A stretch of DNA of 64,000 nt, from contig CBDCVA010000002.1 in NCBI GenBank assembly GCA_965222935.1, positions 1,035,442-1,099,441 on the forward strand, in the 5' to 3' direction. The translations under genes were made by a program, and so were the position numbers. Shown one piece after another: positions 1 to 64,000 of the stretch. The stretch is from Candidatus Latescibacterota bacterium (GTDB lineage Bacteria > Latescibacterota > CBDCVA01). The notes beneath the pieces were generated by a model. It saw only the letters and a list, made by a program, of their open reading frames with translations, was not told where the DNA came from and did no database searches. The number at the start of each line of letters is the position of its first letter. Within the stretch, counting starts at the first letter, position 1.

Positions 1-467
1 CGGCTGATGGTGATCACCCGAGCCGCCTCAGAGAAGATGCGGTTGATCAACAGACGCAATGCCGGCGACGCTCGTTGCTTCGCGCGCGCCTTGAGGTTGT
101 CCACGCCCATCGTGTAGACGACGTAGGGCACACCGGCCAATCGCTTGAGGATCAAGCCCATATACCCCATCGGCAGCACGGTGCCGCACTGAATAACGCC
201 CACGCCCTCCCTGCGAACCAGCCGGGCCAAGCCCGCGCACCAGGCAAGGTTGTAACCGAAGACTTTCGCTCGCCGATGCTCGAAAGGCGCGCGTACGATC
301 TGGAAGGGGAGATTCCGGTCGAACGCCTCCGCGTCGGTGCAGGGCGTCGCCGCCACGATCATGCGACCAGGGTCGAAGTGGCTGGCGATGTTGAAAAAGA
401 TGGTGGCGATCCCACCCAGCATCGGAGGGAAATCCTGCGTCACCAGAAGCGTTCTTGGGCCGCTCAT
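1..467 (-). CDS. glycosyltransferase family 4-like protein (N-terminal part; 3' end runs off the window)
   Basis: Reverse-strand translation from ATG at 465-467 gives MSGPRTLLVTQDFPPMLGGIATIFFNIASHF..., a typical GT-B/GT4 N-terminus. No stop before the window edge, so it is absent from the ORF track. Its start overlaps the stop of the upstream ORF (ATGA). Confidence 0.55.
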   Translation of the reverse strand, partial: MSGPRTLLVTQDFPPMLGGIATIFFNIASHFDPGRMIVAATPCTDAEAFDRNLPFQIVRAPFEHRRAKVFGYNLAWCAGLARLVRREGVGVIQCGTVLPMGYMGLILKRLAGVPYVVYTMGVDNLKARAKQRASPALRLLINRIFSEAARVITIS

Positions 468-862
468 GCGGCGATCCTCGGGACGGCCATCAACCGTTGC
501 ACCAACCCCCGCCACCGCATTGCCGCCCTTAGAGATCGACGAACGCTGGTACGGCCAAGGTCGACGAGGATTAGATTGGAAGGCGCTTCTTTGATTAGAA
601 TATTCCCCCAATAGAAATCTCCGTGATCCACGCCCGCGTCATGGACTCGCCGCGCAAATTGGCCCGAGGCTTCACCGGCTGTGCGCCGCTCAGCATCCCC
701 GCATCGCCCAGCCACCACTGCGTAGGATTCGCGCGCCTGGTACCAGGGCCATGGGGACGAGGCCCCCTCAGGGGCCAATCTGGTCAAAGCCGCAGATCGA
801 GGCGACGGGCTCGGGCAGGACGACGCTTCCGTCGGCGCGCTGGCCGTTTTCGAGCAAGGCAA
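464..862 (-). CDS. small ORF with a protein-kinase-like catalytic loop (Kdo/WaaP LPS-kinase-like); probable truncated remnant
   Basis: Motif GVDHGDFYWGNILI...LILVDLGRT resembles the HGD..N catalytic loop and the following Asp motif of Kdo/WaaP-family kinases. The N-terminal ATP-binding lobe is absent and the 5' ~95 nt overlap the serS 3' end in another frame. Confidence 0.3.
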   Translation of the reverse strand: MPCSKTASAPTEASSCPSPSPRSAALTRLAPEGASSPWPWYQARESYAVVAGRCGDAERRTAGEASGQFARRVHDAGVDHGDFYWGNILIKEAPSNLILVDLGRTSVRRSLRAAMRWRGLVQRLMAVPRIAA

Positions 863-2027
863 TGAGCATTCGTCCGAGTGCTATTGCCGTGCCATTGAGC
901 GTGTGGACGAATCGGAGCCGTCCGGTCTTGGGGTCGCGGTAGCGGATGTTCAGGCGCCGCGCCTGGAAATCCGTGCAGTTGGAAGTAGAGTGGGTCTCCC
1001 GGTAGCGACTCTGGCCTGGCATCCAGGCCTCCATGTCGTACTTCTTCGCCGTGGGTACCCCCAATTCCCCCGTGCACCCCATCACCAGTTGGTAGGGGAG
1101 TCCGAGCGCCTGCAGGATCGTCTCCTCGCTCTCACGTAGGAACTCGTGCTCGTCGTGGCTGCCCTCGGGCTGCGCGAAGCTGAACATCTCCACCTTGTCG
1201 AAGTGGTGGACGCGTAAAATCCCCCGCGTATCGCGCCCGTACGCACCCGCCTCGCGCCGAAAGCAGGAGGAATAGCCACAGTAGCGTAGGGGGAGTTCCT
1301 GAACGTCCAGCACTTCGTCGCGGTGCATGGGGCCAAGGGTTTGCTCGCTCGTAGCAGCCAGGACGAGATCGTCCCGCTCAAGAGCGTACATGTCGTCCGC
1401 CATCCACGGCAGGTATCCCATCGCCTCGAAGACTTCGCTTCGCGCGAGCACGGGCGGCAGGACCGGCCGGAAGCCGCGCTCGGTCAGAAAGCGGAGGGTG
1501 AACTGGATCAGGGCGAACTGAACGAGCACGAGCTCACCCTTGAGGTACCACGACCGCGCCCCGGCCACCTTCGCCGCCCGCTTCATGTCGATCAGGTCAA
1601 GCTGCTCGCCCAGCGCCAGGTGGTCCAGGGGCTCGAAGTCGAACGACGGTGGCTCGCCCCACGTGCGCAGGACGACGTTCCCGCTCTCGTCAGGGCCCTC
1701 GGGCACACCGTCTTCGGGCAGATTGGGCAGCGATAGCAAGGCATCGTTCAGTCCGATCTCCAACTCACGGAGGCGTCCCTCCTGTTCTTTGATCGTCGCT
1801 GAAAGCTCTCGCAGTTCTTCGCGCCGCAACTCTCGCTGAGCCGGGTCTTTGGCCACCGCCTGGCTTGCGGCATTGCGCTTCCCCCGCAGCCCATCCAGCT
1901 CCGATACCAGGGCCCGGCGCTCCGCATCCAGTCTCAGGACTTCATCCACGCGATCCGGCCCACCCTTGGCCACCACACCCCGGCGGACCCGTTCCGGTTC
2001 TTCTCGGATCAGACGGATGTCAAGCAC
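768..2027 (-). CDS. serS: seryl-tRNA synthetase
   Basis: 419-aa ORF with N-terminal coiled-coil arm and class II aaRS core (MLDIRLIREEPE..., ...FRREAGAYGRDTRGILRVHHF..., C-terminal ...TLNGTAIALGR...). Confidence 0.95.
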   Translation of the reverse strand: MLDIRLIREEPERVRRGVVAKGGPDRVDEVLRLDAERRALVSELDGLRGKRNAASQAVAKDPAQRELRREELRELSATIKEQEGRLRELEIGLNDALLSLPNLPEDGVPEGPDESGNVVLRTWGEPPSFDFEPLDHLALGEQLDLIDMKRAAKVAGARSWYLKGELVLVQFALIQFTLRFLTERGFRPVLPPVLARSEVFEAMGYLPWMADDMYALERDDLVLAATSEQTLGPMHRDEVLDVQELPLRYCGYSSCFRREAGAYGRDTRGILRVHHFDKVEMFSFAQPEGSHDEHEFLRESEETILQALGLPYQLVMGCTGELGVPTAKKYDMEAWMPGQSRYRETHSTSNCTDFQARRLNIRYRDPKTGRLRFVHTLNGTAIALGRMLIALLENGQRADGSVVLPEPVASICGFDQIGP

Positions 2028-2042
2028 AATGTTCGGGCAGTC

Positions 2043-3224
2043 CTACGCTGCCAACCTGGACACGAGCGCATCTACGACGAGGAAACCCCTTCCTGTCGCA
2101 CGCACGGTCTGCGATGCGATTTCCAGCCAACCCTCATCCTTGAAAATCCGTGCTCTATCGATCAGCGCCATCGTCCGCTGCCGACCCCAAGCCCGTTCGA
2201 CCTCATTCAGATCGAGCCCCTCCACGCGGCGCAAGCCAAGCATCACCGTCTCGAAGAACCGCGTCTGGGAATCAAGCGTCTCGCTTCCCTCCACAGGCGA
2301 TCGGCCCGACTCCAGCGCAGCGACGTACGCCCGAAAGTCGCGAGTGTTCCACCATCGCCGCTCCTCCACAAAGCTGTGCGCTCCCAGGCCCGCGCCAAGG
2401 TAGGCGGCACCGCTCCAGTACGCGAGGTTGTGGCGACACCGATGCCCCACCCGTGCGAAATTGGACACTTCGTACCGAGCGTAGCCCGCCGCATCCAGGG
2501 TCCGGGCAATGCACTCGTACTCCGAGGCTGCGATCCCCTCATCGGGCAAGATGAGCCGCCCGCGGCGCAACTTGCGCCGCATGGGCACGTCGCCCTCCAG
2601 CGTTAGGTGGTAGGCGGAGACATGGGTCGGCTCGAGGGCTGTAGCTTCGGCCAGGTCGGCCCGCACGTCCTCAAGCCCTGCACCCGGAACGCCGAAGAGC
2701 AGGTCCAGCGAGAGCTCCTCAAAGCCCGCATTGCGCGCCGCCCGTAGCGCGGACCGGGCTTCGGCGGCGGAATGGTCCCGCCCCAGTGTGCGCAGGAGCC
2801 GGTCCTGGAACGACTGCACGCCGACGGATAGCCGCGTCACGCCCGACGCGCGCAGGATCTCCAGCGCCGCTGCGTCCACCGTCCCCGGATTGGCCTCCAC
2901 GGTGACCTCCGCAGCGCACGAGAGGCCGAAACGTCCGGTGATTCCCTCCAAAATACGCGCCAACGTCCGGGGAGGGAGCATCGTCGGAGTGCCGCCGCCA
3001 AAACATACGGTCGCAAGACCCTCTCTGGGCCGCCCAAATCGTGCCGAGAGCCGCTCCAGCTCGCGCTCAAGGGCCGAGAGGTACGGCTCGACTTCCGGCC
3101 GACGCGCCACGACAATCGGGAAATCGCAATAGTGGCACCACCTCCGACAGAAGGGGATGTGGACATAGAGATGGCGCGGTGAGGCGCCCTCACCTACCGG
3201 ATGATGTCGGCCAGCCGTTCCCAC
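2043..3224 (-). CDS. hemW: radical SAM heme chaperone HemW / oxygen-independent coproporphyrinogen III oxidase-like protein
   Basis: CxxxCxxC radical-SAM motif in LYVHIPFCRRWCHYCDF. The ORF track extends to 3320, but that would overlap lepB by more than 120 nt; an in-frame GTG at 3224 is proposed as the start (uncertain). Confidence 0.8.
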   Translation of the reverse strand: MGTAGRHHPVGEGASPRHLYVHIPFCRRWCHYCDFPIVVARRPEVEPYLSALERELERLSARFGRPREGLATVCFGGGTPTMLPPRTLARILEGITGRFGLSCAAEVTVEANPGTVDAAALEILRASGVTRLSVGVQSFQDRLLRTLGRDHSAAEARSALRAARNAGFEELSLDLLFGVPGAGLEDVRADLAEATALEPTHVSAYHLTLEGDVPMRRKLRRGRLILPDEGIAASEYECIARTLDAAGYARYEVSNFARVGHRCRHNLAYWSGAAYLGAGLGAHSFVEERRWWNTRDFRAYVAALESGRSPVEGSETLDSQTRFFETVMLGLRRVEGLDLNEVERAWGRQRTMALIDRARIFKDEGWLEIASQTVRATGRGFLVVDALVSRLAA

Positions 3225-3991
3225 CGGACCCGCTTCGGAAAACGAATGATGTTGTAGACCAGCATGTAGGGCAGGGACAAGGGACTCGCATACCGCGGCG
3301 CGCGCATATCGGGACGCCACGACCAGTAGAGGATCATCGCTCTGCCCTTAACGAAACGCATGTGTAGCTCGCCCCAGTAACGCGAGTCGCGCGAGTTGTC
3401 CCGATTATCCCCCATCATGAACAGATGCTCGGGGCGAATCGTGATCGGGCCGAAGTTGTCACGTGGACTGTCAGCCAAACCGAAGACACGGGCATCGGTA
3501 TATTTCACCTTCGGGGGATTGAGGAACGGTTGTCCGTCCACGTATAGCCTCTTGTCGCGGATCTCCACTGTCTGCCCCTCGACGGCCACGCACCGCTTGA
3601 TGAAGTCCTTGGAGGAATCTTCAGGGTAGGCGAAAATCATGATGTCGCCTGGCTGCATGTCGCGCAGGCCCGGCAGCCGCCCATCGGTGAAGGGGATTTT
3701 GGGACCGTACAGGAACTTGTTCGCCAGAAGGAAATCACCGACCAGGAGCGTGTCCTCCATCGAGCCCGAAGGGATGCGGAACGCCTGCACAATGAAGTGG
3801 CGGATGCCCAGCGCCAATAACAGCGCGACCCCGATCGCCTCGATGTACTCGCGCAGATGCGACTTCGGGCGGCGCGGCGTCTCCGTCTGCGCGCGAGCCT
3901 CGACTTCGGGGACGACTCGGCTCTCGCGCCGCAGCATACGAAGGGCACCGTTCCAAAGACGGCGCGTTCCCGCCGTGACCGCCCCCATCAT
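3194..3991 (-). CDS. lepB: signal peptidase I
   Basis: Motifs IPSGSMEDTLLVGDFLL and MMGDNRDNSRDSRYWG (S26 catalytic Ser/Lys regions). Start placed at the ATG at 3989-3991, 2 nt after the lepA stop; the longer ORF-track version (to 4123) would overlap lepA. Confidence 0.9.
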   Translation of the reverse strand: MMGAVTAGTRRLWNGALRMLRRESRVVPEVEARAQTETPRRPKSHLREYIEAIGVALLLALGIRHFIVQAFRIPSGSMEDTLLVGDFLLANKFLYGPKIPFTDGRLPGLRDMQPGDIMIFAYPEDSSKDFIKRCVAVEGQTVEIRDKRLYVDGQPFLNPPKVKYTDARVFGLADSPRDNFGPITIRPEHLFMMGDNRDNSRDSRYWGELHMRFVKGRAMILYWSWRPDMRAPRYASPLSLPYMLVYNIIRFPKRVRWERLADIIR

Positions 3992-3993
3992 CC

Positions 3994-5832
3994 CTAAGTC
4001 CCTAGCACGGCCAGGAAGGCTTCCTGAGGTATTTCGACGGTGCCGACCAGCTTGAGCCGTTTTCGGCCTTCCTTCTGCCGCTCGAGGAGCTTGCGCTTGC
4101 GGGTAATGTCCCCGCCGTAGCACTTGGCCGTCACGTTCTTGCGCAAGGGAGAGATGGTCTCACGTGCGATCACCTTGCTGCCCAACGCACCCTGGATGAT
4201 GACGGGGAAAAGCTGGCGCGGGATCTCCTGCCGCAGCTTCTGGCAAAGCACCAGCGCCCGCTCCCGCGCCCTATCGCGGTGCAAGATAACGCTCAGGGCA
4301 TCCACGGGCTCACCGTTGAGTAAAATGTCGAGCTTCTGAACGGCCGCCGTACGATGTGCCAGGTACTCGTAGTCGAAGGAAGCATAGCCCCGCGTGGCCG
4401 ACTTCAACTTGTCATAGAAATCGTAGACGATCTCGGCGAGCGGGACCTCGCAGACGAAGCTAACGCGCTTGGCGCCTATCGCATGCGTCCCCGTTACCTG
4501 GCCGCGCCGATTGTGCACGAGCCTCATCACATTTCCCAAGTATTCGGAGGGCGTGATCAACTCCAGCGTAAGCCACGGCTCTTCGATCCGCTCAATCAGA
4601 GCCGGGTTAGGAAATTTGGCGGGATTGTCCACCATCACGACCTCGCCCCCACGCAGAACGGCGCGATACGCCACTGACGGCGCCGTGGTGATGATCTCCA
4701 TGCCGAACTCCCGAGCCAGCCGCTCCTGCACGATCTCTCTGTGTAAGAGACCCAGAAACCCGCACCGGAAGCCGAACCCCAGCGCCTGCGAGGTCTCCGG
4801 TCCGTAGGTGAACGCCCAGTCGTTCAGCCTCAGCCGTTCCAGCGCCGCCTTCAATTCGTCGTACTCGTCGGGATCAACGGGGTAGAGCCCCGCGAAGACC
4901 ATAGGTTTGACCTCGCGGTAGCCTGGAAGCGCCGCACTTGCGGGCGTTCCACCATCGGTCAAGGTATCGCCGACGCGCGCCTCGGTCACCTCCTTCACCC
5001 CAGCGATGACGTAGCCCACGTCGCCCGCGACGAGCGCCGCAGTCGGCGTCTTTTGCCCGAAGGTCAACAGCCCGACCTCCTGGACCTCCCGCACCTGCCC
5101 CGTGGACATATAGAGCGCCTGCATGCCTCGCCGCAACGTCCCGTCCACCACCCGCACGTAAGCGACCGTTCCCCGGTAGGCATCGAAGAAGGCATCGAAG
5201 ATCAATGCCCGCAGCGGCGCCGACGGGTCCCCACCGGGTGGCGGAACTCGCTCGACGATGGCTTCCAGGACCTCCCGCGTCCCCAGACCCTCCTTGGCGC
5301 TCGCTCGGATCACCTCGCGCGGATCGATGCCGACGAGACCGCCGATCTCCTCGGCCGCGGCATCCGGCTGTGCGTGAGAGAGGTCCACCTTGTTGACGAC
5401 CGGGATGAGAGCCAGTTCGTGCTCCAGCGCCAGGAGCACGTTCGAGACCGTCTGCGCCTCCACGCCCTGCGAGGCATCTACGAGCAAGAGTGCTCCCTCG
5501 CACGCGGCTAGACTTCGGCTCACCTCGTAGGTAAAATCCACATGGCCCGGAGTATCGATCAGGTTGAGGACGTACTCCGCGCCGTCCGGCGCGCTGTAGA
5601 CCATGCGCACCGGGTGCGATTTGATCGTGATCCCCCGCTCCCGTTCCAGGTCCATGGCATCGAGGACCTGCTTGACCATCTTGCTGGGCGCCACGCTGCC
5701 GGTGGCCTCCAAGAGCCGATCAGCGAGGGTGGATTTGCCATGATCGATGTGCGCAATGATACAGAAATTACGCAAGCTGGCGGCCTTGGGAACACCAAGC
5801 TGCGCAAGGGCTTGTTCAGTCGCAAGACTCAC
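3994..5832 (-). CDS. lepA: elongation factor 4 (translational GTPase LepA)
   Basis: 612-aa ORF with GTPase P-loop [23 protein letters not shown] and NKVD; conserved lepA-lepB gene order. Confidence 0.95.
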
Positions 5833-5994
5833 GAGTACCTCAAAGTTGGGAAAATAGGCTCAACGCTCGGTCCGGTCAAATGGCTCCAACGCTGTTGAGC
5901 ACACTGAGAGAAATCCCAGGGTTTCCACCCGCGAGGACGTCTTTCAATGTATGGGAGAATCCATGTCCAGAACGCCGCGATCGCACGGTGCTCC

Positions 5995-8061
5995 CTAAGG
6001 ACGCATGTGCCGCCGAAGTTGCTGCAAGTTTTGCCGCGCGTTGATGTGGCCAGGGGCTACCTCGACCGCTTTCTGCCAGTACTCTCGCGCGCGTATCAAA
6101 TCCCCCATCTGCGCATAGGCCACCCCCAGCGCGTTGTAGCCCGAGGCAAACGCCGGATCGCTCCGAACGCTCCGCATGTACCACGAAAGCGCCTCCTCCA
6201 TTCGCCCCTGCTCCAAGGCCACCTCGCCTCGGCCATAGAGGGCCCGAACGAAGAAGGGATCGACCTCCAGCGCCCGCTCGAACGCCGCCGCCGAGCGGTC
6301 CAGGTCGCCATGCAACAGATGCGTTCTCCCCAGGTTGTATTGCACGCTCACGGCGCCAGCAGCCACGTTGGCGACGCGCGCGTAAACCGAATCGGCGGCG
6401 GCTTTCGCACCACGGCTATACAGGGCCTCTGCCCGCGCGAAGGTGTAGTGAGCCAGGATGCGCTCGAGCCACAGGTCCTGCCCCCAGCCCGCCGCGATGA
6501 AGGAATCGGGGTCCGAAAGCCGCCACTGCACCGCCAGATCGCCCGAGTTGGCCGAATCGGCATCCGGAACGATTCGGTAGGTCAACCCGTAAGGCTCCCA
6601 CCGGTATCCGGGGATGCCCCACTGGTTCTCCCCCCGCACGTCGAAGACGGGCCGCCCTCGTCGCAGAAGTCGCTCCTCCGCTAGCGCCATTCGCCGAGCC
6701 CGAGGGGCCTTTTGGAGCCGCGACAGGTCCTTCCCGTAGACGCCCGGCGAGAGGTGTCCACCACGGCAGGAGAGCTGTACGTCCGGCCGCCGCCCCTCGA
6801 TGAGATGGAGGTAGCACAGGATGAAAGTCGCGTCGTCTCCCTCGGCCAGGAGCGCAGCGCCTCGCGGCAGAGGTCCCAGGATGTCCAGCCCATAGCGGTA
6901 GGCGAGCCAGTTGTCGTGCAGGTCCACAGCCTGCCAGTTGGCCGCAAGCGGCACAGCCGGAAGAATGAACGCCAAAGCCCAACCCCATCCGCGCGCCACC
7001 GCCACGCGCCTCCAGGCTCCTAGCCGCCGGCCCACTCCAGCCAACCCGAAGCCGATCCACAGCGCCGCCACGAGGAAGGTCGGCATGTAGAAGACGTGGA
7101 TGTCGGTGATATCGTAATTGACCGCGTAGAGCAGATTCACGGCGGCGATCATCACGAGCGGACCGGCCAGAGGCCGCGCTAGATGGAAGCTCTCTATGAG
7201 GCCCAGCACCACGAAGGGGAGTGATAGCAGCGTCCCCTGCTCGACCAGGATCGCCGCGAAGCGTCCCAGGTTGCGAATAATGGCACCCAGCGGCATCTGT
7301 CCAAGGAAGTGGCGGTACTGCTGAGCGGTGATGTGATCCCAGAAATCGCCCATCGTGCGCAAGGGCACCCACTGGATCGCAGGCCCGAGCTCCGCGCGCA
7401 CCCACAGGCTCAGATAGGGTGATAACCCCACTAGCCCGAGGCCAATCCCCCAGGCCAGCCACCAGGGTCGCTCCCGCACCCAGGAGCGCTTCAACCAGAG
7501 CACCCACGCGAGCGCAGGCCAGATCAGGACGACCGTCAAGTGGTGCGCGAGCCCAAGACCCATCACGTAGGTCAATCCGAAGAAGGCCCGCCCGTCCCCA
7601 CAGAACCATCGGGCGGCCAGAAGCAGCGTCGCGGCCAGAAGCGCCACGTGCAGCGTGTAGACCTCGGCCGTCACGGCCTGCGACCAGAAGGTCCCCGACC
7701 AAGCGAGCCACAGGGCGCCTGCCAACGCCGAGGGCCGAGGCAAGGCGAGAGTGCGGCCGCATAGATAGACGAGAGCGCACGCCCAGGCGCCGCATAGCGC
7801 CGTGAAGAAGTTGACCCTCATCGGGACGGAAAGCCACGGTGTGAGCAACGAGACGGCGCGCCCGGCCAGGACGAACAACGGATAGCCCGGTGGATGCGCG
7901 ATACCAGCGGTGTGCACCGCCGCGATCAACTCCCCCGAGCCGACGACATGAACGGTCGGAGAAAGCGTGGCGAGGAAGGCCGCCAGGGAGAGTGTCCCCG
8001 CAGTCAGCGCGAGGGCGGCATCGCCCCGGGCGAGGGGCACCGAAGCGAAGGGCATGGGCAT
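5995..8061 (-). CDS. polytopic membrane protein, DUF2723/TMEM260-like (glycosyltransferase family 39-like) with C-terminal TPR repeats
   Basis: N-terminal AHPPGYPLFVLAGRA motif and many hydrophobic spans; C-terminal TPR-like repeats (...LGRTHLLHGDLDRSAAAFERALEVDP...). Start placed at the internal Met (MPMPF) to avoid overlapping the upstream gene. Confidence 0.6.
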   Translation of the reverse strand: MPMPFASVPLARGDAALALTAGTLSLAAFLATLSPTVHVVGSGELIAAVHTAGIAHPPGYPLFVLAGRAVSLLTPWLSVPMRVNFFTALCGAWACALVYLCGRTLALPRPSALAGALWLAWSGTFWSQAVTAEVYTLHVALLAATLLLAARWFCGDGRAFFGLTYVMGLGLAHHLTVVLIWPALAWVLWLKRSWVRERPWWLAWGIGLGLVGLSPYLSLWVRAELGPAIQWVPLRTMGDFWDHITAQQYRHFLGQMPLGAIIRNLGRFAAILVEQGTLLSLPFVVLGLIESFHLARPLAGPLVMIAAVNLLYAVNYDITDIHVFYMPTFLVAALWIGFGLAGVGRRLGAWRRVAVARGWGWALAFILPAVPLAANWQAVDLHDNWLAYRYGLDILGPLPRGAALLAEGDDATFILCYLHLIEGRRPDVQLSCRGGHLSPGVYGKDLSRLQKAPRARRMALAEERLLRRGRPVFDVRGENQWGIPGYRWEPYGLTYRIVPDADSANSGDLAVQWRLSDPDSFIAAGWGQDLWLERILAHYTFARAEALYSRGAKAAADSVYARVANVAAGAVSVQYNLGRTHLLHGDLDRSAAAFERALEVDPFFVRALYGRGEVALEQGRMEEALSWYMRSVRSDPAFASGYNALGVAYAQMGDLIRAREYWQKAVEVAPGHINARQNLQQLRRHMRP

Positions 8062-8078
8062 GGGGAAACGCGACGAGG

Positions 8079-9065
8079 CTAGTAGAGATCCACGGTCGGG
8101 CGAAACAGGAATTCGACGTCTCCATCCCATCCGGCACTGGGATCATACACCCGCCGCTTCTCCCATAGGAATCCGGTGCGAAGGCGTATGGCGCGCACAT
8201 GAGACCAGCCCACCGGGAAGCGCTTGCCGATCAGGAAGCTCTGCCTTGAAACCAGAGACCGCACCCCGCCGGGGTTTCGGATGGGGAACTGCGTTTCGAG
8301 CGCGACCTGCGAGTTACGAAACCAGATGGAGCCCTCCCCCCGCCCATCGTTGCGCTGTCGCCTGAAGCCGACAACCAGCACGTCCACAACTTCCCTGTGG
8401 CTATGAAACTTAGGCCCCACCTCGAAGGTCCAATCGAGCCACGACCCATCGCGCTCGACTCTGCCCTTCACCCGCCAGGCCAATTCCAGCGCGACATCGC
8501 GAACGATATCGTCAACGATGTCGGCGTCTCTGTTGCGGCGTTTCACGATACGGTGCCAACTCACCGTCCCCACGATGCCCATGATGGCTGCGCTCGTCTG
8601 CCGTCCTGACGTTCCTTTCTGCACGAAAGGTACAATGTCCCCAACGAAGAGCGAAAGGGCATAGGGTTCCTCGGCACCGGAGGCGAGAACGCGCACGAGA
8701 TTCAAGCCGTCCTTGACCTCAAAGCGCCGATAGAAGTCGGGGAAGTTCGCATTCAGGTAAGGCGGCAAGGTCGGCAGAGGGTAGACTGAGAACTGGATAA
8801 GCGTGCACCGGGGTATGATCGAAGGAACCAGAAGCCGCCGGTAGAGGCTCAACGCCTCGCGCGGCGTACGCTCCACCTTGAAGTCATAGAACAGGCTCGA
8901 ATAGCTATCGTACGGGCCCAGCCGCAGTGTGTGCTCGATTCTGTGGCTGTGCCGGAACCAGTGTCGCGCCGTCGTGTACGCCTCGATGGGAGGCGCGGCT
9001 AGAAGCAAGCCCACGTAGGCCGCCAAGCTACACGAGATGACGCGACGGGCGTCCATCCGATGCAT
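8079..9065 (-). CDS. hypothetical secreted protein
   Basis: Signal-peptide-like N-terminus (MHRMDARRVISCSLAAYVGLLLAAPPIEA); no recognisable catalytic motif; lies immediately downstream of the metalloprotease gene. Confidence 0.5.
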   Translation of the reverse strand: MHRMDARRVISCSLAAYVGLLLAAPPIEAYTTARHWFRHSHRIEHTLRLGPYDSYSSLFYDFKVERTPREALSLYRRLLVPSIIPRCTLIQFSVYPLPTLPPYLNANFPDFYRRFEVKDGLNLVRVLASGAEEPYALSLFVGDIVPFVQKGTSGRQTSAAIMGIVGTVSWHRIVKRRNRDADIVDDIVRDVALELAWRVKGRVERDGSWLDWTFEVGPKFHSHREVVDVLVVGFRRQRNDGRGEGSIWFRNSQVALETQFPIRNPGGVRSLVSRQSFLIGKRFPVGWSHVRAIRLRTGFLWEKRRVYDPSAGWDGDVEFLFRPTVDLY

Positions 9066-9115
9066 CGCCCCCAATGGCAAGCGTGTGCTGAATCGAGCCC
9101 CAGCGTAACCCACGC

Positions 9116-10447
9116 CTAAGGCTCTCTCTCTGGGGCCAGGAACTGAGACAGCGCATCCACCACGGCCTGCACTGCGGGGTCGTCGGCCGCACGCTCCTGG
9201 TACAGGGCAACAAGCGCACCGGGGTCGAATCCCAACCCCCGCCAGCGGGCGATGGCTCCGACGGACCGATAGCGCGTCACCGCCACGATGGCTCGGTTGT
9301 ACGCGTCGAAATCAGCCGTCATCGTCGCCAGATGACCGTTCATGATGGAGAGCGGATCATGCACGTGCACGGCTCCCAGGATGTGGCCCAGCTCATGCAC
9401 CAAGGTCAGCCCTTCGTTGATGATCCCCCAGTCCGCGTCGGGTGAGCCCAGGTCGCGAATCAGCAAGTGGTCGCCCAGAAGATACGCCAGCCCGGCCTTG
9501 TCGCGCTCTTCCCCGAAAGCTTCCAGGGTCTCTTGAGCCGTGAAACCCACGACGATCGTTGAATCCGCCGGGACCGCCTCACGCAGCCGCTTCAAAAGCC
9601 CATCCATGGTCGTCACGTCATCATCGGAGAACCACAGCCCCGCCGAGGCAACCCGCAACCGAATGCCGAACTGCCGCGCGAAGGCCGCCGAGGCGAAGGC
9701 CACCCGCTGGCGCACCCTGGCACCCCACCTGTGATCTTCCGTGAATTCCTCGTCTCCGACCACGACTAGCGGGAGCACCCGAGGCGCCGCGCCCTGCGGC
9801 AGCTTAACTTCCTCCTCGCCCACGGCGAAAGCCCGCAACGGTCCGGTCGGCAGCGGCCCAAGCGCCCGCGCAATGCCTCGCTCCACCAAAAACGTGCTGC
9901 TCTCCACTCTGTATCGACGAATGCCGCTCCGGCTCTCGGCCGGTGGCGAAGGGATGGGCCAAGTGAGCGCCCCCTCGGCGAAGCGGTGGGAGAACACTTC
10001 CCCAAGACCCGGCACCCCACGCATCCGGAACCCCAACTCCCCACGCGGCAGGGCGTGCCGCGTCCCCCTCGACCAGCGGCAGTCCACCACCAGGAGCGCC
10101 TGCGCCCCCGCCGCCTGCGCCGCCCGGGCCAGAAGCCGATCCTTCGTCCCCTCCGGCATCGTAGGGTCACCGACGGCGTCGCGTAGGTCGCTCACGCGGT
10201 ACCCCTTGAGCTCCAGGTACGCCCGAGTCAGGTTGGGCACCTCCGATTCGCATGTCACGTCGCCCACGTGAAAGGGGTTGGCGTAAAGCCCGATGTGCTC
10301 GACCTCGCTCCCGAAGGCCTCCAGCGTGATGCGCTCACGGCCTCCGGGGTCCACGGTAGCGCAGGCCACAGCCGAAAGCGCTGCCAGGGCGAAGAACCAT
10401 GAAAGAGACCACCTAGCGCTCATCGTTCGCCTGAGCCTCACAAACAT
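9116..10447 (-). CDS. secreted metzincin-like zinc metalloprotease
   Basis: Signal peptide (MSARWSLSWFFALAALSAVACA) and an extended zinc motif HELGHILGAVH (HExxHxxGxxH) followed by a SIM Met-turn-like segment. Confidence 0.6.
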   Translation of the reverse strand: MFVRLRRTMSARWSLSWFFALAALSAVACATVDPGGRERITLEAFGSEVEHIGLYANPFHVGDVTCESEVPNLTRAYLELKGYRVSDLRDAVGDPTMPEGTKDRLLARAAQAAGAQALLVVDCRWSRGTRHALPRGELGFRMRGVPGLGEVFSHRFAEGALTWPIPSPPAESRSGIRRYRVESSTFLVERGIARALGPLPTGPLRAFAVGEEEVKLPQGAAPRVLPLVVVGDEEFTEDHRWGARVRQRVAFASAAFARQFGIRLRVASAGLWFSDDDVTTMDGLLKRLREAVPADSTIVVGFTAQETLEAFGEERDKAGLAYLLGDHLLIRDLGSPDADWGIINEGLTLVHELGHILGAVHVHDPLSIMNGHLATMTADFDAYNRAIVAVTRYRSVGAIARWRGLGFDPGALVALYQERAADDPAVQAVVDALSQFLAPEREP

Positions 10448-10576
10448 CCGGGGTACCCCGCAAACGTGAAGACCGCCCAGTAAGTCGGATGGGGGAACCG
10501 CTCACGGACCGTGTTCCCCGCACACGCGGGGATGATCCGCGCGAGGCTGGCGCTAGAAGGATCGACCGCTCCGCAT

Positions 10577-11605
10577 CTACGGCACCAGCACCACCTTGCC
10601 GATCGATCTCCGCTCTTCGATCAGGCGGTGTGCCGCAGCCGCGTCCTCGAACCGGTGGACGTGGCGCACGACCGGCCGAAGCTCACCCGCCTCGGCGAGC
10701 GCGATCAGCTCCTCCATGATCTCGGGCGCGCGCGCCCCGACGTTGCTGATGCCGCCCCATCCGATCAGCTTCAGGTTCTTCATCCAGAACGGCAGGAAAT
10801 CGATCTGGCCCGCACCTGTGAAGGAGTTCGAGCCGAAGCTCACCATTCGGCCGCCCTCGGCCATGGATTCGAGGCTTCGGGTGAAAACCTCCCCGCCCAC
10901 CGATTCCCACACCACGTCCACGCCGCGCCCGCTCGTGGCCTCAAGTGCGAGAGCCACGAAATCATCGGTCCGATAGTTGATCGCCAGGTCGGCGCCCAAC
11001 TCGCGGGCAAGCGCGAGCTTCTCCGGGCTGCCCGCTGTCGCGATGACCCGCGCACCGAAGGCTTTTGCGAGCTGGACCGCTAAGACGCCCGTTCCGCCCG
11101 AGGCGGCGTGAATGAGCGCAGTCTCACCCGCGCTCAGGCGCGCCGCAATCCTCAACGTGTGATACGCCACCGGCGCATAGTCGAAGCCGGCCGCCTGCTC
11201 CGGCGTGAACGATGGTGGATAGGCTGTGGTGCCCGGCCTGCCATCGGGGCGCGGCCGCAGGCTCTCCGCATCAACCACGCCCAACTCGACGCATGAACCG
11301 GGTCGCACGTCGCGGACCAGATGGCGCGTGCCGAGTGCGACGCCTTCGACGCCCGCCCCTAGCGCCACGGCCTCCACGCAGGCCATGCCGCCGGGAAAGT
11401 TCGGCCTCCCGCTGCTGTCGGCGCTCGGCCCCGGCGGAGCCCCGATGCGGCCGCTGCCGCCGCGTCGGATGTGGAGTTGGATGTAGTCGATGGCGACGGC
11501 CAGCACCTTGACCAGTACCTCGCCGGGGCCCGGCTCAGGCGTCGGAACGTCCTCGTAGCGCAGAACCTCCGGCCCTCCGAGTTCGTAGTGTACGACGGCT
11601 TTCAT
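10577..11605 (-). CDS. NADPH:quinone oxidoreductase / zinc-binding dehydrogenase family (MDR superfamily)
   Basis: MKAVVHYELGGPEVLRYEDVPTPEPGPGEVLVKV..., nucleotide-binding IHAASGGTGVLAVQLAKAFGARV, C-terminal GKVVL. Start set at the internal ATG at 11603-11605; the upstream 76 codons of the ORF track look non-coding. Confidence 0.8.
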   Translation of the reverse strand: MKAVVHYELGGPEVLRYEDVPTPEPGPGEVLVKVLAVAIDYIQLHIRRGGSGRIGAPPGPSADSSGRPNFPGGMACVEAVALGAGVEGVALGTRHLVRDVRPGSCVELGVVDAESLRPRPDGRPGTTAYPPSFTPEQAAGFDYAPVAYHTLRIAARLSAGETALIHAASGGTGVLAVQLAKAFGARVIATAGSPEKLALARELGADLAINYRTDDFVALALEATSGRGVDVVWESVGGEVFTRSLESMAEGGRMVSFGSNSFTGAGQIDFLPFWMKNLKLIGWGGISNVGARAPEIMEELIALAEAGELRPVVRHVHRFEDAAAAHRLIEERRSIGKVVLVP

Positions 11606-11771
11606 TGCATCACGCCCCCTTCGCACGGATGCCGGGTTCTTCGCTCTCCTCCACGTACGGCTTGAGACGATTGGCCGGGAGGGCTCCCCAATCCTTCGTG
11701 TCGTTAGCCCGCATGGTCTCCTCCACCTGTCAAGAGGAATATCGGATGGGCTGAGCACGCGGGCGTCGGCC

Positions 11772-12653
11772 TTAACGAGACCCCGCCTGGGCGAACTGCT
11801 CGTACGAGTCCTCGATCCTCGCCCCGGCGGCATCGCCCTGGTGAATGAGGATGCGGTAGCGCAGCGTCAGCCGCTCCTTGTGGGGGAGCTTGTACTTCTC
11901 TCGCAGGGTCAAACTCGCCAGCATTGTCCCATAATCGCGGGTGAAGAAGGGCGTTGGCGGATTCGACGGATGGACCATCAACGTGACGCCGACTTTTTCT
12001 CCCGCAACCTCCCCGCTGTAGTCCACCCAGCGGGCAACCTGGTCCATAGTCTGCGCCTCGTTGCGCTCTCCGTTCGAGTTCAGAATCATGCCGCTGTCTT
12101 CCACATCCATCGTATCCGCGACCCGTACGCCCAAAAGCCCGTGGATGTCCTGCCCAAACGTCAGGTCCGTCCGGCTCGCAATCAGCGTAGACTTGAGGTC
12201 AATGATGTGAGCCTCTCCGCCGGGAACGACCGTGAAGTCCCGCTCCTCGTCCAGCAGCCGAACGTCGTCTTTCGTGATCCAGCCATTGTGCGTCGTGATC
12301 TCGATGCCGCCGCCCCGGATCTCGTGCCGGCAGCTTTCCAGGACGATATCCCCCAGGTTCGGGCGCGTCGGGTCGTTGTCGTGGAAGAAGTTGGCTCCAT
12401 TCACGTTCGCGTGCCCGATGAAGATCGACTTGTGGTGGTTGAAGCGATACGCGCAGGTGCATGTGACCTCCCGTCCGCTCGGAGAGTAGACCGGGTAAAA
12501 ATCGGGGCGGGACTTGTACATGTCGCCGTAGGTCGTGCATCCTTTGTTATAGGCGAGGAAGAACCTGTCGCCCCGGTAGAACTTCAGGCGCAGTTCCTCC
12601 TCGACGACGTGCGGTCTTCCTGCCATTGGGTGCCTCCTGCCGGTATGGAGCAA
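11772..12653 (-). CDS. conserved hypothetical protein (no confident family assignment)
   Basis: 293-aa ORF with protein-like composition (e.g. ...HHKSIFIGHANVNGANFFHDND...). The overlapping 319-aa plus-strand ORF is taken as a GC-rich antisense artefact. Confidence 0.45.
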   Translation of the reverse strand: MLHTGRRHPMAGRPHVVEEELRLKFYRGDRFFLAYNKGCTTYGDMYKSRPDFYPVYSPSGREVTCTCAYRFNHHKSIFIGHANVNGANFFHDNDPTRPNLGDIVLESCRHEIRGGGIEITTHNGWITKDDVRLLDEERDFTVVPGGEAHIIDLKSTLIASRTDLTFGQDIHGLLGVRVADTMDVEDSGMILNSNGERNEAQTMDQVARWVDYSGEVAGEKVGVTLMVHPSNPPTPFFTRDYGTMLASLTLREKYKLPHKERLTLRYRILIHQGDAAGARIEDSYEQFAQAGSR

Positions 12654-12812
12654 GTGGAATCAAGCTACCTCAGTGGCACTCTACGTCAACCGTCCCATGA
12701 CCTATCGCGGTGCCGCGGCGATCTTCACCGCCGGCCCACTCCGTTCGTCGCTATAATGAATGGCGGAGGCGCGTCGAGCAACCGAGCGGCGGAGAGATGA
12801 GAGGAGCCGGAC

Positions 12813-13268
12813 ATGCCCGATATGCAAGCGTTAGCGCAGATCGACCCAAAATCGTTGGGCGACTACCTCGAGGTCATGAGCAAGGGGATCTTCAGTAGCG
12901 GCATGTCGTGGCGCGTCGTCGAGTCGAAGTGGCCGAGCACCCGCGAAGCGTTCATGGGGTTTGACGCCGAGGCGGTGGCCACCCTGAGCCAGCTCGACAT
13001 CGATGAGCTAGTCGAGGACACGCGCGTCATCCGCAACCGCCGCAAGCTCGAAGCCATCGTCTCCAACGCCGGCAGAATGTTGGAGCTCGAAAGGGAACAC
13101 GGCTCGTTCCGGGCCTACCTGCGTTCTCACGGGAACTACGAAACCACGGTCGCCGCCCTTAAAAAGGACTTCAAGTTCCTCGGCGACACGGGCTGCTACT
13201 ATTTCCTCTACGTCAGCGGCGAGGAAGTGCCGCCGCACGAGGAATGGGAGGCTATGCGGCGGCGCTAA
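12813..13268 (+). CDS. DNA-3-methyladenine glycosylase I (Tag)-like protein, short form
   Basis: Central region ...GMSWRVVESKWPSTREAFMGFDAEAVATLSQLDIDELVEDTRVIRNRRKLEAIVSNAG... matches the Tag family core. The N-terminal Cys/His and C-terminal Cys segments of canonical Tag are absent. Confidence 0.65.
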   Translation: MPDMQALAQIDPKSLGDYLEVMSKGIFSSGMSWRVVESKWPSTREAFMGFDAEAVATLSQLDIDELVEDTRVIRNRRKLEAIVSNAGRMLELEREHGSFRAYLRSHGNYETTVAALKKDFKFLGDTGCYYFLYVSGEEVPPHEEWEAMRRR

Positions 13269-13368
13269 GAGCAAGGCGGTGACCCGATCCGCTCGACATC
13301 CTCAGTGCGGCACCGTGAGCACTGTCCGCACACGAAAAGGCCCAGGCGTGCTGCAGCGCGGCGCACCC

Positions 13369-14967
13369 CTAACCTGGGGTCACATAAGACGTGTCCCAGT
13401 CGCCCAGCTTGCGGATGGGGTGGACCGGGTCGGCCAGGCTCGGTTTTCCGGCCCTGACCCAGGCCTCGATCTCCTCCCGGTGGCCGAGCCGTCGCAGAGC
13501 AGTCCAGGACGCTCCGTAGTTGGCGTTCCCCACGTCGCCCCACCAGAAGAATAGGTGTTCGGCGCCCTTTCCGTAGAGTTCGGCCGCCATGCGTCTGTAC
13601 TCCTCGGGGCTGATGTCCGCCGGGTTGATATTGGGTGCCAACCGGCACGACGTACCTTGGGTGAGCGAGACGAAGTAATCGAGCTTGCTCACCTCAGCCC
13701 AGGCCTCAGCCTGGTGGTTCAAGTTCGGCAGTGACGTGTAGGGGATCAAGGTGTCGATCAGCCCCTCGTCGATCCAGGCCTTCACGTCCATGCCGTTGAC
13801 CAGGTTCTCTTCTTCGCCGCTCATGACGATGGCCGAGACCTCGATCCGCCTCGGACGCCCCTGCGCCTCACCCGCCTCATCCATCGCCTCACGCACCTCC
13901 CGCATGAACTGGGTGAGGGCGCGGGCGCGGTACGACAGCCAACGGCGATCCTTCTCATCGAGGTCTCGCGGGTCCTGCCCATATTCGGCCTTGAAGCCTT
14001 CGATGAGAGGCGGCTCGTACTCCACCAGTGGCGGACGGCGGTTGTACAGGAGACAGATGCCGTCGATCGGGTAGCCGGCCATCTCCTTGAGCAGCGACAC
14101 GACCCACCGGCGCGCCTCGGGGTAGGTGTACGCCACGTGGGGCGTCGGGTTGCCGTACCGGTCCATGCCGCGCCACTCGGGGTGGCCGTCGTAAACGAAA
14201 CCCCCGTGGTCCCAATGGTCGTGGGAGAGTGGGGTGTGGAAGCCCGAAACGCGATAGCAGGCGTGAAATTCCAGCCCGATGTCGTGGGTGTGCTCGATTG
14301 CGACCTCGAAGGGATCGATGCTGCGTTCCTCGAAACGGCGCCAGTTCTCCGCCGAGCTTCGGGCCTCCGCGTGGAAGAAGTCATCTAGGCCGTCGTGCGT
14401 GCCCACTCTGCCTATCTTGCTGAAGTAGAAGGCGAGATCGCCCATCGCGCCCTCCCAGTAGATCCGTGAGAAGTCGGAATCTCGGAATGGCTCGATGTGG
14501 CGTCGGATCTCCTCCGGGGTCCTCAGACGAAAGAACTCCACGTCGTTGTGCGTGTACAGGCGGCGGGTGTCGGACCGCTCCCGGTCGGCCAGGAGGTCGG
14601 CCACCTGCCAGAAGCTCTCGCCGAGATCCTCCCCTCCCGTCCACCGATCCCACCCTGCGACCGGATCCTCCAACGGCTGCGGGAGAACGGGCAATGCCAT
14701 AACGGAGAAAGTATCATCCCCGCTGAGCTTGATCCGCAGCTCAGGGGAATTTCCCTGGGTCAGGTACCAGCCTTTCAGTTTCCATGTGCCGATGGAGATG
14801 GCGTGCCAGCCCCTGACGCCCGGGCTGTACGTGATCTCAGGCGCGCCGGTCTCCGGTCCCGCCAGCAGAATGACGCCCCGGAACGTCTCCGTTTCGTACT
14901 CGATCATCCGCCAATGGCCGCCAGGGTCTCGGTCCCCGTATCGCCCATCCTGTCCGTCTCCATTCAT
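13369..14967 (-). CDS. glycoside hydrolase-like family 10 (GHL10/DUF187-like) TIM-barrel protein, distant paralogue of the duplicated genes at 39.4-43.6 kb
   Basis: Motif YPIDGICLLYNRRP resembles the GHL10 DG(I/V)..DY.RYP box and the DFDGISLDFARTP box of the 39.4-43.6 kb genes; start uncertain. Confidence 0.45.
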   Translation of the reverse strand: MNGDGQDGRYGDRDPGGHWRMIEYETETFRGVILLAGPETGAPEITYSPGVRGWHAISIGTWKLKGWYLTQGNSPELRIKLSGDDTFSVMALPVLPQPLEDPVAGWDRWTGGEDLGESFWQVADLLADRERSDTRRLYTHNDVEFFRLRTPEEIRRHIEPFRDSDFSRIYWEGAMGDLAFYFSKIGRVGTHDGLDDFFHAEARSSAENWRRFEERSIDPFEVAIEHTHDIGLEFHACYRVSGFHTPLSHDHWDHGGFVYDGHPEWRGMDRYGNPTPHVAYTYPEARRWVVSLLKEMAGYPIDGICLLYNRRPPLVEYEPPLIEGFKAEYGQDPRDLDEKDRRWLSYRARALTQFMREVREAMDEAGEAQGRPRRIEVSAIVMSGEEENLVNGMDVKAWIDEGLIDTLIPYTSLPNLNHQAEAWAEVSKLDYFVSLTQGTSCRLAPNINPADISPEEYRRMAAELYGKGAEHLFFWWGDVGNANYGASWTALRRLGHREEIEAWVRAGKPSLADPVHPIRKLGDWDTSYVTPG

Positions 14968-15021
14968 CGATTCGTGATGCTGTCGAACCCGCCGGGGTCT
15001 GGGTGATGCACCATCCCGTCG

Positions 15022-15783
15022 CTAGGGCGATCTCAGGGGGAAGGGCCTCTTATGCCCCTCGTGATTCCCATCGGGGTCCTCGCCGCGCACCAGGACGCCG
15101 TTGTATTTCCGCCCCAGCGAGCTTTCGCTGACCACCTTGACCGAGGTGGGCACGTACCGGATGGTCATTCCGCGGCGCCGGCGCGTCGAGCGGTTGGGGA
15201 GGCTGCCATGGATCAGGGCACCGTGGTGCAGCGAAATCTCTCCGGCTTTCACGATGAAGTCCACGGCGCTCTCCTCCTCCGCCTCGGTGACGGGAACCTC
15301 CTGATCGATGCTCAGAAGGTTCGCCTCGTCGCCGGACTTGCCGTGCTCCCGAATCCCGTCTATGTGCGTTCCCGGGATCACTCGCATGCAGCCGTTTTCG
15401 CGGTCGCTGTCGTCGATGGCGTACCACGCCGTCATGGCGAAGGGGGGTTCCAGTCCCCAATACGTCACGTCCTGGTGCCACGCGACGAACTTCCCGTCCC
15501 CCCCGTACTTGCAAAAGCAATGGGTCGCCAGAATGGCGATGTCCGGTCCAATCAACGCTTCGACGCAATCCAGGATCTTCGGGTGCGTCGCCACCTCCCA
15601 GAGGAATTCCTGGTCGAAGTGTCGATCGAGCAGCCCGATGCGGCATTTCTCCTGTCCTTCGGCCGCCTCGAGCGCATCGAACAGGCTTCGGCATCGCTCC
15701 GCCCCCACCTCGTCGACTATGGGGACCGGCACCACGAAGCCGTCCCGCTCGTACGCCTCAACTTGCGCTTTGCTAAGCGACAT
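15022..15783 (-). CDS. phytanoyl-CoA dioxygenase (PhyH) family Fe(II)/2-oxoglutarate oxygenase
   Basis: ...KFVAWHQDVTYWGLEPP..., DDSDRENGCMRVIPGTH, LHHGALIHGSLPNR; first of three tandem paralogues. Confidence 0.8.
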   Translation of the reverse strand: MSLSKAQVEAYERDGFVVPVPIVDEVGAERCRSLFDALEAAEGQEKCRIGLLDRHFDQEFLWEVATHPKILDCVEALIGPDIAILATHCFCKYGGDGKFVAWHQDVTYWGLEPPFAMTAWYAIDDSDRENGCMRVIPGTHIDGIREHGKSGDEANLLSIDQEVPVTEAEEESAVDFIVKAGEISLHHGALIHGSLPNRSTRRRRGMTIRYVPTSVKVVSESSLGRKYNGVLVRGEDPDGNHEGHKRPFPLRSP

Positions 15784-15886
15784 GTCTCTACCCCTCAACC
15801 GTCTCGGCTCGATATGGCATCGAAGTTCGATAGTCGTTTCAAAATCGGCCTCGCGCGGGCATGACCGGTGGTCTTCTGGTTCACGG

Positions 15887-16648
15887 CTAAAGCGATTGCA
15901 GCGGGAAAGGCATCGGGTGTTCCGAGTAGTTCCCGTCAGGGTCCTCGCCCCGGACGAGCACCCCGGTGAAAGGCACCCCCAGCGAGCTCGCCGAGGCCAC
16001 CTTGACCCCCGTCGGAAGGTAAGGGACCGTCAACCCGCAGCGGCGGCGCGTCGAGCGATTGGGGAGACTGCCGTGGACCACCGTGCCGTGGTGCAGCGAC
16101 ATCTCCCCGGCCCTCAGAATGAGGTCTGCGGCGCTCCCCTCCTCCGCTTCGGTGACGGGGATCTCCTGGTTGATGCTCAAGAGGTTCCCGTCCTGGTCGG
16201 CCTTGCCGTGCTCTCGAATCCCGTCCTGATGCGTTCCGGGGATCACGCGCATGCAGCCGTTTTCGCGGTCGCTGTCGTCGATGGCGAGCCACGCCGACAC
16301 CGCGAACGGCGGCTCCAGTCCCCAGTACGTCACGTCCTGGTGCCACGCCACGAACTTCTCCTGCTGGCCGTACTTGCAGAAGAAGTGGGATGCCAGCAGT
16401 GCGATATCCGGTCCGATGAGGGCTTCCATGCAGTCCAGGACCTTCGGGTGGGTCGCCAACTCCCAGATGAAGGATTCCTTGAAGTGATAATCCGTCAGGC
16501 TGTTGGAAGCCGTCTCCCGCCCAAGCCGCGCCTCCAGTTCATCGAAGAGGTTCCGGTAGCGCGCCACCTCCGCTTCCGCCAGCACCGGGATCGGCGCCAG
16601 GAAGCCGTCCCTCTCGAACCTCTCGACCTGCTCCGGGGTCAGCGGCAT
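15887..16648 (-). CDS. phytanoyl-CoA dioxygenase (PhyH) family Fe(II)/2-oxoglutarate oxygenase
   Basis: Close paralogue of 15022..15783 (same WHQDVTYWGLEPP and CMRVIPGTHQDGIREHGK motifs). Confidence 0.8.
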   Translation of the reverse strand: MPLTPEQVERFERDGFLAPIPVLAEAEVARYRNLFDELEARLGRETASNSLTDYHFKESFIWELATHPKVLDCMEALIGPDIALLASHFFCKYGQQEKFVAWHQDVTYWGLEPPFAVSAWLAIDDSDRENGCMRVIPGTHQDGIREHGKADQDGNLLSINQEIPVTEAEEGSAADLILRAGEMSLHHGTVVHGSLPNRSTRRRCGLTVPYLPTGVKVASASSLGVPFTGVLVRGEDPDGNYSEHPMPFPLQSL

Positions 16649-16660
16649 GTCATCCCCTTC

Positions 16661-17401
16661 TCAATCGTTCAGACTCGGCATGGAATCGAACCCCAGAAGC
16701 CGCTTCAACGTCGGCGTCGCGCGGGCGATGACCTCCCCGGAGATCAGCCGGGAGTGGTCCTGCTGCGGCTTGATGATCGCGCGGCAGAAGAAGCCCAGGA
16801 GCCCCACGCGCACGCGGTCGGTGCGGTTGGGCGCAGCGGCGTGCCACAACGCACCGTTCATGATGGACACGGAGCCTTTGGGGCCCGTGAGCCGCGCCTC
16901 GCCGTCGTAGTGGGCGTCGCACTCCGGCAGTTCAACGAGGCGCCTGTGGCTGCCGGGAACGACGCGCGTCGCGCCGTTTTCGAGCGTGAAGTCATCGAGA
17001 AACCAGATGCTGTTGACGACGATCGGAAAGGCGGGGCGCGGCGTCGGCAATTGGGGTATGTGCTGGTCCACGTGCATGCTGCTGTCGATTCCACCGGCCT
17101 TGATGATGTTCGCGGTGAATGAGCTGAGCGTGCAGTTCGCCCCGAGCAGGTACTCCATGGCCGCCAGGATTCGCGGATGCTGGATGGCCCGCTCGAACGG
17201 CTCGCCCTTGTTCACCAGATTCCAGACGCGCTGGCTCCCGACGGTAGGGCGATGGGCCCACTCGCGCCCCAGAGCCCGATCCTTCTCTGCCAGGGAAAGC
17301 GAGAGCTCCCGCAGCTCGTCGATTTCCTCCGGCATGATGACGTCTTCGAACAGGACAAAACCCCGTTCATCGAGCTCGGATTTCTCCCATTCCGTCAGCA
17401 T
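16661..17401 (-). CDS. phytanoyl-CoA dioxygenase (PhyH) family protein
   Basis: More divergent third paralogue (...MHVDQHIP..., TRVVPGSHRR, ...NGALWHAAAPNRTDRVRVGL). Confidence 0.7.
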   Translation of the reverse strand: MLTEWEKSELDERGFVLFEDVIMPEEIDELRELSLSLAEKDRALGREWAHRPTVGSQRVWNLVNKGEPFERAIQHPRILAAMEYLLGANCTLSSFTANIIKAGGIDSSMHVDQHIPQLPTPRPAFPIVVNSIWFLDDFTLENGATRVVPGSHRRLVELPECDAHYDGEARLTGPKGSVSIMNGALWHAAAPNRTDRVRVGLLGFFCRAIIKPQQDHSRLISGEVIARATPTLKRLLGFDSMPSLND

Positions 17402-17557
17402 CGGCCCCTCTTGCTCCAGTCACGCCCTGATCGCACCCTGGCTTTTCTGCAGGTTGTCCGCGGCCTTTGCCGCCCATCCTGCTCGAATTTGAGGCCCGGA
17501 GAGGTCCGGCGCAAGAGGGTTGCATCCGGAACGCACACCGAACGCCCGGAGGCCTTG

Positions 17558-18766
17558 TCATACCCTCCGCCGCGTGAGCGGGAAGATCAGGGCCAGCCAG
17601 GCACCCGCTGCCAGAAGCGCGATGTGCGCGTAGGCGCCCGCCACGGCGAGACCGAGCATCTCCGCAAGCTTGATGAACCCACCTGTGCCGCCTTTGCTGA
17701 ACCGGTAGCCGGCGAAATCGATGATCTGCTTCGCGCGGTAGCGCGCATCGAAGGAGAGGGGAATGTACAGGAGCTCCTTGGCGATGCGGAAGATCGAGTA
17801 GTCGAACGCCTTGAAGAGCAGGAGAGCGAGCCCGGCCGCCGCGAGCGAGGGCAGGGCGATGAACGCCGCGCAGGCGCCGATGTGGATCAGTGGGATGATC
17901 GCGTGGATGACCCGGACGGGCACGAGCCGGAGTACGAACGGGGCAACGACGAACTGCAAGAACAGGGCGGCGCTGTTGAGCTTCGCATAGAATCGCCCGG
18001 AGTAAGCCGTCTGGGCGTCGTTCTCGGGGATGACGTCGTACAGGATCGTCTGAAAGTTCAGGCTGAGGGCGGTCGAAACCACCTGCGTCGCGATCACGAG
18101 CCCGAGAAGCGTCGGGAGAAGGCGGTTCGCCTTGAACAGCTTGAGGCCCAGATGCCCCGATCTCCCGCCCTCTTCCTGCGGCGCGGGCCGAGGTTCGCCG
18201 GAGCGGGCGTAGGCGAGGTCGGATAGAAGCGCCGCCGGCACCATTGACCCCGCTGCAAACAGGAGCATCGTCTCGGTCCCTAAAGGCTCGGCCAGGGCCC
18301 CCACCAACAGGCCTCCCGCGATGGCCCCCAGGGTCGCAATGCCCAGGAGCAGGCCCTCGAGCTTCTTGGCGGAGGTTTCGCTCAGGCTGCTGTTCACAAA
18401 CGACCAGTACTGCTCGATCAACAGGACCACATACACCTCCCGAACGACGTAGAGCACCCCCGTGGCGAGTTTCGAACCGCTGCGTACCGCCAGATAGCAA
18501 CCCCCGATGGCGAGCGCCGAAAGGAGCATCGTGACCAGGAGCGAGCGGCGGGGTCCGATCCGCGAGAGCAGCCTGCCGTAGAAGATGACAGCCACGATCA
18601 CACCGACGGGCACCGCGGCCATGACCACGGGCAGATTCTCGGGGCCGTATGCGGCCTTGAAGAGCGTATTCGATGCGCTGCGGATGAACTCGTATCCGCA
18701 CAAGAGCGCGCTCGCCGAACCCGCGATGGGTAGCACGGCCCAGAAGTGTTGTCGCGGAATATTCAT
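17558..18766 (-). CDS. multi-pass membrane transporter (MFS-like; family uncertain)
   Basis: 402-aa ORF with about 10-12 hydrophobic spans; heads a minus-strand gene string transporter > 3x PhyH. The longer overlapping frame 17367..18824 is rejected as an artefact. Confidence 0.5.
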   Translation of the reverse strand: MNIPRQHFWAVLPIAGSASALLCGYEFIRSASNTLFKAAYGPENLPVVMAAVPVGVIVAVIFYGRLLSRIGPRRSLLVTMLLSALAIGGCYLAVRSGSKLATGVLYVVREVYVVLLIEQYWSFVNSSLSETSAKKLEGLLLGIATLGAIAGGLLVGALAEPLGTETMLLFAAGSMVPAALLSDLAYARSGEPRPAPQEEGGRSGHLGLKLFKANRLLPTLLGLVIATQVVSTALSLNFQTILYDVIPENDAQTAYSGRFYAKLNSAALFLQFVVAPFVLRLVPVRVIHAIIPLIHIGACAAFIALPSLAAAGLALLLFKAFDYSIFRIAKELLYIPLSFDARYRAKQIIDFAGYRFSKGGTGGFIKLAEMLGLAVAGAYAHIALLAAGAWLALIFPLTRRRV

Positions 18767-18943
18767 GCCCGGGGTTCCCGGAGGCTGTGCTGTAACGGCG
18801 CCCGGAGGTCTGTGACAACCTCAAGGATGATGGTGCCGATGATGTGCTCCCCGGCGAGACCGCCTTGGGTGCGCAAGGAAAGTAGAACGCGCCGATCTAA
18901 TTGTCAGCCCCCGTGAGGTTGAAAACTGCCCTCTCAGCTCGTA

Positions 18944-18988
18944 CACCGGTGCATTGACACCGGTGGCGACGCCGCGTTATTCTATAAT
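18944..18988 (+). promoter_or_regulatory. candidate sigma70-type promoter with two CACCGGTG palindromic boxes (putative operator) upstream of iolD
   Basis: TTGACA at 18954-18959; TTATTC 17 nt downstream and a perfect TATAAT at 18983-18988. CACCGGTG occurs at 18944-18951 and 18958-18965, flanking and overlapping the -35. Confidence 0.35.
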
Positions 18989-19154
18989 ATCCGCGTTGAC
19001 TATGCACCAGCATTGGAGGATAGACTCCTGGGGCCAACGACGGAACGCTCAGGATGGGAACAAAATAGGAGCTTCCCCTTGATGTTCTGCGGATCAACGT
19101 TGATCCAGGGGTCGATTCCATGCCGATAGAAAATGAAGCAAGGAGGCCGTGAGA

Positions 19155-21050
19155 ATGTCGGGAACGAACGGTCGGAAGACGGTCCGCTTGACCATGGCTC
19201 AGGCGGTGGTCAAGTACCTGCAAGTCCAGCACAGCGAACGCGACGGTGTGACGCGCCGCCTCATCCCCGCCATATTCGGGATCTTTGGCCACGGCAATGT
19301 GGCCGGGCTGGGCCAGGCGCTCCATGAAGTTGGCCGCGACCTGCCCTACTACCAACCGTGCAATGAGCAATCGATGGTCCATACCGCAAGCGGCTTTGCC
19401 AGGGCGAACTTCCGGCTGGCTACCCTGGCTTGCACCTCGTCCATAGGCCCCGGCGCTACGAATATGATCACCGGCGCTGCGACGGCGACCATTAATCGCC
19501 TGCCAGTGCTTTTATTGCCATCGGATCACTACGCGTCACGGCGCCAGGACCCCGTGTTGCAGCAACTGGAGCACCCGATCTCCGGGGACGTGAGCGTCAC
19601 CGATTGCTTCCGTCCGGTCAGCCGTTTCTTCGACCGCATCTCACGTCCCGAACAATTGCTCACCGCCTTGCCCGAAGCCATGCGCGTGCTGACGGACCCG
19701 GCCGAGACCGGTGTCGTGACCCTGGCGTTGCCGCAGGATGTGCAGGCGGAGGCCTACGACTATCCGGCCCATCTCTTCGAGCGGCGCATCTGGCATGTGG
19801 AGCGCCGGTTACCGGATCCGAAGCGCGTTGACGCGGCGGTAACCCTGCTCAAGGAGGCGGAGCGCCCTGCGATCATCGCCGGCGGCGGCGTGCATCACGC
19901 CGAGGCGTGGGAGGCGCTTGAGACCTTCTCCGAGGCGTTCGGCATTCCAGTGGGCGAGACCTTCGTCGGCAGGGGTTCGATCCGTAACGGCTCGCCGCTC
20001 CTGCTAGGCGGGCATGGCGTCACCGGCTCACCTTCCGCGGCAAAGATCATGAGTCAGGCCGACCTGGTGATCTGCGTGGGGACGCGGCTGACCGATTTCA
20101 CCACGGGTTCCCATTCGGCCTTTCAGCATCCGGACGTGAAATTCATCAGCATCAACGTGTGCGGGCACGATGCCCACAAGCAGGGCGCCACCCCGATCAT
20201 CGCCGACGCTCGTGAGGCATTGCGAGCCCTCACGGGTGCGGCGAAAGCGGCTGGATTGAAGCCGGACGCCCGTTATCTGGACGAGATTTCTGCGGCCAGG
20301 AGGGAGTGGGAAACGCAGCTCGCCCAGGAAGTGTACCGCCAGATCCCCGAAGAGGCGATGAGCCAGGGACAGGTCATCGGCGTGCTCAATGACGAGGCGC
20401 AGGCGGGGGACACCATCATCGCGGCCGCCGGCGGCCCCCCCGGAGACCTTCACAAGCTGTGGGATGCGAGCCGCGGCCGGGCCTGTCACATCGAGTTCGG
20501 TTTTTCGTGTATGGGCTACGAACTGCCGGCTGGACTGGGCGTGCGCATGGCTCAGCCGGGGGGCGAGGTCGTCGTGTACATCGGCGACGGCACGTATCTG
20601 ATGAACCCGATGGAGTTGGTCACCGCCATGCAGGAAAACCTGAAAATCACCGTCGTGGTCTCGGAGAATCACGGCTATCAGGTGATCCGGCAGCTTCAGA
20701 TGTTTCGCTCCGGACGCAGCTTTGGCAACGAGTTTCGAGCGCGCGACGAGAGCACGAACCGCCTCGAAGGCGACTACCTGCCGATCGATTTCGTCAAGAA
20801 CGCCGAGAGCATGGGCGCCAGGGCATGGCATGTCACCGCACCGGAAGGGCTGCGCCGCGCTTTGCATGAAGCGCGCGAGGAGGAGCGGTCGTGCGTCATC
20901 GTGACGGAAGTGGAAAAGCACCGCTATCTGCCGGGGTCGGGCGTCTGGTGGGACATCGCCGCCGCGGAGGCGTCCGATGACCCCCTGACGCAAGAGTTGC
21001 GGACCGCTTATGAAGGTGAGCGGGAGAAACTGCAGCGCTTCTATTATTGA
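19155..21050 (+). CDS. iolD: 3D-(3,5/4)-trihydroxycyclohexane-1,2-dione acylhydrolase (thiamine-diphosphate enzyme), myo-inositol catabolism
   Basis: N-terminus RLTMAQAVVKYLQVQ...GIFGHGNVAGLGQAL...NEQSMVHTASGFARA and a TPP-binding fold; AGGAGG RBS 8 nt before the ATG at 19155. Confidence 0.8.
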   Translation: MSGTNGRKTVRLTMAQAVVKYLQVQHSERDGVTRRLIPAIFGIFGHGNVAGLGQALHEVGRDLPYYQPCNEQSMVHTASGFARANFRLATLACTSSIGPGATNMITGAATATINRLPVLLLPSDHYASRRQDPVLQQLEHPISGDVSVTDCFRPVSRFFDRISRPEQLLTALPEAMRVLTDPAETGVVTLALPQDVQAEAYDYPAHLFERRIWHVERRLPDPKRVDAAVTLLKEAERPAIIAGGGVHHAEAWEALETFSEAFGIPVGETFVGRGSIRNGSPLLLGGHGVTGSPSAAKIMSQADLVICVGTRLTDFTTGSHSAFQHPDVKFISINVCGHDAHKQGATPIIADAREALRALTGAAKAAGLKPDARYLDEISAARREWETQLAQEVYRQIPEEAMSQGQVIGVLNDEAQAGDTIIAAAGGPPGDLHKLWDASRGRACHIEFGFSCMGYELPAGLGVRMAQPGGEVVVYIGDGTYLMNPMELVTAMQENLKITVVVSENHGYQVIRQLQMFRSGRSFGNEFRARDESTNRLEGDYLPIDFVKNAESMGARAWHVTAPEGLRRALHEAREEERSCVIVTEVEKHRYLPGSGVWWDIAAAEASDDPLTQELRTAYEGEREKLQRFYY

Positions 21051-21123
21051 CCGGGGGCGCATTCAGGGGGAACTACGGGTGATGGGCGCGCCCCGATGGC
21101 CATAGCGGCACGCGCCGCCGCCA

Positions 21124-21295
21124 CTCTTGCTCCCCTCCCTGCATGTGCCAGCGGAGCTTCCGCTGCCAGCGGAGCTTCCGCCGGGGAGGGGTCGGGGGTG
21201 GGGTCTCTTTAGGGTGGGGTTAGTGTCACTTTTTCAGCACTGACTTTTGCCCCAAAAATGACGATCTTCCCCCTCGCGCCCGAAGAGAGCAGCGA
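21124..21295. repeat. composite intergenic repeat: A element (GC-rich structured palindrome) plus B element (conserved gene-proximal ~75-bp motif), copy 1
   Basis: A: ctcccctccctgcatgtgccagcggagcttccgctgccagcggagcttccgccggggagggg...gggtgggg. B: ggttagtgtcac-N7-cagcactgactt...aaaatgacgatcttccc...gagagcagc, ending about 20 nt before the ATG at 21316. Confidence 0.85.
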
Positions 21296-21315
21296 CCAAA
21301 GAGGAGAGCGACGCC

Positions 21316-22158
21316 ATGACCCGAATGAAGCTCACGCCACAGCAACTGGCCTTCATCGACACCTTTGGATTCCTTCACTTTCCGGGGCTTCTGAGGGACT
21401 GCATCGATGAGATCATCGGTGCATTCGAAGCCGTCTGGGCGGCCCACGGCGGCGGGCACGACGACAAGGCGCACGACGGCACGGAGCGCTCCTGCATCGT
21501 CCCTTTCGTCGATCAGAGCGAATACCTCTGTGGGCTTCTGGACGATCCTCGCATTGACGGCATCATCGCAAGCCTGCTCGGCGACGACTACAACTACCTG
21601 GCCAGCGACGGCAATTACTACGTGGGAGATACCCGCTGGCATTCCGATGGGGGCTGGCAGCGGCCCATCGTCTACTACAAGATGGCCTTTTATCTCGACC
21701 CATTGACGCGTGATACGGGCGCCTTGCGCGTTATACCCGGCAGTCACAGGCACGAGGATGCGTATGCGGAGAGCCTGCAGCGGGGTCTACCTGGCTCCGA
21801 GGAGGCCTGGGGCGTCCACGGTAGCCAGGTGCCGGCCGTGGCCCTGGAGACCGAGCCGGGCGATGTCGCCGTCTTTCATCAAGGTACCAAGCACAGCAGT
21901 TGGGGCGGCGGTGCGAGACGACGGATGTTCACCCTCAACTTTTCAGCCCGGTATACCCCCGAACAGTTGCCTATGCTGCGCGGCGAGATCAGTAAGCTCG
22001 CCCGGTTCTGGATGGATTCGGTCTATGGCGAGACGATGCTTCGCACCGCTGGCCCCGAGCGTATGCGCCACCTCGAACAGGCCCTGGCCAACCAGGATCA
22101 TCTGCCGGAACTCTCCCGTGCGGCGCGCGAAGAGATGAACGAGCCCTCGCGCGGGTGA
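21316..22158 (+). CDS. PhyH-family Fe(II)/2OG dioxygenase-like protein (fourth paralogue, divergent)
   Basis: TRWHSDGG (HxD) and GDVAVFHQGTKHSS motifs on a double-stranded beta-helix-like layout. Confidence 0.65.
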   Translation: MTRMKLTPQQLAFIDTFGFLHFPGLLRDCIDEIIGAFEAVWAAHGGGHDDKAHDGTERSCIVPFVDQSEYLCGLLDDPRIDGIIASLLGDDYNYLASDGNYYVGDTRWHSDGGWQRPIVYYKMAFYLDPLTRDTGALRVIPGSHRHEDAYAESLQRGLPGSEEAWGVHGSQVPAVALETEPGDVAVFHQGTKHSSWGGGARRRMFTLNFSARYTPEQLPMLRGEISKLARFWMDSVYGETMLRTAGPERMRHLEQALANQDHLPELSRAAREEMNEPSRG

Positions 22159-22186
22159 TCATCGCCCGCAGCGTCCAGGCGCCGCT

Positions 22187-23161
22187 ATGGGATCGTCCCA
22201 GGCCATGATCGTCGATGCGCACGTCCACATCTTCCCCGAGGTCCGGGGCCTGGTGGGCGCTGGTCCCACGCGCGGTCTGGGCTATGGCCGTATCGCCATT
22301 GGCGACGGGGAGATGCAACTGCTCCCGCCCTATGGCGAGAAAACCGTCTTCACGGCTGAAATGCTCCTCGCGAACATGGATTGGGCCGGAGTGGACAAGG
22401 CGGTCATGCTCCAGGGGCCGTTCTACGGAGCGTGCAATCCGTACGTGCTGGAGGCCCAAAGCCGTCATCCCGAGCGTCTATTGGGCGCCGCTTTCCTCGA
22501 TCCGTGGGCCCCCGACAATCGCACAGCCTTCGACGCCATCGCCGCTTCATCCGGCTTTCGGGCGGTCAAACTCGAGTGTTCCGTGTCGGCCGGACTGTGC
22601 GGCATCCACCCCGAGGCCAGGCTCGATGCGCCCGAGATCGCCTGGCTGTGGGCCGAGCTCGAAGAGCGCGGATGGGTCCTGGTCCTCGATCTGGGTGCCG
22701 TGGGCAGTCGCTCCTATCAGACGAGCGCCGTGCGCGCCATCGCCGAAGAGCATCCCGGCCTCCGGATCGTCGTAGCGCATCTGGGCCAACCGACCCCCCA
22801 GGCGGAGGCCGACCCGGCCCTGTGGCGTCTGTGGCTCGATCAGATCGATCTTGGCCGTCTGCCCAACGTGTGGTTTGACACGGCCGCTCTTCCGCACTAC
22901 GTGCCGGACGAGGACTACCCCTACCCCAGCGCGGGACGGTACTTGCGCCTGGCTGCCGAACGCATCGGCCCGGCCAAGATCATGTGGGGCACGGATCAGC
23001 CGGGGCTTCTCGGTTACGCGAACTATCCGCAACTGGTGAAGCTGGCCGCCTTGCACACCGGGTTTCTGTCATCCGATGAACGAGCCCTCATTCTCGGTGG
23101 AAACGCCCTGCACGTTTACCGCTGGTCGTCGCGTTCAGTGATTCGCGAGGGGAAAGATTGA
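22187..23161 (+). CDS. amidohydrolase-2 family metal-dependent hydrolase (TIM barrel)
   Basis: MIVDAHVHIF start, ...VVAHLGQP..., ...WGTDQP... typical of PF04909-type amidohydrolases. Confidence 0.7.
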   Translation: MGSSQAMIVDAHVHIFPEVRGLVGAGPTRGLGYGRIAIGDGEMQLLPPYGEKTVFTAEMLLANMDWAGVDKAVMLQGPFYGACNPYVLEAQSRHPERLLGAAFLDPWAPDNRTAFDAIAASSGFRAVKLECSVSAGLCGIHPEARLDAPEIAWLWAELEERGWVLVLDLGAVGSRSYQTSAVRAIAEEHPGLRIVVAHLGQPTPQAEADPALWRLWLDQIDLGRLPNVWFDTAALPHYVPDEDYPYPSAGRYLRLAAERIGPAKIMWGTDQPGLLGYANYPQLVKLAALHTGFLSSDERALILGGNALHVYRWSSRSVIREGKD

Positions 23162-23239
23162 GCGCCCCTGAGCCTCGGGAATCCCGGCTTCGTTCCCTGC
23201 GCATCCGGGCCAACCGCCCCCCAGGCGGAGGCCGACCTT

Positions 23240-23504
23240 ACTCCCCTCCCTGCAAGCGGGGAGGGGCTGGGGGTGGGGTTCTCTTGCTCCCCTCCCTGCA
23301 TGTGCCAGCGGAGCTTCCGCTGCCAGCGGAGCTTCCGCCGGGGAGGGGGTTAGTGTCACGAATCTAGCACTGACTTAGCCCCTCCGATGCATTATCTTCC
23401 CACCCGTGATGACCGAGAGCGCTTGGACACAGCAAGAGGAGGCCTTCGCCACCGCCTTGGCCGATGGGCTGACCGAAGCCGAATCCGCCCAGGCGGCCGG
23501 CTGC
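23240..23504. repeat. composite repeat: A element (tandem short and full copies) plus long B element carrying a truncated TerS-like ORF start
   Basis: A at 23240-23349; B (ggttagtgtcacgaatctagcactgactt...attatcttcccacccGTGATGACCGAGAGC...) continues as MTESAWTQQEEAFATALADGLTEAESAQAAGC and then diverges. Preceded at 23199-23238 by a 40-bp copy of amidohydrolase gene sequence 22776-22815. Confidence 0.8.
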
Positions 23505-23579
23505 GCAGTGGGAAAAGAAAAGGCCCCCGCGCGGGCTGGGCACGGGGGCCGCATCGTAAAGCGATGGCCAGAGAAGGGC

Positions 23580-24200
23580 CTACCGCAGGAACGCCGCCTT
23601 GACCGCCCTCCACGTGGCCGCTTCCACCGCCACCGAGTCGTTTTGGTTTTCCCCATCGGGTCCAATGATGGGCGCGCCCGAAGTTACCAGCGCTTCGATT
23701 TCTTCGAGCTGTTCGAGCAGGGACAGGTTGGGATCGACCTCCACCCAGTGGCCGGTGCTGATCTTCGCGAAATAGCCGGTGTGCGGAATCAACGGATCCG
23801 GCACGATCAGCGCCCCATCCACAACGCGGTAGAAATACCCGCCTATCTGTGATAGGTTAGCACCGACCTTGATGCGGACATCCGTGCCGCCTGGACCTTC
23901 TCCCATGAGAGTAGTCCCGCCGTGGAAGTCGAGTTGATCCCAGCCGCCCAAGGCTTCTGCAATGGCCTTGAGCTCGTCGAACCTGCCTGCAACGTTGTCG
24001 GGATCGATCTCCACTTCGTCGCCGGACGTCGTGCCGATCGTGACCCCCGTGAAAGAGGGGTCGGAGCGGTCTATCTCCACAAGTTGGCCGTCCACAAGGC
24101 GGAAGAGACGCCCTTCTGCACTGCTGGAACCCACCGTGAAAACGAGCAATACAGCGGCCAGAACGCAGGCCCCAAGACAAAAAACGGAGCGCTTTGACAT
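23580..24200 (-). CDS. hypothetical secreted protein with two internally repeated halves
   Basis: Signal peptide MSKRSVFCLGACVLAAVLLVF; two related segments (FRLVDGQLVEIDRSD...EIDPDN... and YRVVDGALIVPDP...WVEVDPN...). Confidence 0.5.
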   Translation of the reverse strand: MSKRSVFCLGACVLAAVLLVFTVGSSSAEGRLFRLVDGQLVEIDRSDPSFTGVTIGTTSGDEVEIDPDNVAGRFDELKAIAEALGGWDQLDFHGGTTLMGEGPGGTDVRIKVGANLSQIGGYFYRVVDGALIVPDPLIPHTGYFAKISTGHWVEVDPNLSLLEQLEEIEALVTSGAPIIGPDGENQNDSVAVEAATWRAVKAAFLR

Positions 24201-24837
24201 GGCTCAACTCCTCCTTGAAATAAAAGATAGAGGCCCCGCCCTTGTAGACGGGGACTCTATCTATCCTAGATCGAATCGGTGCTTCACCAGCGTGAGGTTT
24301 TTGGACGCCTTAGAAGTCACCAACGGTGATAGGTTGATATGTAGGTTCCAGCAGCAACGGCGTTACCGCTCTCATCCAGCCCATTTCACACGATGCTGTA
24401 CTTCATGCACCAAGGTCCGCACGCACGGTCTGGGCCAGAGCTTCTCGGCAACCGGGAGCGCACTATCGGAACAACATCTTGATGGCGTCCCAACTCGACT
24501 CCACAGGGGCCGCGCCCGTGCCTTGATGCCCCGCTGTTGGGGGGCTTGTTGTAGGTGGTGAAACGCAAGTAAAACAGGGGCTTCGTCTATGGGATGGAAT
24601 ATAACCAACCTACGGCGCAATAAAAGCTTCCGATATCTGTTTGTCAAGAGAAAAATGATGGAGGAGATTTCATTTATGTGTTGTTGGGAAAAAACGATCT
24701 ATGAGCGGAAAGCCGCGCGCAGGGCCTCGATGCTGACCCTAGCCACGGTCCCGGGGTCTGGGCCGATCTGGACCGGCGTCGCCGATGGTCTTCGGGTCAC
24801 TCCCTACTCCGCTAACGATCTCCTCGCCCGTGACCGA

Positions 24838-24993
24838 TGTAGTGTCACACATCCAGCACTGACTTGGCCCCTCCAATGTATTATCTTTCCACCCGTGATG
24901 ACCGAGAGCACTTGGATACCGCAGGAGAAGGCCTTCGCCACCGCCTTGGCCAATGGGCTGACCGAAGCCGAATCCGCTCAAGCGGCCGGCTGC
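24838..24993. repeat. long B element (copy 3), including the 5' end of the TerS-like ORF
   Basis: gtagtgtcacacatccagcactgacttggcccctccaatgtattatctttccacccGTGATGACCGAGAGC...; near-identical to copy 2 over about 150 bp. Confidence 0.8.
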
Positions 24994-25398
24994 ACCCCCG
25001 AAGCCGCCTTGCAACTCTTGAGCGACGCGACTTTCCGCACCCATCTGGACGCGCTCACGCTACAGCGGTGCCGCGCGGCGCGCGCCGAAGCCTTGAGAGT
25101 CGCCCGGCGCAAGCTGCGCGAAGCGATGAACGCCCCCTCGAAGAAGGACCCGCTCGACTGGGTCAAGCTCGTGTGGACGCTATCCAACGACGTCGCCGCC
25201 GGAGATCCCTTCCCCCCTCCTCACGCGGGGCCTTCCTTTATCTCCCCTCCCTGCCTGCCCGCGGAGCTTCCGCCGCCCGCGGAGCTTCCGCCGGGGAGGG
25301 GGTTAGGGGGTGGAGTTAGTGTCACTCATCCAGCACTGACTTTCATCCCGAAAATGACGATCTTACCACTCGCGCCCGATGAGAGCAGCCGCCGATGA
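24898..25398 (+). CDS. small HTH protein resembling the N-terminal DNA-binding domain of phage terminase small subunit (TerS-like); C-terminus reads through repeat elements
   Basis: MTESTWIPQEKAFATALANGLTEAESAQAAGCTPEAALQLLSDATFRTHLDAL... has the spacing of TerS/HTH N-termini. The reading frame continues through the A3/B4 repeat to a stop at 25396-25398, so the 3' part is probably not native coding sequence. Confidence 0.3.
   Translation: MTESTWIPQEKAFATALANGLTEAESAQAAGCTPEAALQLLSDATFRTHLDALTLQRCRAARAEALRVARRKLREAMNAPSKKDPLDWVKLVWTLSNDVAAGDPFPPPHAGPSFISPPCLPAELPPPAELPPGRGLGGGVSVTHPALTFIPKMTILPLAPDESSRR
25241..25392. repeat. composite repeat: A element plus short B element (copy 4) upstream of the ADH gene
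   Basis: ctcccctccctgcctgcccgcggagcttccgccgcccgcggagcttccgccggggaggggg, then agttagtgtcactcatccagcactgactttcatcccgaaaatgacgatcttaccactcgcgcccgatgagagcagc; ADH ATG at 25421. Confidence 0.85.
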
Positions 25399-25420
25399 CA
25401 CAGACGAGAGGAGTGCACCC

Positions 25421-26521
25421 ATGAAGGCCGCAGTGGTTCATGAACTGAATGCCCCCTTCGTCATCGAGGACGTAACGCTCGAAGAGCCCGGTCCGGGTGA
25501 AGTGCGGGTCCGCATGGCTGCCAGCGGCGTCTGTCATTCCGATTGGCATGTGCTCACCGGTGCGTTCCCCCGTCGTCCGATGCCCGTCGTGTTGGGGCAC
25601 GAGGGGGCCGGCGTTGTGGAAGCCACCGGGCGCGGGGTGGCCCATGTCGAGCCCGGCGACCATGTCATCCTGTCCTGGGCACCGGCGTGCGGCGCATGCT
25701 TCTACTGCCTGCGCGACAGGGCCGGACTCTGCGAAACCTTCCTGGGGCCGAGGCGGGAGGGCACCATGCTCGACGGCACCACCCGCATGCGGATTCATGA
25801 CGAAAGGGTGCACCAGTTCAACGCGGTATCCACGTTTGCCGAGCGGACGGTTGTCCCCGAACAGGCGTGCGTCCCGGTGGGTAAGGAGTTGCCGCTGAAA
25901 ATCGCGGCCCTGATCGGCTGTGCCGTCACGACGGGTGTGGGAGCGACCATGTACACCGTTCAGATACGGCCCGGTGACAGCGTCGTCGTTTATGGTTGCG
26001 GTGGCGTGGGATTGAACGTCTTGCAGGGGGCCGCCCTGCACGGCGCTGAACCCATCATCGCCATCGATCAAATGCCGGCGAAAATGGAGCTCGCCAGGAC
26101 CTTCGGCGCGACGCACGCCGTGGTGGCCGACGAGGGGACGACCGACGCCATCCGGGACCTCACGGGGGGACGCGGCGCGGATTATGTCTTCGAAGCCATC
26201 GGTATCCCGGCGGTGCAGGAGGCGGCGTTTGATGCGTTGCACCCGGGCGGGACGCTGGTGCTGGTCGGCGCTGCGCCCGTGGGCTCTTCCATCAGCCTGC
26301 CCCCTCTCACGATCACCTTGCACGAAAAGAGAGTGATAGGAAGCCTCTACGGCTCTTCCAATCCGCGCCGGGACTTTCCCCTGCTCCTGGATCTCTACGC
26401 GGCGGGCAAGCTCAAGCTCGATGAACTGATCTCCCGCGAGTATCGTCTGGACGAGATCAACGCAGCTTTCGAGGCCATGCTGGGCGGCGAGGTGGCCCGC
26501 GGTTTGATCGTCTTCGACTAG
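25421..26521 (+). CDS. zinc-dependent alcohol dehydrogenase (MDR superfamily)
   Basis: MKAAVVHELNAPFVIEDV..., catalytic-zinc ligands in GVCHSDWH and GHEGAG, structural-zinc CGACFYC, Rossmann VVYGCGGVG. Confidence 0.85.
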   Translation: MKAAVVHELNAPFVIEDVTLEEPGPGEVRVRMAASGVCHSDWHVLTGAFPRRPMPVVLGHEGAGVVEATGRGVAHVEPGDHVILSWAPACGACFYCLRDRAGLCETFLGPRREGTMLDGTTRMRIHDERVHQFNAVSTFAERTVVPEQACVPVGKELPLKIAALIGCAVTTGVGATMYTVQIRPGDSVVVYGCGGVGLNVLQGAALHGAEPIIAIDQMPAKMELARTFGATHAVVADEGTTDAIRDLTGGRGADYVFEAIGIPAVQEAAFDALHPGGTLVLVGAAPVGSSISLPPLTITLHEKRVIGSLYGSSNPRRDFPLLLDLYAAGKLKLDELISREYRLDEINAAFEAMLGGEVARGLIVFD

Positions 26522-26577
26522 GCGATGGGTGTCGGTATGCACGAGCGACGGACGTTGGTCCTCAGTGGAGATTTCGC

Positions 26578-27726
26578 ATGGAGATGGTCCGAGTAGCCAC
26601 CTTTGAAGGTCCCGGAGCCGGGCCCCGGATCAGGACCGTGCCCCGGCCGAACGTGCCGGATGTGGCCGCATTGATTCAGATCGGCGCCTGCGGCGTGTGC
26701 GGCACCGACCTCCATATCCTCGAGGGCCACTGGCCCAAGCCCCTGCCCTGGCCCTTCACGCTGGGCCATGAGTTGGCCGGCATCGTCGTCGAAAAGGGCC
26801 CCGCCCTAAAAGCCGATTTCATGGGCCAACCCCTCTCCGTCGGCTCGAAGGTCATGCTGCCGCCGCTCATGCCTTGCGGGGAGTGCGACTACTGCGTGCA
26901 CTACCCGGCGAACGCCAACAAATGTCTCAATCCGACCTACTATGGCCGGTATCTTCCCTTCGATAAACCCCCGCACCTCTGGGGCGGATGGGCCGAGATG
27001 GTCTATGTGGACCTGGAGATGCTGCCGGCCACCAAGATCTACCGTCTGCCGGATAGCATGTCACTGATGCTCGGGTCGTTGGCCGAGCCGCTCACCTCCT
27101 GCGTTCGCGCGCTCAACCGGGCGGTGGGTGTCGGCGGCTTCCGGGTCGGCGATGCGGTAGTCGTTCAGGGCTCGGGGCCCATCGGCCTTCTAACGATGGT
27201 CGCGGCCAGGGAGATGGGCGCCGGCCGCGTCGTGGTGGTGGGCGCCCCCGATCAGCCGCGACTGGCTCTGTGCCGCGAATTCGGCGCCGACGCCACCGTG
27301 TCCATCGAGACCCACACGACAGCGCAGGCGCGGATCGACGCCGTCCGGGAGATCGTCGGCGGTTACGGAGCCGATCTCGTCGTTGAGTGCAGCGGCCATC
27401 CCTCGGCCGGCCCGGAGGGGATCGAGATGCTGCGCGACGGCGGGACCTACGTCGAGATGGGCCAGTTCACCGACGCGGGCTCCATCGAAACCAACTGGCA
27501 CCGCATCTGCACCAAGGACATCAACCTCCTGGGAAGCTGGGCCTTCACCGCCAACGACATCCCCCTGGCCATCGACATGCTCGACCGCGCCCGCGACCGC
27601 TACCCGTGGCACCGAATGCAGACGCGGTTCCCCTTCACCGAGGAGGGCGTCGCGGAGGCGACCGAAAGCGCCATGGCCATGCGCTGCCTCAAGGCCACCA
27701 TCATACCGAACGAGGGGATCGGCTGA
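26578..27726 (+). CDS. zinc-dependent dehydrogenase (MDR superfamily, polyol/threonine dehydrogenase-like)
   Basis: GACGVCGTDLHILEGHW, GHELAG, CGECDYC, VVQGSGPIG. Confidence 0.85.
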   Translation: MEMVRVATFEGPGAGPRIRTVPRPNVPDVAALIQIGACGVCGTDLHILEGHWPKPLPWPFTLGHELAGIVVEKGPALKADFMGQPLSVGSKVMLPPLMPCGECDYCVHYPANANKCLNPTYYGRYLPFDKPPHLWGGWAEMVYVDLEMLPATKIYRLPDSMSLMLGSLAEPLTSCVRALNRAVGVGGFRVGDAVVVQGSGPIGLLTMVAAREMGAGRVVVVGAPDQPRLALCREFGADATVSIETHTTAQARIDAVREIVGGYGADLVVECSGHPSAGPEGIEMLRDGGTYVEMGQFTDAGSIETNWHRICTKDINLLGSWAFTANDIPLAIDMLDRARDRYPWHRMQTRFPFTEEGVAEATESAMAMRCLKATIIPNEGIG

Positions 27727-28108
27727 TAGCGCCGGATGGGAGCGCGCTCATGATCGTGGCCCGGTCGTCTACAAGGTAGATCGGCTCAGCCGGTCGCTTC
27801 TGGAGGGCGCCCATGACCTCTACCCTCACACCTCGGACCTCGAATACTCCGAAGTGAGAGCGGATCCGTTCACCTTGCGAATGGGCAACCGGGCGAACCG
27901 CGTACTCGGACAAGGATCGCTCCACGGCATATGCGCCCGATTCGTCCGTCTGCAAGTCGATGTCATGGACCTCCACAGGAACGCCCTGGAGAGCGTGTCC
28001 CAGACTGCCCGTCAGGGCCCACACGACATCCGTCGAGTCGAGACGCGAGCTGATGAGCAGGAGGGCGTCCAGCACCGTTTCGCTGTCATCCCAGTGAACT
28101 TCGCTCAT
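27701..28108 (-). CDS. small nucleotidyltransferase-fold protein (Pol-beta superfamily, MNT-like)
   Basis: Signature LTGSLGHALQGVPVEVHDIDLQ (G-S-x(9-13)-D-x-D). 3' end overlaps the convergent ADH gene by about 26 nt; lies in a visibly lower-GC patch. Confidence 0.45.
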   Translation of the reverse strand: MSEVHWDDSETVLDALLLISSRLDSTDVVWALTGSLGHALQGVPVEVHDIDLQTDESGAYAVERSLSEYAVRPVAHSQGERIRSHFGVFEVRGVRVEVMGALQKRPAEPIYLVDDRATIMSALPSGAISRSPRSV

Positions 28109-28130
28109 CGGCCTCTGTTATGCCCTGCAT

Positions 28131-28628
28131 TCACCGGATCGACTGGTACAACTGCACGCTCCAACCCCGAAAGCCGTCGCGCTCGTAGAACTGTAGAATT
28201 TGGTGCAAATCCTTCGTGCCGCTAAAGACATGCAAGTGCGTGAAGCCGTCGCGCTTGGCGCGCTCCTTGACTCGCTCGAGGAGCAGAGAGCCGATGCCAC
28301 GAGACCGATGATCCGGGATGACGTAAATGTCGTCAATTTCGAAATATTTCGTCCCTTCAGGGATCACGGCCAGACCGTCGCTCATGCGCTCACTGGCGGT
28401 GACGAACCCAACGACGGTCCCTTCGAGTTCCGCGACGAGGAAATACCCCTGGAACGCCGCTCGTATCTGTTCCTCGCTCGCCGGAACGAAGCCGTAGGTA
28501 ATGTCCTCATGAGCCCATTGAACCTGAAGATGGCGAACGCGCGGCACGTCGGCCTCGGTTTGCCTTCCTGACAGTAGCTGCGGGTTCCATTCGCCGGACT
28601 TGATGAGGCATAATGGACTTGAGCTCAA
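28131..28628 (-). CDS. GNAT family N-acetyltransferase
   Basis: Acetyl-CoA-binding motif ...YVIPDHRSRGIGSLLLERVKERAKRDGF...; start uncertain; lower-GC region. Confidence 0.6.
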   Translation of the reverse strand: MSSSPLCLIKSGEWNPQLLSGRQTEADVPRVRHLQVQWAHEDITYGFVPASEEQIRAAFQGYFLVAELEGTVVGFVTASERMSDGLAVIPEGTKYFEIDDIYVIPDHRSRGIGSLLLERVKERAKRDGFTHLHVFSGTKDLHQILQFYERDGFRGWSVQLYQSIR

Positions 28629-28739
28629 AGACTACGGTTTATCCGAGATTCATCGGAGCGAATAGTTATGTAACGGTCTCCGTAGTCATTCGACATCCCG
28701 TTTAATGCGATGGTAAGCCAAGACGCTCAACGTAGGCTG

Positions 28740-29495
28740 CTACTCGACCCCGAGCGTGGCCAGCCTCTGCAACGCGCCTTCCAATTCCTCAAGCGACCTA
28801 ATTTCCGTGTATCGTGTCGATTTGATGTCCGGGTTCATAACCTTACCACGGTTGATGAGAACCGCCCACATGCCAGCCGCGAGTGCACCGCCGATGTCAT
28901 CGTCAGGATTGTCACCGATATGTACTGCGTGGTTCGGCGGTACGTCCAGCTCTTGGAGCGTCGAATCGAAGATTTGCCGGTCCGGCTTCCCACAGCCGAG
29001 TTCCTCCGACACAGATATCACGTCGAAATAATGGGACAGTCGCGTGACGGCAAGTTTCTCAAGCTGGATTTGCCGCGTCCCGTTCGTAATCACCGCCATC
29101 CTGCATTGGCCACGCAACCGGTGGAGTGTGTGCTCAGCGTCCTCGAATGCCATGTAGCCGATCGTACGGCGAGCTTCACCGTAGGTCCGAGCAGCAAAAT
29201 GCGCTGCTTCTGGGCTGTCGACGCCACTGGCAGTCAACGCAAGGCTCCAAACCTCGACTCTGATTTCGTCTCCCGACTTCTGTGGATCTCCCATGCTCGG
29301 AATCTTTCCAAGACTAGACCACATCTGCTTGCTGGCATGCAGGTAATTCGTCATAAGGCACTGGGCGTCGACACTCGGATAGGTGTCCACGATCTTTCGA
29401 GTCGTGTGCTCTGCCGCCATCCCAGCCCCCCGTTCATCATCTAGCAGAGTTTCGTCGAGGTCGAAACAGATGGCTTGAAATCCATACACAGTCAT
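28740..29495 (-). CDS. HAD-superfamily hydrolase
   Basis: Motif I FDLDETLL, motif III GKPD, motif IV HIGDNPDDDIGGA; start placed at MTVYGFQAICFDLD; lower-GC region. Confidence 0.7.
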   Translation of the reverse strand: MTVYGFQAICFDLDETLLDDERGAGMAAEHTTRKIVDTYPSVDAQCLMTNYLHASKQMWSSLGKIPSMGDPQKSGDEIRVEVWSLALTASGVDSPEAAHFAARTYGEARRTIGYMAFEDAEHTLHRLRGQCRMAVITNGTRQIQLEKLAVTRLSHYFDVISVSEELGCGKPDRQIFDSTLQELDVPPNHAVHIGDNPDDDIGGALAAGMWAVLINRGKVMNPDIKSTRYTEIRSLEELEGALQRLATLGVE

Positions 29496-29791
29496 GGCGT
29501 AAAGTTGGGTTTCAGTCCTCTCGATACTGTGAGCCACATAACGAGCCGCGAGTCATGAGCCAGCGCCGACAGCACCGGAGTAAGACCTGGGCAGCGGGAA
29601 ATCAACTCTCGAAGGCCACGAGCTGAAGCCGGTCCCGTGGAACCGCGTGCTAGCCCCGTCAAGGAACGAATGACGACAGAGTGCGTCACGACGAGTACGC
29701 GTTGCCGCTTTCGATACTTGCTGAGGGCACCCAATAGGACTGACGGAAAACGGGCAGGTCAACCGTGCGGACGCGCCTCCACTGGCCGCTG

Positions 29792-30940
29792 CTATTTCCG
29801 CTCGGTGTAATCCCGCCCGGCTTTTGAGATGGCTTGCTTACGGAGCGCCATGAGCTCGTGCCGCTTGTCAGCGGACCACTCTTGGGAAGCTTTCAGGCTC
29901 ACCAGAGAGCCCTGGAAGTGGGGCATCACGTACCGTGCGATGAGCTCGTAGCTATGCAGGACCTGCTCGCGGGTGGCGAATTCCGTGGCCTGAACCAATA
30001 GCCCGCCGAAGCCTCCGGTTTGACCGTCCAGCCGCTCTATGGCGGCGATCAGATCGTCCGGCGTTCCGATGCACCACTGGCCCTTGTCCACCATGACGTC
30101 GATGATGTTCTCGGCGGGGCCGTCATCCATCACGGGATCGAAGCCCATAGTGCCCTCGAAGTAATCGCGCTGGTAACGCGCAGCACCCCAGCGAGCTCCT
30201 TCGATGGCCTCCTCGCGGCTCTCCGCCAGATGCACGAGAAGCACGAGCCGCCAGTCCTCCCGCTTCACGGTCTTGCCGTGCTCGGCGGCCGTCTCTTCGG
30301 CGATCTTCCAGTAGTCATTCAGCGTTGACGTATAGCTCTCTTTCGTGATGATGCTGACCGACAGCACCCCCGCTCCGTGCTTGCCCGCCAGCCTCATCCC
30401 CGTAGGCGACTGGGAGGCCGCCACCGCGATGGGAAAGTGGGGCTGCGTATAGGGCCGCAGGTGGAGCCGGGCCTCCCTGAGGGTGAACCACTCGGACTCG
30501 TGGGTGATAGGCTCCGTCTCGGTCAAGAGCCGCATGATGATTTCGAGGGCCTCGTCCATGCGCTGCCGCTGAACCAAGTGGTCTATCCCCAGCATGTACG
30601 CATCCGTGGTCAGGGCGCCCGGCCCCACGCCCATCATGACCCGGCCCCTGGTCAGGTGGTCCAGGAGCACCATCCGGTCCGCCACCATCAGGGGATGGTG
30701 GTAGGGCAGGCTGACGACGCCGGTGCCGAACTTGATGTGTCTGGTGCGTTCGGCGGCGGCGGCGATGAAGACCTCCGGCGATGCGATCGTCTCCCAGCCG
30801 GCGCTGTGGTGTTCGCCGATCCACGCCTCGTCAAAGCCGAGGGTATCGAGCCACTGTATGAGCTCCAGGTCCCGCTCCAGTCCCAGCGTGGGGTTCTCGC
30901 CCAGCCGGTGGAACGGCCCCAGGAAGATGCCGAATTTCAT
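29792..30940 (-). CDS. LLM-class (luciferase-like) flavin-dependent monooxygenase/oxidoreductase
   Basis: MKFGIFLGPFH... TIM-barrel LLM N-terminus, ...AWIGEHH..., length about 380 aa. Confidence 0.75.
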   Translation of the reverse strand: MKFGIFLGPFHRLGENPTLGLERDLELIQWLDTLGFDEAWIGEHHSAGWETIASPEVFIAAAAERTRHIKFGTGVVSLPYHHPLMVADRMVLLDHLTRGRVMMGVGPGALTTDAYMLGIDHLVQRQRMDEALEIIMRLLTETEPITHESEWFTLREARLHLRPYTQPHFPIAVAASQSPTGMRLAGKHGAGVLSVSIITKESYTSTLNDYWKIAEETAAEHGKTVKREDWRLVLLVHLAESREEAIEGARWGAARYQRDYFEGTMGFDPVMDDGPAENIIDVMVDKGQWCIGTPDDLIAAIERLDGQTGGFGGLLVQATEFATREQVLHSYELIARYVMPHFQGSLVSLKASQEWSADKRHELMALRKQAISKAGRDYTERK

Positions 30941-31186
30941 ACGTGCGGGTAACGCCATGCCACGATCCTTTCGTCTTTACCGCCGCTCCGGTGCATCACC
31001 ATCCACACCAACATCATCGACGCCGCAGCAATCCGAAGGGTCCTATACTATACCCCCTCTATCCGAAGGAGGCACACTTTTTCACGCCGGGCTACTTTTC
31101 ACGCCGGGCTACCCGCCCAGAGGCGCACCGCCGGCGGTCTCCGCCCGGCGTGTGGATCGACACCGGCTGGCCTCGGGGTAGGGTTT

Positions 31187-32332
31187 CTACCAGTTGGTGT
31201 AGGAGCCATCGCGCCTGTGCAGGTGAGGTCCTTCCCAGAACCTGAACGACTCCTCCACCCTCTCTTCGTTGAACTCGACGCCCAGGCCGGGTTCCGTCGG
31301 CAGGGGATAGCGCGTACCCTCGAGCCGATGCTGAAGCGGAAAGGCCTCCGTCCTGAAGGCGGATTCCCGACAGCGGTCTTCCAGCCAGGCGAAGTTAGGC
31401 ACCGCAGCGCCGAAGTGAATGTGCGCGGCGGTGCTGATCGGACCCAACGGATTGTGCGGCATCATGTCGATGTAGTGGGCCTCGCACCAGCCGGCCACCT
31501 TCATGGCCTCGGTGAACCCTCCCACGTTGCAGACGTCGATCCTCGCGAAGTTGGTCAGGCCCCGCTCGATGTAGGGCAAAAAGGCCCACTTGCTCGAAAA
31601 CTCCTCGCCGATGGCCATCGGCACCGGCGTCATCCGGCGGAGCGCAGCGTAGGCTTCGGGCGCCTCATCGCGGATCGGTTCCTCGAGAAAATCCAGGGTG
31701 CCAGGCGGCATCATCTGGCAGAAGGACGCCGCTTCCGCGACGTTCAGGCGGTGGTGGTAGTCGATCCCGAGCACCGGCGCCCGACCCAGCGCTTCCCGCA
31801 CCCGGGTCATCCATTCCGCGGTCACCGCCGTGGACTCGCGGGGCTCGTGCAGGCACTCGTCTCCGGGCGGATGATGCCAGGCGGGGACAAACCGGATGAC
31901 ATCCCAGCCCTCCCCGACGAGGCGCCTGGCGTCTTCGATGACTTGCGGGCCATCGAGCTCCCGGGCGGTGACGAAACAGGGAACAGCGTCGCGCTGGGCG
32001 CCCCCCAAGAGCTGATACACCGGCACGCCCAGTTTTTTTGCGACGAGGTCGTGCAGCGCGATGTCGATGGCGGAGATGGCCCCCGTGAGGATGCGTCCAC
32101 CCTCGAAGTACTGGCCGCGGTACATCTCCTGCCACAGCGCACCGATCCGCATGGGGTCCTTGCCGATCAAGAATTCGCGGAAGTGCGCCACGGCACCCTG
32201 GACCGCCAGCTCCCGACCCGAGACGCCCGCTTCACCCCAGCCGCAGAAGCCCTCGTCGGTCTCGATCTTCAGCACGAACTGGTTCCTGAACTCGACCCAG
32301 ACCGGATAGGTCTTTATCTCCGTGATCTTCAT
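31187..32332 (-). CDS. enolase-superfamily sugar-acid dehydratase (mandelate racemase / D-galactonate-D-mannonate dehydratase family)
   Basis: MKITEIKTYPVWVEFRNQFVLKIETDEGFCGWGEAGVSGRE... capping domain; barrel metal ligands (...IDYHHRL..., ...FLEEP..., ...DMMPHNP...). Confidence 0.8.
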   Translation of the reverse strand: MKITEIKTYPVWVEFRNQFVLKIETDEGFCGWGEAGVSGRELAVQGAVAHFREFLIGKDPMRIGALWQEMYRGQYFEGGRILTGAISAIDIALHDLVAKKLGVPVYQLLGGAQRDAVPCFVTARELDGPQVIEDARRLVGEGWDVIRFVPAWHHPPGDECLHEPRESTAVTAEWMTRVREALGRAPVLGIDYHHRLNVAEAASFCQMMPPGTLDFLEEPIRDEAPEAYAALRRMTPVPMAIGEEFSSKWAFLPYIERGLTNFARIDVCNVGGFTEAMKVAGWCEAHYIDMMPHNPLGPISTAAHIHFGAAVPNFAWLEDRCRESAFRTEAFPLQHRLEGTRYPLPTEPGLGVEFNEERVEESFRFWEGPHLHRRDGSYTNW

Positions 32333-32385
32333 AGCTCCCTCTCCAGCATCTGCGAGTTCATGCGCGTCCCTTCCCTTCTATGGAG

Positions 32386-32575
32386 AAACCCCACCCCCGG
32401 CTCCTCGTTCGGCGCGGGTGGGAAGATCGTCATTTTCGGGGTGAAAGTCAGTGCTGGATTGGTGACACTAACCCCACCCCCGGCCCCTCCCCGCATGCAG
32501 GGAGGGGAGCAAGATCAAGTTCAAAGGCAACGGGAACGTGCAGAGGGGCCACACATGCAGGGAGGGGAGTAAGAG
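32386..32575. repeat. composite repeat: short B element (reverse orientation, copy 5) flanked by A-element fragments, upstream of the enolase-superfamily gene
   Basis: Reverse complement of 32401-32473 = ggttagtgtcaccaatccagcactgactttcaccccgaaaatgacgatcttcccacccgcgcc...; A-like aaccccacccccggcccctccccgcatgcagggaggggag at 32471-32510 and again near 32550. Confidence 0.85.
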
Positions 32576-32623
32576 CAAGGGCCAGCGTCCACGTCCAGAG
32601 GCCGAACCCTCCCCAAGCCATGC

Positions 32624-33421
32624 TCAGTACGGCAACAGTCCGCCGGATGCGTTATAGGTCTGGCCGGTGACATAGCTCGCGTCCGACGACGCCAGAAAAG
32701 CGACGACGTTGGCGACGTCCTCCGGCTTCTGAATGCGCCCCAACGGTACGCTCGCGACCGCCCGCGCCTTCACCGAACCCACCGGCGCGCCCTCCAGTTT
32801 GGCGATCTCGCGGTCGATCAACTCCCACATCGGGGTGTCCACGATCCCGGCGCACACGCAGTTGACGAGAATGCCGTGCGACGACAGCTCCAGGCCCATC
32901 TGCCTGGTCAGCCCGACGACGGCGTGCTTGCTGGCAGCATACGCGCCCAGCGGCACGCCCTTGCCGGGCGCGATCTTGCCCGCACCGGAGGCGTTGTTGA
33001 TGATCCGGCCGCCCTCGCCCTGGGCGATCATCCGCCGCGCCGCCGCCTGCGAGCAGAGAAACACTCCCTTGGCGTTCACGTCCATCAGCCGGTCCCAGAC
33101 CGCTTCGTCGGTATCCAACAGCGGCGCGACGGCTCCAATACCCGCGTTGTTGACCAGGATGTCAAGCCGACCGAATCGCGCCGCAGCCGCGCGAACCATT
33201 CCCTCAGCATCGTCTTTGTGCGTCACGTCCACCCTGAGGGGGAGGGCCACGCCGCCAGCCGCACCTATCTCCCCGGCCACCTCCACCGCGTTTCCCTCGT
33301 CGATATCCGCGACGGCCACGCTCGCACCTTCGCGGGCCAGCCTGAGCGCGATGGCCCGCCCGATTCCGCGTCCGCCGCCCGTCACGATGGCGGCCTGTCC
33401 CTCCAGATCGTACCTTGGCAC
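32624..33421 (-). CDS. short-chain dehydrogenase/reductase (SDR)
   Basis: TGGGRGIGRAIA cofactor motif, NNAG, catalytic YAASK; GTG start at 33419-33421. Confidence 0.85.
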   Translation of the reverse strand: MPRYDLEGQAAIVTGGGRGIGRAIALRLAREGASVAVADIDEGNAVEVAGEIGAAGGVALPLRVDVTHKDDAEGMVRAAAARFGRLDILVNNAGIGAVAPLLDTDEAVWDRLMDVNAKGVFLCSQAAARRMIAQGEGGRIINNASGAGKIAPGKGVPLGAYAASKHAVVGLTRQMGLELSSHGILVNCVCAGIVDTPMWELIDREIAKLEGAPVGSVKARAVASVPLGRIQKPEDVANVVAFLASSDASYVTGQTYNASGGLLPY

Positions 33422-33445
33422 CGTCGCTTTCCCTCGCCCGTCTAG

Positions 33446-33732
33446 TGCGCCGTCCCACGAATACCCTGGAGAAACCCCACCCCCCTACCCCCTCCCCGGC
33501 GGAAGCTCCGCTGGCGCAAGCAGGGAAAGGGCAAAAGAGGGAACCCCGCCAGCCAGTGGGGAGGGGGGCGCCCACAAGAGGCGCCCCTACGACTGGGCTC
33601 ACTCCGCCCGCGCGGGGACAGGCGCCTTGCAGGTCGAGTGCCTCGGTACCACGATCCGCACCACAAACCCCACCCCCGGCCCCTCCCCGCATGCAGGGAG
33701 GGGAGCAAGATTGTGGCGTCTGCGGCCTGCCC
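33446..33732. repeat. A-element cluster (two A copies) inserted between the VOC and SDR genes, flanked by ~57-bp direct repeats of the SDR 5' end
   Basis: A-type sequences at about 33470-33510 and 33665-33710. Direct repeats 33388-33445 and 33720-33776 (gcggcctg...ccagatcgtaccttggcaccgtcgctttccctcgcccg(t/c)ctag) duplicate the SDR start region. Confidence 0.8.
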
Positions 33733-33773
33733 GTCCAGATCGTACCTTGGCACCGTCGCTTTCCCTCGCCCGC

Positions 33774-34298
33774 CTAGCCCCTCGGCTCCCTAGTCTCGAC
33801 CGGGGTCTCCATGAACTCGAGGACGTATCCATCGGGGTCCTTGAAGAAGGCGACGCGCACGATGCCCCATTCGAGATCGAAGCTGACCGGCTCGGACACG
33901 AACTCGACCCCCCTGGCACTCAGATCCCGATAGGCCGCCCGGATGTCCGGGACGCCGAAGCAGATGTGCGAGTGGCCGACATCGCCCAGTTCGGCATCCG
34001 AGACCCCGCCTTCGGGCGCGTGGTACTGTTGCAGATCGATCTCGATTCCCGGTGTCCCGGGGGCCACGATCCGCACCACGTCCATCACGACGTTGGGCTT
34101 GCCGGCCATCTTCGAGATGGTCTCGCCTTCGAGGCGGTGCCGCTCCACCTCCTTCAGTCCAAGGAGACCGCAGTAGAACGCCAGCGAGCGGTCCATATCG
34201 CTCACCGTGACCGAGACGTGGTCCAGGATGCTGACGGCGTCGTTCATGGTGACCTCCGGGTGTGTGGGCTCCACCAGAGCAGCGGCTCCTTCCTCCAT
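33774..34298 (-). CDS. VOC-family protein (glyoxalase/bleomycin-resistance/dioxygenase fold)
   Basis: ...ILDHVSVTVSDMDRSLAFYCGLLGL... and ...HICFGVPDIRAAYRDLSARGVEF... beta-alpha-beta-beta-beta modules; the internal Met at 34247 is an alternative start. Confidence 0.7.
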   Translation of the reverse strand: MEEGAAALVEPTHPEVTMNDAVSILDHVSVTVSDMDRSLAFYCGLLGLKEVERHRLEGETISKMAGKPNVVMDVVRIVAPGTPGIEIDLQQYHAPEGGVSDAELGDVGHSHICFGVPDIRAAYRDLSARGVEFVSEPVSFDLEWGIVRVAFFKDPDGYVLEFMETPVETREPRG

Positions 34299-34319
34299 CC
34301 CGACCTTCCGATGGGCGAG

Positions 34320-34535
34320 TCCAACCGCGCGGGTGGGAAGATCGTCAATATCGGGGTGAAAGTCAGTGCTGGAAAAGTGACACTAAGTGAACCCCGGCCC
34401 TAAAGAAACCCCACCCCCGACCCCTCCCCGGCGGAAGCTCCGCTGGCACATGCAGGGAGGGGAGTAAAGACAAGAGCCTGCGTCCACGTTCAGAGGCCGA
34501 ACCCTCCCCGGGTGCAGGGAGGGGAGAAGGGCAAG
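34320..34535. repeat. composite repeat: short B element (reverse, copy 6) plus A element, upstream of the VOC gene
   Basis: Reverse complement of 34320-34390 = tcacttagtgtcacttttccagcactgactttcaccccgatattgacgatcttcccacccgcgcgg...; A: aaccccacccccgacccctccccggcggaagctccgctggcacatgcagggaggggag. Confidence 0.85.
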
Positions 34536-34559
34536 GGCAGCCAGTGCGTCCAGTCCGAC

Positions 34560-35432
34560 TCAGAAGCTGATGCGCGAGAGGAACTCGGGCACCCCTCGAA
34601 TGCCGAAATTGACCCTGAAGAGCCCCCCTGCGCCGGGTCCATCCACCGCCTTGTTGTTTCCGCCGATCGTCGTCACGTAGATGTCGGTGAGGTCCGCCCC
34701 GCCCATCGTGACGCTGGAAACCAGCCTGGCGGGGAAATGGACGACCCTTTCCTCGACGCCGTCCGGCGCGTATCGGTGCAGCGACCCGTTTCCCGCGCGG
34801 GCGGACCAGACGTGTCCTTCGGCGTCAACGGTCATCCCATCGGGCAAGCCTTTGTCCACCGGCGTCTCCACGAAGGCCCTTCGGTTGGAGAGGCTCCCGG
34901 CGGCCTCGTCGTAATCGAACAGGCTGATCTCGCAGTCGATGGAGTCGGTGTAGTACATCCCCTTGCGGTCCGGCGTGAAGCCCATCCCGTTGGAGACGCC
35001 GATCCCCTCCAGAATCGGCGTGATCGAACCATCGGTGTCGAGGCGGTACAGCCTTCCCAGCCTCTCGTCGATTCGGTCGCCGTCCATCGGCATGGTGCCG
35101 CAGAAGACCCGCCCTGCGGGGTCGGCGATGACGTCGTTGAAGCGGTTCTCGCGCTCCTGGGGAATCTCGTCGATGAGGGGATGGAGCTCGCCACCCCGCA
35201 GAACGGCGACTCTCCCTCTCGCCATGAACAGGAGCAGCGCCCCGTCCTCCTGGATGGTGAAGCCTCCGATCACCTCGCCATCGTAGCACTGCTCATGCTC
35301 GCCCGTGGCCGGATCAAACCAGAAGATCCGGCCGGTGAGGATGTCCAGCCAGTAGAGACGCTTCTCCAGCGGATGCCACATGGGTCCTTCGCCCACGACG
35401 CACTCGTAATCGACGATCAGTTCGGGTTCCAT
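34560..35432 (-). CDS. SMP-30/gluconolactonase/LRE-family protein (six-bladed beta-propeller lactonase)
   Basis: MEPELIVDYECVVGEGPMWHP..., ...SNGMGFTPD..., ...LPDGMTVDAEGHVW...; start at the ATG at 35430-35432 preceded by a GGAG RBS. Confidence 0.8.
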   Translation of the reverse strand: MEPELIVDYECVVGEGPMWHPLEKRLYWLDILTGRIFWFDPATGEHEQCYDGEVIGGFTIQEDGALLLFMARGRVAVLRGGELHPLIDEIPQERENRFNDVIADPAGRVFCGTMPMDGDRIDERLGRLYRLDTDGSITPILEGIGVSNGMGFTPDRKGMYYTDSIDCEISLFDYDEAAGSLSNRRAFVETPVDKGLPDGMTVDAEGHVWSARAGNGSLHRYAPDGVEERVVHFPARLVSSVTMGGADLTDIYVTTIGGNNKAVDGPGAGGLFRVNFGIRGVPEFLSRISF

Positions 35433-35450
35433 CGCCCTTCTCCTCTCACC

Positions 35451-35570
35451 TGGCCCATGCCCGACATTCCGATGGGGAACTCCAACCGCGAACCCCACCC
35501 CCGACCCCTCCCCGGCGGAAGCTCCGCTGGCAGCGGAAGCTCCGCTGGCACAAGCAGGGAGGGGAGTAAG
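35451..35570. repeat. A element (copy 7) with a remnant of the B-element tail, upstream of the gluconolactonase gene
   Basis: gaaccccacccccgacccctccccggcggaagctccgctggcagcggaagctccgctggcacaagcagggaggggagtaag; the adjacent tggggaactccaaccgcg matches the tail of B copy 6. Confidence 0.8.
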
Positions 35571-35736
35571 TCGGACACAGTCCAGCGCCCTGGTTTGCGC
35601 GTCCTCGGCGGCAGCCGGAGTTGCACAGTCAGCCCGGTTCAGCTAACCTGAGACACAAGGTACATCCAGTCAAGCACAAAAGGCGGAGCGGCTTCCCACT
35701 GCTGTCTTAGGTCAACAGACGTTTAGCGAGATTTCC

Positions 35737-36903
35737 ATGATGGCGCGAACCATCGGCATCGGCGTGATCGGCATGGGCTGGATGGGCGCAGTCCACAGCC
35801 GCGCCTACCGGCAGACGGCGGACTACTTCCCCGAAAGCGGCGTCCGGCCGCGCCTCATCATCTGCGCTGACGATGTCGAGGCCCGAGCGCGCGAAGCGCA
35901 TGAGCGATTCGGCTTCCTGCGCTACACGACGGACTGGAGGGAAGTGATCGCGGCCCCCGATGTCGAGGCCGTCAATATCGCCGCACCCAACAACATGCAT
36001 CTGGAAGTGGCCAGGGAAGCCTCGGCGGCGGGAAAGCACATGCTCTGCGAGAAACCGGTCGGCCGGAACCGGGGGGAAACGGCCGAGATCGAGCGCGCCG
36101 CACGCCGGGCGAACATCTTGACGTGCGTGGGTTACAACTACCGTTGGGCGCCAGTCGTGCAATACGCCCGGCAACTGATCGGGGAGGGGCAATTAGGCAG
36201 ACTGACGCACTACCGGGGCCGCTTCTTCGCCGGTTACGCATGCAATCCGCAGGGCGTGCTTTCGTGGCGCTTCCAGCGCGAACTCGCAGGACTGGGCGCT
36301 CTGGGCGACCTGATGTCACACGCGGTCGACATGGCGCATCTGATCGCGGGCCCCATCACGCGCGTCGTCGGCAACCGCGAGACGTTCATCGCACAGCGTC
36401 CCTTAGCGACAAAGGGCGTCGGCACGCATTTCTCGGTCAGCACGGGCGGCCCGATGGGTGAAGTGACCAATGAGGATTACGCCGGAGCGCTGGTGCACTT
36501 CGAGAACGGCGCGCACGGCACGCTCGAAGCGTGCCGCGTCATCCAGGGTCCTCAGAATCAGATGGCCTTCGATGCGCATGGGACGGAGGGCGCCGTCAGT
36601 TGGGACTTCGAGCGCATGAACGAGATCGGGTTGTACCGCGCCCATGACGATCCGCGACGAGGCGGGTACACGCGCATCCTGAGCGGACCATCCCACCCCT
36701 TTCACGCGAGCTTCAGTCCGGGGCCGGGCATCGGTCTGGACTACGAGGACCTGAAGGTCATCGAAGCCCACCAGTTCCTGCAGTCGATCGTGAATGGACA
36801 ACAGGGCGAACCGGGCTTCGCCGAGGCCCTGGCGGCGGCCGATGTCCTAGCGGCGATGGAGCGATCGTGGAGGACCGGGGCGTGGGAAGCGGTGCGATCG
36901 TGA
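35737..36903 (+). CDS. Gfo/Idh/MocA-family NAD(P)-dependent oxidoreductase
   Basis: [19 protein letters not shown] Rossmann start, EKPV motif, C-terminal alpha/beta dimerisation domain. Confidence 0.85.
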
Positions 36904-37050
36904 ACCCCACCCCCGGTCCCTCCCCGGCGGAAGCTCCGCTGGCAGCGGAAGCTCCGCTGGCACATGCAGGGAGGGGAGAAGAACAAGGGCAAGGGCAACA
37001 AGAACGTGCGGGGCCCTTACCCGCGTGCGGGGAGGGGAGAAGGGCAAGGC
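36903..37050. repeat. A element (copy 8) plus degenerate A-like extension, between the Gfo/Idh/MocA gene and the M24 peptidase gene
   Basis: aaccccacccccggtccctccccggcggaagctccgctggcagcggaagctccgctggcacatgcagggaggggag... followed by gcggggaggggagaagggcaagg. Confidence 0.85.
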
Positions 37051-37085
37051 CGGTGACCACCGGGTGAGAGGAAGGCCGCACTGAG

Positions 37086-46313: not shown

Positions 46314-47504
46314 ATGATGCTTCGGTTCGGATCGTGCGCTTTTGTCCTGGCCATCGCGCTGGCACCCGTCCTGGCGGTGCAGCCTGCGAGAACGGATAGC
46401 GTCTTCTCCGCCAACGGCGTCGGGGTCGAAGTGGACCAGGCGAGCCTGCGTTCACGCGCCCTGGGCGGCGCGGAGATCGCCGCGCTCGACCCCGAGGGTT
46501 TTCCGGGGCGCAACCCGGCGGGCGTACTCGCCTCGGACGGACCCGGCGTGGCCACCTCCTACGTCGGTCAGTGGCGCGAGCTCAAGCCCGCGGCGGGCGA
46601 GCGGACCACGGTCACGGACGGGCGGATCGACTACCTGCGCCTGATCGTTCCCGTCTCTCCGAAGACCGGCCTGGCCTTTGGCCTGACGCCCCTTACACGC
46701 GTCAGCTTCGGCACACGCTACGACCAGACCGTTACCCTGGGGGGGATGCCGACCCACCTGGATATCCAGTGGCACCTGCACGGCGGCCTGAGCGAGGCGG
46801 CCCTGGATATCGCGCGTCGCCTGAGTCGCCGCCTGATCGTCGGACTGCGCGTGGGGAGCGTCTTCGGGCCTCTGAAGGAAAAGTGGGAGCTTTCCGCCTC
46901 TGGAGGCACCACGTTCACCTCGGCCGAAAGCGAGCTGTTGCGCGAGCACCTGGGGTTGCGGGTCAAGTTCGGCGCCATCGCGGAGCTGGCGAAAGGTCTG
47001 ACCGCAGGAGCCATCTACGTGCCGCAGGTGGACATCAACCAGAGGCGGCGCATCAACAAGGTCGCCGGCGAACGCCTCCTGGCGAAGGGCACCTTCGAGA
47101 TGCCAGCGGAGTGGGGTCTGGGCGCGGCGCTCGTTGCCGGGTTCTGGGAGGTGCGCGCGGACGTCTCCCAGACGCGCTGGGCCGGCGCCGAAAACCCCGA
47201 AAGCCAGCTTCGCTTCCGCAACACAATGGCTCTAGCGACGGGAATCCAGCGCCGCCTGCGGCAGCGCGGGCTGGTGGTGGGGATAGGGTACCGCCAGCGC
47301 GAGCTCTATGTGCTCCACCCGGGCGAGACCCGGCCACGGACCGAGCGCTTTATCACCTGGGGCGTGGGCTTCCGCAGCCCCGAGCGCGAGGGAAAGGGCC
47401 GGTTCGGCATCGACATCGCGGCCGAGTACGGCGTTCGGGACAACGAGGGCGGCCTGACCGAACGCGCGCTGCGTCCGGCCGTCTCGTTTGCGCTCTGGCC
47501 CTAA
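46314..47504 (+). CDS. hypothetical secreted protein (possibly beta-barrel)
   Basis: Signal peptide MMLRFGSCAFVLAIALAPVLAVQPA; start 6 nt after the stop of the lipoprotein gene; alternating hydrophobic pattern; family not recognised. Confidence 0.45.
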   Translation: MMLRFGSCAFVLAIALAPVLAVQPARTDSVFSANGVGVEVDQASLRSRALGGAEIAALDPEGFPGRNPAGVLASDGPGVATSYVGQWRELKPAAGERTTVTDGRIDYLRLIVPVSPKTGLAFGLTPLTRVSFGTRYDQTVTLGGMPTHLDIQWHLHGGLSEAALDIARRLSRRLIVGLRVGSVFGPLKEKWELSASGGTTFTSAESELLREHLGLRVKFGAIAELAKGLTAGAIYVPQVDINQRRRINKVAGERLLAKGTFEMPAEWGLGAALVAGFWEVRADVSQTRWAGAENPESQLRFRNTMALATGIQRRLRQRGLVVGIGYRQRELYVLHPGETRPRTERFITWGVGFRSPEREGKGRFGIDIAAEYGVRDNEGGLTERALRPAVSFALWP

Positions 47505-49349
47505 CTATCTCCCAAGGGCCGCAACGCGATCCGCACCCTCGGCATCGCCGAACTGAAGCTCGTAGAGCTTCGCGTAGAGCCCGCCGCGTTCGATGAGCTC
47601 CCGGTGCGTCCCTTGCTCCCGGACACGCCCGCGCCCCAGCACGATGATCTTGTCCGCCGTGCGGATGGTCGAAAGCCGGTGCGCGATGACAAGTGACGTC
47701 CGCCCCGCCATCAACTTCGTCAGCGCGTCCTGGATCAACAACTCCGTCTCGGTGTCAACGCTGCTAGTCGCCTCGTCCAGGACCAGGATGCGCGGGTCGG
47801 CCGCCAGCGCCCGCGCGAAGGCGATGAGCTGCCGCTGCCCCACCGAAAGGAGCGCTCCCCGCTCGCCCAAGGGCGTGTCGTAGCCATCAGGGAGCGCCCG
47901 AATGAACCGATCGGCATTCACGTGGCGCGCCGCGGCCTCCACCCTTTCGCGGCTGATGGCGGGTTTTCCCAGCGTGATGTTGCGAAGGACCGTGTCGCTG
48001 AAGATGAACGGGTCCTGAAGCACGATGGCGAGCTGGGACCTCAGCGCCGGCTTGCTCAATTCGCTGATGTGGGTGCCATCCAACAGGATCGATCCGCGTT
48101 CGATCTCATAAAAGCGACCCAGAAGGCTCGTGATCGTCGTCTTGCCCACACCCGTCGGGCCGACGATGGCCAGCCGGTCGCCTGGCTCAGCGGCGAAGCT
48201 CACGCCCTCGAGGACGGGCTCACCGGGGCTGTAGCTGAAGTGCACGTCGCGGAACTCGATCCTCGCTCCGCCCCCATTCCCGCCCGAGATGGGCGTGAAG
48301 AGTCCGGGGCGGCCCTCGGCGCCGTCGCCTCCAGCCGCTCCGAGACCGGCTTCCTCCGGTTCGTCGAGCAGTGCGAAGATCCGCTCGCTGGCGGCCATCG
48401 CGGCCTGGATGACATTGTAGCGCTCGGTCAAGTTGCGGATGGGCCAGAAGAAGCGGCGCGAATAACCGATGAATGCCACCAGCACTCCCACCTGGAGGGT
48501 GTCCTCGATGGCTCGAAAACCGCCGTACCAGATAATCAGCGCTACGCCCACCGCCTGGAGCACATCCGCCATCGGGATGAACGCCGCGTAGTAGAAGACG
48601 CTGCGGATGAACGCATCGCGGTAGCCCGCGTTAATCGTCCGGTAGCGGTCCAGGTGGTGCCGTTCACGGCAGAAGAGTTGAACGACCCCGATGCCGGTGA
48701 GGGTCTCCTGGGCCAGCGCATTCATCTCAGCGAGCTTGACGCGCGTCTGGCGGTAAGCCACACGGACCAACCGTTTGAACTGCCACAGCGTGAGCGTGAG
48801 CAGCGGCAGAAGCGCCAAGACGACCAGCGCCAGCCGCCAATCGAGCAGGAACATGGCGACGGCGACGCCCACCACGATGAACAGATCTCCCAGGATGGTG
48901 ACCACGCCCGTACTGAAGAGCTCATGCAGCGCCTGGACGTCGGACGTCACGCGCGTCATCACCTGACCAACGGGCCGCTTGTCGAAGAAGCGCTGCTCCA
49001 TCCGCTGAACGTGCTCGAAGATTCCCGCGCGCACGTCGAACATGGCATTCTGTCCGGCCACCTGCGTGATGTAGTTGTGGGCGAAACGCAGCCCGAAGAA
49101 CACCAGGCGCGTCCCCACGTAGATGAGCGCGATGACCCACAGGCCGCGGACATCGCCGTGGGCAATGTGATCGTCGATGGCGACCTTGATCAGGTACGGC
49201 CCCAACAGCTCCAGCGCCGACCCGGCGAACAGAAGCACAAGCGCGACACCCAACTGCGCCGAATACGGCCGCAAGTAGCGCAGGAGCCTCCACGCAAGCT
49301 GCGCGTCGTAGACCTTCTGCTCCTGATCGACCCCGGCGCCCTCGTTCAT
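47505..49349 (-). CDS. ABC transporter ATP-binding/permease fusion protein (type I exporter)
   Basis: Six-helix TMD followed by NBD with Walker A GPTGVGKTT, signature LSVGQRQLIAFARAL, Walker B ILVLDEATSSVD. Confidence 0.9.
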   Translation of the reverse strand: MNEGAGVDQEQKVYDAQLAWRLLRYLRPYSAQLGVALVLLFAGSALELLGPYLIKVAIDDHIAHGDVRGLWVIALIYVGTRLVFFGLRFAHNYITQVAGQNAMFDVRAGIFEHVQRMEQRFFDKRPVGQVMTRVTSDVQALHELFSTGVVTILGDLFIVVGVAVAMFLLDWRLALVVLALLPLLTLTLWQFKRLVRVAYRQTRVKLAEMNALAQETLTGIGVVQLFCRERHHLDRYRTINAGYRDAFIRSVFYYAAFIPMADVLQAVGVALIIWYGGFRAIEDTLQVGVLVAFIGYSRRFFWPIRNLTERYNVIQAAMAASERIFALLDEPEEAGLGAAGGDGAEGRPGLFTPISGGNGGGARIEFRDVHFSYSPGEPVLEGVSFAAEPGDRLAIVGPTGVGKTTITSLLGRFYEIERGSILLDGTHISELSKPALRSQLAIVLQDPFIFSDTVLRNITLGKPAISRERVEAAARHVNADRFIRALPDGYDTPLGERGALLSVGQRQLIAFARALAADPRILVLDEATSSVDTETELLIQDALTKLMAGRTSLVIAHRLSTIRTADKIIVLGRGRVREQGTHRELIERGGLYAKLYELQFGDAEGADRVAALGR

Positions 49350-51148
49350 GCGTGCGCGATTTCCTCCGCCAGCAACTGTTTGCGGTAGAGCGCGGCGTAA
49401 CGCCCGCCCTTCGCCAGAAGCTCCTCGTGCGTCCCCTGCTCGACGATCCGCCCTTCATCGAGGTAAACGATCAGGTCGCAATCCTTGATGGTGGAAATGC
49501 GGTGCGAGACGAAAAGACAGGTTTTGCCCCGGGTCGCTTCCACAAGCCCCGCCAGGATGCGTTCCTCCATCTCTGCGTCAACCTGGCTGAGCGCGTCGTC
49601 GAACAGGAAGATCTCCGGATTGACGAGCAGCGCCCGGGCAATGGCCACACGCTGCTTCTGGCCGCCCGAGAGCGTCACGCCCCGCTCGCCCACTACCTGA
49701 TCGAGTCCATCGGCGAACTGGGCCAGGTCCGCCTCCAGTCCTGCCAGGCGCACGACCTTGTCCACGCGCTCGTCGGACGCCTCGTCAACGCCATAGGTCA
49801 CGTTGCGGCGCACCGTGTCGCTGAAGAGGAACGCTTCCTGCGGAACCGCGCCGATGGAGTGCCGCAGCGCCCGGAGCGAAATCTGCCGCACCGGCGCCCC
49901 TCCGACGGCGATGCTCTCGCCGGCCGCGTCGTACAGGCGCGTCAAGAGCGACAATAGCGTGGACTTGCCCGAGCCCACCGGCCCCACGACCGCCACCCGC
50001 GCACCCTCGGGGAGATTCAGCGTGAGGTCGTGCAGGACGGGTCTGCCGTCATAAGCGAAGGAGAGGCCGCGCAGCGCGATGTCCCCGCGCACGCGTTCTC
50101 CGGACGCCTCCGGCTGCGAATCGGTGATGGTCGGCTCGGCCTCGATGACCTCCCGGATGCGCGCCCAAGAGGCCGCCCCGCGCTCGTAGAGATTCCACAC
50201 CCACCCGATGGAGATCATGGGCCAGATGAGCATGACCAGGTAGCCGTCGAAGGCGACGAACTCTCCCAGGGTCAGCTCGCCCGCGATCACGCGCTGACCG
50301 CCCACGAGCAAGATCAACGCCGCACCCAGTCCACCGATCGTCATGAAAAGCGGCATGAAGATTCCCCGCGCTATCGCCAGTGAGATGCTCCGCTGCACAT
50401 ATTCCCGAGTTACTCCGCGGAACTCCTCGCCCTCGACCGCCTCCATGCCGTAAGCCTTCACCACACGGATGCCCGACAGGTTCTCCTGAACTTTGGTGTT
50501 GATCACGCTGAACTGCTCCTGGACGCGCCGGAACCGCTCGTGGATGGCCCTGCCCAACGTCTTCGCTGCGATGGGGAAAAGCACGAGCGGGATGAGCGAG
50601 ATGACCGTCAGGCTCGGATCAATGACGAGCATGAACGAAAGCGCTGCGACGCCCACGACAATGCCCTCCGACGAGTACATGATCCCCGGACCCAGCATTT
50701 CGCGCACCGCGTCCATGTCATTGGTCAGCCGCGCCATCACGTCGCCCGTCCGCCACCGGTTGTAGAAGGGAGCGTCCAGCCGCAGCAGACGGTTGAAGAG
50801 CATGTTACGCAAGTCGAACTCGATCCGGCGGGAAGCGACGATGGTCGTACGCCGGACGAGGTAGAGGAAGACGCCGTAACCTATCATGGCGCAGACGAGC
50901 AGGACCGCGTAGTCCGCCAACACCGAGCGGTCGAGCCCGCCCTCCAACTCATCGATCGCGGCCCGCACGATCCATGGCACCAGCGCCATCAGTCCATGCG
51001 CGACGGCCGTCGCCGCGAACCCCGCGACGAGCACGCGCCTGTACCGCCAGACGAAGGGGGCCAGACCGCGCAGCTTACGTATCACGGGCGGCTCATCCCA
51101 CCGCTTGCGTCCCGATGCGCGCGAACCCCTCGGCAAACCGGCAGTCAT
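49346..51148 (-). CDS. ABC transporter ATP-binding/permease fusion protein (partner of 47505..49349)
   Basis: Walker A GPVGSGKST, signature LSGGQKQRVAIARALL, Walker B IFLFDDALSQVD. 4-nt overlap with the downstream partner. An alternative GTG start at 51085 would remove the overlap with the upstream gene. Confidence 0.9.
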   Translation of the reverse strand: MTAGLPRGSRASGRKRWDEPPVIRKLRGLAPFVWRYRRVLVAGFAATAVAHGLMALVPWIVRAAIDELEGGLDRSVLADYAVLLVCAMIGYGVFLYLVRRTTIVASRRIEFDLRNMLFNRLLRLDAPFYNRWRTGDVMARLTNDMDAVREMLGPGIMYSSEGIVVGVAALSFMLVIDPSLTVISLIPLVLFPIAAKTLGRAIHERFRRVQEQFSVINTKVQENLSGIRVVKAYGMEAVEGEEFRGVTREYVQRSISLAIARGIFMPLFMTIGGLGAALILLVGGQRVIAGELTLGEFVAFDGYLVMLIWPMISIGWVWNLYERGAASWARIREVIEAEPTITDSQPEASGERVRGDIALRGLSFAYDGRPVLHDLTLNLPEGARVAVVGPVGSGKSTLLSLLTRLYDAAGESIAVGGAPVRQISLRALRHSIGAVPQEAFLFSDTVRRNVTYGVDEASDERVDKVVRLAGLEADLAQFADGLDQVVGERGVTLSGGQKQRVAIARALLVNPEIFLFDDALSQVDAEMEERILAGLVEATRGKTCLFVSHRISTIKDCDLIVYLDEGRIVEQGTHEELLAKGGRYAALYRKQLLAEEIAHA

Positions 51149-51803
51149 CCATCCCCGCCGTGATGTTCGCTTCGAGCGCCCGGTAGCGCGCCAGGACCCC
51201 GTAGCTCTCCGACAACTGAGGTTGCGCGGCCAGCGCCTTCATAGCCTCGACCTTCCTGTCGAAAACCGACGTGATGTCAACATAGAGGTGGGGCAGGAAC
51301 TTCGTGACGGGCGCTGTTCCCAGATGCGCCTCGTAGCAGACCAGATCGGGCCGATCGAACGGCGGGTGCGAGGTCTCGATCCCCGGCGCGCCGCAGTAGC
51401 TGCGGGCCCAGAGGACAGCCTGGGTCGTCTCGAAGTGGTCGGGATGCGTAAAATCGTTGATCCAGTGGCTCAGCACCAGGTCGGGCCGGAATGCTCGGAT
51501 CGTATCGAGAACCTGAAGCCGACGATCCGGCCCCAGTATCAGCGGACTGTCCCCGAAGTCGAAGCAATCGATCTCCGCCCCGAGAATCCCCGCCGCCGCC
51601 TCGATCTCCGCCTTGCGAATCGCTTTGATCTCATGGGGCGTCGGTCGAGGGTCTCTCGCCCAGAGCGTCGCGGATTCGCATCGCTCACCGTAGGTCATGT
51701 CGTACACCTGCACCGTCCCTCCAGCCTCGACGAACCGGATGATCGTGCCCCCGGCGCGAGAGCAGAAGTCGGCCGCGTGGGCGCTGAACACCAGCACCCG
51801 CAT
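51093..51803 (-). CDS. PIG-L/LmbE-family deacetylase-like protein with a non-canonical first metal-binding motif
   Basis: MRVLVFSAHAADF... (canonical families carry AHPDDE) and a downstream HPDH motif (...WINDFTHPDHFETTQAV...). Confidence 0.6.
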   Translation of the reverse strand: MRVLVFSAHAADFCSRAGGTIIRFVEAGGTVQVYDMTYGERCESATLWARDPRPTPHEIKAIRKAEIEAAAGILGAEIDCFDFGDSPLILGPDRRLQVLDTIRAFRPDLVLSHWINDFTHPDHFETTQAVLWARSYCGAPGIETSHPPFDRPDLVCYEAHLGTAPVTKFLPHLYVDITSVFDRKVEAMKALAAQPQLSESYGVLARYRALEANITAGMDDCRFAEGFARIGTQAVG

Positions 51804-52012
51804 TCCTTCGCCGATCATCGCCGCTCCTTAGGTATGATGCCAGACAGAGAGTCAAGGCCACACGGCCTGCGCATACCGCCCCATGATAACCCGTAAGCCA
51901 TACCCGGCGCCAATCGAAGCGCTCGGAAAGCAGGGCCGGCGAGACCGCGCTGAAGCCCGTCATCCAAGCGGCCATCGGAGACTTTTCACGTCTGGACGCG
52001 CCTCAGGGACGC

Positions 52013-52041
52013 TTGACACGCCGCGCGACCCGCCTTAATCA
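52013..52041 (+). promoter_or_regulatory. candidate sigma70-type promoter for the M24 peptidase gene
   Basis: TTGACA (52013-52018), 17-nt spacer, TAATCA (52036-52041); AGGAG RBS at 52066-52070 precedes a TTG start at 52077. Confidence 0.4.
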
Positions 52042-52076
52042 TTCGGCGACGCCCATCCTTGACCCAGGAGGCACGC

Positions 52077-53153
52077 TTGGACCGCATTGCGAAGCTCCTC
52101 GCCTTACTGGCACGCCGCGCCGCGGGCGGTTACGTCACCGGCGTCCGCCAGCATCTTCACTACTTCACGGGCATCTACGATGTGGGCGGGGCCTTGCTCG
52201 TCGCCCCCGGCCGCCAACCGGTTCTGTGCGCCAGCTTCTATGACCGCTACAACGCTATGGATCAGGCCGAGGCCCTGGGCTGTGACGTCGAGATCACCCA
52301 CCCCCCGGACCGCCTCGCGTCGATCGCGGGGCCGATCGCCGAGCGGATCGAGGCCTGGGGGCTGCGATCCGTCCTGCTCGACGGCGCGGGGCGACCGGAG
52401 GGCTTTGCGGAGGTTGCCCCGAGCACCGCGTTCGCTATGGACGACCACGCGGGCTTTGAGATCCGGCGCAAGAAAGAACCCGGGGAGTACGCGATGCTCC
52501 GCAGAGCCTGCAGTATCGCCGATGCGGCCATGGGTGCCATGTTCGCAGCCATCCGCCCCGGTGTTCGCGAGACCGACATCGTTGGCGAAGGGCAGTACGC
52601 GGCACGGCGGCTCGGCAGCGAGTGGGACGCCTTCACATTCCGCATGACGAGCGGGCCGCGTTCGGCCTACCCCGACGGCAACGCCACCGATCGCATCATC
52701 CAGCGAGGCGATATGGGCTTCATCGATGTCGGGATCCTCCACTACGGCTACCTTGGCGATTTCACGCGCAGTTTTGTCGTCGGCGAGCCGATCCCCCTCC
52801 AGACCGAGATCATCAGTGCCGCGACGAACGCCATGCTCGCCGCCCAAGAGGCCGCAAAGCCCGGGATGCCCGCCCGCGACCTGCATCGGGTCTGCGTGGA
52901 CGCCCTCGCCGAAGCCGGCCTGGCCGAGCACTTCTTCCACCACGCCGGCCACGGCCTGGGCCTCGGCGTCGAGCCGCCCATGATCACGCCCGAATCGGAA
53001 GATGTGATGGCGGAGGGGGATTGCTTCACCATCGAGCCCGGTGTCTACATCCGGGGCTTCGGCGGCGCCCGCATGGAGAACGACCTGATCCTGTACGCCG
53101 ACGGGGTCGAGAGCATGACGAAGTTCCCCCTCGACTTCGTTCTGGCCGTATGA
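52077..53153 (+). CDS. M24-family metallopeptidase (Xaa-Pro aminopeptidase/creatinase-like)
   Basis: Pita-bread fold segments (...GDMGFIDVGILHYGYLGDFTRSF..., ...HHAGHGLGLGVEPP..., ...GDCFTIEPGVY...). Start assigned to the TTG at 52077 (the ORF-track start at 52059 is also TTG). Confidence 0.75.
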   Translation: MDRIAKLLALLARRAAGGYVTGVRQHLHYFTGIYDVGGALLVAPGRQPVLCASFYDRYNAMDQAEALGCDVEITHPPDRLASIAGPIAERIEAWGLRSVLLDGAGRPEGFAEVAPSTAFAMDDHAGFEIRRKKEPGEYAMLRRACSIADAAMGAMFAAIRPGVRETDIVGEGQYAARRLGSEWDAFTFRMTSGPRSAYPDGNATDRIIQRGDMGFIDVGILHYGYLGDFTRSFVVGEPIPLQTEIISAATNAMLAAQEAAKPGMPARDLHRVCVDALAEAGLAEHFFHHAGHGLGLGVEPPMITPESEDVMAEGDCFTIEPGVYIRGFGGARMENDLILYADGVESMTKFPLDFVLAV

Positions 53154-53175
53154 TTGTAGCTAGAGGAGCCGTATT

Positions 53176-55017
53176 GTGAGTGCCGCCACGACCTTCGACA
53201 GCACGAAGGACTACCTCTCTTTATTCCTCGCCGACATCGCGCAGGGCAAGACGCAGTTGCCCGACTTCCAGCGTGACTGGCTCTGGGATGACCAGCGCAT
53301 CGTCAGCCTCCTTGCTAGCATTTCGCAGTCCTTCCCGATAGGCGTGGTGATGATGCTTGAGACGGGCAGCGATGCAGTTCGGTTCAAGCTCAGGCCCGTT
53401 GAGGGAGTTCCAGAAGAGTCTATCCGGGCGGAGCCCGAACGGCTCATCCTCGACGGTCAGCAGCGGCTGACGGCGCTGTTCCAGGCACTCCAGTCCGGTA
53501 AGGCGGTGGCCACCAGGGACACGCGGCGCCAGAAGACCTTACGCTGGTATTACCTCGACATGACCAAGGCGCTGAACCAAGACGACGAGCGCGAGAATGC
53601 CATCATCAGTCTTCCCAAGAATCGCCGGACACGCGATTTTCGTGGCAATGTCATTGACGACTACTCTTCGCCGGATAGCGAGTACGCTGCCTGCTTGTTT
53701 CCCCTCGCTAAGGTGTTCAACTACGCGGATTGGCGTTGGGGGTTCAACAAGTACTGGAACTACGCTCCTGAGAAGGGGGAGCTCTTCGATGCCTTCGAGC
53801 AGGAGATCGTCAAACGGTTCGAGCAATATCAGATCCCGCTCATCCTCCTGAAGAAGGGAACCCCGAAGAAAGCGGTCTGCCAGGTCTTTGAGAAGGTCAA
53901 CACTGGCGGGGTGTCTCTGAGCGTCTTCGAGCTGCTCACTGCCACCTATGCTGCCGACAATTTCCGTTTGCGGGAGGACTGGGATGCCCGGCAGAAGCAG
54001 CTCGCCAAGCACCCTGTGCTGGAGGACATTCAGAGCAGCGACTTCCTGCAGGCCGTCACGTTGCTCACGACACGCGACCGACGTGAGAAAGCGCTCGGTC
54101 AAAGCGTTGCTGCGGACAGGGCTCCTGGGATCAATTGCAGGCGAGAGGCAATCCTGGACCTGGAGGACTACGAAGCCTGGGCCGACCACGCGACCGTCGG
54201 TTTCGAAAAAGCTGCGAAACTTCTCTTCAGTCAGAAGCTCTTCGATTCCCGCGATCTTCCCTATCGTACCCAACTCACACCCCTGGCCGCGATCCTAGCG
54301 ACGCTTGGCGACCGATCAGAGAAAGATGGTGTGCGCGCGAAGCTCATCCGCTGGTACTGGTGCGGCGTCTTCGGCGAGTTGTACGGAGGGTCAATCGAAA
54401 CGAGGTTTGCGAACGACCTTCCCGAGGTTCTCGACTGGATCGATGGCGGCCCAGAACCGGCGACGGTCGTTGACGCCAACTTTGCGGCCGTTCGCCTTCT
54501 CACGCTGCGGACACGCAATAGCGCCGCTTACAAGGGCTTGTACGCTCTCTTGCTGCGCAATGGCGCATGGGACTTCCTCTCCGGGGAAACGATCGACGTG
54601 CAGATGTACTCCGATGACAAGATCGATATCCACCACATTTTCCCGAGAGCCTGGTGTCTCGAGAAAGAGGTTGACGCGAACCGGTGCGACAGCATCGTCA
54701 ACAAGACTCCTTTGTCCGCTAGAACCAACCGCATAATCGGCGGAAAGCCCCCCAGCATCTACCTGCCCCGCATACAGAGGCTCGCTGGCATTGACGAGAG
54801 CAGAATGAACCAGATCTTGCAGTCGCACGTGATCGACCCTGAAGCCCCGCGAGCGGACGACTTCGAGGCGTTCTGGAAGAAGCGAGAGGAAGCACTGCTT
54901 GACCGCATCGAGAAGGCGATTGGGAAACCCATCGCGCGGGATATGCCGGTGGCTGAAGCCGAGACAGGAGAAACAGAAGAAGATGAACCGGATGAGGACG
55001 CTGCTCAGGACGACTGA
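53176..55017 (+). CDS. DUF262-DUF1524 two-domain protein (GmrSD/BrxU-like type IV restriction endonuclease family)
   Basis: N-terminal DUF262 hallmarks LPDFQRDWLWDDQRIVSLLASI and ILDGQQRLTAL; C-terminal DUF1524/His-Me-finger-like DIHHIFPRAWC...NKTPLSARTNRIIGGKPP; acidic tail. GTG start with GGAG RBS. G+C visibly lower than neighbours. Confidence 0.7.
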   Translation: MSAATTFDSTKDYLSLFLADIAQGKTQLPDFQRDWLWDDQRIVSLLASISQSFPIGVVMMLETGSDAVRFKLRPVEGVPEESIRAEPERLILDGQQRLTALFQALQSGKAVATRDTRRQKTLRWYYLDMTKALNQDDERENAIISLPKNRRTRDFRGNVIDDYSSPDSEYAACLFPLAKVFNYADWRWGFNKYWNYAPEKGELFDAFEQEIVKRFEQYQIPLILLKKGTPKKAVCQVFEKVNTGGVSLSVFELLTATYAADNFRLREDWDARQKQLAKHPVLEDIQSSDFLQAVTLLTTRDRREKALGQSVAADRAPGINCRREAILDLEDYEAWADHATVGFEKAAKLLFSQKLFDSRDLPYRTQLTPLAAILATLGDRSEKDGVRAKLIRWYWCGVFGELYGGSIETRFANDLPEVLDWIDGGPEPATVVDANFAAVRLLTLRTRNSAAYKGLYALLLRNGAWDFLSGETIDVQMYSDDKIDIHHIFPRAWCLEKEVDANRCDSIVNKTPLSARTNRIIGGKPPSIYLPRIQRLAGIDESRMNQILQSHVIDPEAPRADDFEAFWKKREEALLDRIEKAIGKPIARDMPVAEAETGETEEDEPDEDAAQDD

Positions 55018-55056
55018 TCTGCCACCTAAAGGCGTGGCCATAAAGGAGCGAATGCC

Positions 55057-56094
55057 ATGAAAGCTGTTTACAAAATGCGCCCCGAGCCCGGCGCCATCGA
55101 GGTCCGCGAGGTGACCCCCAAGCCCTTGAGCCCCACCGAGATTCGCATCCAGCCCGTCGGCTCCAATATCTGCGGCTCCGACATCGGAGCCTACCACTAC
55201 GCGCCCGCCTTCCACTACATCAAGCCGCCGTTCATCATGGGCCACGAGTTCGCGGGCACGGTCGTCGAGATCGGCGCCCGCGTCGAGCGCATCAAAGTCG
55301 GCGAGCGCGTCTACCCCGAAGCGGTCAAGTACTGCGGCCATTGCACCCAGTGTAAGCGCGGCAGGACCAACATCTGCCAGAACTTCGTCATCTTCGGGCT
55401 GCACACCGACGGCGGCATGTGCGAGCTGGCGACCTTCGACGAGAAATACGCCCACCGCGTTCCCGAGGGCATGACCCTGGAGCAGGCCACCTACATCGAG
55501 CCTACCTCCGTGGGCGTCCACGCCGTCACGGGCCACGACAATCGATTCGAGGCCCATGACCTCGTCGTCGTCGCCGGCGTGGGGCCCATCGCGCTTCTCG
55601 CCGCCCAGGTCGTCCGAGCCACGCGCACGCCCAATGTCATCACAACGGGACTCGACGTGGATGAGGCCATTCGCTTCCCCATCGCACGGCAGATTGGCCT
55701 GGAACCGGTCAACATCCAAAAGACCGACCTGGCCGAGCTGGTCAATGAGCGGACAGACGGACGCGGAGCCGACGTCTTCGTCGAAGCCTCGGGCGCACCC
55801 CGAGCGATGGTGCAGGGCGTCGAGATTCTCAAGAAGGGCGGCCTGTTCATCATGGTCGGCATCCAGGAGGGCGAGGCCACGATGGCGATGGCCCCGATGA
55901 TCCGCAAGGAGATACGCATTCAGGGGACCATCAGCGGCCACTGGAAGGACTTCGAGGCAGCAGCTCAGCTTATCGCCAAGGGGGATGTCCGGGTGGACCC
56001 GCTCATGGCCCAGTTCCCGATGGAGCGCGTCGAGGACGCCTTTGCGGCCGTGCAGGACCGATCGGTCATCAAAGCGATGGTCGTCCCGGACTAG
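55057..56094 (+). CDS. zinc-dependent alcohol/polyol dehydrogenase (MDR superfamily)
   Basis: CGSDIGAYH, GHEFAG, CGHCTQCKRG, VVAGVGPIALL. Confidence 0.85.
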   Translation: MKAVYKMRPEPGAIEVREVTPKPLSPTEIRIQPVGSNICGSDIGAYHYAPAFHYIKPPFIMGHEFAGTVVEIGARVERIKVGERVYPEAVKYCGHCTQCKRGRTNICQNFVIFGLHTDGGMCELATFDEKYAHRVPEGMTLEQATYIEPTSVGVHAVTGHDNRFEAHDLVVVAGVGPIALLAAQVVRATRTPNVITTGLDVDEAIRFPIARQIGLEPVNIQKTDLAELVNERTDGRGADVFVEASGAPRAMVQGVEILKKGGLFIMVGIQEGEATMAMAPMIRKEIRIQGTISGHWKDFEAAAQLIAKGDVRVDPLMAQFPMERVEDAFAAVQDRSVIKAMVVPD

Positions 56095-56129
56095 GGGCCC
56101 CGGCGCAAGCCTAAAGCGAGGAGAATCCG

Positions 56130-56834
56130 ATGACCCCAGACGGCAACCCTCTGATCGTGCTGATGCACACCTCCCTCGTCACGATGAAGAGCATCGTCGA
56201 GGACACCATCGGGGAGATGATCCCCGAGGCGGTCGTCAAGAACGTGATGGATGATACGCTTCTCATGGATGTCATGGCCCACCCGGAGGGGCCGACCCAT
56301 AACGTCAAGCGCCGCTGCGCCGAGTACGCCATGGCCGCTCAGGACGCGGGCGCCGACGTGATCTTCAACGTCTGTTCTTCGGTCAGGGAGGCGTACCACC
56401 TCGCCAAAGAGGTCGTGGACGTGCCGCTGCTCAACATCGACGAGCCGATGGCTGAGGCAGCCATTGGGCGCGGGACGAAGATCGGCATGGTCGCCACGGG
56501 CAGGAGCACGTTCGAGCCCACGACGCGCCTTCTCTACCGCAAGGCGGAGGCGGCGGGGGTGGAGATCACGGTCGAGCGGACGCTGCTTCAGGAGGCCTTC
56601 GACGCCCTGGTCGCGGGCGACGAGCAAAAGCACAACGACCTGCTGGTCGGCGAGATCACGCGCCTGGCGGGCATCTGCGACGTCGTCGTTCTGGCGCAGG
56701 GCTCGATGGCGCGCGTGGTGCCCTTGCTGCCACCCGAGGTGCAGCGGAAGACCATCACCAGCCCCCGGCTGTCGGTCGAGCGCGCCAGGGCGTTGCTCAA
56801 GGAGCGGCTGGCGGATGTGGCCGTAGCGGCGTGA
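56130..56834 (+). CDS. Asp/Glu/hydantoin racemase-like protein (family assignment tentative)
   Basis: Two-lobed alpha/beta pattern with ...IFNVCSSV... and ...VVVLAQGSMA... segments reminiscent of Asp/Glu racemase-superfamily enzymes. Confidence 0.4.
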   Translation: MTPDGNPLIVLMHTSLVTMKSIVEDTIGEMIPEAVVKNVMDDTLLMDVMAHPEGPTHNVKRRCAEYAMAAQDAGADVIFNVCSSVREAYHLAKEVVDVPLLNIDEPMAEAAIGRGTKIGMVATGRSTFEPTTRLLYRKAEAAGVEITVERTLLQEAFDALVAGDEQKHNDLLVGEITRLAGICDVVVLAQGSMARVVPLLPPEVQRKTITSPRLSVERARALLKERLADVAVAA

Positions 56835-56897
56835 GGCGGATCTCCACCCCAGGTGGAGTGCTCCGTGACCCACACCTGAACCACTGGAGGCAACAGC

Positions 56898-57998
56898 GTG
56901 TCCAAAGACCTTCTAGGCGTCGGCATCGTCGGCTGCGGCGGCATTGCGAATAACCATGCCAAGGGTGTGATCGATTCGGGCGAGGGGCGCCTCGCCGCGT
57001 TATGCGATACCTTGCCCGAGCGAACCTCCGACTACGCCGAGCGGTACGCGCCGGATGCGAAGCAGTACACCGATAGCCGCGAGTTGTGCGCCGATCCGAA
57101 CGTGGACGCCATCCTCGTCTGTACGCCGCACGGCTCGCACTGCCGCGTTCTAGCCGAAGCGGCCGAGGCGGGGGTGCACGGCATGTGCGAGAAGCCCATG
57201 TCGAATGATCTGCGCGAGTGCGATAAGGCCATCGAGGCGCACAAGAAAGCGGGCACCAAGCTCGGCGTCATCCACCAGCGACGCTACTACAACGCCAGCC
57301 AGCGCCTTCGCCGCGCCATCGATGAGGGCAGGCTGGGGAAGCCCATCCTGGGCGACATCGTCGTCAAGTGGTGGCGCGGACCCGACTACTACGCCCGCGA
57401 CTCCTGGCGCGGCAGGTGGGACACCGAAGGCGGCGGGGTTTTGGTCAACCAGACGCCCCATCAGCTCGACGCCCTCGGATGGTATATGGGGCCGGTCGAG
57501 TGGGTCCACGGGATGTGGTCGGCCAACAAGCCCTATATGGAGTGCGAGGACACCGCGGTCGCCACGGTGAAGTTCCGTTCCGGTGGACTGGGGATGATCC
57601 AGGTCTCCATCTCCCAAAACCCCAACCTCTTCGCCCGCGTCACCATTCACGGCGACAACGGCAAGTCGGCCAGCATCTACGAGCACGGGGAGGGCGCCGT
57701 CTTCACCAACGACATCTGGACCCTCCCCGGCGAGGAGGATCTGCCCCAGAAGTGGGCCGAGGAGGACTTCAAGACCGAGACCTTTCAGGGTAACCACGCC
57801 AAGCAGATCCGCGATTTCCTGGAGGCTATCAAGGAGGACCGCGAGCCGTACGTCGGAGGCGAAGAGGGGCGCAAGACCGTGGAGCTCATGGTCGCCATCC
57901 TGCTCTCGGGCAGGCTGGGCGAGACGGTCCACTTCCCCGTCGAGCCGATGAGCACCACGATGGCCGCCATCGACCGGGAGGCCACCAACTACGCGTGA
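56898..57998 (+). CDS. Gfo/Idh/MocA-family oxidoreductase
   Basis: GVGIVGCGGIANNH Rossmann start, CEKPM motif, ...WRGRWDTEGGGVLVNQ... shared with the next paralogue. Confidence 0.85.
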   Translation: MSKDLLGVGIVGCGGIANNHAKGVIDSGEGRLAALCDTLPERTSDYAERYAPDAKQYTDSRELCADPNVDAILVCTPHGSHCRVLAEAAEAGVHGMCEKPMSNDLRECDKAIEAHKKAGTKLGVIHQRRYYNASQRLRRAIDEGRLGKPILGDIVVKWWRGPDYYARDSWRGRWDTEGGGVLVNQTPHQLDALGWYMGPVEWVHGMWSANKPYMECEDTAVATVKFRSGGLGMIQVSISQNPNLFARVTIHGDNGKSASIYEHGEGAVFTNDIWTLPGEEDLPQKWAEEDFKTETFQGNHAKQIRDFLEAIKEDREPYVGGEEGRKTVELMVAILLSGRLGETVHFPVEPMSTTMAAIDREATNYA

Positions 57999-58041
57999 AT
58001 TCCCTTGGCGCCATGGACGATATCTGCCGCCGCGCTCAAGA

Positions 58042-59163
58042 ATGCCCGCACGGCCTCAGCGCCGGTGGCCGTGCGGGGGGGCCGAAGCTAACCTCTTGGA
58101 CCCCATAGGCGTCGGGATCGTCGGGGCGGGCCACATTGCGCCTCAGCACGCCGAGGCGCTCAGAGGTCTTGAGGAGGCCCGCTTGATCGCCGTCTGTGAC
58201 ATCGTCGAGGGGAAAGCCGAGACGCTCGCGGATCGCTTCGGTGCCCCCAAAGTCTACGATGACGTCGAGAAGCTCGTGCGTGATCCTGACATCGAGGCGA
58301 TCTGCGTCACCACCCCCCACAAGTGGCACGCACCGCCGGTCGTCGCCGCCGCCGGGGCGGGCGTCCACGCGCTCTCCGAGAAGCCCATGGCCGCCGACCT
58401 CGCCGACTGCGACCGGATGATCGAGGCGCACCGGAAGGCGGGCACTAAGCTCGGCGTCATCTTCCAGCGGCGCTGGTCCCCGGGGGCGCGCCGCATCCGC
58501 GACGCCATCGACGCCGGCAAGTTCGGCGAGCGGCTGGTCCTCGGCGACTGCGTCTTCAAGGGCTGGCGCGGACCCGATTACTACGCCTTAGACCTATGGC
58601 GCGGCAGGTGGGACACCGAAGGCGGGGGCGTTCTGCTCAACCAGTCGATCCACTCTATCGACTTGCTACAATGGTACATGGGCCCGGTGAACGCGCTGTG
58701 GGGCCAGTGGGGCAACATGAACCACCCTTACGTCGAAGTCGAGGACACGGCGTGCGCCGTCCTGCGCTTCAAGTCGGGGGCCTTGGGCGTCATCGAGAAC
58801 TCGGTGAGCCAGAACCCGCAGGTCTACGTCAAGGTGGCCGTCCACGGCTCCAACGGCGCCAGCGCCGACGTCGTCCTCGAAGGTCCCCACGCCGAGGAGG
58901 GCGCCAACGAAATCTGGACGATCCCTGGAGAAGAGGCACCGGGACGGGAGCCCGCGAAACCCATCGGCACCAGCCGGGCGGCAGTCGAGTACCACAGGGC
59001 TCAGATTCAGGACTTTCTCCAGGCCATCCGCGAGGATCGCCAGCCGGTCGTGAACGGCGAGGAAGGGCGCAAATCCATCGAGATCATCACGGCGATCTAC
59101 CGCTCTCAGGCCACCGGCGAGGTCGTCCGCTTCCCCGTGCCTACCGATGACTTCAGGGGGTGA
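58042..59163 (+). CDS. Gfo/Idh/MocA-family oxidoreductase (paralogue)
   Basis: GVGIVGAGHIAPQH, SEKPM, ...WRGRWDTEGGGVLLNQ...; true start is probably downstream of the ORF-track start. Confidence 0.85.
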   Translation: MPARPQRRWPCGGAEANLLDPIGVGIVGAGHIAPQHAEALRGLEEARLIAVCDIVEGKAETLADRFGAPKVYDDVEKLVRDPDIEAICVTTPHKWHAPPVVAAAGAGVHALSEKPMAADLADCDRMIEAHRKAGTKLGVIFQRRWSPGARRIRDAIDAGKFGERLVLGDCVFKGWRGPDYYALDLWRGRWDTEGGGVLLNQSIHSIDLLQWYMGPVNALWGQWGNMNHPYVEVEDTACAVLRFKSGALGVIENSVSQNPQVYVKVAVHGSNGASADVVLEGPHAEEGANEIWTIPGEEAPGREPAKPIGTSRAAVEYHRAQIQDFLQAIREDRQPVVNGEEGRKSIEIITAIYRSQATGEVVRFPVPTDDFRG

Positions 59164-59346
59164 GGTGCGGCACTTGCCTCGGAAGCCGAAAAGTGCGAAT
59201 CTAAAGGGTCTTGAAAAGGCACGCTGTGAGAAGGAGCGGCTCGCTCCCGGCCACAGCTATCAGTCCTATAGAACATAGCACTGTCAAGGGTCGTTTTTCA
59301 TGCACGCGACTGGCGCTCTAGAACGCTATACTCAGGGGGCAATCCG

Positions 59347-60381
59347 ATGAAAGCTGTCGTCAAATATGGCTACGGCCCTGGCAAGGTGGAACTCAGGGAC
59401 ACGCCGGAGCCCGAGGTCGGGCCGGGGCTGGTGAAGCTTCGCGTGAAGGCGGCGGGGATCTGCGGGAGCGATTTACACGCCTATCACGAGATGATCAAGT
59501 TCAACTTCAAGTACCCGGTGATCGTCGGCCACGAATTCGCCGGCGACGTGACCGAGGTTGGTGAGGGCGTCGAGGGCATCGAGGTCGGCGAGCGGGTGAC
59601 GAGCGAGACGACGGCCATCAACTGCGGCGTCTGCGAGTACTGCCGCACCGGCTACTACAATATGTGCCTGAGCCGGTCCGTCGTCGGCTACGACTGGGAT
59701 GGCGGGTTCACCAGCTACTGCGTCGTGCCCCAGAAGAACATCCACAAGCTCCCCGAGAACGTGGACTACATCGCCGGTGCGCTCACCGAGCCCTTGGCCT
59801 GCTGCATCCACGGCGTCACCGAGCAGACGGGCATCAACGCGGGCGATCTCGTCCTGATCGTCGGCCCCGGGCCGATTGGGCTTTTGACCCTTCAGGTCGC
59901 CCTAGCCGAGGGCGGGCAAATCGTCATCTGCGGGACAAGCCAGGATGCGGGGCGACTTAAGATCGCCGAGGATCTGGGCGCCGATTATGCCCTGAACGTC
60001 GAGGAGACCGACGTCGTCAAGTTTGTGGGGGACCTCACCGGCGGCTACGGGGCCGACATCGTCCTCGAATGCTCCGGCGCCGAGAAGGGCGCACAACTGG
60101 GCATCGAGGCCGCCCGCAAGCGCGGCAAGTACACGCAGATGGGCCTCTTCGGCAAGCCCATCACCCTTGATTTCGAGCGCATCGCTTACAAGGAGCTTCA
60201 AGTGACCGGCTTTCTCTCGCAGAAGCGGAGCGCCTGGCAGCGCGCGCTCAAGCTCGAAGCGCAGGGCAAGATCAGTCCCAGCAAAGTCGTCAGCCACCAG
60301 GTGCCGATAGACGAGTGGAAGCGCGGCTACGAAATGAGCGAGAACAAGGAAGCGCTCAAAGCGATCATCATCCCCGAATAG
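59347..60381 (+). CDS. zinc-dependent alcohol/polyol dehydrogenase (MDR superfamily)
   Basis: CGSDLHAYH, GHEFAG, CGVCEYCRTG, LIVGPGPIGLL; the 3' end is duplicated at 62045-62116. Confidence 0.85.
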   Translation: MKAVVKYGYGPGKVELRDTPEPEVGPGLVKLRVKAAGICGSDLHAYHEMIKFNFKYPVIVGHEFAGDVTEVGEGVEGIEVGERVTSETTAINCGVCEYCRTGYYNMCLSRSVVGYDWDGGFTSYCVVPQKNIHKLPENVDYIAGALTEPLACCIHGVTEQTGINAGDLVLIVGPGPIGLLTLQVALAEGGQIVICGTSQDAGRLKIAEDLGADYALNVEETDVVKFVGDLTGGYGADIVLECSGAEKGAQLGIEAARKRGKYTQMGLFGKPITLDFERIAYKELQVTGFLSQKRSAWQRALKLEAQGKISPSKVVSHQVPIDEWKRGYEMSENKEALKAIIIPE

Positions 60382-60384
60382 CCG
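60313..60384. repeat. left copy of a ~72-bp direct repeat (3' end of the ADH gene) flanking the methyltransferase insert
   Basis: gagtggaagcgcggctacgaaatgagcgagaacaaggaagcgctcaaagcgatcatcatccccgaatagcc recurs at 62045-62116 with one 1-nt indel and one substitution. Confidence 0.85.
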
Positions 60385-60391
60385 GATACGT

Positions 60392-61402
60392 ATGTGCCCA
60401 CGTTACTCTGAAGGAATTTCTCCTTCACAATTGCCGATCCCCACTGAGGCGTTTACGGCTAAACCGGGTGATAGCACCTTAAGGCGCGCGGCGTTCGACG
60501 CAAAAGCGGCCTCCGGCAAGCACGTCATATACAACGTTGACGCTTTCGCATGGCTATCCGAGCAGCCATCGAACTCGGTTCAAGCGGTTGTGACTGATCC
60601 GCCGTACGGCCTCCTTGAATATCGACCCGAGGAACTCGAGAAAATGAAGCATGGCCGGGGAGGCGTCTGGCGCATCCCGCCGAGCTTCGATGGCGCCAAG
60701 CGCAGGCCGCTGCCCAGGTTCACTGTGCTAAGAGACCAGGATAAGGCTGAGCTTGAGGCGTTTTTCAGGCGATTCTCAGAGGCACTTCTACCGGTTCTTG
60801 TGCCTGGAGCCCACGTTTTCGTTGCGACGAACCCGCTTGTCTCGTATCTGGTCTACGGGCCTTTCATTGAGAACGGATTCGAGCCGCGCGGTGAGATCAT
60901 CCGGGTTGTTCAACGGCTACGGGGAGGCGACAGGCCCAAAAACGCCCACAAGGAATTCGCTGGGGTAACGGTCCTACCGAAGTCTTGCTGGGAGCCTTGG
61001 GGATTGTTCCGCAAGCCGTGCGAGGGTCGTGTCCAGGACAACCTGCGTGAGTGGAAAACAGGAGGATTGCGGCGCATCTCGCCAGAGGAGCCTTTCAAGG
61101 ACCTGATAGAGTCGTCTCCGACCAGACGTACCGAGTTCTCGATAGCTCCGCACCCGTCCCTGAAACCACAGCGCTTCATGCGCAAACTCGTCAGGGCCGC
61201 TCTGCCTCTAGGTGAGGGGATCATCCTTGATCCCTTCATGGGGTCGGGTTCTACAATCGCGGCGGCGGCGGCTGAGGGGGTACAGAGCGTCGGCCTGGAG
61301 ATTAGCCCGGAGTACTTTCACCTGGCAGTTGAGGCCATACCGAAGCTGGCGGCGCTTGAAGTGTCGGAGCAGAACCGCAACGGCACGAACTCAGGACTTT
61401 AA
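60392..61402 (+). CDS. DNA methyltransferase, N6-adenine/N4-cytosine type (beta-class motif order)
   Basis: Catalytic DPPY (...AVVTDPPYGL...) precedes the SAM-binding FxGxG motif (ILDPFMGSGST); visibly lower G+C. Confidence 0.8.
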   Translation: MCPRYSEGISPSQLPIPTEAFTAKPGDSTLRRAAFDAKAASGKHVIYNVDAFAWLSEQPSNSVQAVVTDPPYGLLEYRPEELEKMKHGRGGVWRIPPSFDGAKRRPLPRFTVLRDQDKAELEAFFRRFSEALLPVLVPGAHVFVATNPLVSYLVYGPFIENGFEPRGEIIRVVQRLRGGDRPKNAHKEFAGVTVLPKSCWEPWGLFRKPCEGRVQDNLREWKTGGLRRISPEEPFKDLIESSPTRRTEFSIAPHPSLKPQRFMRKLVRAALPLGEGIILDPFMGSGSTIAAAAAEGVQSVGLEISPEYFHLAVEAIPKLAALEVSEQNRNGTNSGL

Positions 61403-61508
61403 CCCAAGTGTACCGCTGCCCCCTATACTTAGAATCCGGGCCATTCGTTCGTCGATCGAATACATCGAGCGCGAGTTGAACGAACTTGTCGACATATACT
61501 TTGAACAG

Positions 61509-62000
61509 ATGAATGTTTTTAGTGCCCTGGTGGGGATATTTGGGACTCGTGCCCTTGACCAACACAGCGTCTATGAGAAAGTCAGGCATACAGACATTGC
61601 CCAAACCCGATTTCCAGACCTCCGACGCAAGGGAAGTGGACTAAACCCACGGCCAAGTGAATGCCTGGAGTCCAAGGCGAGCAAGAGGCCCTGGCAACTT
61701 CAGTCGCACTACGACCACGAAGGATGGTACATTGTCTGGCGCTACCTGGTAGATGCAACGGCTTCAATTGAGTTGGAGAAGCACGTGATTGTATGGCGCG
61801 TCGATGTGGCCTACTTACGAGGTGAGGACTGGAAGTACGAAGGCAGCAGGGCTGGAATTGCCGGGGGCGGTCGCACGCATACCTTTGGCCTCAAGCAGCC
61901 AGCGAAGAGACTCCAGGGGTGTGCTGTCTATCGCCGCTCGGACATTGTGCTCTCTGGAGGCAAGCCCGTTCCGGCCAACAGCCACAACCATGCTCAGTGA
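61509..62000 (+). CDS. hypothetical protein; candidate cognate restriction endonuclease of the adjacent methyltransferase
   Basis: ORF directly downstream of the methyltransferase, same strand, same low-GC insert; weak PD-(D/E)xK-like segment YLVDATASIELEKH; start uncertain (TTG at 61476 or ATG at 61509). Confidence 0.3.
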   Translation: MNVFSALVGIFGTRALDQHSVYEKVRHTDIAQTRFPDLRRKGSGLNPRPSECLESKASKRPWQLQSHYDHEGWYIVWRYLVDATASIELEKHVIVWRVDVAYLRGEDWKYEGSRAGIAGGGRTHTFGLKQPAKRLQGCAVYRRSDIVLSGGKPVPANSHNHAQ

Positions 62001-62044
62001 CGCCGGGACCACGATATGTCTCAAAAGAAAAAGCGTGAGGGCAC

Positions 62045-62116
62045 GAGTTGGAAGCGCGGCTACGAGATGAGCGAGAACAAGGAAGCGCTCAAAGCGATCA
62101 TCATCCCCGAATAGCC
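62045..62116. repeat. right copy of the ~72-bp direct repeat (ADH 3'-end copy)
   Basis: gagttggaagcgcggctacgagatgagcgagaacaaggaagcgctcaaagcgatcatcatccccgaatagcc. Confidence 0.85.
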
Positions 62117-62139
62117 AAACCGGACGGGAGACAAAGAGC

Positions 62140-64000
62140 ATGAGCCTGGAGGCACGACTGGGGTGGGAGGCGACGCACGCCCGCCGCCTGATCATCGAGA
62201 TGACCACCAAAGCGGGTTCGGGGCATCCCACCAGCAGCATGTCGCAGACGGAAACCGGGATCGTTCTGTTCTACACACAGATGGTCCACGACATCGAGAA
62301 CCCTGATAACCCGAACGCCGATGTGTTCGTCTGGTCCAAGGGCCACGCCGCGCCGCTGCTGTACGCGCTGATGGCCAAGACGGGTTACATCCCCGAAGAA
62401 GAGTTGGGGACGCTGCGCCAGACGGGGAGCCGCCTCGAAGGCCACCCGACGATGAAGCTCCCCGGGATCGTGTACCCCACGGGCTCGCTGGGCCAGGGCC
62501 TCTCTGTCGCCGTGGGCCAGGCCATCGCCGATAGGCTGAACGGTCTCGACCGCCGTGTTTTCGCTCTATTGGGCGACGGCGAATGCGACGAGGGCGCCAT
62601 CTGGGAAGCCGCCATGAGCGCCCCGCATCACGCCCTCGACCGCCTTATCGTTGTCGTGGACCGTAACCGCATCCAGCAATCGGGCCGCGTGAACCAGATC
62701 ATGGGCACCGACCCGCTCGACCGGAAGTTCGAGGCCTTCGGCTGGCTGACTCAGGTTTGCAACGGCCACGACATCGGCCAACTTCTGCGCGCGTTCGAGT
62801 GGGCCGTCGGCAACATCGGCACGGGCCAGCCTTCGGTCATCGTCGCCGAGACGAAGAAGGGCAGGGGCTTCTCGAAATCCGAGGACGCTCTGGGCCGCCA
62901 CGGTAGGGCGCTGCCGCCCGAGGAGCGCGACGAGGCCCTCGAGAAAGATCTCGCCTTGGCCGACCCACCCCCTAGCGATCCCATCGAGCTCAAGCGCGCG
63001 AGGCCTGCGCCCTCGCAAGACGGCAGTCTCGGCTCTTTCGACATCCCGCCGCCCGCGTTCAAGGTGGGCGAGAAAGCCGCCGCGCGCGAAGGCTTCCGGG
63101 ATGGGCTTGTGAAGCTGGGGGCCGTCAACCCCAAGGTGCTCTGCGTGACCGCGGACATGTCCAACTCGACCTTCAGTGATGCCTTCATGGAGAAGTATCC
63201 CGAGCGCTCGATCGAGTTCGGCATTGCCGAGCAGAATATGATCGGCGCTGCGCAGGCGCTGGCGCGTAGCGGCTTCATCCCCGTGGTCAACAGTTTCTGC
63301 CGCTTCATGGTGGAGCGACCCGTGGACCAGATCGAAGTTACCGCATACAGCGGCGTCGCCTTCCCGCTGGTCGGCAGCCACCCGGGGCTCTCCTCCAGCG
63401 ATCAAGACGGCGTCACGCAGATGGGGCTGATGGACTGCGCCATCATGCGCTCGATCCACAACACGGTGGTCTGCAACGCTGCGGATGCCGTCGCGGGCGA
63501 GAAGCTCTTCATCGAGGTCGCCCGCTATCGAGGCGGGCTCGGCTACTTGCGCTGCTTCAAGAACCCGCAAGACGTTATCTATCCCGCCGAGACGGAGTTC
63601 CCCCTGGGTGGAGCACACGTCCTGCGGGAATCCGACGACGATGCCGTCACGGTAGCTGCGACGGGCTGGGTCGTGCACGAGGCGCTGGAAGCCTACGAGA
63701 CGCTAAAGGCCGAGGGGATCGCCATTCGTGTCATCGACGCCTACTCCCTCAAGCCTGTCGCGCGGGACGTGCTGCTCGAAGCCGCTGAGGCCACGGGTGG
63801 GCGGATCATCACCGTCGAGGACCACAACATCACGGGCGGCCTGGGTGACGCGGTGCTGGAGGCTATGGCGGAGACGGATGTTCGGATCACGAAGATGGGC
63901 GTCACGCGCTTTCCCGAGTCCGGCCTCACGAAGGATCTCCTGCGCAAGTTCGGCTGTGGCGCCGATAACGTCGTGCAGCAGGTCAAGGCGCTCTTCGGAG
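62140..64000 (+). CDS. transketolase-family protein, fused N-terminal (TPP-binding) and C-terminal (pyrimidine-binding) sections; 3' end runs off the window
   Basis: MSLEARLGWEATHARRLIIEMTTKAGSGHPTSS...LLGDGECDEGAIWEA... then ...FGIAEQNMIGAAQALARSGFIPVVNSFCRF... in one frame. GGGAG RBS 9 nt before the ATG at 62140; no stop before the window end, so absent from the ORF track. Confidence 0.8.
   Translation, partial: MSLEARLGWEATHARRLIIEMTTKAGSGHPTSSMSQTETGIVLFYTQMVHDIENPDNPNADVFVWSKGHAAPLLYALMAKTGYIPEEELGTLRQTGSRLEGHPTMKLPGIVYPTGSLGQGLSVAVGQAIADRLNGLDRRVFALLGDGECDEGAIWEAAMSAPHHALDRLIVVVDRNRIQQSGRVNQIMGTDPLDRKFEAFGWLTQVCNGHDIGQLLRAFEWAVGNIGTGQPSVIVAETKKGRGFSKSEDALGRHGRALPPEERDEALEKDLALADPPPSDPIELKRARPAPSQDGSLGSFDIPPPAFKVGEKAAAREGFRDGLVKLGAVNPKVLCVTADMSNSTFSDAFMEKYPERSIEFGIAEQNMIGAAQALARSGFIPVVNSFCRFMVERPVDQIEVTAYSGVAFPLVGSHPGLSSSDQDGVTQMGLMDCAIMRSIHNTVVCNAADAVAGEKLFIEVARYRGGLGYLRCFKNPQDVIYPAETEFPLGGAHVLRESDDDAVTVAATGWVVHEALEAYETLKAEGIAIRVIDAYSLKPVARDVLLEAAEATGGRIITVEDHNITGGLGDAVLEAMAETDVRITKMGVTRFPESGLTKDLLRKFGCGADNVVQQVKALFG

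Follow-up and report, generated by a model that had tools for sequence, protein, structure and literature searches.

'Insertion with long target duplication' was first described in 2000, and ever since it has been asked by what means restriction-modification genes can move if no recombinase is at hand. The question is raised again by a small islet that lies directly behind an alcohol dehydrogenase (ADH) gene in the 64,000-nucleotide stretch of DNA analyzed here (hereafter the window). An earlier sequence-only reading had described this islet as a low-G+C insertion flanked by direct repeats. Our combined findings make it very probable that this is a type II restriction-modification unit of two genes, one for a methyltransferase (M) and one for a nuclease (R), which entered by insertion with long target duplication and has since been decaying. 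The features on which this is based are listed in Table 1.

Table 1 Coordinates of the islet, its genes and its surroundings in the window.
Feature	Position	Strand	Basis or remark
Target gene, zinc-type alcohol dehydrogenase (ADH)	59347..60381	+	Pfam ADH_N 1.1e-30, ADH_zinc_N 9.9e-26
Left direct-repeat copy, 68 bp	60316..60383	+	ADH 3' end through the stop codon, plus 2 nt
Inserted unit, 1,665 bp, G+C 0.572	60384..62048	+	Empty site in L003, of the same population, and in the sister species L172
M gene, beta-class amino-methyltransferase, 336 aa, intact	60392..61402	+	PF01555; PADLOC MTase_II
R gene, PD-(D/E)XK restriction endonuclease (fold match) of an unannotated ~202-aa family, 206 codons	61380..62000	+	23-nt overlap with M
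Lost R start codon, ACG	61380..61382	+	ATG in L001, L173 and most homologues; GTG or TTG in a few
Segment deleted in sibling L001, 71 bp, between two TATACTT repeats	61431..61501	+	Frameshift, stop after codon 17
3' spacer of the unit, 48 nt	62001..62048	+	Last bases, ACGAG + 1 nt, copy the 5 nt preceding the left repeat
Right direct-repeat copy	62049..62116	+	Non-functional ADH 3' remnant, then native ADH-transketolase spacer
Transketolase, native downstream neighbour of ADH	62140..64000	+	Pfam; L003 and L172

The insertion is real. The search for an uninterrupted ADH 3' end, which the sequence-only reading had proposed, found empty ADH-transketolase junctions with a single copy of the repeat sequence in both the sister species and a contig from the same population, with transketolase beginning about 25-26 nt past the ADH stop codon. 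The G+C of the insert is also lower, as had been noted, at 57% compared with 0.652 in each flank and 0.636 over the whole window. Over 68 nt the two repeat copies differ at a single position (A at 60333, G at 62066), and they match over 73 of 74 nt (60311-60383 and 62043-62116) if a 1-nt indel is allowed, close to the 72 bp first read. About 64 nt of this are the end of ADH, including its stop codon TAG (60379-60381). Because the ADH 3' end was duplicated, the insertion left the gene intact, and the identical ADH protein is encoded on contigs with and without the insert. The window transketolase has relatives at 98% and 87% identity, with all others at 50% or less.

A repeat of this kind could be produced by duplication during assembly or scaffolding. 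Short-read contigs do break within it, and one contig (L171) ends in both copies. However, both junctions and both repeat copies were found again in three other, independent assemblies (L001 and L173 from ENA, L171 from Logan), and the left junction was also confirmed by L002 (ENA) and L004/L005 (JGI). Furthermore, the copies differ by an indel as well as by copy-specific SNPs, and strain-specific SNP patterns differ between them. An assembly artefact is thus refuted, with practically no chance of being the source of the repeat.

The insert codes for M and R only and carries no mobility gene. The M product was assigned to Pfam family PF01555 (E 5.5e-17) and aligns with positions 54-329 of the 331 in the PADLOC MTase_II model PDLC03215 (E 2.7e-111), and its best relatives in the PDB are beta-class methyltransferases. 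Its DPPY motif at residues 69-72 precedes FMGSGST at about residue 270, so that motif IV lies ahead of motif I; in the beta class this order holds, with the recognition domain between the two motifs (PMC7544214). The class had been proposed from these same two motifs, and the profile and structural matches agree with it. Judging from DPPY, M probably makes N6-methyladenine. It is 99-100% conserved among sibling contigs, and the window methyltransferase is probably active.

The second gene is longer than first thought. The limits 61509..62000 given in the sequence-only reading are too short, since the gene overlaps the 3' end of M, an overlap that suggests coupled translation. A weak PD-(D/E)xK-like segment had been suspected in its product, and the modeled structure does have a PD-(D/E)XK restriction-endonuclease fold, in which the suspected residues PD80 and E97-x-K99 (E97-S-K99 in the window) are on adjacent strands and invariant in the family. 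Structure matches were to the EcoRV/SfiI/BglI/NaeI branch of type II endonucleases, and they are remote, with identities of 15% or less among the restriction-enzyme matches and no Foldseek match at E < 1e-3. No family match was found in Pfam, NCBIfam or PADLOC (only a chance-level PADLOC E of 0.045), and relaxing the cutoff to E = 10 brought up no PDB sequence. In an exhaustive profile search covering 1.84 billion representatives, the 249 matches were mostly fragments, and none was a remote relative that would link R to a named enzyme. By sequence, R therefore appears to be a closed family without remote relatives, one that comprises more than 2,700 sequence clusters and has no Pfam, NCBIfam or PADLOC model. 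From the model, R is in all likelihood an endonuclease of ~206 aa in the EcoRV/SfiI/NaeI structural branch.

The two genes belong together. At 135 of 135 testable loci, from many phyla, the gene immediately preceding the R homologue is a homologue of M, and this linkage, together with the M motifs and the fold and residues of R, supports the compact type II restriction-modification module that had been put forward as a candidate. The pair could instead be a methyl-directed nicking or repair module or an epigenetic one, of the Dam/MutH type, that serves no defence function. Family identity is unusually high (~70% across phyla), as might be expected of a housekeeping-like role. Against this, the family is sporadic, being present in 333 of 185,579 species genomes, is polymorphic for presence or absence, has a foreign composition and occupies many unrelated insertion sites. 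Its nuclease has probably been inactivated repeatedly while the methyltransferase was kept, and one palindromic hexamer has been purged by hosts. These are signatures of restriction-modification, and we regard a Dam/MutH-like role as very unlikely.

The purged hexamer is CAGCTG. It is absent from the window, where 9.7 occurrences are expected, and in 807 kb of pooled host flanks its observed-to-expected ratio of 0.25 (z = -10.8) is the lowest of 2,066 hexamers. The sister species has 4 occurrences compared with 5.6 expected. Avoidance is strong in the window and in most host groups and absent in Dehalococcoidia hosts with the same pair (45 observed, 49 expected), and six unselected control loci, a small set, gave a ratio of 0.65 with some avoidance in two of the six. 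From this avoidance we predict CAGCTG as the recognition site, with sequence-specific cleavage that would be blocked by cognate methylation.

This is also the target of PvuII, which the window pair resembles in combining a small PD-(D/E)XK endonuclease of the EcoRV-like branch with a beta-class amino-methyltransferase of ~336 aa. The resemblance is at most one of working. There is no sequence relationship, M.PvuII is absent from the PDB sequence matches of M, and membership in the PvuII family is ruled out. In the window, M precedes R, and the two are co-directional and overlapping, unlike in PvuII, and no C-protein gene was found with the pair. M.PvuII has an N4-cytosine-type motif IV, whereas the window M has the adenine-type DPPY. 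To our knowledge, M.PvuII is the only characterized CAGCTG methyltransferase, and its product is N4-methylcytosine. The adenine-type motif thus counts against CAGCTG specificity.

The module is probably no longer complete in the window. The gene pair that the sequence-only reading called a restriction-modification module is real, but the nuclease has lost its ATG and is probably decaying. The ACG that takes its place is shared by the window, L002 and L171. In L001 the ATG is kept, and the 71-bp deletion constitutes a second, independent lesion, whereas in L173, a 96%-identical strain, the gene is intact (206 aa). These three states together indicate a nuclease in decay while the methyltransferase persists, and it is highly likely, from the allele sequences, that two or more events since the strains diverged have abolished, or at any rate weakened, R. 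The window module would then probably be a system in decay in which only the methyltransferase still functions. Orphan methyltransferases left by decayed systems similarly have R disabled and M intact; here, however, decay appears to be in progress, with two R lesions in one population, an intact allele coexisting in L173 and an R reading frame that is still open past the lesion.

Could the window system still be working? R might be made at a low level from the ACG, which may allow trace initiation, or in a shortened form from TTG 61476 or ATG 61509. Apart from the lost ATG the reading frame is open, amino-acid changes in the window lineage cluster in codons 1-18 with the rest conserved, and the frame from Met44 onward is untouched by both independent lesions. 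However, ACG is a very poor initiator codon in bacteria, gene callers report only a 174-aa product, and truncation would delete the long helix 19-42 of the model. The existence of an empty allele moreover suggests that the unit can be lost without cell death. In favor of a working system, a type II system expressed at a low level is reported to confer potent phage resistance (PMC7315355). We consider a working system somewhat unlikely, and the window nuclease is probably inactive.

The population also informs on the age and fate of the unit. L173 has the same junctions as the window, and its insert has diverged to the same degree as the surrounding sequence (identity 96.6% for M, 94.4% for R and 94.5-98.1% for the flanks); vertical inheritance of the unit since before the ~4% strain divergence is therefore strongly favored by these identities. 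The empty contig L003 is 99.5-99.8% identical to the window in its flanks and bears derived alleles of the window clade 5 nt to the left and 17 nt to the right of the junction. This nesting of an empty allele within the occupied clade, seen on one 2.4-kb contig, makes loss by recombination between the repeats likely, although a long-standing presence/absence polymorphism with recombination may be an alternative to excision. Within one population, an empty allele thus coexists with an intact one and with two that have decayed in different ways.

Of 114 family loci, 13 have repeats of 25 nt or more that flank the pair tightly, compared with 3 of 402 size-matched pseudo-units (Fisher p = 5e-7). 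The repeats at other loci are of unrelated sequence, 31-259 nt long, and drawn from differing upstream genes. The gene pair accounts for at least eight independent insertion events. In seven independent events the repeat edge falls between -2 and +3 nt from a stop codon (-18 nt in L019). Two further repeats were discounted as probable chance: a 28-nt REP-like sequence present in several copies (L085) and one of 27 nt at 93% identity (L016). A shared motif at the target breakpoints was looked for by eye and none was convincing, a CCGG-rich context being expected at such G+C.

The architecture resembles that of islands that enter gene or tRNA 3' ends by means of a tyrosine integrase, in which the repeats likewise represent the 3' end of a target that is restored and left intact. 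The 68-bp repeats could accordingly be attL and attR of a non-autonomous cassette that brought a copy of the ADH 3' end with it and was served by an integrase in trans, and the sequence-only reading had called them attL/attR-like. That units can travel along with a repeat copy is indeed indicated by L145 and L165, in which the tails of the repeat copies are diverged alleles of one C-terminus. However, related units are flanked by unrelated repeats of varying length, and nucleotide homology among 80 loci is confined to the coding regions (60517-61985 in the window), with no conserved att core or terminal sequence outside the two genes. The distance from unit to repeat also varies, being 1-58 nt at most loci and longer in L019 and L065. 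The absence of an integrase, already remarked on, holds for the insert and its neighbourhood, where no recombinase gene was found among oxidoreductases, transketolase and the 2-oxoacid dehydrogenase E2. Site-specific integration is thus already largely refuted, and we find it scarcely credible. A transposon-like model is rejected on similar grounds: inter-locus homology ends within M and R, and neither conserved unit ends nor terminal inverted repeats were found. Plasmids and phages are no obvious vehicle either, since tblastn against 72,556 plasmids and against 50,697 phage records found no R homologues, and 2.9 million viral contigs yielded only two R relatives, one with an IS1595 transposase as its neighbour and the other with a Bro-N gene.

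We therefore return to insertion with long target duplication, a known class (Nobusato et al. 2000; Furuta, Abe and Kobayashi 2010, PMC2853133). Furuta et al. defined its members by R and M homologues in an insert of less than 20 kb without a mobility gene, a duplication of more than 30 bp and a single copy of the duplicated sequence in a relative (PMC2853133); the islet, with M and R only in 1,665 bp, a 68-bp repeat and a single copy in L003 and L172, shows each of these. Published units, like this one, contain only M and R and have a G+C below that of the host, and the H. influenzae examples share a further feature with the islet, namely a repeat that extends into the upstream gene's 3' end (PMC2853133).

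In such an insertion, the unit would have entered immediately behind the ADH stop codon, its left end joining 2 nt past the stop and its right end 68 nt upstream, and these offset joins would duplicate the ADH 3' end while leaving ADH and transketolase intact. Without a recombinase in cis, the joining looks illegitimate, and the right junction has 5 nt of microhomology, with ACGAG both at the end of the spacer and just before the left repeat. No promoter-like site was found in a promoter and terminator scan of 59000-62400, which gave nothing informative; the ATG of M is 10 nt past the ADH stop, and the unit, lacking its own promoter, would presumably be transcribed by read-through from ADH. 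R would subsequently have been disabled or weakened at least twice with M kept and, once restriction was gone, repeat-by-repeat recombination could remove the unit precisely and restore the empty site.

The family may hold traces of more than one such cycle. The unit in L119 still carries the pdxJ repeat of its former site. For the window unit, no trace of an earlier target was seen when the 48-nt 3' spacer was set beside that of L168, the closest relative. The family carries a record of insertion and nuclease decay, and probably also of loss and re-insertion. A bolder reading is that the pair is an autonomous mobile element without a recombinase, which would exit as a circle via its repeats, take one repeat copy along and re-insert, by break- or replication-coupled joining, just past the stop codon of a gene that is transcribed and runs in the same direction. 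It fits because repeat edges lie at stop codons in seven events, L119 retains the pdxJ repeat and the empty allele is nested. We consider it improbable; if true, the 'virus-like life cycle' long hypothesized for restriction-modification systems would gain a defined target rule.

The window unit belongs to a known class and is informative about its mechanism. Published cases are mostly single events in cultured proteobacteria with the mechanism left open, whereas the present family offers one conserved pair in uncultured phyla with repeated independent insertions, a series of occupied, empty and decayed alleles in one population and, in L119, the footprint of a previous site. With a minimal 1.6-kb pair found in hundreds of species and many phyla, and junctions regularly at stop codons, it is an unusually clean system for studying recombinase-free mobility. 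It also adds a large unannotated family of restriction endonucleases with a concrete predicted specificity. For annotation of the window itself, the methyltransferase should be taken as probably active, the nuclease as probably inactive and ADH, from its sequence, as intact.

The direct repeats bounding the restriction-modification unit were found to be real. The copies match over 68 nt with 1 mismatch, or over 60311-60383 and 62043-62116 when a 1-nt indel is allowed, and the left copy consists of the end of the ADH gene, TAG stop included, plus 2 nt. The intervening 1,665 bp have a G+C content of 0.572 vs. 0.652 in both flanks, as the lower G+C remarked on in the sequence-only reading had suggested. 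Both junctions and both copies recur in three other assemblies (sibling contigs L001 and L173 from ENA, and L171 from Logan), the left junction is confirmed by L002 (ENA) and L004/L005 (JGI), and SNPs specific to one copy or the other are present. Duplication during assembly, an outcome which that reading named as refuting, is thus excluded.

Features of the unit, its alleles in the population and the genes that gave rise to repeats at related loci
Feature	Locus	Position	Details
Zinc-type alcohol dehydrogenase (ADH)	window	59347..60381	Pfam ADH_N + ADH_zinc_N; repeat source
Left repeat copy	window	60316-60383	
Gene 1, beta-class amino-methyltransferase	window	60392..61402	336 aa; PF01555; PADLOC MTase_II PDLC03215, E 2.7e-111
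Gene 2, nuclease	window	61380..62000	23-nt overlap with gene 1
Right repeat copy	window	62049-62116	
GmrSD-family type IV (modification-dependent) restriction enzyme	window	53176-55017	613 aa; PF03235 1.2e-27; G+C 0.585
Intact allele	L173		206-aa nuclease gene with ATG
Start-lost allele	window, L002, L171	61380-61382	ACG
Deletion allele	L001		ATG present; 71 bp lost between two TATACTT repeats; stop after codon 17
Empty allele	L003		unit absent, single repeat copy
Repeat source: GFO/IDH/MocA oxidoreductase	L068		
Repeat source: DinB-like polymerase	L084		
Repeat source: acetolactate-synthase-like enzyme	L119		
Repeat source: PdxJ	L144, L158, L163		
Repeat source: Asparaginase_2	L140, L165		
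Repeat source: prephenate dehydrogenase	L145		
Repeat source: membrane protein	L019		

Gene 1 is a beta-class methyltransferase, as initially proposed: DPPY is located ahead of FMGSGST, and its solved relatives are beta-class enzymes (e.g., RsrI, MboIIA, DpnA and CcrM). Motif IV in the DPPY form is adenine-binding (PMC7544214). Gene 2 is longer than the 61509..62000 first assigned to it. More than 2,700 homologues of ~202 aa span 97% of the translation from 61407 and begin with M-(A/V)-R-x-x-D-F, which sets the limits listed in the table; an overlap of the same kind between the two genes is usual among relatives. Searches of gene 2 against Pfam, NCBIfam, PADLOC and PDB sequences gave no matches. 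An alignment of 40 sequences gave a confident AlphaFold model (pLDDT 88.1, pTM 0.85), and Foldseek returned weak matches to the restriction enzymes SfiI, BglI and EcoRV. The suspected PD-(D/E)xK segment is borne out by this model, where invariant P79-D80 and E97-x-K99 lie on consecutive strands and make up the PD-(D/E)XK signature. When 1.84 billion representatives were searched with a profile and no filters, 249 matches were obtained, mostly fragments, and no remote relatives; the nuclease family is compact and isolated.

The islet was rightly read as a restriction-modification pair, with a methyltransferase homologue directly upstream of the nuclease on the same strand at all 135 loci with sufficient upstream DNA. 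Relatives were found in 333 of 185,579 species scanned with one genome each, and on more than 550 metagenome contigs. The 80 of the 333 that were kept are all MAGs, from Planctomycetota, Chloroflexota, Acidobacteriota, Nitrospirota, Proteobacteria, Armatimonadota, Latescibacterota, Verrucomicrobiota and other phyla. No nuclease homologue was detected in the plasmid and phage collections searched, and only two were present in IMG/VR. The pair is occasionally associated with other mobile DNA: an ISL3 transposase lies immediately upstream of the unit most closely related to that of the window (L168 467-1687; nuclease 82% identity), and the IMG/VR relatives (L166 4068-4994; L167 4139-4969) adjoin an IS1595 transposase in one case and a Bro-N gene in the other.

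The methyltransferase would protect a palindromic site that the nuclease cuts. Using expected counts from a maximal-order Markov model, we found no CAGCTG in the window outside the insert (9.7 expected, P = 6e-5). Across 807 kb of pooled host flanks (Dehalococcoidia excluded), CAGCTG had the strongest deficit among 2,066 hexamers (52 sites vs. 206.5 expected, O/E 0.25, z = -10.8; next z = -7.3), and it was the most-avoided palindrome in Planctomycetota (6 vs. 51 expected), Acidobacteriota, Nitrospirota and Proteobacteria. In the sister species, which lacks the insert, the site is not avoided (4 vs. 5.6 expected), and three of the CAGCTG sites there are CACCTG, CAACTG and CAACTT in the window. 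Six unselected control loci, a small set, gave an O/E of 0.65. An exception is provided by Dehalococcoidia hosts of the same pair (L017, L019, L020, L022, L025, L029, L033, L041, L042, L051, L052 and others), with no avoidance of CAGCTG (45 observed, 49 expected) and with ACATGT and CTCGAG as the most-avoided palindromes; either their specificity may differ or the system may have arrived recently. Judged by composition, CAGCTG is a candidate recognition site, an assignment we consider evenly balanced. The enzymes of the unit show no homology to PvuII. The nuclease family, which lacks annotation, and the predicted site are apparently new relative to the literature. The window is also short of AAGCTT (5 vs. 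16.2 expected), CTCGAG (23 vs. 47) and GGATCC (9 vs. 21.7).

The uninterrupted ADH 3' end that the sequence-only reading hoped to find in relatives is present in sister species L172 (transketolase 87% identical), where transketolase follows ADH after 26 nt, and in the empty contig L003. The empty state is therefore ancestral, given L172. Strain L173, 96.1% identical over 9 kb, carries the same insertion with identical junctions, and insert and flanks have diverged to the same degree (methyltransferase 96.6%, nuclease 94.4%, flanks 94.5-98.1%), indicating that the unit has been inherited vertically since before that split. Insertions with long target duplication have been defined by M and R genes only, a length <20 kb, a repeat >30 bp and a single copy in a related genome (PMC2853133), and all of these are found here. 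The window islet thus belongs to an already known class of restriction-modification mobility. The insertion itself was correctly recognized, but its likening to att-site integration does not hold: repeats are unrelated between loci, and no conserved ends, terminal inverted repeats or recombinase were found across loci, where nucleotide homology (64-72%) does not extend beyond the coding sequences of the two genes (window 60517-61985).

Tight flanking direct repeats, 25 nt or longer and no more than 450 nt away from the core pair, were present at 13 of 114 loci vs. 3 of 402 size-matched pseudo-units of the same loci (Fisher p = 5e-7). Apart from those of L016 and L085 (27-28 nt), which are probably due to chance, they are 31-259 nt long and originate from the 3' ends of differing upstream co-oriented genes; only in L065 is a gene 5' end duplicated instead. 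Counted from the final base of the stop codon, the repeat edge nearest the unit is at -2 to +3 nt in 7 of these events and at -18 in L019. Selection for intact genes and read-through expression explains the proximity and co-orientation, but not obviously the tightness at stop codons. Insertion would be illegitimate and microhomology-assisted, with the unit joined at its two ends to target positions that are staggered; right-junction microhomology is 9 nt in L019 and ACGAG plus 1 nt in the window. At L145 and L165 the ends of the two copies are diverged alleles of one C-terminus (e.g., APDGSSVVSV* vs. ADNGSFVVSV*), so units with a repeat copy have also spread among diverged relatives by homologous recombination.

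The most telling case for movement is L119. At the nucleotide level this unit shares 88% identity with the PdxJ-site units (unrelated family members ~67%). It follows an acetolactate-synthase-like gene, where it has a 49-nt duplication of its own. Between nuclease stop and repeat, in the region L119 4457-4534, it carries a 36-nt pdxJ 3'-end remnant of the same origin as the PdxJ-site repeat (L144 4609-4645; L158 3383-3421), joined to the new target via the 9-nt microhomology GCCGGCCGG. The unit thus moved from gene to gene together with one copy of its old repeat. This outcome would be expected if units are excised through recombination between their repeats and then re-inserted, a part of the life cycle that Kobayashi's group has proposed.

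Four alleles coexist in the population. The methyltransferase is intact in all occupied alleles and the two nuclease lesions differ, so the nuclease gene was inactivated or at least weakened on two or more independent occasions. Restriction-modification systems usually decay to orphan methyltransferases in this way, with the nuclease lost and the methyltransferase kept. Both lesions (within 61380-61508 in the window and 8040-8130 in L001) leave the reading frame intact from Met44 (ATG 61509), and window-lineage amino-acid changes relative to L173 are concentrated in codons 1-18 (M1T, V2A, D8N, G16I, G18R); a shortened product may possibly be under selection. Recombination between repeats would cause loss and possibly mobilisation. 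The empty L003 matches the window flanks at 99.5-99.8% identity, much more closely than L173 does, and has the window-clade derived alleles 60378 A and 62133 A, 5 nt left and 17 nt right of the junction, as polarised by L172 and L173. An old presence/absence polymorphism would need recombination tracts ending at the junction, and we consider it less probable; the simplest reading is that L003 probably lost the unit precisely, by recombination of the two 68-bp repeats. A derived A (G-to-A vs. L173 and L172) occurs at both 60378 and 62111, one per copy, so the copies evolve in concert, which indicates gene conversion between them. Also apparently new is a data set that follows one minimal unit through insertion and decay to probable excision and re-insertion.

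No promoter-like site was found for the window unit and the methyltransferase ATG lies 10 nt past the ADH stop, suggesting that it would be expressed by read-through from ADH. Other units have a ~100-nt leader with TTGAC...TATAAT-like boxes. The related PdxJ-site units L144 (2953-3043) and L158 (1810-1822) have a common right junction and differ at the left: L144 retains a ~80-nt promoter-bearing leader from pdxJ stop to methyltransferase ATG, and L158 has ~11 nt, like the window. Units appear to have repeatedly lost their own promoter and undergone operon fusion. A 32-codon ORF (62016-62114; MSQKKKREGTSWKRGYEMSENKEALKAIIIPE), formed by the unit's 3' spacer fused to the right repeat copy and called in L001 by a gene caller, is probably meaningless.

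A second variable defence locus lies ~5 kb upstream of the islet, where the segment 53149-55042 holds the GmrSD gene in the window and a GrpB gene in L001, L002 and L173. Relatives of the window transketolase show 98% and 87% identity and then at most 50% (Sericytochromatia, Armatimonadota and others), and the organism is phylogenetically isolated. The 55057-59163 region contains paralogous pairs: a second Zn-ADH gene (55057..56094) is paralogous to the one preceding the unit, and two GFO/IDH/MocA oxidoreductase genes are ~75% identical to each other in DNA.
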